A stretch of 64,000 bases of DNA from Moniliella sp. 'wahieum' (taxonomy: Eukaryota). This document shows, one piece after another, positions 1 to 64,000 of this stretch. Below the pieces are notes generated by a model. The model ran no database searches, was not told the DNA's origin, and worked only from the letters and a program-made list of their open reading frames with translations. The stretch spans positions 620,001-684,000 of the forward strand of contig RSEE01000011.1 of NCBI GenBank assembly GCA_003971905.1, read 5' to 3'. Position 1 is the first letter of the stretch. Each line of letters starts with the position of its first letter. Position numbers and translations under genes: made by a program.

Positions 1-459
1 CCGCGGACAGGAAGATGTGGGAGAAGAAACTGAATCGGACCACCGAGGCGCTCAGTGCCAAGAAAAACAAAGGGTAGATGTCACAGTCGGGGCTAGGGCG
101 AGGGAGGCCAGCCAGAGTCGGAACTAGAGGTCAAGGGATGTCAGCAATCGTTCGTGGGGAGGAAGCAAGAGCAGAGGACACGGTGCGAAGCTGAAGAACA
201 GGGACTAGGGAAGGGGCGAGACGCTCGGGACGAAGGAAATAGAAATAGGAGCGAAGTCACTAGTCACTAATAGGCGCTAGTCACTACTCTATATAGTCAC
301 TAGTCAGCGAGTCAGCGCTAGCCAGCGCAGTCAGCGCTCAGGCAAACGATGACAGTAGATATCACATACATCAGCGTATCACAGAGAAGATCTTCTGATT
401 TTTATACATCCGTCCATCTGTCGTGTTCCCATCGCAGGGCGCTTCATCTCCCTTTTGAA

Positions 460-828
460 TCCATATCATTGACAGAGCTTAAGGCTGGGACAGGGGGAAC
501 GATACGTCTAAACCGAACCGTTCATCTTGCGGGGGTTACTTGAAAGCGCCACTAAGGTCCTATAACGCAGACCCCCTTTTTCTTTACGTCATGCTTACCT
601 ATTTGTTTGCGCGGGCGGAATGCGCACCCCACCCCCGCGTGCTCAGCCATGCACATGGGTGATAAAATTCCTCCAGCGTGGAACAGTGGAACGGTGGCTA
701 AGGTGGCGACGGGGAACGGTGGCTACGGTGGCGAAGGTGGACCGGTGGCTAAGGTGGCGACGGTGCACCAAGCACCAAGCTGGGGCGAAGCCCCAGCTGA
801 CCGGGCCGTAGGCCCGGTGGTCTTCTAG
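460..828 (+). mobile_element. Non-autonomous Helitron-like element, copy 1
   Basis: Begins A|TC (459/460) and ends CTAG|T (825-829). Two GC-rich hairpins lie just before the end (AGCTGGGG-cgaag-CCCCAGCT and ACCGGGCC-gta-GGCCCGGT). There is an internal ~24-bp minisatellite (GGAACGGTGGCTAAGGTGGCGACG x3), and both ends recur at 20337-20647. Confidence 0.7.
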
Positions 829-1487
829 TTAATCATTAATCATTCCGTTCCGAGTAGATTCTGCCGTTGTCATTGCAGGGCACAACATGCTTCAAGTGAA
901 GCTTCAGCGCCTTCAGCTTCAAGCTTGAAGCTTGATATATCAGGTCATCGATCACCGGCACCCCACATGCTCGTCTCTCCATGGGGATTACCGGCCTTAC
1001 CAGTTACCGGTTATTCTTGTACTATCTATCGTCCCACCAAGTTCTCTCCATCTCATTCAGGACATGATGTATGATGTATGATGATCGATGATCGCTGACA
1101 TAGGACAGGGGACATGTGACGTGCGGGGCACGAAGAGGACGTCCACTTGCAAAAACCTAGAATACCAACCACCATTAATATAGTAGGACCAAATTAAAGC
1201 CGTGCCCTCTATGAAGTCCCCCTAGTCCTAGCCATTCCGTACATGTGACATGTGTGACATGAGCATGCGAGCCCGCGGGGCCCCAACCACACTGGTCTCA
1301 GAAGCATGCAAGCCCCCATAATACTGTGAGGAGATTGTTCTCCTTAGGACCGGCACCGGGGGATCTGCATACTTAAGTAATAAACCTCTTCTTCATTTCC
1401 ATCGCTATCCATCTAAAGTTGTACCCGACATCAGCCGCACCACCTTCGCTCATTGTTACCAATATCGGCACTGGGGTTTTCCTGCAG

Positions 1488-4032
1488 ATGCTACGCCAAG
1501 TTCTATTACTGGCTCTTGCAGCCGTCCATCTCGTTCAAGCCATCCTTACCCTGAACCCGACCCGGTTCTTGGCTGGACTGGCGTTGAAACGCTCAATCTC
1601 CCCCGTGCAACCGGTCCAACGCCCGCACTGCAGACCAATGGTACCGGCCGTTGGGTCGAGGCGATCGCGAAGGCCAAGCAGGCCGTGGCCAAGCTCACCG
1701 ACGAAGAAAAGGTTTGGCTTGTGACAGGCACCGGGTGGTTGGCTGGCCAATGCTCTGGCAACATTTGGCCTCTCGAAAAGATCGGGTTTAAGGGCTTGTG
1801 TCTACAGGACGGACCTCTGGGTGTACGTGGAGCCGACTTGGTTACAGTTTGGCCCACAGGCATCACCACTGCTGCCCACATTCAGCTCGAATCTCACCCG
1901 TGCCCGCGGCGTTGGTATGGGCGAGGAGTTCCGTGCCAAAGGGGCCAATGTCCAACTGGGCCCCGGGATGAACATGCTACGTGCTCCAGAGATGGACGAA
2001 GCTGGGAAATGTGCGGTGCAGACGCTTACCTCTGGTGAGGCTGCCTACCATACCATCCAAGGTGTTCAGTCAACGGGCGTCCAGGCCTGTGCCAAGCACT
2101 ATATCCTCAATGATCAAGACATGCTCGCAACAACTACTCATACGTTCCTCATACGGCCGTTCCGTGGGCCTCTACTGCTCTCATCGGCCGCACGTATACT
2201 GACGATATACATATTGTGACTCAGGTCGGTGGCTGAAGAGCGTCCGCAGAGAGATCTACCTCCATCCTTTCCCTCCGCAGTGTGCAGGCTGATGTGGCCT
2301 CAGTCATGTGCAGTTACAACGAAGTCAACGGTACGTATGCGTGCGAGAACGATGAAACCCTCAACACGATCCTCAAGTACGAGATGGAATTTAATGGCTA
2401 TGTGATGTCGGATTGGGAGCCCACCACTCAGGGCCAAGTCGGCCAATGCAGGGCTCGACGTGTCCATGCCAGGTGAAATCGACTCGGCCCCCTACGGTTT
2501 CAGTGCCGCAGGGGACTTCAACCCGCTTCCTGTCGTTCCGGGGCCTAATGGGAATCTCACTTCGTATTGGGGCAAGAATCTTCTGGTTGAAATCAAAATG
2601 GATCGGTGCCCATCGAACGGGTGATATGGTATCACGTATTTTGACACCCTGTACATGCTCGGTCAAGATGATGATTTCCCCACCCCCAACTTCTCAGCCA
2701 TTGACCAGCCAATGCGACGGACCAGCAGGCGGTCAACGCCATGTCTCAAAACCATTCCAGCGTAGCCCGGAGGTCGCTGCCGCAGGCACGGTGTTGCTCA
2801 AGAACACCGGTGGGCTCCCCTCAACAAACCTAAGAAGTTGTCTCTCATTGGATCTGATGCGCGCCAGCCCATAACGGGCTTAACTACTTCCTTGTCAACA
2901 CGGGCGTTGACGGAGTCATCGGAACAGGTTGGGGGAGTGGCACGGGAACTTTTGCCTACCTCGTCTCGCCATATGAGGCCATTGCCCAGTACGTTTCGTT
3001 CCTCCTAAGTTCTCATTTTATTGCCATGTTGCGTATATGAAGGACCAAAATACTAACAATGCTTTAATGTTGCACACACGTTTTTCCAGACAAGTGTATC
3101 AAGACCGCACCGGTTTGGCCTGGACATTCAATGACACCGACTACTGCAAGCTCAAACGATCGCTGCTCCGGCCCAGGCGGCGGTTGTGTTTATCTTCAGT
3201 GACTCGGGGAAGCCTTATTCACTGTCGAGGGAACCGCGGGCGACCGAACACCTTACTGCTTGGAAACGACGCAACAAGATGGTCAAGAATGTGGCTGCTG
3301 TGAACAACAACACCATTGTTGTCATCCACTCGGGAGCACAGGTGGAGGTCGAAGAGTGGATCGAGCACCCCCGTGACCGCGGTGCTGTGGGCCGGCATGG
3401 CTGGTAGTGAGGCCGGGAACGCAGTGGCTGATGTTTATACGGCCGCGTCAACCCCAGTGGCCGTCTGCCTTCACTATTGCCAAGAAACGCGACGATTACA
3501 GCGCGGATGTGGTATACACGACGAATGCAACGCACACCGAGATCAAGTACTGGGAGGGCTTGCATGTCGACTACCGCTGGTTCGACTCGCCGGGAGCGCC
3601 TACGCCTCGTTACCCTTCGGACACGGTCTGTCTTACACCACGTTTGACTACGCTAACTCCAAGGGCGCCTTCCTCCCCGGAAAGCAGCTGTTCAATTCCT
3701 CCTTGTGCTCGCACGCGTACCCTCCGGAGCTGTTTGAGGACGTGTTTTCCTTTAGCTTTGACATTACCAACAATGGTACCCTTGATGGGTTTGAGGTGCC
3801 GCAGGCGTACCTTTCCTTCCCCCCTCGAGCGGAGAGCCGCCCAAGGTGTTGCGCAAGTTTGACCGCTTTGCCTGGCGAAGGGAGAGACCAAGACGGTGAC
3901 TTGGACGCTTAACACATACGACCTGTCTGTCTGGAGTCCAAGCACCATAAGTGGGTTGTTCCCCATGGAACGACCAAGCTCCTTATTGGTGCAAGCTCCC
4001 GGGACATTCGTCTTTCCCTCCCGGTCGCGTAA
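1488..4032 (+). CDS. Secreted glycoside hydrolase family 3 beta-glucosidase (introns ~2143-2224 and ~2989-3089; several frameshifts)
   Basis: Signal-like N-terminus [20 protein letters not shown]3 motifs [45 protein letters not shown], nucleophile [32 protein letters not shown] and C-terminal GASSRDIRL. Confidence 0.93.
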
Positions 4033-4550
4033 ACATATACGTGAAGGTTAGGGACCTGAACCCGCCTTTGAACCAACCAACACTACTTTTCTTTTACATC
4101 ACTTGGTGAACTCCCTCTCTTTTATTTTGTCGGCAAGCCCGTGCTCTACGATTCCAAATAGTGTAACTGATGGCTTGATTATTCTCCCGTGCAGGGTCAT
4201 AGATGATCATCTGTAGAGATTGAGGGCCGTGCTCCAAAATTTGAAGGTACTATATAGCTGTGGATGTTTGACACGGGTACTATCCTACTACCCTCGTCGA
4301 TATTTGACACCCTGTATCCGTCGAGAATAGATATTGTGCTCAACAAATATTAAGAGCGAAGACATATAAATAGCAAAATCTACACTACGAGTTCAATCAA
4401 AGATTCATGGATATCCCTGTGGAAATTCCACGAAGGGGGAAAACAGTATAGAAACCTGTGTGTTCTCAGATCTCATGCGTGGGTTCTATTCATCCGCCAA
4501 CGAGAATCTAGAAAGAAAAGGTCAGAAGATCAACGTCGGTAAGGGTAATA

Positions 4551-5533
4551 CTATGCCCAGAGTCCGGCTAACAAAACGTACTGAACCAAAAAGAACACCC
4601 CCTCTTCTCCTTTCTTGCGACGGTCACGGGCGACAAAGTAGACCGCCTGTCCATTCCAATACTTGCGGATGTCAAATGCTAGCGCCCACGAAGGCGCCAA
4701 TCCAAAGGTGGGCAATTGAGTGTGAGCGAGCCGAAATCGACCATACCATGTGCAAAGTCGGCAGTTACGAGGTCGTCCCCCAAATTGCACACTTGTCCGA
4801 TGTTTCGCAGAGGAAAAGTAAGAAACACGCGCTTTGGCTGAGGCAGGGGCTTGGGACCACGCCTTAGTGGACGTTTCCTTTTCTCTGAAGCGGGGGTAGA
4901 AGAGCCAGAGGAAAGTCGGACCTTTAGCTCTTCCTCCCCCTCAGGCAGCAGAGGTGAAACATCATCTTGAATGTACCCCTCCCCAATGGTGGGGGCGCAG
5001 GGAAAGCAGGCCACGTCTCTTGCGCAGTTACTTGTCTACTCGCATCCTCGGCATCGTGGCTACCAGAGGCGACAGTGCCCAGGGCTGGTCCGCATACAAA
5101 TCTTGGGTCAGGTTGGGGTCGATGAATTTCATCACCTGAAGTGCTAGGCTAGTTCCATAAGGCAGACTGTCCTGTACACAGGGAACACAGTGCAAGTCAG
5201 TAATGTCATGGCTCCCATGGAAGGTAGAGACAACGACGTACCCGAACCGGTTGATCAAATTCATTCCCCCACAGTAAGTCATCAGCGGAAACAGGGGCCA
5301 GGAAACGGCCTTGGAACTGAATACTCCACGTGACTTGCTGGCCATAGTCGTGGTGGAAGTAAGGTGCGTCGCTAGCCTCGGGGCGATCGGGATCGGGGAA
5401 GTTCTTAATGCGCACTGTCAACAGACCATCAAAAGAGTCGGTCTTGATGGCTAGCGGGTGCATCGTCGTTGACGTGGACCGGCGCGAGGGTGTCGCGTGT
5501 GCCGCCGGCGAGCACACGGAGGCGAGGCGGCAT
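4551..5533 (-). CDS. DUF1769-family protein (frameshifted)
   Basis: Start MPPRLRVLAG. Segments TDSFDGLLTVRIKNF, TWSIQFQGRF..VSADDLLWGNEFDQP, SLPYGTSLALQVMKFIDPNLTQDLYADQPWALSPLVATM and FDIRKYWNGQAVYFVARDR resemble fungal DUF1769 proteins as I recall them. Confidence 0.75.
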
Positions 5534-8500
5534 GGAAGAGAAGGACTGGGCACAACGCGCCAACCGCCTATCGAGGTGGAGATGGCGGGGGAAAGTAGCG
5601 GCTGGGCTACTGGGATGAGGTGTCTGCGCCCGGTGGTATCAAAGGCGAACTACTGCCGATCGGAACGGCCGAAGATGCTTCGCATGAATTTGTCATTGGT
5701 GCGGGCAAGGAAACTGGTCCGTGCGCTGAAGGTGAAACATTTCATCCTTCTGTCATCATGCATCATGTATCATGCATCATCCAGAGGTAGCCGAATAAAT
5801 GATTGGGAGGCTGCTCTGTGACGCGCGTGACGTCACGGAAGGCCGAGAGTCGAACAGACTTTTGTCCTAATCGGGGAAAGGAGAGAGAGATCACACAACA
5901 GTCACAACTATTGGTCAAGAATGTAACAATTGTTCGTGAGGAAGAAGCAAGAACAGAGGACATGGGTACGAAGCAGAATAACACGGAAAGTGCGAGACGC
6001 TCGAGGCGAGGAAATTTTGGAAATGTGAGAGAGAGATCAGCCAAACTTATGACAATTTTCTTTCATGTGGGGGCATTGAGATAAATCCGTCGCGCGAGAC
6101 GAAGAAAACATGTGGTCTAGGAGACTTCATCCACCCCTTGACCATGGACGTGTCAAGGGCGGACCTCGGCCTGGGGGCCATCGCCCGCGGGGGTTAACCT
6201 TTATTAAGGGGTTCAATCCCCAGGAGGTCGGAAGCGTCGACTCACACTGGTAGTTTCGTACTTGGGTTTGGAGGTGGATCTGTCAAAGGATAGGAACAAG
6301 AAAATGCTTTTGGGCCTATAGCAGAGGTGCGGATGCTTTTGTAGTAGGGCAAGGCTGAGCGCTCAGGCTATGAGCAGGCACCGGCTTGGGCAGTAATAAT
6401 TACATAGGTGTCTGAAGCCGTCAGGAGGCTGATAAGGTACGGGAGGACAAGGAGAGACAGGACGATACTGCCTGGAGTGGGCCTGGAGCTGACTGGAATC
6501 TCTATGGATCATACATTATGAGGAATTCGAGCCAGAACGGGGAAGACTGTGGATGGTATAGACTGCAAGGCGTGGGGAGCGATATCAGTACTAATAGAGC
6601 AATCATAAGAGCAGAAGTTTTCCTTTTCAATTGGCGAATACGGTCCTTGGAGGGAAAACTCACGGCCTTGGGAATCATGAAAGCCTAACAAAGAAACATG
6701 GGGCAATCATAGAGAGAGAAGAGAAAGTGAGACAAGGTAAAGGGTTGATGAACGATCGCCGCCAGGGAGACTGTTTTAATATAAGATTAACGGCACAAAC
6801 CCCCACCGAAAATGATATGAGGTGTTGACTGGGGGGTCCGAGGGCCAATCACCTCTAAAAGCCACGCTGACTTGGTCTTATCCTCCAAGTTATTAATGGC
6901 TGTGCTGTGTCCGGATTCGACCGGTCTCGAGATCGAGCCCCAGACGTTAGTCTAGTTGCCGGCTCCATGCTCATCCCTCTCTTCCTTCTGGGACTATAGT
7001 CCCCCCTCTTAACTGTCTTTGATGTCCCACCATCGCCTTCGACGCTCTGCTGTCCAACAGATTTTCTGGCAGAGATATAGGCCGTAATTATGAAGCTCAA
7101 AACGGGAACGCAGGGTGGGGGGGGGCAAAAGAACGGTAAACGGAGGTGAAAAGGATCGACCGCGTAGTTAACGGTACGTAGGGTCTCGGTGGCCGCCTCG
7201 ACCATCGGACACGGTACGACTCCCCATATGATCTGACTGGGTTGCGGTAGGGAGTGAGTTCGTGGTGGGGTCGAAACGAGGAAGAAGTCCGGAAGTGGAC
7301 CAGGTGTGGGGCAAGCAAGGCAGAAGGAGGGAGTGTGTTAGGAACAGCTGGGACCGCTGTCCCGCCTTCGCCCGTGACAACACAAGCGCACAAAATCTGA
7401 TCGGCGGTCACATGTAACAGGCTCTTCTTCGGACTCCCGACGCTCAATTGACGTCATTTGGACGGGATGGCCTCACATTTCACATTGACCATCATCGAAA
7501 TCATCTCACATGCCCAGGCCTTATTCGGACGGAAAAGAACCAAAGAAAACAAGCTTAAATTGAGGCTTGGGTATCCCGCGTTGCGTTCCACTCATCCACA
7601 ACCTTCCGAATATCCATCGATTAAGGCACATACGACATGATACATGTGATGCTCAGATGCGTAAGATGTAACAGCTACTCTTCGGCGATCACCGATTCCA
7701 TATGGGATGGTGGCCATGTGGTGGCGGGCTGTATAATAATGCATGAGACTTCTGAACCGATGAAAAAAAACGAAGCTAGTAAAACGCGCATCGGTATAGT
7801 TTCCTGGAATCGGCTATATAGATTCTCCGAGGATGCCATGGAGGTTACACGCCGTCGTCAGGTTCGGGAATAGGCGTGTATACCTTTTAGCGCAGATGTT
7901 GACTGTGGTATACTTTTCTTGCACACCTCTTGTATGAAACTCGCCGCCTGTTCACGAGCCTGCAACCCCACACCTGGCACACTTCGACAATGAAAACCAC
8001 GAGACAGAGGCCCAGCCTATCCCAGTCCATCCCTATAGTTGTCCTATACGTCGAATAACCGCTACAGAAATGCTGGTTCTGTGGTGGCCTCGGGGTGTGG
8101 GCATGGATTACATCGATTACAGATGATTGATGACCGGTGAGCGATGAGCGGTGAGCGGACACTCATTTTGGCTTGGCGTGTCTTGAAGAAGCGAGAGAGT
8201 TCTACTCGTCGTGGCGTCTCGCTCGATCATGTCGATCAATAGGATGCACCTGCCCTTTTATTCGGCCGCCCGCATTTCTATGCCCAGCGCCTCAGCAGGC
8301 CTCCCGAATTACAAGTCACTAGTCACTAGTCACGCTAGTTAGCCACGCATTGACGTCACACATCAACATCCTGGCTTGCACCGGTTGTCGGGTCTCCGAG
8401 GCAACAGCTGGGGCGGGGCGGGCGTTTGCGTGGGGTGGGTGATCGATGATCCAGACGACGACAGCTTGTTTGCCTCTAGGCTGCTGGCGGCCCAGGGGCA

Positions 8501-9007
8501 CTAGGCCCGTTCGTGGCATAGCACCTCTCCCTTGCCTCCTGTGCAGCGGGGTGCTCCGTCCCCCCACACACCGCTATTGTGCTCCTCACATGCTTTTAAT
8601 TGCTCACCGTCACTCTTGGTACAACCGGTAACCTTCGCGCTAACCTTGTTCCTGTGCACACATTATACGAGACATGTGGCCGATCGATGACTGGCCACCT
8701 CTCCTGTAAACTCCTCTTCAGAAAGTGTCCTGTTCCATGACCCAACATCTTGGCCATCTAGCCAACAAGAAGAGGCGTAACGCGTAATGCACGTAATGCG
8801 TAATGATCGATGATCGTTAAGTTAAACGTTAATCGCATAATACGTGTGATGTGGATGTGGCTGCCAGCATTGCATTATTGCATGATCTTTATGGGCTGAG
8901 GATAGCTATTTAATAGACGGCGCCTGCGTGTCGGATCTCCACCACGCCACCACCCCATCCACATCCACACCATCCACACTCTCCTCCCTATTTCTCTTTC
9001 CCCCAAG

Positions 9008-9647
9008 ATGCTGTTCACGCCCTTCTCCGCTCTTCTCGCCCTCGTGGCGAGCACGGCGTACGCTGCCCCCCTTGCTCCCCGCTCCGAGGTCGTTCGGGAT
9101 CGGGCTACAACGCCCCGTCCCTCGAGCTCTACAACGACAAGGGCTTCAACAAGACGGTTGCCTTTGGCTCGACGCGTGACAAGGCTGGGTACAAGGTCCT
9201 GGACCTCTCATCCCCCAAGGAAGGCTTTACCTTCTATGGAGTGGGCGCCCACACCCTCGGCACCTGGGGCTCGGAAACGGGACAAGCAACAACGATGGCG
9301 AAACGGTCATCTTTGGTCAGCTCACCCCCTCGGCCTACCCTGAGCGCTGTGTCACCGCCCACGCACTCAACACCAATAGCCTATCCCACTTTTCGGCCGC
9401 GCCCTGTGTCCATGCAGACGACGCTACCATTCGCCCGCAGATCTGGGAACTGCGTCTGGTCCCTCACTGCACCGGACCTCATTGCGCTCACGAGTACCAG
9501 TACGACTACCAGCTCTACTTTATCGGTGGCGAGGTGCCCACCAACGACCTCGGTTACTACACCCTGGCTCCCATCGACAATGCCCACCAAAGCGTGGGCA
9601 CGAAATTGGGTGAAGACCGGACGTACAAGCTGCACTTTGGCAACTAA
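9008..9647 (+). CDS. Small secreted protein of unknown function (~210 aa, frameshifted)
   Basis: Signal peptide MLFTPFSALLALVASTAYA-APLAPR with a short pro-peptide. Coding-like C-rich third positions continue to ...GEDRTYKLHFGN*. TATA-like TATTTAATA at ~8907. Confidence 0.7.
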
Positions 9648-11480
9648 TTTCACCTACCCGTCGGTTCTGTGCCGGTAGTAGTACCGCTTGCGGTTCTTAC
9701 ACTTCTCTGTTTCTCATTTCTTCTTTGCCCCTCACACATTCGCTGCGCCTCCTATGCAGTACGCATTTTTCACTCTCGGCCAAAAACAAGTTCTATCCTT
9801 CACAGCCACACCTGGCATTGCAATCCAATTTTTCTGCGCCGTTCATCACGTTCATCTCACGTTCATCATGTTCATCGCCGTCGTCTCCTCCTCATTACTA
9901 TAGGCAATTCATAATTTGCAGTGAGCTTAATCATCAGGACGAAGAGATACTGCGCCTACCAACTGGCCCTCGCTCATTATTAAGGCGTGTCCTTTTTGCA
10001 CGTGCCCCAACAGCAGCCCACTCAAGAGGCCGCAGTAGAGTCGACAGCCGTACAGCTGGCCCCCTCGCATTCGATTACGCCCAAAAATTGGATGGAGCGC
10101 GAATGGATACGAATTAGCGTGATACAAATGTGAGCGTTAAACGTCTCCAATGAGACTTTTCAGTGAGACTCTTCACAGTGAGATTATTCAGTTGGTGAGC
10201 CATTCTTCCAGTCCTCATCTTCCAATATCTTTTTGCTTCTCCTCTTCCTTGTGGTGGCATAGTGCCCATGCGTCGTAGCCGTGTGCCCAGTGAGAACACA
10301 GAGATGAGTAGGTCTTGTGGGGAATGAGCACATGAGCTGGTCTATTAGCCCCTTAATGAGGTTTTATAGCATAGCTATAGTACATTATACACCTCTCTTC
10401 TCTCTTCGTTTATTATGTTCTGTTGACCACCAGTGGTCTAGAGCCCATCGGCCTTCAGTGACACGTGGCCCGATCCACACAGTGCACCGGGGCAGTGAGT
10501 TCCGACCCTTCCACGGGTTTCCACTGGCCTCCAGGCCAGGAGCCCATCAAGGCCCATAGCTCTAGCTCTCCTTAGCTCTTGAATGCCATCTCCATCCACC
10601 ATCGCCAGCATCGCTAGCTAGGCCTGTGACATGTTCCCTTCTCAGTCTATCAGCTGTATGTTGGCGCTGCCACACTTTCATGACGACAGAGAAGTATTGA
10701 GCACTGAGGACACATGTGACAATGTGACCACACATGTGCTGTGAGAGGGATGTGGCGGTGTGTAGGTTTTTGATCAAAAAAGTATTTTTCCACATACGAG
10801 TTCTTATCCCCCCTGGTTTGCATCTCCCGGTTCTCCTCCCAGCGTAGTCTATCAGGGTGAACGTTCGAGCGCATATGAGGAGGAACCGTACATGGGGTGG
10901 TTGGGATAGGGGGGTGGAGAGAGATGTAGGAAAGCTGGGAAACGTTAGTACGTCGGTCGAGTTGGCAGAGTTGATCCTTCCTTCCCTCCCTTGCAGGTGA
11001 CGCAAGCCAAAGGCATAATAGTAGGGCACCACGTGCGGGACCAATCATTGCCTTTGTACATGGTTGAACTGGCTGGGCCCAAGAGAGAGTCAACGCGATT
11101 GGACCACAGGCTTAGTTGGTTCCCCATCCGCGGTTGACCGACTGTGTGTATATACATATAGGAAGTAGTCAGTATCAGGTCAATGGTGGGACCCCGAGTC
11201 TTCATTCCTGTCCACGGAAAGGATAAAAGGAGAAAACGTATAAGTAATAACCGTGTCGAAGAGACCTTGCCTCCAACGCAACGGCCATCAATTGTGCAAA
11301 GAGCGGGTGAGGAAAGAAACGCTACTATAGGGTCGAGACTATGGACACAAGACAAGCGACCAGAGGCGAACAGCAGTGGAACAAGGAATAGTGCCCTGAT
11401 GGGAGAAACGCCGGCATGGAGAACCAGATTGAGGTCACAAAAACAAAAGGAAAGCGAAAGTGGTGAGCAAAAACAAAAAG

Positions 11481-11568
11481 CGAATCCTGCCGGGGTCGAA
11501 CCGACGACCATTACCATACCTCTCGGGATGGACCGGAAAGTAACACTCTGCCACTGAGCTAAGGATCG
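11481..11568 (-). tRNA. tRNA-Arg(CCG) with a 16-nt intron (11517-11532)
   Basis: Minus strand reads (C)GATCCT TA GCTC AGTGGCA GAGT G TTACT TT CCG G [intron] T GGTAA TGGTC GTCGG TTCGACC CCGGC AGGATTC G, then a TTTTT terminator. The 1:72 mismatch is probably a dropped base. Confidence 0.85.
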
Positions 11569-11844
11569 TGGGCGACGTTTGTTGAGTAAACGGAGTCCGG
11601 AGGAGCGGTACTGATGTGGTGCCTGCTTGTATAACCCTAGCCTTGGCACCGCCCTGGCAGGCCCTGGCACAGCCCCTGAGGCCTGTGTGACATGTGACAT
11701 GTAACACAGCCATGATGCATGCATGACGTCAGGCAGCCACTCTTGCAACGCTTTTGCTAAGCCCTAAACCGTCAACTAGTCGGAATGGTATACTGCTGCG
11801 TTTCTGCGCTGCTTTGTTAGTGTCACCACGCACCATCGCCTCGA

Positions 11845-12530
11845 ATGTCCTCATTGCCAACCTCCCTGCCGTCCAAGTCTTCTGACTTGTTTAAGCCGGC
11901 CCCTCGATTTCCACTCGGTGTGGTGTTGGGCAGCGTCTCTGCGTTTGCCAGGAACTGTGCATGGCCACAGCCATCTTCTCGGGCTGGACACAGTTTTTTG
12001 CTTCTCCACACACTCAGGGGCAAACAGTGTTGTTGTACCTTGTGCTAGGTAGAGTGCTCATTCTCCTCGCTTTGGTACCCCGGGCCGGATGTACCGGCGT
12101 CGAAGCCATGGACTTTGTGGCCTTGGGCCTCCTCCTGATTGGGGCTGCGCTCATTTCCCAAGGCCATGGCACAGCGTTCATGGACATCTTATGCATCGGT
12201 GTTGTATCCTCTGCATGGCATACTTTTCTGGTACGTCAAATTTTCTTCTTTTTCGCTTGTTCGACTCGTTTGCGCGTGCCCTAGGCCAAGGATTGAGCTC
12301 GGTCGAGTCAATCATTGTCCTCAGAAATGTTACCCCCCTGCTGATGACATTCCTGCCCAGCGCTGGAACTACGCCTTGGACCTGGGACGTTGCGTGAGCG
12401 CAATGCTCAAAAGCATTTGGGTGTGGGGCCAGGTCGCGGCGAGCGTGCCGGCTTCCCTTATGCTAGGGTAGCTTCGCCTATCTTTATCATGTTGCACCCA
12501 TACCAGGTATATCTCGGCGAGTCGACTTAA
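11845..12530 (+). CDS. Hypothetical small membrane protein (intron ~12231-12284)
   Basis: Several hydrophobic segments (VLLYLVLGRVLILLALV, FVALGLLLIGAALI, ILCIGVVSSAW) and a GTACGT...TAG intron. No family recognised. Confidence 0.45.
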
Positions 12531-12814
12531 AAGGTCGAGCACGTCTTTCTTCTACCCTATATACCCCAGCTTTCCACCCAATTCCTTGCGCATTTGTTAC
12601 TTATTTGCCAAAATGCAACCCCTTGTCCCAACTTGAGTCTGTTGCTTATATTGCTTTCGGGGAGTGGTGCAACCCGATGCGCAACGACTGTGCCGACTAT
12701 ACGGTTTGGTGGCAGCGGCTAGTGCTTTCTCTGCATCAGCTTCCACAATATCGCCCCTTAAAAGTATAGATAGGTCGAGAAGAAATAGAGCGGGCGAGAA
12801 GGCACAAACCCAAT

Positions 12815-13867
12815 CTAGTAACCAGTCTCAGTAGAAATCCGGCCGACAAAGTGCCGTCACCCCGAACAGTAGCTTCGGCATTGGCCTGAATGCGCTGCTG
12901 CAGAAGCGGCACAACCATCTCCAACGTGTCAGCGGTGTGGGGTGGATGAGAAGGTTGGAGTCTTCCTTGCTCCCGTACGCCCAGAGCGGGTGGTTGTCCG
13001 GCAGCGGCTCCGGGTCCGTCACGTCAGCCCCGCGCCGGCGATCTCGCCAGCCTCCAGAGCCGAGAGCAAGCCTCCGTGTCCACCGTACCACGGGCGACGT
13101 TGACAACGACGGCGTGTTTGGGAAGCAGACTGAGGGCATGCTTGCCAATACTTGTCTGTTTCAGCGCCGTTGCCGCGGCAGCGATGAAGACCACGTCTGC
13201 CTCGGGGAGATAATGTCGAGAGCGGTGAAGGAGTCCACATGCACCTTTGGGTGGCTAGCCAGAGGCGTCTTTTTCTCCGCAGAACTGTAGGTTGCACCTG
13301 GAACGGTTCCAGCAGCGCCAAAAGCGAAAGTGCGATCCCGCCTGCGCCGATGAGAAGCACCCGGGCACCAAGAGGGAAGAGCCAGCCTGGGAACCCCACT
13401 TGGTCGCCTTGACGCGCGAAGGGAAGACGCGCAGGGTAGCCAACGCTAGCGCCAGCGCATGCTCTGCCACCGGTTGAGCAAATGCACCCTTGGCCGACGT
13501 CCAGAGCTTCTTTTTTCCCCAAATCCGAGGTGATCAGGTGGCATACGCATTGACTCCGGCCATGGGCATCTGGATCCACTGAATCTGGGGTTGTTCTCCA
13601 GAAGGGACTGGAGGATGTGAAGGTGGGTGGGGTGGGGATCAACCCAGACGATGGCCGTCGTCTTGCTATCGACCTGGTCCGACACGGCCAGGCCGCCTGC
13701 GCGGGCCGCCTGCTGGAACGTGGCGATCCGGTCGGCAAACTGGGGTTCAGGGGGGTACACGACAAGGGTGCCGCTGGAGCTGGGACGAAGCTCAGGCTCG
13801 ACGGGGGCTCGGGGCGAGCACGCTGGTGTGGGTGCCGAGGGGCGCGGGTGGGAGCAGGGGGGGACAT
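12815..13867 (-). CDS. D-isomer-specific 2-hydroxyacid dehydrogenase (apparently intronless, frameshifted)
   Basis: VAEHALALALATLR, Rossmann motif VLLIGAGGIA, GAGL-DVTDPEPLPDNHPLW, ADTLEMVVPLLQQRI and C-terminal FVGRISTETGY*. Confidence 0.88.
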
Positions 13868-14621
13868 GACCGGAAGGAGGAAGCAGAGAAGCAGGTTAGA
13901 GAACGAGAGAACCCGAGGCGGCGGCTGCGCAGGTTGGCCAATTAAATACGCTGGACAGTCATATCAATCGCATCAACGTTACACTCGGCTCCACATTCTC
14001 AGACAGCTGCGGTGCGACACGCTGCAAAGGACAGACTCGCGCCATGCCATCACCTCATCGCCCTCGGCGGCGGAAGTACCTGCCGCCAATTCCGCCCCTC
14101 GCACCGCTGCAAAGCGCCTGCCGGCCGGCCAATAACCAAGGCCACCCAAATGATTGCTGTACACAGGCAAGCTCCGGCACATGTCTCATCAAGTCCGCGT
14201 CGGGCATACGCTGCATGTTCCTTTGACACGGTTGCCTTGCTCGCCCTCCACCTGGACTCCTGCCGCTTCTTCGACACGGTTAACGGAGACACGGGCGCCG
14301 TGGGACTCTCCGATCTCGTCGTCACCCCGGCCACAGTCCCCCTCCCTACATCCAAGTGTGTTTCAAGATCGAGCGCACCGTTTTGGTATTATAGAACCCA
14401 GTGTTGGCTCTCAGCTCTTCAGATCTCAGGGACCTCAGATCTCAGATATCTCAAGCACTCAAGTGGGCCAATTATTTTACTCAAGAAACCTACGTGTTCG
14501 CGGATTGCTATTTACCTTGACGACAGGACGGTTGAATATCTTCGAGATGCTGGATGCAGCCCTACCATTTCCAATGCTATCACTCCATACCGTAGCACAC
14601 CTTCGTCACTGGCTCGATCTG

Positions 14622-15225
14622 ATGGTACGTGTGTTGAGCGGCCGCCTTTATCTCGTCCCTCCCTCAATTTTCAATGCTAACCTGTCAACTCTGTACAGTC
14701 TGTTGATTACGAGAAAAGTGCAATGTCGAGTTGGAGTTAGCCAATGCCGGCATGTCGCGGACGTTCCCGCGATGCAATACTCAGCACTCCGCAATAGCGG
14801 GGATGCGGTGGCCAAAGGCTGTCCCTGCAAAATTGTGGATATTTCGATGTCCAAGACGGGGGAAAAAAAACATGGACACAGCAAATGTGCACTTATGGTC
14901 GTCCTTGACATTTTCACGGATAAGAAGCTGGAAGACTCGTCATGTTTTCGATGCATAGTAATATGGAAGTACCCGTGGTGTCCTCTCGTGCACAGAGTAC
15001 CAGCTGGTCAACATTGACGACGGCTTTCTTCAGCAGCCTGCTCACACCCGAAGGCGATTCGAAGGACGATAATGATGTCCGGTATTTGAGGGCGAGTTAG
15101 AGGAACAAGACCCAAGCTGAAGACTACTCTGACGATATGGCAAGGGTTTAAGTATTAACATTGTGTTGTCCATGAGCCTAGAGGAGTCGGCGCTCGTATC
15201 CAAGGAAGCGTCGCAGAGAAAGTAG
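14622..15225 (+). pseudogene. Degenerate duplicate of translation factor eIF5A
   Basis: ATG is followed by an intron (14625-14698, GTACGT...GCTAAC...CAG). Then [82 protein letters not shown] and EESALVSKEA. Many substitutions fall at normally invariant residues, beyond what indel error explains. Confidence 0.8.
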
Positions 15226-15876
15226 CATGTGGATTTGCACGAAGGCGTATATTGTCTTGTCGCGTTGCGACGACCACACGCCTATCGATCAATCAACGTC
15301 TTCAGGAGCACAACACACCAATTGTTGTGTTGATATAGGAAGAGAGTGGGAGGAGAGAGAGAGGCTGTCTAGTAGGTTCGCACCGTCACTCATAGTCACT
15401 CTAGTCACTTACGATGAGAACTGCCAGGAGGTGTGCGTCAGCACAGGAACACAACTATGCTCATGCATCAAATGACCTCGCTCAGGCACCTCCGGTGTCG
15501 CAAAGCTTGGGTACGCGTGCACAAGCTGGCCCACAGGATGTGGGGGCGGGGGGTACGCGAGGTACGCGTGAAAGAAGAGATGGGGGCGGGGGACTCGCAT
15601 GGCACGCGTCACGAGTCACTTGCCAGTGGCGCCGATGCCCCGGGGATACTTGCCAGATGCCTGCGGGCAGTGATGCTGGGGTTATATTATTTATTCACAC
15701 TAATCCCGATGGCTGGCTGACGGGCGGAGGCCGGCGGCGCATGAAAAAGACAACCCAACACGGCTGGTCCACCGCGGCGCCCAGTAGATAAAGAGAGAGC
15801 TCCTCTCCAGCTGGCTGGCTGCCCCTCTCGTGTCTCCACATCCATCCTGCCCCTCCACCACCACAGCCCCACGGCC

Positions 15877-17579
15877 ATGCCACCTCAGACGCTGCGATCC
15901 AGCTTCTTCCCTACCCCGGTGCTGCCGCGTGGCAATCTGGCGGCCACGCTGCACAGCAACCCCAACGGCGCCCCAGACTCGGCCCCTGCTTTTATCCGCG
16001 CCTCGGATGGCAAGGTGCTCACGCGCGGCGACGTAATCCACACCTCTTACCGCCTCGCTCATGCATTGGTGCACAAGCTGAACCTGGTGCCCGGGGATAG
16101 TGTCGCGCTTGTTGCAGGTAACTCGACGTTGTACCCTGTGGTTGTGCACGCCTGCCTCGCCGCAGGTGTGGTGGTGGTGCCGATCAATGCAGCGTATACC
16201 GCCAATGAGCTTGCCCACCCCTTCGCCGACGCTGCCGTCAAGTACGTCTTCGTTCAGCCACAGGAGGCATCGGTTGTATCCGTGCGTACAGCCCTAGAGA
16301 AGGTCCGCCACCCACGCGCCGACGCTCCGGGCACAGTCTGGCTCCTGTCAGACGATGATGTATTGGCTCAGGGGGTAGGAGGTGAAAAGGATCTACGCAC
16401 CCTGTTGGGTCAAGAGGAGCTTGCACCCATTCCCATTCGCGATCCAGAAAACACACCAGCCTTCATCGCATATTCGTCGGGAACGACAGGCCGGTCCAAA
16501 GGCGCAATCCTGAGCCATACCAATATGACGGCGTGCTGCGTTTACATGACGGAGATCACCAAGCTCTTCCTCTCGGCTGGGACAATGACCATGGCGGTTC
16601 TTCCGATGCAGCATGTGTTTTGCCTCACATTCCATGTGCACCACACATTTTACATTGGTGCCCCGTGTCGTGCTCGATTCGTTTTCGCTGGCCAAGTTTT
16701 GTTCGGCAATTCAACAGTTCAAGGTTGAGTGGACCTCGGTTGCTCCTCCCATCCTCCTCCTCATGGCCAAGAGTCCCGAGGTGGAGAAGTACGACCTTCG
16801 GTCCCTAGTTGCGGTGCAATCGGGTGCTGCGCCACTCTCATCGCCTCTCGTGTCCGAGGTCGAAACGCGCTTTCCGCATCTCAAAATTGCCAATGGTTAC
16901 GGGTTGACCGAAGCCAGTCCCTTGGTCTGCATGGACGACCCCAAAGTTAGTGCAGCACATGGGAACCGAGGTAGCGCCAACCGTTTGATCCCTGGGCTGG
17001 AAGTACGCCTGGTAAGTGAGGACGGAAGAATGTAGGGCTGACCGAGGGCGAAGGTGCGAACGGTGCGACGTTATCGGGCGAAGTATGGTTGCGAGGACCC
17101 ACGATCTTCCGAGGGTACCTCAACAATGACGAGGCCAATGCCGAATCGTTCGCTGCCGAAGGGTGGTACCGCACCGCACAGGCGACCTAGGTTCCTTCCG
17201 CCAAGGTCGGTTGACAATCGAGGAGCGACTAAAACAAGTGCTCAAAGTAGGCGGGAGGCAAGTCGCCCCGTCGGAGCTGGAGGCGATCCTGCTCACTCAT
17301 CCCAAGGTCGCAGATGCAGCGGTGGTGCCGTTGTACGTGGAGGAAAAGTCGGATGAGTACCCATTGGCGTACATTGTGGTCAAGCCTGAGTTCCAGGGGG
17401 ACAAGAGCGTGCCGGAGGATGTACGCGCATATGTGGATGGCAAGGTGGTGTACTACAAGCGCCTTAGGGGAGGCGTGCGCATCATCGACGCCATCCCCAA
17501 GTCCCCTTCGGGCAAGATTCTGCATCGCATCCTCCGTGATCAGCTCAAGGCAGAGCAGGCTCCCCAGGCTAAACTTTAG
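15877..17579 (+). CDS. 4-coumarate-CoA ligase-like AMP-binding enzyme with PTS1 (-AKL)
   Basis: ANL motifs IAYSSGTTGRSKG, SGAAPL, NGYGLTE, RTGDLG, QVAPSELEAILLTHPKVADAAV and PKSPSGKILHRILR. Ends PQAKL*. Confidence 0.92.
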
Positions 17580-18302
17580 TAACCCCCTCCCGTCAGCGTC
17601 ATCACTCCGAATGCGCAATTTCGTCTGATCAGTAAAATGGCGGATCCCTTTTCCCTTTGGGGAAATAAGGAGACTAGGCTAGGCTCAACAGTTGAATCGA
17701 TAATAATGAGCCGAACTGTGCCCTGCTTTGTCCATTGTTCGCAAGAGCCAACAGGAACCAGAGCCTACTAATAGCAGCCAACAGGCGCGTGGGGTATGAG
17801 GTAGACGGAGAGAAGTTGTTCTTGTGGGGGCGAACCTATAGCGATCGGAAAATATCCAGTGGGCCTGGTGACATCAGTTGGTGGACTTCGATCCCGGGGG
17901 GGACAAACTCGATAAAGATCCTGAGGGATGGAGAAAAGTGTATGACACATGTTGGTGTGGCCGATTGTATTGTGAAGAGAGGCGATTGAGAGAGGAAGGG
18001 AGATAGCGAGAGGGAGGGGAGTGCAAAATGAAGTAGCAGTGGACCATCGATTAGAACCTCCACCATCGACTGGCGTCCCGGTCAAGAGGAGGTGTTTTGA
18101 AACGGAATGACGGATAAGGGCCAAATGGGTATATCTCTGATGGATAACGTTTCCTCCTTGAAGAGGGCCCCTTCGCCGCTATCTGGATGAAGGCGCAGAG
18201 GTATTGTCGCTCAGGTGTCAACTGGCATGCAGGCGTGCCGACAATACCACCTTATATTTCCGGGGACCCCAAACAAAATCCCACCTCATCACCTTCAGCA
18301 AC

Positions 18303-19287
18303 TCAATGGGTCGCCAGCCACGCACGTGCCCGTGTGCCCCAGTCCCAATGCAACACATAAGGCAGGTTGGCTTCTTTGCCTTGTTCGTCGCTAATAAGCC
18401 CATAAGTGTGCTGATGCACGGCGTGTTGTTCAGGGATAATTCTCAGCCGTTCCTTCTCCGACATCGTCGCACACTAATATACACCCGCGGAAGTTAAAAC
18501 CACATTTGCACTGGGTCTGTTGGAAAGGAGTACGTACACTTAATATAGCAGATTCCAACGCAGGCCTAAAGGAGTCGCATGCAACAACAGTGGCACTGGT
18601 CGATGTGAGCAGACTGGAGGAGGGCAAGAATTGGTTTGGACAGTGCACGGTGCTCAGCCACTGGGTCCCATCTGCACACGGACCCGCAAGAGAAAAGTTG
18701 GTGCCCAATACAACTGGCTCACAGACTCCGACAACAAGCTAACCGACACACCGCACCGGGCCCGAGGGAGAGCCGTGGTAAGATGTGGGGTTGGAGATGG
18801 ATCGGGTTCTGTTTGAAGAGCGTGCAGCAGCATGGATGAATGCCTAGTCCGGGGAAGGATAGAGTGCGTGGCGAGTAGAGAGGTACCCGTCATGGTCCAC
18901 CCAAACTCTTCCTCCAGCTGTTCACAGGCAACCAGCAGTCCCTGCCACGTGCGCGGCGCGACCTCGAAAGCAGCATACCGTGCGGCCTGAGGGAGAGTGG
19001 TGGCCAAGGATGGAAGACGGAGAAGAGGAACCGCGGCATGATGCCACAGATTTTCGTCCTGCAAAGTCGTATGGAGGCCTGGGAAGCACGGAGAGTTAGC
19101 GGATCCGACACTGAGTGGATTTATACATGCCGTCTCCAATAGCATGAAAGTAGGGCGGTGCTTGGGGATGCGGGAGGGAGTTGTGCATACCATGGCAAGT
19201 CCACGACAGGTGGATGAGGTCACGAGGGGCGATGTGGCCGCTGGCTGCGATTTCCAGAAGGATGTCAAAGGGAAGGCGGTCGAGCAT
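18303..19287 (-). pseudogene. F-box family copy A: internally deleted, chimeric copy
   Basis: Starts MLDRLPFDILLEIAASGHIAPRDLIHLSWTCHG and ends with the family YVLHWDWG C-terminal motif. It lacks ~1.4 kb relative to copy B; the junction at ~18732 joins the equivalents of ~22730 and ~24115. Confidence 0.8.
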
Positions 19288-20088
19288 CGAAGTTGATGAG
19301 GCGGTATAACGGAGAGGATCAGAGGTGGGTTTGCAGGTATGGGGGGGATTCCAAAAATGCATCGGGTATCCTGCGACCTGCCTGATTATATATAGCGGTT
19401 GGCGCGCACACACAGCGCGTTTCAACTCATCGTGGATTCTAGGAGAGTTTCCGCATCTCTGTGGTACATGCTATGATTACTTCATTAATCAGCTATCCCT
19501 CAACCTGTAAATGAATAGAGAGTAGGCCGAAGAACCACACCACCACACATCTAGAAGGGTTTTCCGCCGTTTTTGCGGATATAGAGCCCCGCGTTTCACA
19601 GAGCCTTCTCATCGATCGAAACAGATGCCAATTGGGCCACTTTAGTGTACTATACTCTCTGGTAAGAGAGAGACGAAGAGAAAATGTTTCCAAAGGTGGC
19701 TACGGCCATCCGTCGCAGCCGGACTTGGCCGCAACGGATCCCCAAACACCACGATGCTTCGTATCCACATTGTGCCCATCCTGCCGAACATCGTATGCGC
19801 TGAACCTTGTACTTAACCATCTGCGCACCCTCTGCGCAGCCGAGTTGATATGGTGTGAGCGCGTGAGTGTGCTTCGTCGAGTCATATTTTCAAAACGTCT
19901 CTACGGGGACTACGAGTTTTATAACCCCTGGATTTATGTTTGCTACTAGAGGGTAGTGCTAGGGTTCACTTGCACTTTCTCCAATGGATCGGTGAAGAGG
20001 CTCGCTGGTTCGGGTGATTCGCCCCTTGCGCGGGCTGTGCCACCCCTTTGTCTGTTCCGACTTGCTTGCTTGGCTCTTGTCTTCTTCC
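19028..20088. repeat. Near-identical inverted repeat arm 1 (5' part and upstream region of F-box copy A)
   Basis: The reverse complement matches ~37075-38130 almost base for base by eye, for example the stretches around GATCCATTGGAGAAAGTGCA and CATCTAGAAGGGTTTTCCGCC. Confidence 0.9.
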
Positions 20089-20270
20089 CTTCAGCTTGCT
20101 TGAAGGACTTGTGGTTGACTGCCCTGCCTTCTTGCACGCCTTGAAGCTCATCTCTCGTACTGCCCATAGCGTTCCCTAGCCGCACTCTAGCAATGTTAAG
20201 CTCTTACCGGCTGATTTCTGCCCTAATCGAGAGCCTGATCCGCCTGATGATTGATCATCGATCACTGGGC

Positions 20271-20315
20271 CTTGAGTCTTGAGTCTTGAGTAGCTTGAGT
20301 CTTGAGTTTGAGTAC
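20271..20315. repeat. Heptamer tandem array (CTTGAGT)n
   Basis: cttgagt cttgagt cttgagt ag cttgagt cttgagt ttgagt. Confidence 0.85.
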
Positions 20316-20336
20316 TGAGAGTATCCCTAGATCGCG

Positions 20337-20647
20337 TCCATTTCATTGACAGAGCTTAAGGCTGGGACAGGGGGAACGCTACGTCTAAACCTAACCATTC
20401 ATCTTGCGGGGGTTACTTGGAAGCGCCACCAAGGTAATTTCGCCCTGTGCACTTTTTACATCAGCTGCCCCGTGCCACGTTCCACACCACCCCCACGACA
20501 CCCCCACACAGCAGCAGCAAGCATCGGTGATATTATTTCTCTATGTCGGTGTTGGCGAAGGGGGAACGGTGGCTAAGGTGGCAACGCAACACAGCTGGGG
20601 CGAAGCCCCAGCTGACCGGGCCGTAGGCCCGGTGGTCCTTGTTCTTG
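20337..20647 (+). mobile_element. Non-autonomous Helitron-like element, copy 2
   Basis: Shares the ~100-bp 5' block (TCCATwTCATTGACAGAGCTTAAGGCTGGGACAGGGGGAAC...) and the identical double-hairpin 3' block with 460-828. The middle differs and the 3' end is CTTG rather than CTAG. Confidence 0.65.
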
Positions 20648-20706
20648 TACATATTAAGCGGCATATTCTGTAAGAGGCTTCCTGTAGTATGATCATTTTG
20701 TGTTCT

Positions 20707-20998
20707 TGTCACGGGCGGGCCCCGCCAGCGGGCTCACCGATGTTTGCGGGGTAGAATCACTTAGGAGACGGAAGAACGACTCACGGTCGTTTCTGGCTTA
20801 ATGGGCTAGTTGATGGATCCGAGCGGCGCTATAGGGACGAAGAGAGGCTTTTGGCCGTGAAGCGGAGGCGCGGGTGCACGTGTGGCAAGGCTGTATACGC
20901 ACCGGCGTGAGGCGTAGTAACGCCTCTGAAGCCTCCGGTGCTTATTGGGGACTGGTGGAGTAGTAGGCAGTGGAGAACAAACACTGCCATCAGTGACA
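20707..20998. mobile_element. Possible solo LTR
   Basis: A 292-bp segment bounded by inverted TGTCAC...GTGACA termini, inside an insertion-rich spacer. No target-site duplication is visible. Confidence 0.3.
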
Positions 20999-22308
20999 GA
21001 GGGCTGAGGCTGAACAAGGGCGGCTGTCGACGTGGCTGGAAAGGAACCCGTGCGACAAGCTGATACGGGGACTTGACGGGGCTGAAGGAAGGCTCGCACG
21101 ACTGGGGGATGGAAAGCTGGGAGACGGGTTGGAAGACGAGGAGGCAGCTAAGTGGAGACGAGGTTGCCTAAACTAAATGAATTGTCCGTCAACGGGTAGG
21201 TGTTATGAACTGGAAAAAGGAAGGGACGATAATCGATAATGGGAAGGTGGGGGGGGGGAGATCACCATCAACCAGAGGGGTACAGGCTAGATCAAAAAAA
21301 ACGGACAAAATAGGGGTGTAGAAAGAAGGAAGACGTGTCAAAAGAGGGGTTGGTTGTCGCAGGCGCAACGGAGAAGGATAAAGTAAGTGGTGAAGGGGAC
21401 AGTCGTCGCAAAGATACCGGAAACTTGGTGGCCTCATTTAGGCCAACCGATTTTGACCTGAGCGGGGGACTATTGTCGCGCGGATGCATGACCACTCGGG
21501 CCACCATACATGGTTTAACCAACCATCATCAAACTTGGTTGTATGATCATCTGCATCATATATCGATCCGGGCAACGCGTTGCTTCCCCCTCCTGATTTT
21601 CTCTTCTCACACTTCCTAATCGACGACACGCGCCTCCTGTACATTTCGCAAACCGGTGGGTGAGACACATGTGACTGTCTGCGCCGTTGGATAGTAACAG
21701 TTTTTTCTGGCTTCCTAGTACTTCTGGTAGTACAATTTCCTAGATCCTATAGATCGTTGAGAGTGCTGTGGCCAATATGTGAGCCGCACGTTTGATGCCA
21801 ACTATAACAGACGGCATCGGAACTTTGTGAGCAAAACTGGGGCGGAAAAAGACTATCGGATAATGCGTCGAACGTGTCACAGTCGCGGCCAAGGCGACCA
21901 GAATTGAGACTAGGTCAAGTCATATATCATAACCGATGTTCGTGGGGAAGGCGCAACAACAGATGACACCATGCGAAGTGGAAGAAACACGAAAAAGCGA
22001 GACACTCGGGACAAAGAAGTTGAAAATGGAATTAGTGAGCTCTATCAGCCCAACTGCTAATGACGATGACATTTTATTGGCATCCCCGGTCACGAGGTGT
22101 TTCGAAACAGAATGATGGAGAAGGGCCAAATTGGTATATCTGATGGTTAGCGTTTCCTCCTTGGAGAAGGCCCCTTCGCCGCTATCTGGATGAAGGCGCA
22201 GAAGTATTGTCGCTCAGGTGTCAGCATGCTGGCATGCCGACTATACCACCTTCTCTTTCCGGGCGATTGCGACCCCAAAACAAAGGCCACCGCATCACCT
22301 TCAGCAAC

Positions 22309-24679
22309 TCAATGGGTCGCGAGCCAGGCGCGTGCCCGCGTGCCCCAGTCCCAGTGCAACACATAGGGCAGGTTGGCTTCTTTGCCTTGTTCGTCGCTAA
22401 TAAGCCCATAAGTGTCCTGCACAGCGTGTTGACGGAGGGTAGTGCTCAACCGTGCCTTCTCCGACATCGTCGCACACTATATACACCCCGAAGTTAAAAC
22501 CACATTTACACTGGGTCTCTGTTGCAAAGGGGTACGTACACTTAATATAGCAGATTCCAACTCAGTACTAAAGGAGTTGCATGCAACAGTGGCACTGGTC
22601 GATGTGAGCAGACTGGAGGCGGGCAAGAATTGGTTTGGACAGTGCACGGTGCTCAGCCATTGGGTTCCATCTGCACACGGACCCGCAAGAGAAAAGTTGG
22701 TGCCCAATACAACTGGCTCAGACTGCGACGCTTCCACCCTCATCATCACAGGCAGGGGGAGGTCGATGACACGAATCTCATCCGGCCGCGACGCATGCTT
22801 CCAATCGACCAATACCATCCGCATCGATCCAACAATTTGGGCTGTAGGCCGAGGATCATTCTGCTGAGAAGATGGATCATTGAACGATTTGTACTGGCCA
22901 ATAATGCGGCCATTTCGACCCTGAGTCAGTTGTACGTGCCAGTTGGGGACGAAGACAGGGAAAAGGGCCCTGCCGTCGTCAATAAGGAGATCACCTTTGG
23001 TCTGTCCGGTATACCTTGATGCCTAAAGAGCGGGTGCTCATGAAAATAGTACTGCGTGGGGTCGATATCAATGACCGCCATCCAAGACTCAGGAGGGTTT
23101 CGAGAGTGCGGGGCTAAGATGGCTTGAAAATTCTTGATTAGCACAAGACGCATCAGATCCGTCGTGCGCTGGGGTAGTAGCCGAAAGACCCAGGTATCCG
23201 ATTTGGGAAAGACAGTAAACCACCGCAGAAATTCAAACCTCTCCAAATCTGGAAACGTAGGCGGGGTCTGCAGGAATGAGCAACTATACGGGGTGGCCGG
23301 GCAATGGAGCGCAAAGTAAGACCGGCGCATGTTCACTCCACTTGATCCGACATGAGCTGGGCAATGTTGAGGATGCAGGTGCCAGTCGCACGTTCGAACA
23401 CGGCCCACGTATATCCATCCCAAACGTAGGCCCAGTCCCGATCGATGACGATGTGGTGGGGATTCGGGAAATCCAAAGAATGAATACCTCCCATATGGTC
23501 GAGGGTCAGTGCCACTTCCTCCCTCCTCTCTGGGTGAGAAGATTGCAAGTGGCAAGTTCAGCCCGACCGTCGTCGGCTTGTGGGTAACTTCTGTTGAGAT
23601 TCACCCCGATCACCCATACAGGTCAGGTACAAATTGTGCGCACGATTCTCATTTTAGGATGATGATTCACTCACAAGGTAAACAAGTAAGGAAATTGAAC
23701 GGCAGCCGCGAAATGTTCTTTGACGTACCATACGTCATAGGCTTTGTTCCATTCGTGGCATTCATGGGCTTCAAAGTCTCCAGGGGGGAGTGCCCTTGCT
23801 CGATACACCGCCACATGATGGTGTCGGTACTGGATGGCCTCATCACGCGGTAATGTCGGGTCAGGGGGAATTCCGACGAGCCACCGAAGCAACACCCAGC
23901 CCTCAGGCAGTACCATCGCTCCACCAAAGATTCCTATTTCCGGCTTCGGAAAGGACCAGCGGATTGGATAGGGCGAGCATAAACACAAGTCTTCCATGAC
24001 AACCATATTCCTCCACACCTTAAATCGGGGATCGTCAAATTCTTAATCGGGTGCCGATGTTGCATAACCGTTATTGCTGGGGCGAACGTGGGCATGGGCA
24101 ACTGGGCCCGCGCACACAAGCTAACCGACACACCGCACCGGGCCCGAGGGAGAACCGTGGTAAGACGTGGGGTTGGAGATGGATCGGGTTCTGTTTGAAG
24201 AGCGTGCAGCAGCATGGATGAATGCCTAGTCCGGGGAGGGATAGACTGCTGCGTGGCGAGTAGAGAGGTGCCCGTCATGGTCCACCCAAACTCTTCCTCC
24301 AGCTGTTCACAGGCAACCAGCAGTCCCTGCCACGTGCGCGGCGCGACCTCGAAAGCAGCATACCGTGCGGCCTGAGGGAGAGTGGTGGCCAAGGATGGAA
24401 GACGGAGAAGAAGAAACGCGGCATGATGCCACAAATTGTCGTCCTGCAAAGTCGTATGGAGGCCTGGGAAGAGCACGGAGAGTTAGCGGATCCGACACTG
24501 AGGCCGTGTGGATTTTACACAGATGTCGTTTCCTAGCGCCGGGCGATGCTGGGGGATGCAGGAGCAGGAGAGCTGTGCGCACCATGGCAAGTCCACGACA
24601 GGTGGATGAGGTCACGAGGGGCGATGTGGCCGCTGGTGGCGACATGCAGAAGAATCTCAAAGGGAAGACGGTTGAGCAT
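22309..24679 (-). CDS. F-box family copy B (full length, one intron inside the F-box)
   Basis: MLNRLPFEILLHVATSGHIAPRDLIHLSWTCHG|intron|LHTTLQDDNLW F-box. Collinear with copies C and D. C-terminus KEANLPYVLHWDWGTRARAWLATH*. Confidence 0.82.
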
Positions 24680-25244
24680 GGATGTTGATGGTGGGAATGA
24701 GGACGATTGCAGGTGTCTGCAGGGACTATCGATTACTAAATGAATTTACTAAGGAGGATCTGTAAAAAAGAACATACTGAGGCGCAACACCCAATAAGGA
24801 AAAAGAAAACTAATAGGGAGAGAAGAGAGCCACAGTATTAAAAGCACGATAAGGGCAGGCTCTCTCCCCTTTCGTCTGTTGATATTATCTCCCTTGACTC
24901 TGCTGATCCTCCCTTCGTCCTTTTGTCAGTTGCGACTGCTTGAGGAGCTTGAGGCTGTCGGCGTTCCCCTCATCTCCTCATTGGATGCCTCGTCCGGCTC
25001 TGCGCTGTACGCCCTGACTATAGTATTGTACGCGCGTAGATCATACAGCCAGCATTGTTATCACTTTCAAAAGATTCCTCGACGGCGGTCGCTCTTTCTG
25101 CTCAAGTTCCCACCCCGGGCGGAATGGAGGCGGAATTGCCTCTCCCCGCTTCGTCGCGGGTTGAATAGGGAGATGGCGGTGGTGCTATAACCGCCATCGG
25201 CCATCCTCCCTCATCGACTTCATCGCGCACGATGGGCGAAGGCA

Positions 25245-27801
25245 ATGGCGTCCCCGCCGCCGCCCCATCCCTACACCCCGCGCCCAAGGCCCAGCCACCG
25301 CCTTCTTCCCAGCCCCCAGCCCAGGCCCCCCAACCAAGCGCGGCCAGACATGAGCGAAGACGAGGCGAACAGCGCCATCATCTCCTACCTCCGCCGCAAG
25401 GGCTTTGACAAGGTCATTTCCGCCTTCTCCTCCGAGCTGAACCAGCGGGCAGGACGCGCGTCTGCACCTGTGCCGTCCCCTGCACCTGTTCCTGCGCCTG
25501 CCCCCGTGCCCGCCCCCACCCTCGCCAGCAACAACGCCCCGCGTGCTCCGGTCGCAGGCCGGCCCCCCTCCAGCATCCTCACCCCGGCCGAGAAGCGGGC
25601 GGCGGATGCTCTGGCGCGCGACCCAACCGATTCCGCCCGTGGGTTTTCTGAGCTGCTGCGGTGGGTGCAAGGTAGCCTGGACGTGTACCAGCCCGAGCTG
25701 CGACCGGTCTTGGTCCCTGTGTTTGCGCATGCCTACATCGACCTCGTCCGTCGCGCTCAATCCGATGCCGCGCGCTCCTTTTACGACCGGCATGCTGCGT
25801 CGCTGATCGCAACAGGAGGGCGGCTAGCGCATTGCTCCCTCCCCTCCGGGCAGCTACGCTGCCCCGCACTTGCTTCCGCCTGGCGCCACGCCCTCCTCCA
25901 CGCACCGCGTCCAGTGGCCAGATGGCGCTGCAGTTCCAAGCCGAACGTTATGTGCTCAAGTTGACCCGCAGCACGTTTTCGCTCCTCTTGTCCTGGCTGA
26001 CCGATGGCATGGGTCCGATTGCCGCGTCAATGCAGCCTGCCACCTGGACCTCGGACCCAGCCCAAGCTGAACTCGCCCCCGACGCACAGCAGCGTGCTCG
26101 TGCGCAAGTGCTGCGCACACTCAATGACCGTACGCGGATCGAGTTACTCGACCAGGAACCGTGGGAGGTAGCGCCGTCGCAGCTGCTCGAAGGAACGGGG
26201 CTGATGGGCTTCCCGTGCCGGCCGCGAGCTTGGGCAAGGCGCCACTTGCTTCGACCGAGCGCGACGTGGTGAAGGACGTGAATGCGCGACCGCGTTTGAA
26301 ATTGCATCCGCTGGTGCCTCTGCCCGACCGGCTCAAGGAAGAAGTCCAAAAAGAACTGTTGATCTCTGATTGGATGGCCAAGGAACAACAAGCTTCCCTC
26401 CCAACCGACGAGACCACCACAGAAGAAAAGAAAGAACCAGTGCCACCCCTCGACCCGAGCGAGGTATCCCTCAATACGGCCCCCGCTACGAGCCAGGGGC
26501 TGGAAGGCGCGAGTGTGGCAGACCTGCTGCCGCTGCCCACTGGGTACAGAGTAGCAGATGTGAACCGCGAAGTGGCCAAGGTGTTGGATGCACGGAAAGC
26601 ATTGCGGTTCACCCGTCCGCACAACCAGAGTTAGAGGAAGGTCCAAAGGGAAGTGTGGCGCTCCCGAGCGTGTGCGCCTACACTTACTTTGATGCGGACG
26701 ACGGTCTGACGTGCTCGACGTTTTCCTGCGACGCTACGCTTATGGCGGCGGGGTTTGAGGAGAGTTACGTGCAACTGTGGTCGCTCAAGGGGGAAGCGTT
26801 GCGCCCGTTGCAGTCCGACTTTGAGTTGAGCCAAGTACGAGACAGCAAGTCGCTGCGTGCTCACCGTGCGCCGGGACGGGCAACGCGCAAGTTGATTGGC
26901 CATTCTGGACCCGTGTACAGTGTGGACTTTGATCCTCTGTCGGGCTCGGCCAGTGCACCCCACTACCTCCTCTGGCTCGGCCGACGGTACAGCCCGATTG
27001 TGGAACCTTGACACGTACTCGGCCACAGTAGTGTACCGCGGGCACGAGTTACCCGTGTGGCAGGCCAAGTGGGGTCCGTTGGGCATGTACTTTGCTACTG
27101 CTTCGGCCGACAGGACAGCGCGGCTGTGGTCGACGGAACGGATCAACCCATTGCGCATCTACGCTGGTCATGGGAGCGATGTGGACTGTCTCGACTTTCA
27201 TCCCAACTCGTTGTACTTGGCAACAGGATCGTCAGACCGGACCTGTCGACTGTGGGATGTGCAGAGGGGCACGGGGGTGCGGCTATTTGTAGGCCACACA
27301 AGCGGCGTAGCCTGCGTTAAGATCTCGCCTGACGGCCGGTTCTTGGCCTCGGCTGGTTGGGGCGACGGGTTCTGGCGAGCGGCAGGTGGCGACGCCGTGG
27401 CCGGGGAAGACACGGCCATCTCAATTTGGGATTTGGGGTCGGGACGGAGGATCAAGACCATGTGGGGCCATACGGCAAGTGTACATGCGATGGACTTTAG
27501 TCGCGATGGCGCGGTCCTCGTTTCAGCCGCTGGGGATGGGACGGTACGGTGTTGGGATGTGTTGTCGGCTGGAGGGAAACGGAGCACAGCAGCAGAGGAA
27601 GGAGGACGTCCGGGAGCGCTGGCTGAAGCGCTTGGCGCGGCGAAAGTGCACCTGCCAAGGTGTGGGTCAAGAATTCGTCTGCCGACTGTGTTGCCACCTG
27701 GTTCACCAAGCAAACTGCCATGGTCGATGTGCGGTTTACTCCGAGGAACCTCTGTCTCGTGGCCGGGTACCATGACCGGCGCTGTGAACGCATCCTATTA
27801 A
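25245..27801 (+). CDS. TAF5: TFIID/SAGA subunit TAF5 (LisH, NTD2, WD40 repeats; frameshifted)
   Basis: LisH ANSAIISYLRRKGF, NTD2 LLRWVQGSLDVYQPELRPVLVPVFAHAYIDLV, LPSVCAYTY, MAAGFEESYVQLWSLKGEAL, RKLIGHSGPVY, YFATASADRTARLWS, FHPNSLYLATGSSDRTCRLWDVQRG and VRFTPRNLCLVAG. Confidence 0.95.
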
Positions 27802-27875
27802 TGACGTTGGACCGGTGGCGTTGGGCTCCATAGATATAGATCGGATATAGCTAGTCATACATCACGCTTCGCCTG

Positions 27876-28579
27876 TCACATCCCACCGAGCGCAGCGGCA
27901 AGCTGTGCCAGCTCATCCTCTTCCTTGGGCGTAGTCGAGCTGGGGGAGGCCCGGAGCGGCTGCGATGCCGGCCCAGATGCAGGTGCAGGTGCAGGTGCAG
28001 GTGCAGGCGAGGAGAGAAGGGCAAACAAACTATCGTCAGACGGCTGGTCTTGGGTCGTGGGAGTTGCTTGGATCGCTCAGTTGGCTTGGATCACTCAGCT
28101 GATTGAGGTCACTTGTCTCGGACTCTGTTGGAGGCGGAAGGGTCGGCTGGACGGGCAGAGCCGGCTGGGGGAGGCGAAGTGAGTTTGGATTGAGGCACCA
28201 GTACAGATTCGGGCTGCCAACCTGGGGCAGCATGGAGGAGGAACGTGCGGCGACGCAGAGCCTTCTGTTCGGCGTGCTGGGCCACCGTTTGTTGAGCGCG
28301 TTTGAGAAGTTCATGAATCTGGGCATTCCGCGCACGTGGCCCCACTTCCGGTGGAGTAGCGCAGCGGTAAGAGGGGCGGGGCGGGCGGCGGGCGTGGGGT
28401 TGGGGAGGGGCGGGCAAGGACAAAGGACTCGAGTGAAAAGTCGTAGACAAAGTACTCGGAGACGGACGCAGGCAGCGCATGTAGTTCTGCTGCTGGAAGA
28501 GCGGGGTAGGAGGCGCACGCAACGCAGGCGACTGGACGAGAGGGACAGCCGAGGCAAGCGAGTAGAGACTCTCGGCCAT
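27876..28579 (-). CDS. Hypothetical Pro-rich protein
   Basis: Open frames run from MAESLYSLASAVP to ...EEDELAQLAAALGGM*, joined by a frameshift. No family recognised. Confidence 0.5.
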
Positions 28580-28708
28580 CGCTGCGGTGGAGGTGGAGGT
28601 GGTGGAACAGCGATTAGATCAGTTGATCCGTCTGCTTTCGTTGAAAGGAGGAAGACGTGGGGGAGATCTTATCTGGCAGTGTAGTAGAAACCGTGTACCA
28701 GTACATAC

Positions 28709-28791
28709 GCCTCGCTATTTCAATCGGTAGAATTTGAGACTCTTATTTGAGGTCCATCTCACGGTTGTGGGTTCGAGTCCCACGTGGGGCG
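28709..28791 (+). tRNA. tRNA-Lys(CTT) with a 10-nt intron (28746-28755)
   Basis: GCCTCGC TA TTTC AATCGGTA GAAT T TGAGA CT CTT A [TTTGAGGTCC] A TCTCA CGGTT GTGGG TTCGAGT CCCAC GTGGGGC G, with a T-run downstream. Confidence 0.92.
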
Positions 28792-28946
28792 CATTCCTTT
28801 TGCCCCACCCCACCCATCTCCATCCCCCCGTCTCACCATTCCCCTTCGCACCCTACGGTCCTACTCTGCTCGTCCTGTACTTTTCCTTCGCCATTGGTAT
28901 TTTGTTTTGCCTTGCACGGGTAGTCGAGACGCCAAGCTACGCCAAG

Positions 28947-31900
28947 CTACGCCACGGCGATCTCCAACCGATTGCGGCTCACCGCCACCACGCGCGTATG
29001 CAGCCCCCCATCATCCACCACCGCTCTCTTCTCCGGCACAGCCGGGGGTCCAGCAGAGGCAGTCAGGTCACTGGCACCGTCGGCTTGCGACCCCTCCTCC
29101 TCTGCCGCAACAGGCGCCACTTCCTCTACCGCCGCCACAAAGGCATAGCTGCCCCGGGCAAGGAAAGCAAGCGACTGGCTTACCTCGGTACTTGCTCCAG
29201 CAGGCAAGGGCCACGGCAGACCCGCGCGCAGTGAGCGATCCGGCGGCGGGGAGCAGGTGACGCAAGACCGGGTCGGTGGGGTGAGTGGACGTGTCAATTT
29301 GGGGCGCACCAGGGGGAAGAGGGGCACCGTTAGGGTCCAACGCGGCTGCTGGCAGGGGGGTAAGGCGATAAAGCAGCTTGACCGGGCGCGGGATGCATTG
29401 GTGATGCGGGCGGTGATGGGGGTGAACTCCCCCCGCTTTGGCGTAGGGGAGGAAAGGACGATGCTCAATGGCAACGCGCGAAGTAGATCGATTTGTGCGT
29501 CGCTCCAGTCCTGCACTTCCCGCAGCAAAAGCGTTCCTTCGTGGGGGCCATGGGCAAAACTTTCCCCACCCCCCTGGGCCGGTGGCAAGTGCCAGAAACA
29601 CCGTAACCCCGCATAGAGCAAATGGGTGTACCAGAACTTACGCCGCATCAACCGGTCTTCCGTTGGTGTCATCCCTCCCCGGGTCACAGTGAATTGTCGC
29701 TCAGACAGAGAGGGATCGGAGCCTGTTCCACCTCCGGTAGCAGGGCCAGACGCGGGAAGGGTAACACGAGACGACACCGCTGCCCCGGGGGCACAAGGCG
29801 CTGGAACGTGACCCCCTCCGTGGTGGTGGATGCACCTCCACCGTACCGTCTTCGGTAACTGTAGCAGAAGCAGGGGCATACGCCAAGCCCACCGTCAAGT
29901 CTCGAACGGGATGCACGTTCTTTACATCCAAGCTGATCAGTGCCATGTCGTCCCCATCGGCCTCGTCTGCCGTCTGCACTAGCGCTGCTCCCATTGCCTC
30001 GTTCTCCTCCGCATCAAAGGGATTAAGAGATCCGTTGGCAGCCATAAGCCCGGTCAGATCATTCACCATCAATGGTCGCAGCGCCCAGGCGAGCGGCTGG
30101 ATCACCCGAACCACCTCGACGGGGAACGACAGGCGCAGCTGGCGCGTATAAAAGGTATCGCCATCCGCAGGGAGGTAGCCATATTCAATCGAGATGGTAG
30201 CCGCCATCACGCCTGCGCGACCAAACACGTTCACCACGACACTGCGTGCCTCATTGGACGGGATGGTGATGGCAGTGTCACTACCCTCGCGCTGAAGAAC
30301 AGGACGAGCAATGAGGCGGTATTCCAGCGCATGCGTGGCAGCCGGGGTCAAACCACCTTCGAGCGTGCTACGCGCCAAGGATGACAAGTTGTCTTCCAAT
30401 CCCAGGGAGATGTAGTTGACCTCAAGCCGGGGTGCGTGCGGAGGTACAACATTGCGTAAGTGCAGACGTACAGCACGGGTTTCACCCTCATACAAGACCA
30501 GCCTTCCGTCAGGAAGAGACATGCTCTCCAGCTCCAGCAGCGGCTGGGGCAGCACGACACGCACGCTCATGTGCGTGTCGAACCCCTCCGATGGCCGCGG
30601 GGGCACGCGGGTGAAGCGTGAGGCCAAGCCAGTAAACTTGGTCCGCAAGCGACGATCATGAAGGTCGGCTTCGGCGTTGGTCCAGGCCAGTTCGGTAGTC
30701 GCGTCGAGTGGAGTTAGTCGTACCTCCTCAGGTCCACAGCCTTGCAGGGTGACCCGTACCCCGACCAGGTAAAGGGTACCAGTCTCCCTGGGAATGCCAG
30801 TCAGACGAAGACGCAAAAACGATTTGGCGGGCACGGTAGCTGTGTGGGTGTTGGGTCAAAGCGGACACCGGTGACGAGCAAACGCAGGTCTGACAACGGC
30901 AGCGGAACATCCAATGGGTTGTACAGAACCACTGATGTGGTCACCTGATCGTCGCTTACGACCAGCATGGAGCTGGGCTTCTTACTTGCCCGTGCATCGA
31001 GTGCCCGAGAGCGTTCAGTCACCTTCTTGGTCTCGCTCGGAGTCAGCAGGTCCATGCGACATACGAGCTGGCGCGGGCCCCAGTATTGCACTACAGTCTT
31101 GCCGTTTCGCTTACCGGTTTCGTTGTCATCCGCCGAAACAAACACATCCCGCTCGTTCTGCACCAACTGGTCCAGCCCGGCAACGAGCTGCGCTTGTTCG
31201 AGCTTAGGCAAAAGGGGGGCAAAGTCGCGCAATAAGACCGAGGCAAAGACAGCCATCGCAATGGGGTCGCCTACCGTTTCGGCAATGGCAAGTGCATCTT
31301 TCACAACCAACGCCTGGACCTCGTCCCAGCCAAAGGCTTCGGCGTGCATTTCCAACAATGCATCGTTCAAACCTTCCGCTTCGCCGTCGAGGGGACGATA
31401 TCGCTCGCGGGCCCAAAGCTGGCGTGCCGCCTCGGGCCGTAAGGTACCCAGGGAAGTCAGACGGCGCACATCGCGAGTACGCGCCAACGCATGGTCGTCA
31501 GGCACGTGAACCAACATCTCATCCAGCTGGATCCCATATGTATCGCATATCTGGGCGGCCAGAACAAGAAGGGCATCGTAGTCCGCCTTGCCCCGGCGCG
31601 GTGAGTAGATCACATGCAAGCCAGGCGCCACCTCACCTAGACGAATGCGCAAGATATCCACCCCCGCATGAGCGGCAGCGTGAAGCCAATCCATCACGCT
31701 GGCCAGAAGACGGCGCAAGAGGTACGTTTCTCTTCGCACGAAACCAATCCAGCCAAACAGGCTCGCCATTGAGGAAAGCACATCAACTTGGTCCCTTGCC
31801 TTGAGCGCTGGTACAGAAAGCGTCAGCGCTTGGCTCGCAGCCGCCGCTACCTCGCCCTCGCCGCCGCACACCAGCATCGAGGGACCATTGAATGAGGCTG

Positions 31901-33871
31901 GCCTCATCTGGAGCTGGGCCGTCGCCTCGAAGGAGAAGAGGGGTACCTCCATAGAGAAGCTGGTCAAAGCACTCGCCGTTCCATCCACGGCAGCTCCAGA
32001 TTGCCAAAAGGAACCGTGAGTACTGGACACAAGCAGTGGCATGGATGAGTGGGTGGGTAAAGTCGATGGGAGAATTAGAAGAAACAGCTTTGGCTGGCGC
32101 TAGAAGTACAGACAGCGGAGAAAGGCATTTGGCATAGATGCTGATGGCCACCGTGTAGGCCTTGGCAATGCTTTCCCATGGCAAACCTTCATATGGCAAG
32201 TCGGCCGTACCATCCTTCTCCTTTTCGCGCTTGGCTTGCTCTTTGTCCTTGTCCTTGCCGACAGCGACGGTAAGCGGGGTAGCCTGGAAGTTAAGGTGAG
32301 CAAGACGCATTCAAGACAGGAAGAAAATATAGGCTACTTACCCTTTCTTCCACACCCTTGCCCAAGCGGGCCATCAGGGTGCGTGTCACAGCCCAGCCTT
32401 CGAGGGCTGAAGCAAACCAGACTGCATCGCGGCCGCCAGCTAAGGCACGTTCTTTCCCCATCCACTTCATAGCCAAGTCGTAGTGCGCCATGGCGTCCAC
32501 AAGTCGCCTGAGAGGAGATACACGTCGGCCATGACCTTGGTATGACGTCCTTCTCCCTGCGGACCAGAACTGCCGGTAGTGGTTTTACGCCAGGCCGAGC
32601 TGATGCGCTTGGGCGCAATGCTCGGGGGACGGGAAAGGTTAGTCGAGGAGCTGGAGAGAGAGATGGACCGGGCAAACTGAAGCGACTCCGGCTGTTGGCC
32701 ACCACCCATGGCCTTAATGGGGGTGCCGGACGATGGCTCAGGTTTTCCGGAAAAAGAGAAAAGGGACGAAGCGCGGTCCCACGTCCCACTGCCACCCGAA
32801 TTGCGTGAATCAGGCGCAACGCCAAACACAGATTCCCCCACTTCTTCGGGCGTCTGGGGCGGTGAGGCAGTTGGGTGCTGGGAAGTAGTAGCAGCGACGA
32901 CAGCCCACCATCGAGCGTGTCGCGTGGCGTTTCGAGCGGGACACCCTTGAGTGTGCCCACCATCTCCTCGAGCTGATCTAGCAGGGCCGAGATGACATCG
33001 GCCAATGCAGTCTTGACGTGGTGACGAACGTCCTTACCGTCGGCACGGTGGGCAGGGATGACAAGAAGTTCGTCCTGATCACGCTTGTCGTTGTCGCCAT
33101 CTTCTCCGCCGCCTTCGCTCGCCATCCCGCTCTCGGCCATGCCAGCACCCAAGAGCTGGGCATGGAGAGCCTGCAGTTTAGCTCGCTCGGCAGAGGAATT
33201 GGGGTCATAATCGCCCTTGGTGGTCTTCGTCTGGCTGCGCCAGGCACCGGTGGTAGTGGAGGCTTTCCATGGATTCTCGATGTCGCTGTTATCGTCATCA
33301 TCACCGCCATGGCCATTGGCCTCGCCCTCCCCCGATCCATCCGCGCCCTCGACGGCACCCAAGTCGCCTGCGGGGTCGGAGGGCACAGCGACGGGCTGGG
33401 CGGCATCGAAGGCGAGGACACGATGCATCAGAGCTCCGGGATGGGCACGCTTGAGCTCTTCGACGGCGCCCGCGAGCGATCCAGCGGAGTTGTCCTCGAC
33501 GGCGGCGGTGTGTTGGTCGTCGGCCAGGGGCGCCGGTGTAGCGGTGGCGAGGCCCACGACGGCGAGCACAGTGCGGGAGAGGGCAAAGGGGGCGAGGAAG
33601 GCATGGGCGGGGTCGTAGGAGGTGACAAAGCTGATGTGCACCTCGCCCTTGCGCGCCAGCGCACTGCCAGGGGCGACGCTGGCGCGTGGCGCGCACTCCG
33701 TGGCAGGTCCGCCAGGCGCAGCGTGCCGAAGCGACGCACGAGCGAGGCCCAGTGCTCAAACTGCCGGTCCGCAGCCCCGCCGCGCCCCACCGGTGTCAGC
33801 AGCACCCGCAGCTTGGCCGGCGCCGCAAACGACACATCCCCCGTCAGATCGCTGAGCGGCGGCGCGTCCAT
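28947..33871 (-). CDS. TRS120: TRAPP II complex subunit Trs120/TRAPPC9 (frameshifted)
   Basis: VSFAAPAKLRVLLTPVG, GEVHISFVTSYDPAHAFLAPF, GRHTKVMADVYLLSGDL, DAVWFASALEG, DFTHPLIHATACVQYSRFLLAIWSCRGWNG, GWIGFVRRETY, VVLYNPLDVPL and LVLYEGET. Size fits the family. Confidence 0.9.
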
Positions 33872-34394
33872 CGTCCAGTCAGTCCCGTCCGCGGCGATGG
33901 GTTGGCGTGCGCGTTGGTGAGGCTGGCCAGGGCCTGGGTACCAACGTGGAGCATCCAGCCCACCCGCCCCGCATTCTTATGTAATCACCCTCACCCCTAC
34001 TCGGCGTGCTTTAATACCCACTTCTTCCTCGCGCAATTGCACCACGACGGAACAACAATGCGTCATGTTTGTCGAAAAGACCGTGCCCTATAGACCAACA
34101 AGGGCATATACTCTACACCCACCGTCAAAGAAAGTCCGTGTCGTACCTCTGATACAAGCAATCCAAAGTTGATGGTGGCGAAAAGCAGAACATCTTATTT
34201 GGGGGGGGGGGGATTTTTCAACAGGCGCTTTTTATACCATGTCGATGGTGATGAAAAAGAAACGATGGGGTGAGAAGCATGTTGACTATCCAAAGGAGAC
34301 ATACGAGAGTAGTCGCAGGCAATGAGTGAACGTGTATAGAGGGAGAGACAAGAGAGTGAAAAAGGTGAGAGAATTGTGAGCCTGAGCAAAACGA

Positions 34395-36155
34395 TCACAA
34401 CTTGGCGGCCGTCGGAGTCGAGTTATTGCCAGTAAGAATGTCCTGACTCAAAGCGAGGAGCAAGTGTTTCGTCTCATCCATCCACTCCTGCGCGTGGCGC
34501 TGTTCATACCATTGGAAATGGTAAGTTGAAGCTCAAGTTGACCGCGAATGGTCCAGACGTGTAAGAGAGAGTGACCCGATGTCATGCGGATGTTAACACC
34601 CAGGTCAGTGGTCGACATCCGCACCGCACCATCTTCCAACACAGTGGGGAGGGGTGCAGCTTTGCCCTTATCCAGTGGCCCAGGGAGGAGACATAGATTG
34701 CGCCCGACCCATAGGCTGGCAGTCGGGCCGGGTTGAAGGGGACCACGTGTCTTCGTACATTTTCTGTGCCAGCTTCAACCCCCAAAGCGGAACGGGGCGA
34801 TGGGGGGCCAAGTCGGCCCATTGGCGCTTGTACACGTCGCGGGCCAATTGCAGCACATCGGTCCCATGGTTGGGAGCATGGAGAATCTGGACCGAGTTAC
34901 CAAAGAAGGGCACGGCAGCTTCGGGGTCGGTGAGACGGTGCTCGGACAGCCAGCGGCGTCGATTGATGACATTCAGGAATACGTGGCGCCGCTCTTCCTC
35001 CGAGGGTGGGGAGAACTTCTTGAGAGTATGCATCGCGCATGCAATGATGAACGGTGTGACGCTCAGCCCCGCTTTCTTGGCGGCCTGGATTATATTCTTG
35101 GTTTCAGGCTGGGCTAGACGGATATTGGCTTTCTTGCTCGAACCGCTCGATACGGCGGCCCAATTGGGACCGTGGCGTAGGGGAGGTTGAAATGGGGCTC
35201 ATCCACCTTAGCCATGTGAGCCGTGATATCGGCGTTGGCATCAGCCACCTGATCCGAGGTGAAGGCGCCCATATCGTCGTGCACTGCTTGCTCCGTAGGG
35301 ATGGGGAGACGCCGCACTTCCTGCCCCCATTGGCGGCTTGGCAGCTTGTTCTGAAGCGCATCCGAAAGTGCATGCTGGAACGCTCTAAACACGGTGCATA
35401 TACCCTGGATATCGTAGGCAGCGTGGCGGCAGTGCATCCCAACTGAGAAACCACCGTCCTCTTTGGGAGCATAGTGAAATGCGCCGAGTACTTGTGACTG
35501 TACCGCTCACTCAGCTCCACATCAAGCACCTCTGAACCGCTTCGGTCCCACCGCTGGGGAGGTAGACAAAGGTATCCTTCAGCCATTCCGTTTGGTTCGA
35601 TGGTGCGCTGTAATCTGGGTAGAACCAAATACCATTCTCATAATTGCCCTGTAGGCAAATGTGTCAGTTACTGTATGATTCGGATTTGGTGTGGCAAGGG
35701 CGAAAAGGTTATGGAAGGAAAGTAGGAAGGACATACATGTTTCTCTACGCCTGATGGGATGACGGAAAAGAGTGTCCGTCCAAGCCGCTTGCCAGCGTTT
35801 TGGGCGAAACAGACTGATTGACGGTAATGTCGAAGCGGATGCCGAAGTCTAGACAGCCATCCTCCACTTCACTTTGCATGAACTGGGTCGTTTCCGGGCG
35901 TGGAGACGGGAGCGCAACCAACCTCCCACGGTAGGATCGGCAACCCAAATGGGATGAGGGTCGGAGCTATTGACAGGGCTCGCTTCATCACCAGAGGCGT
36001 GGGCGGGGGCTGGACCGAACCAATTCTCCGTGGGGCGACAGGACGACAACCGGCACTGGAAGTGGACACCATCCGCACCAACGACTGCGCCAGCGGGCAA
36101 CAGGCATGGTAGGAAGCGTACGGAGTCCCATACGAGTACCACGCTGGAGAGCCAT
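34395..36155 (-). CDS. CoA-dependent HxxxD acyltransferase (Tri3/alcohol-acetyltransferase-like) with PTS1 (-AKL); intron ~35648-35736; start uncertain
   Basis: Stitched frames give WQAAWTDTLFRHP, GFSVGMHCRHAAYDIQGICTVFRAF (HxxxD), WGQEVRRLP, GAIYVSSLG and LLHVWTIRGQLELQL. C-terminus ...LSQDILTGNNSTPTAAKL*. Confidence 0.7.
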
Positions 36156-37074
36156 GGTTGGAAGACGGATAAGAGGTAAGGGAAAGGATACAAGCTGGGG
36201 GAGGAGGGAGACAAAGGCAAATATATATGTGTGTAGTGCTGCATACAGGACGCGCACCGACATCATTTTCCCTGTCCACACAGGGTGGGTGATGATCGAT
36301 GACGCGTGACGAGATGATGACTCCCACGCGGCGAGTAGAATTCGGTTTGGTGACCTGTTCAGCAATCCGATGTGCAGGGGCGGAGCGCGCGGGGGTTTGG
36401 GTGAGTGTGGCGGACACTGGGGGCATTGAAGGCCAAGCAGAGTCGGTGAGCAGATGGATCCAAGGCCACATCAGGTGGTCATATCGATTGCTCACCGCTT
36501 CTGCCTTCTCCCCCGATGAAGAGGTATCAATGGATCGAGGGTGGATGCAGGCATTACCTAATCCACACCCCGACCCGGCCGATAAATCAAACCGTATAAG
36601 CCGCTGCCTTCAATTTCTATCTTGCTTAGGGCCGCCCAAAACGCCACAAACTGCCCTGCTGCCACCTTCCTCCATCCTCCTTCCTCCGCCTCCAGGGCGT
36701 AAGCACCTCTTTGAAGCTCGCATGTCAACCACTCGCTATTGCTAGAATGCCGCTGTTGGCGGTACCATAAACGCTGCTGATGCGCTGTGGTGCAGACTTC
36801 TGATTAGCTGTTCGATATACTCACCTCAACACCCTCAGTGACCTGCCACAATCTGCCACTCCTATCCGATAGACACATCTAATACCGGGGCTCGCAATCT
36901 CTCCACTTGAGCGCTGAGCGATGGTCGAGATGACCAAATCGATCATAGCCCTCTGAGGCTCAACCGCTCAGAGCAACTCATCCAACAGACCCACACCATC
37001 TATATGCACGGACCTTCCTATGTGGAGTTGCTTTAGTACTCTGCAACAGCTTCAAGACATTGATTAGTATCGGA

Positions 37075-38130
37075 CGAAGACAAGAGTCAAGCAAGTCGGA
37101 ACAGACAACGGGGTGGCGCAGCCCGCGCAAGGGGCGAATCACCCGAACCAGAGAGCCTCACCGATCCATTGGAGAAAGTGCAGGTGAACCCTAGCACTAC
37201 CCTCTAGCACACATAAATCAATCAGGGGTTATATAAAACTCGTGGCCCTCGTATATACGTTTTGAAAATAAGACTCGACGAAGCACACTCACGCGCTCAC
37301 ACCATATCAACTCGGCTGCGTAGAGGGTGCGCAGATGGTTAAGTACAAGGTTCAGCGCATACGATGTTCGGCAGGATGGGCACAATGTGGATACGAAGCA
37401 TCGGGGTTTGGGGATCCGTTGCGGCCAAGTCCGGCTGCGACGGATGGCCGTAGCCACCTTTGGAAACATTTTCTCTCCGTCGGCTCTCTCTTACCAGAGA
37501 GTATAGTACACCAAAGTGGCCCAATTGGCATCTGTTTCGATCGATGAGAAGGCTCTGTGAAACGCGGGGCTCTATATCCGCAAAAAGGGCGGAAAACCCT
37601 TCTAGATGTGTGGTGGTGTGGTTCTTCGGCCTACTCTCTATTCATTTACAGGTTGAGGGATAGCTGATTAATGAAGTAATCATAGTATGTACCACAGAGA
37701 TGCGGAAACTCTCCTAGAATCCACGATGAGTTGAAACGCGCTGTGTGTGCGCGCCAACCGCTAATATAATCAGGCAGGTCGCAGGATACCCGATGCATTT
37801 TTGGAATCCCCCCATACCTGCAAACCCACCTCTCTGATCCTCTCTGTTATACCGCCTCATCAACTTCGATGCTCGACCGCCTTCCCTTTGAATCCTTCTG
37901 GAAATCGCAGCCAGCGGCCACATCGCCCCTCGTGACCTCATCCACCTGTCGTGGACTTGCCATGGTGTGAACAACTCCCTCCTGCATCCCCAAGCACCGC
38001 CCTACTCTCATGCTATTGGAGACGGCATGTATAAATCCACTCAGTGTCGGATCCGCTAACTCTCCGTGCTCTTCCCAGGCCTCCATGCGACTTTGCAGGA
38101 CGAAAATCTGTGGCATCATGCCGCGGTTCC
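37075..38130. repeat. Near-identical inverted repeat arm 2 (upstream region and 5' part of F-box copy C)
   Basis: Reverse complement of ~19028-20088. Confidence 0.9.
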
Positions 38131-40229
38131 TCTTCTCCGTCTTCCATCCTTGGCCACCACTCTCCCTCAGGCCGCCTACTATGCTGGTTTCGAGGTCGCG
38201 CCGCGCACGTGGCAGGGATTACTCGTTTCCTGTGAGCTGCTAGAGGAAGAGTTTGGGTGGACCATGACGGGCACCTCTCTACTCCCCAAGCAGTCCCCTT
38301 CTCCCTGCGGACGGCTAGGCATCCATTCTTTTTGCGACGACGCGATCGGCAAATAGAACCCCATCCATCTCCAGGTCCGCGTCTTTCCACGGTTCTCCCT
38401 CAGGTCCAGTGCGATGCGTCGGCTGGCCTGTGTGCCCTGGCCCGGTTGCCAATGCCCACGTTTGTCCCGGAAAAAACCGTTATGCATCGGCGCCGGATTC
38501 AAGAATTTGACGATCCCCGATTTCAGGAGAGGGGAACATGGTTGTCTTGAAAGATTCGTTTGTATGCTCACCCTCACCGGTCCTCTGGTCCTGCCCGACG
38601 CCCGAAGGAGAAGTCTTTGATGGAGCGATGGTACTACCTACGGCTGGCTGTTGCTCCGGTGGATCGTCATAATTGCTCCCAGGATGCCGTTTGGCGACTT
38701 TCATCAGAACCTCGGGCATCGGGTGGTGGTGTATCGACCAAGGGAATGCGTCTATGGGGGCGTACGTACGCTCTTGAAAGACAGAAATGGGACAAAGCCT
38801 ATGAAGGGCTGCACTTCTTATTACGCGGCTGTCGTTCAATACCCTTACTTGTTAATCTTGTGCGTGAATCCCAAAATCCTATAATGAGAAGTGTGTGTAC
38901 ACAAGATGTATCTGACCGTGTGGGCAATCGACGGGGCCCTTCTCTTCAGGAGTCACCAAAATGAAGAAGACCTCGTGGCTGAACTCACCACATTCAATTT
39001 CCTGACCCAAGAGAGTAGGACTAAAGTGGCGCTGAAACTCGTCGAGGCTAATATGATTCCGCTTTCATTTCATTCCCACCTCAGCATTGATCGACAGTGG
39101 GCCTACCTTTGGCAGAGCCATGCGGGCTGGGCAGTATTCAATCGTGCTACCGGCACCCCCTTTTCAGCTTTGCTCAGCTCATGTCCGCCTCATCTACAGT
39201 CAAGATGCGCTGCTCATATTTTACCGTCCAAGGTCCGGCCACCCCTCACGGCCGCTCATTTTTGTTGCAGAGTGCACCGACAACAGACTCGGACAACTTG
39301 GTCATGTCTTTACCTCTGTTGTGTTTTACTGCCTGGCCCTCATCCGATTCCTGGACCTTTCTTTTGGCTTTGGACACAGAGGGCCACCAGTGCCAGCTGC
39401 GTCTAGTGCTGATCAAAAACTATCTCTCCATTTTAGATCCCCACTCCCTCCGCAGTCTCGAGCCCTTCATGGCGGTCATTGATATCGGCCCCCCACTGCA
39501 TCCTGAAAGGGAGGGCCACTACTATTGGAATTGGAGGAGGGTCAGAAAGGAAAAATCTGATCTCCTCATTGACGATGGCCGAGCCCTCCTACCTGTCTTG
39601 GTTCCTCACCGGCACGTGCAAGTGACCCAGGACCGAACGGACCGCGTGATTGGCCAGTCTAAATTGTTCGGTCGATCTTCCCTGTGGCACCGTAAGCCTC
39701 GGCTAACAACCCAATGTGTTGGATCGATGCAGATGGCGTTGCTTGATTGGAAGCATGCGTCGCGTCCGGACGAGATTCGCGTCACTGACCTTCCTCTGCC
39801 TGCTGTGAGGGTGGACGCTTCTTCGGAGCCAACAGTGTTGGGCACCAACTTTTCTGTTGAGGGTCCGGCTCCGGAGGGGGCCAAGTGGCTGAGCACCATG
39901 CACTGTCTAACCCAATTTCTTTCCTCCTCCAGCATTCTCACATCGACTAGTGCCACCGTTGCATGCACCTCCTTTAGTCGTGAGCTGCAAGGTTTTATAC
40001 AACATGTACGTACTCCTTTTCAGCAAGCGACCGGCGCGTGTCAATGTGGTTAACCCCGAGTGTCTATAGTATGGGACGAAGGAGAAGGCACGGATGAACA
40101 CCTTCCTAAAAATACACCCGGCAGGACGCTGATGGGGCTGGCAATGGACTGGGCAAGGAAGCTAACCAGCCCTATGTGTTGCACTGGGACTGGGGCACAC
40201 GGGCACGCGAGTGGCTGTGGGCCCATTAA
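37869..40229 (+). CDS. F-box family copy C (full length; intron 37965-38078)
   Basis: MLDRLP..LLEIAASGHIAPRDLIHLSWTCHG|GTGTGA...GCTAAC...CAG|LHATLQDENLW, then LLDWKHASRPDEIRVTDLPLP. C-terminus KEANQPYVLHWDWGTRAREWLWAH*. Confidence 0.82.
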
Positions 40230-41864
40230 GAGTGTTGTGATGGATGAGCTGCGATGGCCTTTGAGGGGGGTCGCAATCGCTCTGGCCTTTTTATTTCGGA
40301 ACGATCCGGTTATCACGCACGACCCGGAGCTCCTCATCATGCCATCCAAACACATGTGCCACTGCCTCTGGACAATTTATCCATTACTGCGGACACCTTC
40401 CGCGAATGGCCAGGAGCTATCCCTCCGGGTTTAACGGCCCGCAGCTTCAAGTTCCTAACTTCTGTTACGCCCAATCCTGGCTGACCCCTTCATCCGCTTC
40501 ATTTTGCTGTGTCCGACTTTGTGCGGCGCCGTTGAAAGCAAACAATGTGCTGCTGCGTACTATACTGTTGTCTTTACCTCAGTCTGGAATAAGCGCTAAG
40601 CCCTTACATCCTGTATATACCTATCCTAAGGCGGCCTGATCGATCGACCAGCTTGACATCTGTATATAAGCAGCCCTATGTAAGGCTTGCTCGCTGTGTG
40701 TGGTTAGCTGTTGCTTACCAACACTGCCACCAACCTCTCTCCTACTCTGGTCAGCACTTTACCCACACCCTTTTACCTCTCCCTTGCCTCCTTCATTCTT
40801 TTATACGTTTACGAATTTACGGCTAACATCGGTTACACTTACACTGCAAAAGCTGGGGTTATACTTCAGGTAACGCTTGCTCCTCTTCAGATAGTTGCTA
40901 GCGCCAACCCCGCTTAATAAGGAACCAGGGGAGAATCGTCACAGGAGATCAGGACCCTCTGGTTTTAATGCTCCATCCGATGGACCTGTCGTGTCTTTTG
41001 CCGGCGAAGTTATCTTGGTTCCTGTTGGCATTGAAAGCACACCTACTACCGGTCACTCAACTATCTAGGAAACCGTATCAAAGAACGCGCACAGAGCCTG
41101 TCTACTTTTTGGAGAGCAACAGTGGTGATATGATGGAGTCACCGGGACCTGGGTTTCTATTGACGCTGAGCGCTGACAGTCCAACTTGAAACGCGACTTA
41201 ATCGCTCCCCAGGATGTAACCTGTTTGGCGTATCATTGTTGTTATTCCTGCCTGTGCAATCAGTTGCGTATCGGGGGAATCATCATTCTCGCGACGCGTT
41301 TTATACTCGCGCGCTTCCGTAAACGGGCTAAGAGCACGCGGCTGGACGAGTAGTTGAGTTGACAAATAGAAACATTGCGCGTCAAATATTCGTTTCAAAA
41401 TGGTGGATTAGGGTTGGTCGCCCTTTTTTGGTCCGGCGCAATAAAACATCTGCGCATGGGGGAGCGAGCACCACACCGATGTCTTGCTGCGGCCGTGAAG
41501 GCCAATTTGGGACAGGGGCAGTGCCTTGTTCTGAGCGCAGGCGTGCGCTCGCTTGGCCAGATGCCAGTTGTCTGCTCTCGCAAGCCCGACTTGGCGGTTT
41601 GCTGTCCACCACACCAAGCGATCTGAGGTGAGTCCCAACTTGAGTCGGCTCTGGGCCAGATGAGAGGCAATTGCGTCTTTGGCTATGTGGATCCAGGATG
41701 GGTGTGCGGCTACTCTTGTCCTGAACCCTCTACTTCGGTGGTCAAGGGTTGTCCCAGCCAAGGGCGGTGACTTGGGTTCCCTTCTCGCCACATCTTCTTG
41801 CCGCATGTTGGGATCTTGATGTACTGACGCGCTGTCCTCTCCTTTTCATTCCAGGTCTTTCGAG

Positions 41865-42331
41865 ATGCAGATCTTCGTCAACTCTGTTCGGGGCAACACC
41901 CTGACCCTGGCTGTGGCTCCTGAGGCTACCGTCGAGTCGGTCAAGGCTCTCAACTTTGCGCGTGACGGCATCCCTGCCGCCGAGCAGCGCCTGCTCTACG
42001 CTGGCAAGCAGCTCGCCGATGGCCGCACCCTTGCCGACTACGGCATCCAGAAGGACTCAACGTTGCACATGTCGCTGAGGTGTTTGATCCCAACCCTCAA
42101 GGGGCGCAGCGATCTGCTCGTCTGAAGTGTACTGACGTACTTCGCGTTATATGTCTTTAGCCTTCTCGGTGGTATCATTGAGCCCTCGCTCAAGGTGCTC
42201 GCCTCGAAGACCAACGTTGAAAAGCAGATCTGCCGCAAGTGCTACGCTCGTCTTCCTCCCCGTGCGACCAACTGCGGAAGCGCAAGTGTGGCCATTCGTC
42301 GCAGCTGCGCAAGAAGAAGGTCCTGAAGTAA
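41865..42331 (+). CDS. RPL40: Ubiquitin-like domain/60S ribosomal protein L40 (eL40) fusion; intron 42080-42160, probable 5'UTR intron ~41628-41854
   Basis: [10 protein letters not shown]...[10 protein letters not shown](S)|LLGG followed by [34 protein letters not shown](R)[17 protein letters not shown]. Confidence 0.95.
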
Positions 42332-43386
42332 ATGCGACCCGCATATCTGTCTGGTCTCTGCCTTTGTCCATTCCCTTGAGATTGGTGCAGGCCGACGTAA
42401 AAGATGGGGCCAATTCGGGGAGGGTATTCTACCCTATCTTGACGTGCTGGGCTTGGGCACTGTCAAGGACAGTCAGCGCCTGCGCTGACGTTGATCATAT
42501 TGCTCTTTCTGGCCTTGTCAAGCCTCCTTTTCATGTCCTATGCAAGCGCTCCCCTAGCGTGTCCTCATGCATGCTTATTAACCCATCGGCAAAGAGAGGC
42601 ATAGTTTTGCCAGGTATAGTTTACGGAGTATTCAAGCTGGCACTCTGTTGGTACGCACCGCGTCTGTGCCTTTTCTGATAGCCCTGCTGCCCCCTTCTTC
42701 ATTTTACCTACTGCTCACAGGATCTAAGGACATCTCGTTACTGACAGGGTGAAAGACTTTGAAACTGTAACCCACAGGTGAGAGGGCGTGATGAGACCTG
42801 AAGTCCTGATGGTGCGAGAGGGGGAGTGCAATCGCACTGGTGTGTAGCGACGCAAGGTCTCTAAGTATCATGCAGACAGCGGATACAGCGGCGAGAGGAG
42901 TATCGAGCATAAGCGGGAGCGAGATACAGGTTGTGGTGAGGCATACTACTACTATACAGGCGTTGCTTAGTAGTACTACAAGAGCAAAAGACACTGGTCT
43001 TCCGAGAAGTAAAGCTATAATTGTGTAGAAGACATTGCCAACTACGTGGCAAAAGGGGGGCGGTAGCGATCTAAGCCAGCCAGCAACCTGCCGACAGAGG
43101 AACAACAAGCGGCCAGTGGCCGCCGCGGCTGCGGAACAAGGAAAACAGAACGGAGAAAACAACGGAACTCCTACTCTATAGGCCTCAGGAGGGACTGAAG
43201 GGAGGTTGGCCAAAACACAGAGCCACCCGCGGTGGCTCAACAGAACGACTTCGCGCTGCTTTACCTGCGGCGAGTGTTCGTATAGAAGTTGATGAGGCGC
43301 GTACTAGAAGAATTTGCGGCTTAGTTATCGACTTACTCCTTTGGGTGCACCATCATCTTGCCGGGCAATTGCGACGCTTTAGTAAC

Positions 43387-45757
43387 TCAATGGGTCATCA
43401 GCCACTCGCGTGCCCGTCTGCCCCAGTCCCAGTGTACCACATATGCCTGGTCGGCTTCTTTGCCCAGTCCATCATCTCTAGGTCCATCGGTGTCCTGAGG
43501 AGCGACTTTCCGGAGGATGGTGTTCAGCCGCGCCTTCTCCTTCGTCCCATACTATAGACACTCGGGGGTTAACCACAATTGCACTCAGGTGCCGGTTGGA
43601 AAGGAGTATGACGTACTAGCGATAAAGCTACTTTCAGTGATGCCCTAAAAGAGGTGCATACGACCGTGGCACTGGTCGATGTGAGCAGACTGGCGGAGGG
43701 TTGAAATTGGTTTGTACAGTGCACAGTGCTCAGCCACTTCATCCCCTCCGTGGGCCGACCCGGAAGGGAAGAGTTCGTGTCCGACATTGTTTCCTCAGGC
43801 TCTGACGATGACGCGTCGAACTCGACAGTAGGAAGGGGGAAGTCCACGACGTGAATCTCACCCGGCTGCGACGCATGCTTCCAATCGATCAGAACCATCC
43901 TCAACATTCCAACAACTTGTGTAGACCGAGGGTAGGGCCACAGGGAAAATCTACCGAACGACTTTTTACTGTCCATTCACGCGGTGATTGTGTCCCAGGG
44001 TCAGTTTTACGTGCCAGTTGGGAATCAAAACATGGAGAAGGGCTCGGCCATCGTCGATAACAAGATCGCATTTGAAATCAGCGGCATGCGATCGATCCCA
44101 ATAGGGGGGGCACCCTTTAGGGAGCCGTGACGGAAGGATGTCAATGACTGCCAGCCATGGATGAGGGCTCCGAGAGTGCCGGGTTAATATGGCACGGTAT
44201 TGTTTGACCAGCACTAGACGCACCAAGTGTCGTGGCCTGGAGTAACAGGAAGACCCAGGTATCCGATGAGGACCAGGGAGTAAACCAACACAGAAGTCAT
44301 GTTTGTCCAAATCTGTCAATGTAGGCGCGGGCGTCAGGAACGAGCGACTTTCGTCGTGAGGGGTGGCCGGGCCTTGAAGCGTAAAATAGAACCGGCGCAT
44401 CTTCAATCCGGCTTGGGGCCGACATGAGCTGGGCAAATTGACGATGCACTTGCCATTGCACGTTCGAAAATGATCCACGTACATTCGTCCCAAACATAGC
44501 CCCACTCCCGATCGATGCTGATGTGAATGGCAGGGAAACGCAAACCATGAGCCATATCGCCGAGTTTTAGTGCCACTTCCTCCCTCCTCTCTTGTGTGAG
44601 GAGATTGCACGTGGCAAGTTCAACCTGGCCGTCGGCAGTTGGGGGATAACTCCTGATGAGATTCACCCCGATCACCCACAGGTCAGGTACAAGCTGTGCG
44701 CACGATTCTCAATTTAGGATGAGGATTCACGCACAAAGTAAACAAGTAAGGGTATTGAACGACAGCCGCGAAATGTTCCTTGAGGTACAGCACGTCATAG
44801 GCGTTGTCCCATTCGTGACACTCATGGGCTTGAAAGCCTCCAGAGGGGACTGCCCTTGCTCGATATACCGCCACGCGATGGTGGTGGTACTGGAGGGCTT
44901 CATCACGCGGTAACGTCGTGGGGGCAATTCGACGAACCACCGGAGCAAAAGCCAGCCCTCTTCCAGCACCATCGCACCGTCAAAGATTTCGCCTTCCATC
45001 ACCCGACAGGTCCATAGGACTTCGGATGATGAACATCCAAACACACCCTTCATGACAACCATGTTCTCCCTCTGCTGAAATCGGCGATCGTCAAATTCTT
45101 TAATATGATTCCGGCGCATCCGGTGCACAACCGTTGTTGGGGCATGCGTGTAGATGGGCAACTGGGCCCACACGGACAGGCCAAACGACAGATCACACTG
45201 CGCACTAGCAAGAGCCGTGCCAAGACGGGGACCTGGAGATGTATCGGTTTCTGTTTTCGGAGCGCGTCGTCGCCAAAAGAATGGACGTCTAACCTTCCGT
45301 AGGAGAGAGGATGAGGACTCCTCATCAGTAAGCAGTAGAGAGGTCCCAGTCATGGTCCACCCGAGCCGTTCCTCTAACAACTCACAGGCAACGAGCAGTC
45401 CCTGCCACGTGCGCGGCACCACCTCGAAACCCGCGCACTGGGTGGCCTGGGGGAGAGTGGTGGCCAAGGACGGAAGGTGGAGAAGAGGTAGAGCGGCATA
45501 ACGCCACAGATTTTCGTCCTGCACAGTAGCATGGAGATCTGCGAAGAGCACACATAGAGTCAGCGGATCCGACACTTCCGCCCAGATTTTACAGATGCCG
45601 TCCCCTACATAGCAGAGTAGGGTGATGCAGTTGGGGATGCAAACGGGGAGCTGTGCGCACCATGGCAAGTCCACGACAGGTGGATAAGGTCACGAGGAGA
45701 GATGTGGCCGCTGCCTGCGATATGAAGAAGGATCTCAAAGGGCAGGCGGTCGAGCAT
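43387..45757 (-). CDS. F-box family copy D (full length, same intron)
   Basis: MLDRLPFEILLHIAGSGHISPRDLIHLSWTCH|GTGCGC...GCTGAC...CAG|DLHATVQDENLWR, then LIDWKHASQPGEIHVVDFPLP. C-terminus KEADQAYVVHWDWGRRAREWLMTH*. Confidence 0.82.
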
Positions 45758-46129
45758 GGATATGATGGTAGTATACTTAGTAGCGGAGAGGATCAGATGA
45801 TGTGGGTTTGCAGGGATTGGGGGGATTCCGAACGCATCCTGATATATATACCGCGACTGTGTCTGGCGCACACGGCTGTAATTCCCTGGTTTCACCGCCT
45901 CGTGATTTCTAGGTGAGTCCGGCTATAGGGTATATCTGTGGTATATCTCTATATACTGCGATCGGCTATATCCCTGAACCTGTAATGAATAGGGGAGAGA
46001 CCGAACAACCACACCACAGCTGTGGAGGGTTTCTCCACCCTTTTTGTTAAAGCCGCGATGTGTTGGTTAGTATAACCTCTCTGGGTTTCTGTTTCGTTCT
46101 CCTTCTGCGGTTGATTCCGGCCCTGGCCT

Positions 46130-47030
46130 ATGCATCATCGATCCGTGCACCTTGTTGTTTCCCCCTCAATCGACTTTCTCCTTTCGCACTTCGGATTCGA
46201 CGACACGCGCCTCTGGTACATTTCGCTAACCGCGGCGGGTGAGACTGCATGTGACTGTTGTCAGCGCTCTCTTTGATCATATCATATTATAGCAGGTTTT
46301 ACTTGGTACTAGTGCCTGCTGGTTGCGGTACAATTTTCCATAGATCGCTTGAGCAGCTTGAGCGCTGAGCGTTATTGAGCTGGCCAATATGACTAGGTGA
46401 ACTTATTTCGATGTCACCATCAGACCATTGAAACGTTCCGGGCAAAATGCACGACAAGACTATCAGACTATGAAGCCTCGTTGATGTCACACTGTCGGGG
46501 CTATCTGGGTCGGAGGGAGACCAGAGAGTCGAGACTAATAGGTCAAGGAATGTATCAATCGGCGTTCGTGGGGAAGAATCAACAAGAACATTAGAGGCAA
46601 TGGTGGGAAGCGGAAGAACTGCCGGAAGAGCGAGACGCTCTCGGGGTGAAGAAATGGGAAATGGGAGATCAGCCAAACTATGACAGAGTTGGCGTCCCTG
46701 TGTCATAGAGGTGTGTGAAACCGGAATGGTTACAAAGGGCAAATGAGTGTCTATGATCCATAGCGTGTCCTCATTCCGATAACGGGCACAAATCCTCGCG
46801 GATCATTCCCCTCCTCAAGGGCGTGGAGAGCATAGACAAGACACGCAGCCCTTATCAGGCGGCTCTGTACGAGGGTGATTTGGTGGCTGGTTACATCACC
46901 GTCTCCTCCTCGGCCGGGGGCATCCATCACATTTCCTCGGCGGCTGAGATTGTCGCTGAGCTGGGTGGTCCCTTTAGCTAGTTATACAAAACTCAGCAAC
47001 AGCAACAGGCGTGCCCTTTCCCAGTAATTT
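46130..47030 (-). pseudogene. Relic of a fifth F-box repeat unit (downstream spacer plus decayed 3' end)
   Basis: 46130-46780 aligns by eye with 21540-22150 (e.g. CGACGACACGCGCCTC..GTACATTTCGC.AACCG..GGGTGAGAC..CATGTGACTGT). Weaker similarity continues toward the gene 3' end. Confidence 0.55.
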
Positions 47031-47205
47031 CTGACCTATCCTATTTTCCACATTGACAACGATACCGCTTCAATTGTATCCATTGAAGGCGGCATCAAAG
47101 TGCCCCAGGAACATTGAACCCTCTTGGTAGTAATGATGAAAGAAAAATGAAGACCGTGAGATAACAGGGGTCTAGACCAACGAAGTAGGTGGGGAGCTTG
47201 GCAAC

Positions 47206-48875
47206 CTAAAGGTAGCCCTCGTCGACCTCTTCAAATTGCTTGCGTCGCTGTTCGGCCAACCGTTCCTCTTCCTCCTCTGTATCACAATCTGAGTAGACCC
47301 GATGCGCGCCTAAGCTTGACCCACCTTTTTTGTCCGGTTTCTTGGCGGTAAGGTCTACCGGCGCGAGGGGGGACGAGCGGGTTTACGAGCGGAAACGGGG
47401 TGAAGGGAAGGGATGCGAGTCCGTCGGGTAAGACCAGCTCGAGGGGCCATACCAGGAGAAAGGACGGACGTGAGGGCTGAGCGCAGGTGTCAGCACAGAA
47501 CGAAAGGAAAAATAGAGAAGGCAGAGGAGAATACGTACGTTTTCCATAGAAGGATCGCCTTCCCTTTTGTGATATGGAGCTGGTAGAGGTGATGCTGATG
47601 TTGCCATGGGACGTATCGAATGATACATCGCCCGCAGATATGGGTAAAGTGCCTGAAGAAGAATGAGCTCCATCACGGGCCGGAGCAGGGGTGACGGGTA
47701 GGATCGTTGTATCCTCCATGGCGGAAGGCGACGTCTCCCGACCGAGGGCATGGGACTCTTTAGTTTCCGAAGTCGGCAGAGGAGATAGTTCATCACGGTC
47801 GGAATGATCAGCCAAAGATAGAGGGGCAGACCTGCCCTTGTTGTTGGAAGGTGGTTTTTTGGTTGAAGATAATTTGGCCGTCGTCTTCTTACGCGTACCC
47901 TTGTTGGTAGCAGCTTCCTTGCGTCCTCGTTTGGGAGGTGGGGGGCTGGGAGAAGCCAGCCAATCTGGCTCATCGTCCGAGGGTGGTACTTGTTCGAAAT
48001 TGGATGCTGGCACTACCGCATCCTCCTTCCCGCTATCTTCATCGTCCGATTCGAATACGTGCACGGTTTGCGTGCCCGTTTGGTAGAGGAAGGTGTCCTG
48101 CGTTTGGGCCCTGAACGAGTGGATGGTGATTTGGTCAAGACTTGTTCCTCATCGGATGCAGGCACCTCGTCGCGATCGGGTATGCGAGCCGCGCGTTTAC
48201 GCGCAGACCGGGTTTGCCGTTTCTGGGGGCCCAGAGCCGCCTGGATCGCAGCTACATCCTCTGACGAAATTCGCGTTTCGTGCTTCGTACCACCGCGTCG
48301 GGAAGTACCCGGTTGATATTCGTCTTCCTCCGATTCGGCTACAATCGGACGCTTCCGCAAAGGACGCGAGGCAGGCCCGGGAGAGGGGACTGGACGTGTT
48401 GCGGCTCCGATGGCTCGTCTGACAGGTCCGAGCTGGGGATGGGTACCAACTTGTCTTTGATCCTGGGTGACATAGATGGAGGTTGCAAAGATAGAAGTTG
48501 GGTGGGGGATGCGAGGGGAAGGGAGGGAAGGGGGCAACTGTTGTGGATGGGGAAGGATGGTGAAGAGTGGGCGGTGGGGGAGCCGAGGTGGGGGCGAGAC
48601 TGGAAGCCGAGGGCGTAGTGCCTTGGGAAATTTCGCGTGGTGGACCTGGACGTGCCGGTCGGGGACGCGGACGCGGCTTGCTGGGAATGGAGGGGGGTTC
48701 GAAGGGAGGAGAAAGGCCAGCATGGTTCTGACTGGTCAAGTCAAAAGTGCCGCGCCGGGGAGCAGCCACATGGCCGGGACCGCATCCGAGAAGGGAGGAT
48801 GGGGGAGAGAAGGCAGGGGGAGGGGGCAGGAGCGTCGGTAAGAGGCGCGGGGACCCCGGGCGCGTCTGGTTGCAT
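47206..48875 (-). CDS. Hypothetical low-complexity Pro/Ser/Lys/Arg-rich protein (intron near 47485-47540)
   Basis: Long overlapping open frames with basic NLS-like patches (PPPKRGRK). C-terminus EEERLAEQRRKQFEEVDEGYL*. Start uncertain. Confidence 0.55.
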
Positions 48876-49197
48876 GGGGGAGGTGGTGTCATTTATCACG
48901 CTCTGATCAACTCGATTAACGAAACGCGTTCTCCTTGGCTCCCCCACCTGACCACGCTGGGACGTAGCCAGGATGACGTAAGCATGTAGGAGCACGATGC
49001 ACCCCGGCACGTGACCTGCTGCGCGCTGTGCAATTTCCGCGTCGAGGCAAGCAACAACTGCTGTGCCCGAGAAAGTGCCCCCACATCGTGTTTGGTATCT
49101 TACGCAGCGTCCCGGCCAGCCTGAGCAAGGCCATCTAGTCGATCAAGTCGGTCAAGTTGAGCGAGTCGAGTCGAGCAAGTGCATCAAGTCGTGGATC

Positions 49198-51275
49198 ATG
49201 CCTGGCGGCTCGCGTCTCCCTGTGCCATCGCATCCCGCTCCCCCGGCTGCTGCCCCCAAGGGCATTCCCCCCCCGCCTCTTCCCGCACCCCGCGCCGTGC
49301 GAACCCCATCCGAGCTGCCGCTTCCACCAAGACTCAACCACAACCGAAAACCAAATCGAATCGCGTCGTCAGCAGCAGCACTCAGGCCAGCCGCGGTCTC
49401 GGGCCCCGGCGCGAGCCTTTAGCCACCATTCCTCGAGTCGCCCCGCCAAACGCCCCACCACTACTTCCCGCTCTGTCTCGGCTTCGGCCGCCAGCAGCCT
49501 GAGGGCTGCTAGCACTGCTGCACCACCTGCCAGTGCTCGAGGAGCAAACCGCGTTGACGCTCTCGAGGGGCAGGTGCAGGGCCTCATCGCTCGGTTTGAA
49601 GAGGACCGTCAACGGCACGAGGAGGAGCTTGCCCAGCTCAAAGCCCAATGGGGATCCGCGTCCCCCTCGGTATCGGGGCCAAGCGTCAGTGAGATCCAGC
49701 TACAGGCACAGCTTGATGCACTTCGTGACACTCATCGGCGCGACCGGGACGATTGGTCTGCCCAGTTGGACCGCGTTCGTTCCGAGTCTGCCTCTGCGCT
49801 GGAGCGAGAGCGGCAGACGATTTCCACCCTTCAATCTGCTTTAGCTCAGCAAACCGCAGGCCACTTGGCACTTGAGACCCAAGTGGGTGTGCTGCGATCC
49901 CAGGCGGATGGTCTGCGGGACGAAGTGGACCATGAGCGTCAGTTGATTTCTTCCCTCCGCTCTCAGTTGGCTGAGGTAGAGCATCTGGTCCAGGATAAAG
50001 AAGAGGAGCTGAGAGCGGCTGAGCGATTGCGTCGAAAGCTTCACAATCAAGTCCAAGGCGCGGTAACATTCGAGTTGTCGCCCGCGTCCGACCAGCTGTT
50101 AATGCTGGCAGCCAGAATGGCGCGGGGGACCGCACCATGGCGGACATACGCTATCCGGAGCCTTTCCCACGGGAGGCAAGGGAAATGCAGGTGGCCATCG
50201 TGGGGGGAGTGCGAGCGGTACGCCCACCAACGTTCTCCATTCCTTCCTTTGATCGGGTCCTACCCCCGCATGCCTCCCAGACCGATGTTTTTGGCGAGGT
50301 AGAACACCTGGCCCAGAGCGTGTTGGACGGGTACAATACTTGCATCTTTGCTTATGGCCAGACGGGCAGCGGTAAGACGTACACACTCGAAGGTCCTCCT
50401 CGCTCTGGCTCGCCTACTAGTGCTACTCTTTCCGATCCATCAGCTGGTCTTATTCCCCGAACGGTGCAGATGCTGTGGTCGGTGGCCGATCAGCTCAAAG
50501 CCCGAGGTTGGCAGTACACCTTCTCGGGCCAGATGGTCGAGATCTATCTTGATGGTATTATTGATCTTCTTTCCTCAACCTCCGACGATCCAGCATCGGC
50601 TATGGGGCGACACGAGATCCGCCACGACAGCCAGGGTGGACGTACAATTGTCGTGGGGGCCGAAGAGGTGGCACTGCATAACCCAGACCAGGTGATGACC
50701 CTTTTGGCAAGAGCCCAGGCTAAGCGGCAAGTCGCCGCTACTGCCATGAACGCCCGCTCCTCGCGTTCCCACAGTGTATTTACCTTGGCTGTGGTAGGCC
50801 GCAATAAGGCTACGGAGAAAAGACGGAAGCGGTGCTTAACCTGGTCGATCTGGCAGGCTCAGAGCGTCTGTCCAACTCGGCTCGGCTGACGATCCAGCGC
50901 GCCTGCGCGAGGCTCAGAGCATCAACAAGTCTCTTTCGGCCTTAGGTGACGTGATTGCAGCGCTGGGTAAAGCGGGTTCCCGCTCCGCTAAGGCCGAGCA
51001 GCATGTGCCGTATCGCAATTCAACGCTCACTTGGCTGCTTAAGAACTCGCTCGGAGGCAACTCAAAGACGTGTGTTTCTCTTTCCCCATGCGTCCACTTC
51101 AAGGTGGCAACTAACCTTTTCCCTTCTTCTCCCCTGAAGCCTCATGCTGCTCAACCTCTCCCCCTTGGCCGAGCACCAGAACGAAACACTCTGTTCGCTT
51201 CGCTTTGCTACCAAGGTCAATGCGACTCAGATTGGCACCGCAACGGCCCGGCGAACAGTACGGACAGAGCCATGA
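49198..51275 (+). CDS. KAR3: Kinesin-14 (C-terminal motor, Kar3-like); intron 51070-51139
   Basis: Coiled coil then [21 protein letters not shown] neck. P-loop [17 protein letters not shown], switch [12 protein letters not shown], switch [39 protein letters not shown] and [13 protein letters not shown]. Confidence 0.95.
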
Positions 51276-51388
51276 AGCGTCCATGTGGACTACTCCATTT
51301 GCCTTCTCATATGTTCCCTTTCTCGTCCGGCTTATGTCTATGTCTCCAATGCAGCCCACTCGTGGTTTCATGTCAAGTGGATGGGTTC

Positions 51389-52777
51389 TTATGCACGCAG
51401 CACGCCAGATCGATACAGACCTTGGACCAGCTCATCGCCCTTTGGGCCAGCGACCAATGCTTCGGCCTCCCGTGCGGCAGCCAAAAGCGTATCCCTCCGT
51501 TGGGATGCCGCATCGTTCGCAGGATCGTAAAATGCTGCTTGTCCTACTGCCCCCGTGGACTTGCGCGAAGCAAACTGGTTTGTCCACAGTTCATAGGCTC
51601 GCTCAACGATGTTTCTGAAATAGGAATGTGGCGATCGGAGAGCAAGACGAGGAGTTGAGCCACCTGAGCGATCGCCACCCTTTGTTCAGGGGGGGTATAC
51701 TACACAATCAAAAAAGGTCAGTATCTCCATTGGAGGAGGGGGATTTTGGCTACTCACCTCGTTTTGGTCGCCATACACACCGTCCGGCATCAATGTCAAA
51801 TCCGATCCCACGCCCCCCGAGACCTTCAGCCTCCTGCGCATGACCAGGGGGTTCTTCCGTAGGCTTGCCCTCAGCTTCGGCCTGTCCATATCGAACGCAA
51901 TGTGCTTCGCGACCCAAGTGTATCCGTTCATGCCCACCACTAGGTCTACCTGGGCCTTGGAGAGGGTGACAAAATGCGACTTGAGCCGTTGGATCAGCTG
52001 CGGTTGGACCGCCACCAGAAGCCCGTTCCGTAGCTTACCATACCGAAGACTGCGGGTGTGGAGGATAACACTGCCGTCGTGATTGACTGCTTGGACTTCG
52101 GCCACGAGCAGGTCGCCTTCTTGAAGAACGCACGCATTTGTAGTTCATCCGACTCGAGTTTCTTGCGCTGCACGCCCCCGGGCAAATTGATGCTGCTGAG
52201 CAAGAGAGAAGCTTCAGATCGGCCGTTGATATCCACCTTCCACCGTTTGCTCCCAGGTTGCACTTCCACCACACGGCCGACAACCAAATCGCCCACCTCG
52301 GGCGCATAGCGTGCCCGAGCGCCCGGACCGACACAAGTTTGTTTGTCCGAATCACCGGACCAGCAAGAGAAGAGTAAATCAGGTTCACCACCTCTTCTCC
52401 CTCTTCGTCTTCAGGTCGGGAAGGGTCGGCGCCATCGTCCACATCAACCGCCATAGCCTCCGCATGAGCATCTTGTTGTCCCGATGCACGAGCACCGGGG
52501 GAGGTGCCAAGTACGTTCCATGTCCTCGCATATAGGTTGCTGACGCGACATGTTCACCAGCCGTGGCTACTTTGGCATGCATCATCGCCACGCGTTCGTC
52601 GGCCTTGGCCTCGCCTTCTCCATCCTCCGCCTCGTCCAATAGCTCGTCCCGGTCGACGTCCATGTCGGCATCTTCGTCGGGTAGGGCTTGGCCCGAAAGG
52701 TAGTTGTACGAGGCGAGGGATACATCGTCGGGCGCCGAGAGATGAATCCTAAACGTCCCCGTTGTGCTGGTGGCCAT
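51389..52777 (-). CDS. RRP4: Exosome complex component Rrp4
   Basis: [92 protein letters not shown] and VGMNGYTWV. Confidence 0.95.
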
Positions 52778-53123
52778 GGTCGAGTTGTCTACCCTGCGTT
52801 GCAAGCGTCCCGTGTCCAGCGAGCAGGTCGGGGCAGATGGTTGCGATCCCAAATGCTCCTTGACACAAACCAGCGTCTCTTGCCAAACGTAGGTCGGTGC
52901 AACGGCGCAGGCCCTAATAAAAATCACCAGAGCAAGCTCGAGTACTCAATATTCAATCGGCCTTTGCACCGATCCTTCCGCCTCGCTGCTGGCTATACGC
53001 TCCCACTTTTTTTCCCGCTCCCCTTCCCTCATCAAAACCTCGAATTAAGCCGACCGCGTCACCCCAGCAACCCCAGCAACCCAACGACCTTAACCACCCC
53101 AACTGCTACTGTCATCCTTGACC

Positions 53124-54761
53124 ATGCCACGCCTCGACGCCGATTCCGGATCTTCGTCCGAGAGCGAATCCGAGTACGAGTCGGTGCCCCAGTCGCCCCA
53201 AGCTGCGCAGGAGCCGAGCCGCAAAGAGCAGCGAGCGCAGGACTTGCGTTCGGTCCGTGCGACGTATGGCGATACCTCGCTCGGTCGTCCAAATTGCGCA
53301 GGTCGGGACCGCAGACGAGCTACGCGGGGGTGCCCACCACGTCTGCCCAGATGTTTGGGGATGCTTCGGAGGAGGGTGCGGGCAGTGAGTCGGACGAGAC
53401 GAGGAGGGTGCCAGCGCATCAGAGGATGCGAGTTCACAAGAGTCGGAGTCCGAGGAAGAGAGGTCAGATGAGGATGAGGATGATGAGGACGACGAGGACG
53501 AAGAGGAGGAGGAGGAGGAAGATGGGATGGGGATGAGGACGAAGGCGAAGATGCGGATGCGGGTGAGGGGCCTACCCTGGCTGCCCAGCAAGCTGATGAG
53601 GACAAGTTGGCCAAAAGCCTGGCGAGTCAACGAGAGCAGGACGCCAAGCGGGGAAAGAGCGTGGAGAAGCAACGTGCTGCGTATGAGCTGGCGCTTGATC
53701 TGCGTATCCGATCCAAAAGGTCACGGCTCCATTGCAGGGCGTAGATGTACGTGTTCTTTCCTCCTTTCCTTTTCTCTGTCCGCCAGATTTGATTCCAATG
53801 GAAGAAGTGACTGGCTGGTGAAGGGTTGTCTTGCTGACCTATGATAAGAGCAACGTGCTCTCCTTGCTGACCGCCTCTGGGTCCGGCGACGCCCTCCAAG
53901 GGAAATTGGTGGAGGTAGCTGGCGCACTGCTCAACGTATCATCTGAGCTGTTTCAGTTGCGCACCGAACTCATGTCGAAGAATGGGGCTCTTCCGGAAAA
54001 CATGGCCGACGTCGCCGACAAGTACCGTGGTAAGAAACGCAAGTTCAGCTCGTTGTCGGACGCAAGAACGCACTCGAGGGCCACTTGGCGGATGTGACAC
54101 CACTAGCGTCAGCAGCCTGGGCGCATGATGGTAAAGTTCTCGACAAATGGTCGTCCCGTGCTCGTGCGGACCCTGCACTCAGTGGGGCGGCCGACAAATT
54201 TGCACCGTCGGGCGGATTCAAAGCCATCAACCAATCTGCCACGGCGCAGATTGAGCGTGCCTTGCACCCGCAGGCCATTGGCCGTCTGCGCGAACGTGCA
54301 CATACGTGGCGTGGACCTGCGCGGGTTCGTTTGCCTGGGGAGGAGGAGGTCTCTTCTTCGGCCAGGATGCGTTTGACGATACCGACTTTTATCACTCGCT
54401 CTTGCGTGAATTGATCGAGTCGCGTGCAGCTGGTGGGGCAGCTGTGGCTAATGGGATGGGCGAGGCCGGAATCACCCTCCCCCCGGCTGGCCTAGGAGGG
54501 ATAAAGCCCCCAAGGCACCACGCGACCAAAAGGCTTCCAAGGGCCGCAAGTTGCGGTACGAAACCCACGAGAAAATTTTGCACTTTATGCCCCCCATCCC
54601 TCGTACCACCTGGGGTCAGGGCCAAACCGACCGACTCTTTTCCCACTGGCAGGGGCTGCTCAGACTCTCCATTTGGACAACGAGGCCGATTCGTCTGCCT
54701 CGGAACCAGAAAAGGACGATGCGCCGAATGATGAGGGGTTCCGCCTCTTGGCTTTGGCTGA
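53124..54761 (+). CDS. BFR2: Bfr2/AATF rRNA-processing protein (intron ~53746-53850)
   Basis: Acidic N-terminus, DAKRGKSVEKQRAAYELALDLRIR, VLDKWS, FKAINQS, FDDTDFYHSLLRELIESR and ASKGRKLRYETHEKILHFMPP. Confidence 0.9.
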
Positions 54762-55148
54762 TCCCTCTCTTCCCCACCTCATCTCCTTCTCTGCCTTTAG
54801 CTTGGCGTATTCATATATGCACACTTGCATTCATAGTCTCATTCCTTCCTCGGTGGACTAGTACACTCTGACGACTGTTGGTTAGATGTAGCCTCACATC
54901 CTATTCGCCCGCTCGGGGACCGTATAACTATGGAGTCCATTACCGGGTATAACCAAACCAAAGCGATCAGATAAGATTCCGCCGCGGAAATGTCTTGGGC
55001 GTCTCCGTTAGGGCACGTCATGTCCTCAGCGTCTCAGCCACGCTAGTCAACAAGGTCGTGGGTTCACACGAACGGACAAGCCAGGCGGAGTTTTCCGCAT
55101 CGCCTGACCGACCGCGTTCGCCTGACTTCCATCGCATGGCCCGTGGGC

Positions 55149-56018
55149 ATGAAACCATCCAGCCTTGCCGTCGTTGCCGGCGTGACGCTCGCTACGGTTG
55201 TGGGGCTACGCGCTGTACGTCGTATCTCTCACGTAAGGGGGAGCCGCGCGCTGACGGGGACCTGCTGCCGCAGATTCTTTGACTACCGCCGTCGCCATTC
55301 CACCTCCTTCCGCCGACAACTGGACCAGCAGAGTAAAAAACAACGGCGCGCCCAGGCCCGCTCGGAAGCCGAGGCAAAGGCCCAATCTGAGAAGCACCTC
55401 AAGGACGCCGTTCTGGCGCAGGTCAAGGCGGTGCGACGGGAAATTGAACAGGGTCTCTTGCCCCCTCCCCCGGCCAAGTTGGAGAGCTACCTCCTGTCTC
55501 AGTCCCAGCAGGGAGAGACGTTGCTAAAGGAAGGTGAGGCCTCCTACCTTCCTGCAGCAGCAGCTTTCTTCCGCATCGTACGCGTCCACCCGAACCCGTT
55601 TCAGCTCTTGCTGGCCCTGTCGGAAGCAGTGCCGGAAGCGGTACACGACTTGGTGCTCAAGTTCATCGAGGTGGACACTGAGCTGGACGCTATCGAGGGC
55701 AAGCCTACCCCGAAGTACGCCGCCATGGACAGTTCTGACGAGCACGAGCAATTGGCTCAATCGGTTGACTTCCAGGGTCATGGGATGTCGTTTCGTCAGG
55801 ATCGCTTGCTTCAGCTGAGTCCACCCCTGCCCCTACAACCGAACCTGAACCTGAGCCAGAGCCAGAGCCAGAACCAGAGCCTCTTGGGCAAGGGCTTTGG
55901 CGCGGCAGCCCCTTCATCCATCCCTGTAGTTACCGCCACTCCGACCCCGATCCACTTTGGTTTTGGCTCATCTGGGTTCCTTCCCGAAGAGCCGGAGGTG
56001 CATGGGACCCAAGCTTAG
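55149..56018 (+). CDS. TOM20: Mitochondrial import receptor Tom20 (MAS20 family); intron ~55215-55273
   Basis: N-terminal TM MKPSSLAVVAGVTLATVVG-YAL|FDYRRRHSTSFRRQL, then YLLSQSQQGETLLKEG and AAAAFFRIVRVHPNPFQLL...VPEAV. Confidence 0.85.
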   Translation: MKPSSLAVVAGVTLATVVGLRAVRRISHVRGSRALTGTCCRRFFDYRRRHSTSFRRQLDQQSKKQRRAQARSEAEAKAQSEKHLKDAVLAQVKAVRREIEQGLLPPPPAKLESYLLSQSQQGETLLKEGEASYLPAAAAFFRIVRVHPNPFQLLLALSEAVPEAVHDLVLKFIEVDTELDAIEGKPTPKYAAMDSSDEHEQLAQSVDFQGHGMSFRQDRLLQLSPPLPLQPNLNLSQSQSQNQSLLGKGFGAAAPSSIPVVTATPTPIHFGFGSSGFLPEEPEVHGTQA

Positions 56019-56711
56019 CGTATCGCGGGCCCTCATTCGTTGCCCCCATGCCCACTTTCTTTCCTTCTGAGATCTGAGGGGCCTGACTTACTTACTGTAC
56101 CCCGACACCCGTCATTGCGTTGCGTGACGCGTGACTGGCTCGAACTTTTGGTTTGCGTGTGTGGATCTGGTGGGGCTGTGGCAGTAGCACACAATGGGTA
56201 GGTACTAGCGGTAACAGTGCGCAGTGCAGGCCTTCTGCGCAGGCACCCCAGCTCTGTGGGGAGAGTGGATGGTCGATGAGGAGCAGGCGGGACCAGGGCC
56301 CAGAGCCACGCACCAACCGGCCGGGCGGCACGCTGGTTGGCCTGATCGAGATGGATGACATGTCGATGACATCGATGATCCTGCACACGGTGGCAAGTGG
56401 CGAGTGGGGGGCGCAGGACAGCGGAGGACGGGGGGAGTGCCAAGCCGAACTGAGCACTAAGTACTGAAATTTGATGCACGTGAGACACCCGCGTGCCGCA
56501 CACTTGCGCAGTGCCCACCGTGCGGGCCCAGGGACAAGAAGAGAAAATGTGTTTTGTGCCGCCCCACTCTCCCACCCCTCCACGTTTGCTGGCCACAGCC
56601 GGAGACAGCCGATGTATACCAGAGCCTCATTAACGCAGCGGACCCCCAGTCCCGCCCTTCCTTAGTGTCGGAGCGCTCTCCCTCTTCCCTCTTGCCCCCA
56701 CCTCCGCCAGC

Positions 56712-59700
56712 ATGAGTGCATCCCCCGATCCAGCTCAGCTACCCCAGGTCGGCTCAGCTCACGGCCAACCTGCGCCAGCTCCAACCATCCCCAAGCTCGT
56801 GCCCCCCACGCACGCCTCCCCCCCCTCCTCCGGCAAGGGAAGGAGGTGTCACGCACGCCCTCTCCCCAGCTGGGACCGGGTCCCTCGGTCCGCCTTCGCC
56901 CGGCTCCTCTCGACGCTGCGCCCTTGACCCCCCACCCCCCCCACTCGCCCAGCCTGCAGCGGCCCAACAAGCCCGGCCCCCTACACTTTGACCCGCCCGA
57001 GGCGATGGAGATGCAGCCGGTGCGGAGGGAGGAAGACCCGTTCCTGTACCGTGCCTTCCAATCCCCTCCGAAAGAATATGTCAACCTCAACGACACTGAT
57101 GAGTCGGCTGAGGTCCTCGATGATAAGTCGGCTGCCCCTCAATCTGCACAGAAAAGCTGGGCCAAGGTCCGGGATGCGTTTGGTGTGAAGCAACCTGCCG
57201 ATGTCGAGGCAGAAGGTAGCTCGGAAGGTGCCCAACTCACCTACCGACCAAGCAAGTACCAACGTCGTGCGGCCGCCTTGCTAGAGGCGCATAACCTGGA
57301 CCACCGGCGAGAAGGGAAAGGAGAGCCTCGTGCCAACTTGCCGGGAGGCGTGTTGGGGTCCTTGTTGCTTCTCTATGAGCAGCAACAGAGGGACGCTAGG
57401 TCCCACCAGCGTCCGGGGCACGATACGTCTTCCCCTCTGTACGAAGAGAGCAGTGAAGAGGACGAGCCGCCTCGCTCCATGGCACCAAGGGTCGTCCGCC
57501 GCCCGTTAACGACTCCGCCCGAGATGCGTGATTTTCATTTTCCCAGCGAAAAGAAGAGCAGTTTCTCCTTCCTCGGAGGCAAGGGAAGCACCATCATGGG
57601 CCATGATGGTTTCGATGGATTTGACCGTCCTGAGGCCGCACGCAATGGCGCAGGTGTGTTTGGTGCCTTGGTGGCCAGCACGGGCAACTTGATCGGCGCT
57701 GTGAGTCCGAACCATGCTACCTTGGGTCCCAACCCAAGCCGACCCGGGTTCAAATTGCAGCGCTACCTCCTTCCAGAGATTAATGCCAAAACGCTCAAGC
57801 AAAACCGTAAGATTTTGGCCAATGCCAGTGCGCCCTTCTCGCCCCATCAGCGTATGGGAAGTGGGAGCCTTCTTTCTACACCAGGACAAATCACGCCTGC
57901 GCCTCTCAACTCGTCGATTCAGTGGAAGACGGGATCTTCCGCCACTTTGCTGCAAGAGGGGGGAGACGCCAAGGAGGCAAGCGAGTTTGGGGATTATTTC
58001 CAGATCCGGCCTCATCACGGAGGTGCACCAACGACCACGGGCTCCTATGCGGTCAATAGCTCTGATTTGGGCGTCTCGTTTGGGGAGCATGCTAGGGATA
58101 CCTCCGACTCCCGCCGGGCCTGGGTCAAGAAGCTCAAGAAGCGCAAGCACAGGAAGAGAGAAAAGATTTATGTGAGTACCTCTCTGCTGGGCGCATCGCT
58201 CTATAGAGAGTTCTGGCCACTGACTTAACCTCGAACAGATCACGTTGCACGTTGCTGCCATTCTGGAGCGGCAAGACTTTCTCCTGAAACTGGCTCGCGC
58301 GTTGATGATGTTTGGCGCGCCGACGCATCGCATTGAATCACACATCCAGTCCACTGCCAAGGTACTGGACGTGAACTGCCACTGCATCTACCTCCCCTCG
58401 GTCATGCTCTTCTCCTTCACAGATGAGATGACCCGCACGTCCGACACTCGCTTCATCAAGCAGGGGGGAGGTCTGGATATCTGTACGTTATTGCTTCTTC
58501 CCCTTATCGAATGGTGCTGACCCTCTTGCTTGTAGCCAAGTTGACCGACATGCACACCATCTACTGGAACGTTATTCACGATAAGATTGGCGTGGAAGAG
58601 GCAAGCAAACAGTTGGATGCACTCATGCACAAGCCCCCTTGATTGGGCGCATCCCTCAGATCATCCTTGGCTTTTTGTGCTCGGGTTTGATGGCTGTGGG
58701 GGACATGGGCTTCCACGGGTCACTGATTGACGGCTTGCTCGCCGCGCCCCTTGGAGCACTGGTCGTCATCGCCCAACAATTCCTCACCTCGGACGTGTTG
58801 TCCAGCGGAGTGGAAATCATGATGGCCTGTCTCGCCTCCTTTGTGGCTGCTGCCGCATTCAACAATGGCAATGGGTACTGGTGTTATGGCGCCGTGGCTG
58901 GTGGTGCTGTCGTGCTCATCCTACCAGGTTTCCTATTTTTGACGGCGGCGTTGGAACTACAGAGCAAATCTGTCATGGCCGGCAGTGTCCATTTGGTCTG
59001 GGCATGCATCTACAGTATGCTTCTTGGTGCGTACCCGTCTTTTTCCTTTTGTTTTTGTAGGGTGGAAAAGTGTACTAATCCCGCCTTGAATCCAGGGTTT
59101 GGACTCTCGATCGGCTCGGCACTGTGGACCTTGGTTTCGTCCCAGGATATGAACTTGCCCGCCAACATGGCCACCTGCAAGGCGATGCAAGACCACCCCG
59201 GCCAGCCGTGGCGGGAAACGGTAAGTTTGTACTGGGCCTTCCTCGTGGTACCCGCGTACAGCATCTGTGTTTCACTGCGCAACCAAGCCAAGCCGACGCG
59301 CAAAGAATTCCCCGTGATGGTAGCTATCGCGGCGATTGGTTGGGTGGTGAGTCACTTTGCTGGCAAGCGGCCCGCATTGTCCAACCGTTCGGACTTTTTG
59401 GCCATGCTGAGTAGCTTGGCAGTGGGCGTGCTGGCATCGCTCTATGGTCGCTTCTTTGATGGACGCGTGTTTGTGGTGAGTGTGCCAGGGATGTTGTACC
59501 AGTTGCCTTCGGGGTTGGGCAACGGCGGCGGTCTACTACTCTTTGCCCAGAGCAACTCTTCTACCACTACCGCCACCACGTTCCAGAACGGATTTCAGGT
59601 CGCTGAAACGCTCATCTCGACTGCGATGGGGTTGAGTGTGGGCTTGTTTGGCGCTTCGGCAGTCAACTTTATCGTGTTTGGGGGTCGCGGACCCGGTCCA

Positions 59701-59720
59701 AAGGTGTCTTCTCCTTTTAA
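56712..59720 (+). CDS. PRM10: DUF1212/ThrE-family membrane protein, Prm10-like (introns ~58172-58238, ~58483-58534, ~59029-59095)
   Basis: Long disordered N-terminus with GGVLGSLLLLY and RNGAGVFGALVASTGNL. Then ITLHVAAILERQDFLLKLARALMMFGAPTHRIE, VVLILPGF and LYQLPSGL, with many TM segments. Ends GVFSF*. Confidence 0.88.
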
Positions 59721-60419
59721 TCGTCGGCTGGTCTCTTTCGTTCATTCACTTGGCTCTTGTTTATTCAACCACATCTCTCCCCACCATGCTATGCAATGGA
59801 CGACGACCCGCTGGGCTGGACCTGGTGCGTCATGCAGTGCTTGCATAAGCACCTTATTCTTCCCTCCCCCTCCCTTCCTTTCCTTGGCCCTTGGGTTCGC
59901 TTGCCGGACAAGAGGGTTATTTTCTCATACTTGGACTTTTTCTCGTGCACACTTTCTTCGGGTATCCTCCTGTCGCTCGTATGGACACAGGGCGCTATGG
60001 TCATAATCTGCATCGTCGGCATCCTTATATATTATCTGGGAAGCGTGTGGGGGGGAACGGCGGAAGTGTGTGGAAGGGCGTGATGGAGAGGGCGTTGGAG
60101 GATTGGCTTGAGTGCGTGCTTGTAGGCTCTCTAACCGACTGGCTGGTTGGGGCTGGCATCGATGCAGAACGGGTAGAAATTTACAGGCAGGGGAGTTATT
60201 TTTGTAGGTATAGAATGTATTCGAAGATCACTGGGAAGCGATTACACGGCAACCACAGTTAGGTGCGACGTAGGACGGAAGCACCATAACGTAGTAGAGC
60301 AGTGAGCTCCACAGCAAGTGGCAGGTTAGTGTTAGGGGAGAGCGCACTAGGGAGAAGCTGGCCAAGTCAGCAGCAGCACTCAAAGGGCTAGCGAGAGACA
60401 CAGAAGATGTGCGACGGAC

Positions 60420-62640
60420 TCACGGGTAGGCGATCAAGTCAGCCAGTAGCGAGGACAAGCGGGATGAAGTCGGAATGTACACGGGTAGAGGGCGGGAAAG
60501 GAACAGTGTCGGCATATGACAGATGGGACGTATGACGGCGAAACAGGTTTTTATATGAGTCGAGGCGAACAAGGCGAGACGACCCAACCTTGGGATTCCG
60601 TGCATGGCAGCAGCTGGGCAGACAGTGTCAGTGGCAGGACAACTCCAAGCGCGAAGTACGGGGGGCGTACGATGGCAAGGCAGACCAGCCAAGCGAGAGG
60701 ACCACAGGCGAGGCAAACCATGTGAGCGAGACAGCCAAAGTGAGCAGACGGACAAGGGTGGTCGAAGGCGAAGATCAGCAGAAGTGAGGGGAATGCTGAC
60801 GAAGCGGGCACGTACGATGATGCTGCGGACCAGATGAAACGAGGACAAGATGGCTCGGGAGGGGGAGTCTGTATAGGCAGGCAGCAGGGCCAGGTCAGCA
60901 ATGACGCGCTGTTGCGCAAGAAAGAATAAGCACGTATGGCAGAAGCAATTCACGTACAGTGAAAGGGGGACGGGGCAAGGGGCAGAGAGGGCATCCAACC
61001 CGCGATACAGACGAGGAGGAGGACAGAGTGTGACGGAAGAGGGAATGGAGACTTACGACAGCATTGAAGACCAGGCGAGGAGGACCGAGCGATGAGGGGA
61101 AAGGAAGAGGGCAGCAGGCGTGCAGGCAGCAGCAACGATGGTGTGGGTGGCCATAGGAAGAAGATGGTGCTGTTGTGCCGTGGCACAGAGCACTCTACGA
61201 TGTGCTGGCTACAGACATGGGATACCAGGTGCGACGGGCGCGAAGATGTGCCCGCCATCAGCAAGCATGTGCCATCGCCTCCAAGCCTGTGCTCCTCATC
61301 CCCAACCCTGCGCTCCCCATCAAGCCTGTGCTCCCCATTCCCCACCTCAAGCATGTATAGGAACATACTAATGCATATCATTCAGCCTATCTCTCCGTCC
61401 ACTCTAGTTTTGTTGGACATGCACCACCGAAGCATCTGAGCACCTGTCATGGATGTTGAAGCGCACAATGACAGCAACGATCGTGGGTCTTTGAGGCGAA
61501 CATAAGAACGACTGCCCCAGTTGGTCCAGCGCAGCATGACATGCACTTTGAGAGATGATCAACAGGCGGACCTCAGCAAGTATCAATGGTGTTCAAACAA
61601 AACAACAGCATGGCTATCGGATGGCATCAATGCGATGGCTAATGCAATTATTGATGCTGTTTGAGGAGCAAGTGCACATTGTTCGGACATGCGAACTGGG
61701 AGTATACCAACAACTTCTGCAGATGTTTCGAGGCATAGTACGACCAACTTTGGAGACGTTTGAACATCCAATCAGCTGTGTTTTGAGGGCTGATCTGCAG
61801 TAAGTTTGAGCAGCAAAACTACATTGTTGGGGCATGTGAACTAGGAGTATACACCAGCACCTTCCAATCAGGTTTCGAGGCACCGTATGACGAACATTAG
61901 AGACGTTTGAGCTGGCAATCATATCGCGTTTGACAGCTTTTCTCCAACAGTGTAACAACGAATCTTGCATAGGTTTGCAGGCTCTCTACGCCCGACTTCG
62001 TGAGATGTTCGCGACGGTGCTGTAACCAACTTTGGCACCGTCTTAGTAGAAAAACAACAACGACTGTTGCCGGCAAATGGAGCCAGATGACGTCGACGAC
62101 GGATAACGATGACTGTCATGCATCCCACTCCCAGGGGCATGGCCGAAGCGAAGGGGCGGTTATGGAGGAAGAGAAGGCCATACGGTGAGGCGTGGGTTGC
62201 AGCCTCAAATTGCTGTCGCGACAAGCGTGAGGTCTTCTCTGCTACGTGCCTCCCCAGCCCCACCCCGCTCATCCAGTCGATCAACCCATGTTCCAATCCC
62301 TCATTTGCCCATGTTACTCGGCCTGTGCAGACTTACCGTGACAGATGGCGGAGGGCGTGTCAGCTACCTGTTGGGAGCGAAGGTGGAATATGACCAAGAG
62401 GCCCGGACCTGCGCTCTTAGCCAACAGGGGTACGTGGAGAAGGCCTCTCGGGCAGAGAACAGAAGCAAAAGAGCGAGAGACACAGGATGCAAGATTGGAA
62501 ATTGGAGCGAGGGTTTAGTTTAGTGCTAAGCCCCCCGATGACAGTAACACTTCCGTGAGCAATAGTTAGTAGTAGCTCCTTTGGCCTCACCCTCACCACC
62601 CGGCCTTGCAAGCTCACCGAGGGGCTGAGAGGGCAGTGCT
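60420..62640 (+). mobile_element. Highly degraded Ty1/copia LTR retrotransposon relic
   Basis: In the expected order: decayed zinc knuckle C..CRGTEHSTMC (~61170), EA....YGEAWVAA...EVFSATCLP (~62150-62255), RT segment TDGGGRVSYLLGAKVEYDQEARTCALSQQGYVEK (~62340-62442) and PPT-like GAGAGGGCAG|TG (~62627). Boundaries uncertain. Confidence 0.6.
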
Positions 62641-62959
62641 AGCATTCGCCTGCACGGTTCCCAATTAATTGATCGGCGACGCTGGCTGGCGCGTTTGCCT
62701 CGTTCTCGTTTGCTCACGTCCGCTCACATTCGCTCCGAAAATGAAATGTGAAGGCGGGCGGCGGAGGAAGAACAAGTGGCGCAAATCACCCAAGCGGAAC
62801 ACCAATTCCGCCCGCACTTCCCCCCCTGCCCGGCATGTTCGGGTCACCGGTCAGGCATCCCAATCATTCCTCCGGCGCGGAGGTTTAGGCTGACTTGCTA
62901 AGGCAACTTCCTCATTTTTTGGTCCCCGCTCTTGTTCCTGTTCTTCCACCACCACCACC

Positions 62960-63545
62960 ATGTTTCCCGCACTCCGCTCCACCCTCTCGATAGGTGTTGC
63001 TGGACCCCGTCTCGGCGCTGCGTTCCAGCGGGGGCTTGCCACCTCGGCCCCTGCCAACCAATTCGCACGTCTATCCGTGATTGGGGAACTTACCAAGGTT
63101 ACGGACGTGCGCCACACGAAAGAAGGGCGGCCCTACCTCTTCTACACCGTTGCCACCAACGAGTATCCTGAACAGGGCGATTCGTCGAGACGCAGCTTCT
63201 TCCGCATTTATACCCAAGGTGCTTCGCAGATTCAGCATGTTCAGAAGTTGAACGTGGGCGATGTGGTCTCTTGCGAGGCGTCGGTCCGGATCGAGCAATC
63301 CCGCCAAGTGGATGCCGATGGACAGCGTCAACAACGCTTCCTTAATCTTCACCGTACGTTTTTCGCTTTCCTTCGTGTTCGTTGCTCCTAGATACGAAAC
63401 TAACCTTTGTGATTGATCATATTGATCAGGCCGAGTGAACACTATTGTGCCGCAGTCGCGCCTGGCATCCAAGGCGGACGAGGGGAAGGAGAATGTGGGG
63501 GACTCCGCTAATCAAGTGGAGTCTGAGCCTGCCAATGAGCCCTAG
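62960..63545 (+). CDS. Mitochondrial single-stranded DNA-binding protein (Rim1-like OB fold); intron ~63354-63429
   Basis: Presequence MFPALRSTL...QRGLATSAPAN, then FARLSVIGEL, GRPYLFYTVATN, SFFRI and LNVGDVVSCEA, with an acidic tail. Confidence 0.8.
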
Positions 63546-64000
63546 AACAAGGAGGAGTCTATTTAGCAGACAGACGAGTCTGTTGGCAGCAAGTGAAGCC
63601 AATGAAGCTCGAAGGGCAAAGCAATTATGATATCTGAGACGGAGCGTTCTCCGATTCTGTTTGCCATTGCTGTGCTCCTGTGCCGTAGTGGACATGCACG
63701 GATGCGTGGTGGACGATGGACCAGGCCATGCTGCATTCGCTGTGTCCACGGCTACTTGGTTCCTCCCCACGGAAGCGTTAGTGATAAGAAGTGATGAAGT
63801 TGGCGTGGCTCGCATATAACGCAGCAGAAAAGAGAGAGTGAGATCTGCATGCTAGTGCCTCCTGCCCAGCCGAGCCTGTGATCGGTGCCCTGCTCCCACA
63901 TGCGGGTGCCCGGCGCATCTCGGGGATGGATGGGAAACGCCGGCAGGTGCAATAATGGATGGCAAAAAGGTTCTCTATTTGCGCATCGCGCGCATCCCGG

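Follow-up and report, generated by a model that had tools for sequence, protein, structure and literature searches.

A strongly diverged ubiquitin-like leader on a fungal eL40 gene

Ubiquitin is a textbook example of a near-invariant protein, and its fusion to the ribosomal protein eL40 is nearly universal. The reason for keeping this fusion is debated, the candidates being ubiquitin supply, coupling of synthesis to degradation and a chaperone role towards eL40. The fusion partner of eL40 and of eS31 is almost without exception ubiquitin; in yeast this moiety promotes the production of eL40 in cis, SUMO can stand in for it in part, and 60S function requires cleavage of the fusion (PMC8122580). 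According to Dalhuisen et al. (2023, PMC10457151), who cite Catic and Ploegh (2005) for divergent ubiquitin encoded by the eL40 fusion gene (UbL40), such a ubiquitin was previously known just from Giardia; they added two Plasmodium lineages and asked whether UbL40 divergences of this type are more widespread. The same paper mentions the proposal that the divergent ribosomal-fusion ubiquitins of Giardia act as chaperones only, and it discusses the function of the Plasmodium ones (PMC10457151). A diverged leader also occurs on a small-subunit protein: FUBI, the leader of eS30, shares 36% identity with ubiquitin. It contains a single lysine, ends in Gly-Gly and is removed by the ubiquitin-type protease USP36 before the subunit matures (PMC8354635).

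The window analysed here is a stretch of 64,000 nucleotides, and positions 41865-42331 on its forward strand hold a two-exon gene of the ubiquitin-eL40 type with its ATG at 41865. Exon 1 (41865-42079, forward strand) encodes ubiquitin-like residues 1-71 in 71 open codons, followed by the first two bases (AG) of codon 72, and was assigned to the Pfam ubiquitin family PF00240 with an E-value of 1.4e-21 and 76.5 bits. The intron (42080-42160, forward strand) lies in phase 2 in codon 72 and has a GTGTTT donor, a tactgac branch-like site and a TTTAG end with the AG at 42159-60. Exon 2 (42161-42331, forward strand) encodes Leu-Leu-Gly-Gly and then the eL40 sequence. Its first 13 bases (42161-42173) supply the last base of codon 72 (AG plus C, Ser) and codons 73-76 (L L G G) and so give an LSLLGG tail, with the expected cleavage point preceding Ile-Ile. 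The Gly-Gly directly adjoins the eL40 domain, a feature of ubiquitin-eL40 fusions. Residues 1-34 of eL40 (IIEPSL ... RATNC) follow in the leader frame at 42174-42275, forward strand, and exon 2 matched Ribosomal_L40e (PF01020) with an E-value of 2.3e-18 over profile positions 1-33 of 50 and residues 6-38 of the piece. The preliminary description had proposed an RPL40 gene carrying a strongly diverged ubiquitin-like leader, and both Pfam assignments agree with this.

Introns in ribosomal protein genes are common also in the 5'UTR. A possible one, proposed from the letters alone, may lie at 41628-41854 on the forward strand (227 bases), where a GTGAGT donor, a tactgac branch and a CAG acceptor 10 bases 5' of the ATG are found. 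The intron between the two coding exons is spanned, from exon 1 into exon 2, by a near-identical metagenome contig (X2 record 8). Many Agaricomycete ubiquitin-eL40 gene models (P0328-P0353, from Armillaria, Mycena, Phlebopus and Thelephora) read through introns, giving proteins of 110-237 residues in which spurious sequence precedes LRGG or follows SSQLRP; this places them in separate 50% clusters. Their read-through junction lies just 5' of the LRGG codons, as would be expected if they had an intron where the present gene has one. Elsewhere the window carries ordinary fungal genes, for Trs120, an AMP-binding enzyme, a ThrE-family protein and Tom20. The Trs120/TRAPPC9 gene at 28947-33752 on the reverse strand is split over four long ORFs, and its junction at about 30790-30868 has the look of a short intron whose branch site reads tctgac, so that short introns of this kind appear commonplace in the genome.

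Of the canonical 76-residue ubiquitins among the proteins retrieved, the three most frequent forms served for comparison; the spliced leader matches them at 45, 44 and 43 of 76 positions, close to the estimate of about 42 of 76 made beforehand. It aligned to ubiquitin without gaps over 76 residues, with 31 changes relative to the commonest form. The changes are unevenly spread: residues 41-76 are identical at 26 of 36 positions and residues 1-40 at 19 of 40. Position-wise comparison bore out the losses reported earlier, namely K6N, K11N, K29L and K33R with K27, K48 and K63 retained, as well as the altered 8/44/70 patch, which reads V/L/S (L8V, I44L and V70S), and the LSLLGG tail, which results from R72S and R74L. 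The leader thus differs from ubiquitin proper in all three of its characteristic features, the near-invariant sequence, the LRLRGG tail and the set of seven chain-forming lysines. A protein from a JGI metagenome (P0430, 107 aa) is an eL40 fusion with an otherwise canonical ubiquitin end, LVLRLLGG, that carries Leu at position 74 and Ala at eL40 residue 15; R74L therefore also occurs elsewhere.

An AlphaFold2 model of the leader had a pLDDT of 95.4 and the strand and helix order of ubiquitin; its input alignment held 73 sequences, mostly ubiquitins, and the model therefore leans on ubiquitin. Foldseek searches with this model placed ubiquitin chains on top, with a TM-score of 0.95, an rmsd of 0.9 Å and 59% identity. 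The leader is accordingly modelled as keeping the beta-grasp fold. Its C-terminus is still Gly-Gly, immediately followed by eL40, and most of the β3-β5 face is conserved. An identity with NEDD8 was rejected on the grounds of the fusion to eL40 and of the best 60 of 326 PDB matches to the leader, which contained no NEDD8 and were almost all ubiquitins, along with two engineered Affilin variants. FUBI was likewise rejected, the fusion partner here being eL40 and not eS30.

A different splice could in principle have produced a canonical tail. None of the 16 in-frame GT/GC..AG combinations around the intron restored LRLRGG, and none can be expected to, since the Leu-Leu-Gly-Gly codons sit within exon 2. 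An alternative splice with a canonical end was ruled out on this enumeration.

The eL40 part of the gene departs from what had been described. Both splice sites and the eL40 tail were said to be intact, with clean substitutions and no indel noise. The GT..AG intron at 42080-42160 was indeed found, but the eL40 frame is broken at 42276: exons 1 and 2 add up to 386 nt, which is not divisible by 3, and one base is missing. Between TGC (42273-75) and AAG (42278-80) there is just GG (42276-42277, forward strand) in place of the expected Arg codon, as seen in the sequence and in comparison with the contigs of relatives. The frame as written past 42275 continues for 16 residues to a stop at 42324-26. 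The proper end of eL40, the 17 residues 36-52 with their TAA stop (42278-42331, forward strand), sits one frame away and is open to the normal stop. A complete 52-residue eL40 with both Cys pairs is therefore not present in one frame of this record; the break falls after the third Cys, and the fourth Cys and the basic tail lie in another frame.

The metagenome contigs bear directly on this gap. X1 record 4 has an extra C that turns TGC-GG-AAG into Cys-Arg-Lys and brings the whole eL40 end into frame, and X1 record 7, a contig of the canonical type, has a C inserted behind 42277. Programmed frameshifting at 42276 was ruled out, the near-identical contig being simply in frame. With 3 mismatches in 198 bases, that in-frame contig leaves a record error or a very recent lesion as the source of the gap, and we infer that a record error is probably responsible. 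This is favoured by the in-frame near-identical contig, the downstream frame that is open to the stop and the intact codon bias. A frameshift in a sole eL40 gene should moreover be lethal, judging from yeast genetics. A real lesion is favoured by the presence of two deletions in one small gene: where the window has the donor GTGTTT, the X2 and X3 contigs have TA inserted behind 42080 and so the consensus GTATGT. The occurrence of ORFs as long as 520 residues in other parts of the window also makes frequent indel errors in the record less likely. Were the lesion at 42276 real, a second eL40 gene would be implied; the deletions at 42276 and at the donor could together mean decay in this strain.

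Sequence searches placed the eL40 part close to that of basidiomycetes. The 38-residue piece formed by LLGG and eL40 residues 1-34 had eL40 chains of fungal ribosomes as its best PDB matches, and against 1.84 billion representatives it gave matches of up to 92% identity, being identical to the nearest canonical sequences at 33-35 of 38 positions. The nearest named canonical eL40 sequences came from Agaricomycetes (Armillaria, Mycena, Phlebopus, Thelephora and Suillus) and from Cryptococcus amylolentus, and gave no confirmation of the Ustilaginomycotina, the group suggested beforehand. On the basis of these neighbours and of the position of the intron junction, the host was judged to be a basidiomycete and the gene to descend vertically from the ordinary ubiquitin-eL40 gene. 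Residue counts were made on the best 145 representatives with a CxxCYAR motif. Residue 13 of eL40 is Tyr in 112 of these, Phe in 30, Thr in 2 and Ser in 1, and is Thr in the window; residue 15 is Cys in 140 and Val in none, and is Val in the window. Both representatives with Thr13, for example a Mesostigma sequence, have a canonical ubiquitin end. The four residues before eL40 are LRGG in 135 of the 145 and LLGG in one. To judge by Thr13 and Val15, the eL40 part is itself somewhat unusual.

Within the 64-kb window tblastn detected no second ubiquitin or eL40. Canonical genes were present in the metagenome runs: X1 records 5 and 6 have an acceptor at the acceptor site of the window intron and continue with Leu-Arg-Gly-Gly, as in canonical ubiquitin-eL40, and X1 record 7 and X2 record 15 have the canonical KYNC[D/E]K. 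These contigs of X1 and X2 come from metagenomes and are attributable to no one genome; a second, canonical ubiquitin-eL40 copy may exist in the same genome as the present gene. Contig depth in X1 and X2 was discounted as a sign of a paralogue, as depth does not allow genes to be ranked. The match of X2 record 15 to positions 42186-42262 (KYNCEK) ends after Leu-Pro-Pro-Arg and is followed by 88 unlike bases that do not start with GT, and this contig may represent an odd gene structure, a fragment or a chimera.

Two protein searches returned 226 and 423 proteins at E <= 0.001, with 120 listed for each. Among the 120 listed matches per search only P0002, P0003 and P0004 were more than 62% identical, at 90, 87 and 87%. 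They are ORF calls on Logan contigs that end just past exon 1, and all three end in TLHMSL followed by an R that reflects read-through across the AG-GT boundary. All four sequences, that of the window and P0002-P0004, have the 71 codons of exon 1 in an uninterrupted reading frame. Within residues 1-71, 18 of the 29 positions changed relative to ubiquitin are common to the four, indicating that the divergence of the leader is older than their split and has continued at a moderate pace. Variation among the four is found at 17 of 71 positions, with pairwise identities of 58-64 of 71. The seven lysine positions are alike in all of them, with K27, K48 and K63 retained and K6, K11, K29 and K33 replaced, save for Ser at position 11 in one, and Q2/F4/T12, R42, G47-L50 and H68 are invariant. 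No annotated full-length orthologue was found, including in a search with the 101-residue ORF that admitted 128-residue proteins; when the search was restricted to longer proteins, polyubiquitins dominated the matches. In a scan of metagenome contigs the only hits were three loci of 37-38% identity that belong to other, distant ubiquitin-like genes.

Near-identical contigs occurred in three metagenome runs (X1, X2 and X3) of three studies, which between them cover a food, a surface and an activated-sludge metagenome. Each run contains a small share of the gene's words, none of them half or more, and no RNA data set was listed among the runs with such words. Their contigs were aligned to the window at 80% likeness, and uncovered stretches were not used. 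X1 record 4 covers 42139-42336 (198 bases) with 3 mismatches and a C inserted behind 42274; it spans the tail site at 42161-42173, and two of its 3 mismatches were placed elsewhere. X2 record 8 covers 41963-42182 with 5 mismatches, 3 of them placed in the intron, and has TA inserted behind 42080. The same TA insertion is present in X3 record 23 (42027-42102, 4 mismatches). X3 record 16 (41827-41974, 5 mismatches) starts at 41827 and has no more than one mismatch, unplaced, 5' of the ATG.

Eight exon differences could be placed, at 41888, 41897, 41918, 41921, 42059, 42063, 42289 and 42295, six in the leader and two in eL40. All eight are synonymous transitions; this count concerns placed differences only, and 6 more mismatches in the four contigs lack a position and could be non-synonymous. 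For random transitions on exon 1, 35% would be expected to be synonymous, and 8 of 8 would arise by chance with a probability of about 2e-4. The differences at 42289 and 42295 are synonymous in the restored eL40 frame and non-synonymous in the frame as written. The pattern of placed differences thus shows purifying selection on the leader. The earlier proposal that the eL40 leader became a distinct ubiquitin-like domain in this lineage gained support from the three orthologues, the near-identical contigs, the 18 of 29 common changes and the 8 of 8 synonymous differences.

Codon usage sets the gene apart from its surroundings. At four-fold sites 1 of 73 codons ends in A, whereas in eight further ORFs of the window 15% of 1966 do. 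The share of C among C/T-ending two-fold codons is 81% against 60% in those ORFs, and that of G among A/G-ending two-fold codons is 96% against 71%. Judged by these counts, the bias is that expected of a highly expressed gene, and it would fade in an old pseudogene. With orthologues that are 87-90% identical, synonymous differences, a codon bias of the expression type and a ubiquitin fold, the gene does not appear to be decayed.

The reading to which we incline is that of a basidiomycete fusion of the UBI1/UBA52 type whose ubiquitin moiety has become a lineage-specific, cleavable leader of the chaperone type outside the ubiquitin pool. A long-dead ubiquitin-eL40 pseudogene in neutral drift would fit the 31 of 76 changed leader residues and the broken frame of this record, but it is highly improbable in view of the 8 of 8 placed differences that are synonymous, the 71-codon exon 1 that is open in all four orthologues, the strong codon bias, the intact frame in a near-identical contig and the lack of indels relative to ubiquitin across 76 residues. 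A redundant paralogue is also unlikely, though it is to be taken seriously: a canonical ubiquitin-eL40 gene would then be present elsewhere in the genome, and this copy, having acquired a ubiquitin-like leader and a slightly changed eL40, would be truly broken in the strain of this record by the one-base deletion and a weakened splice donor, as a very recent pseudogene. Both the frame break and the donor without TA are deletions relative to the relatives, Thr13 and Val15 of eL40 are rare among the best 145 representatives, and X1 and X2 contain canonical contigs (LRGG, KYNC[D/E]K) beside the near-identical ones. The lethality to be expected of a real frameshift in a sole eL40 gene and the long intact ORFs of the window, up to 520 residues, which speak against an indel-riddled record, point in the same direction. 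Yet the codon bias of the highly expressed type is fully kept, the eL40 frame past the break is open to the normal stop and differences to relatives are synonymous in that restored frame, while the metagenome contigs are not attributable to one genome and the 64-kb window holds no second copy.

The leader might instead be a new conjugatable modifier, released with ribosome production and attached via an E1 other than that of ubiquitin. The retained Gly-Gly end, Leu71 and Leu73 would suit such a function, as would the retained K27, K48 and K63 and the invariance of Q2/F4/T12, R42, G47-L50 and H68 in the four orthologues. Residue 72 of the leader is small and uncharged, and in NEDD8 the Ala at residue 72 acts as the E1 discriminator. 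Change at 17 of 71 positions among four orthologues is, however, faster than in established modifiers, and FUBI, the nearest analogue, is described as still lacking an accepted conjugation machinery (PMC8354635), so that we consider a modifier improbable. It is correspondingly doubtful that a leader released one-for-one per new 60S, with Gly-Gly, K27/K48/K63 and the β3-β5 face kept, escapes the ubiquitin E1 through its loss of R72/R74 and has a dedicated machinery that conjugates or reads it. If true, a modifier of this kind would provide a signal of ribosome output apart from ubiquitin.

For the favoured reading, a cleavable leader of the chaperone type, a plausible course can be sketched. 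The ubiquitin moiety would have escaped both conservation and homogenisation with other ubiquitin loci and would so have become a lineage-specific ubiquitin-like domain. The leader would act in cis as a folding or expression aid for eL40, and a ubiquitin-type hydrolase would cut between Gly-Gly and Ile-Ile before eL40 joins the 60S subunit. The face read by that hydrolase (residues 41-50 and 52-68, Leu71, Leu73 and Gly-Gly) would correspond to the conserved half of the leader. In ubiquitin R72 and R74 matter for recognition by E1 and by deubiquitinating enzymes, and the loss of Arg72 would be expected to prevent charging by the ubiquitin E1. With Ser72, Leu74 and four lost lysines, the leader would no longer supply the ubiquitin pool via the ubiquitin E1, and the pool would then rest on the polyubiquitin and ubiquitin-eS31 genes.

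Leaders that have gone from the ubiquitin pool with the fusion kept separate the candidate roles of the fusion from one another. A fungal case would extend the phenomenon to organisms that may be amenable to genetics of the yeast type, and the LSLLGG leader offers direct tests: which hydrolase cuts it, whether any E1 charges it and whether the leader is sufficient for eL40 production. The gene represents a rare escape from the near-invariance of ubiquitin, in a fungal eL40 gene with a conserved leader.

Compared with canonical ubiquitin-eL40 (yeast UBI1/UBI2 and human UBA52), the architecture is the same, with Gly-Gly directly before IIEPSL, whereas the leader is identical to ubiquitin at 45 of 76 positions, ends in LSLLGG and is without K6, K11, K29 and K33. 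FUBI-eS30 (FAU of holozoans) shares the principle of a ubiquitin-like Gly-Gly leader with few lysines on a ribosomal protein; FUBI, however, sits on the small-subunit protein eS30 and is old and widely conserved, whereas the present leader belongs to eL40, shares 59% identity with ubiquitin and has been seen in a single narrow clade. The UbS27a proteins of Apicomplexa and other protists are also drifted fusion ubiquitins with a conserved ribosomal part, but their partner is eS31 and their divergence is much greater, with 24 of 76 residues shared in P. falciparum, as reported in PMC10457151. FUBI had been named as the precedent in the preliminary description; the divergent UbL40 ubiquitins of Giardia and of two Plasmodium lineages, as presented in PMC10457151, are closer. 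The present gene is of this Giardia/Plasmodium kind. A search of the literature found no published fungal case of a divergent ubiquitin-eL40; the kind has been described already in Giardia and two Plasmodium lineages, and the fungal instance is apparently new. Common to all of them are the ubiquitin-eL40 fusion, the 76 residues and the kept predicted fold, together with a leader that escaped conservation in a narrow lineage while the fusion was retained. The leader described here is more divergent than those of Giardia and Plasmodium, with 31 differences, four lost lysines, V70S and the loss of both tail arginines, and it is further distinguished by changes in the 8/44/70 patch, two unusual eL40 residues and a fungal host.
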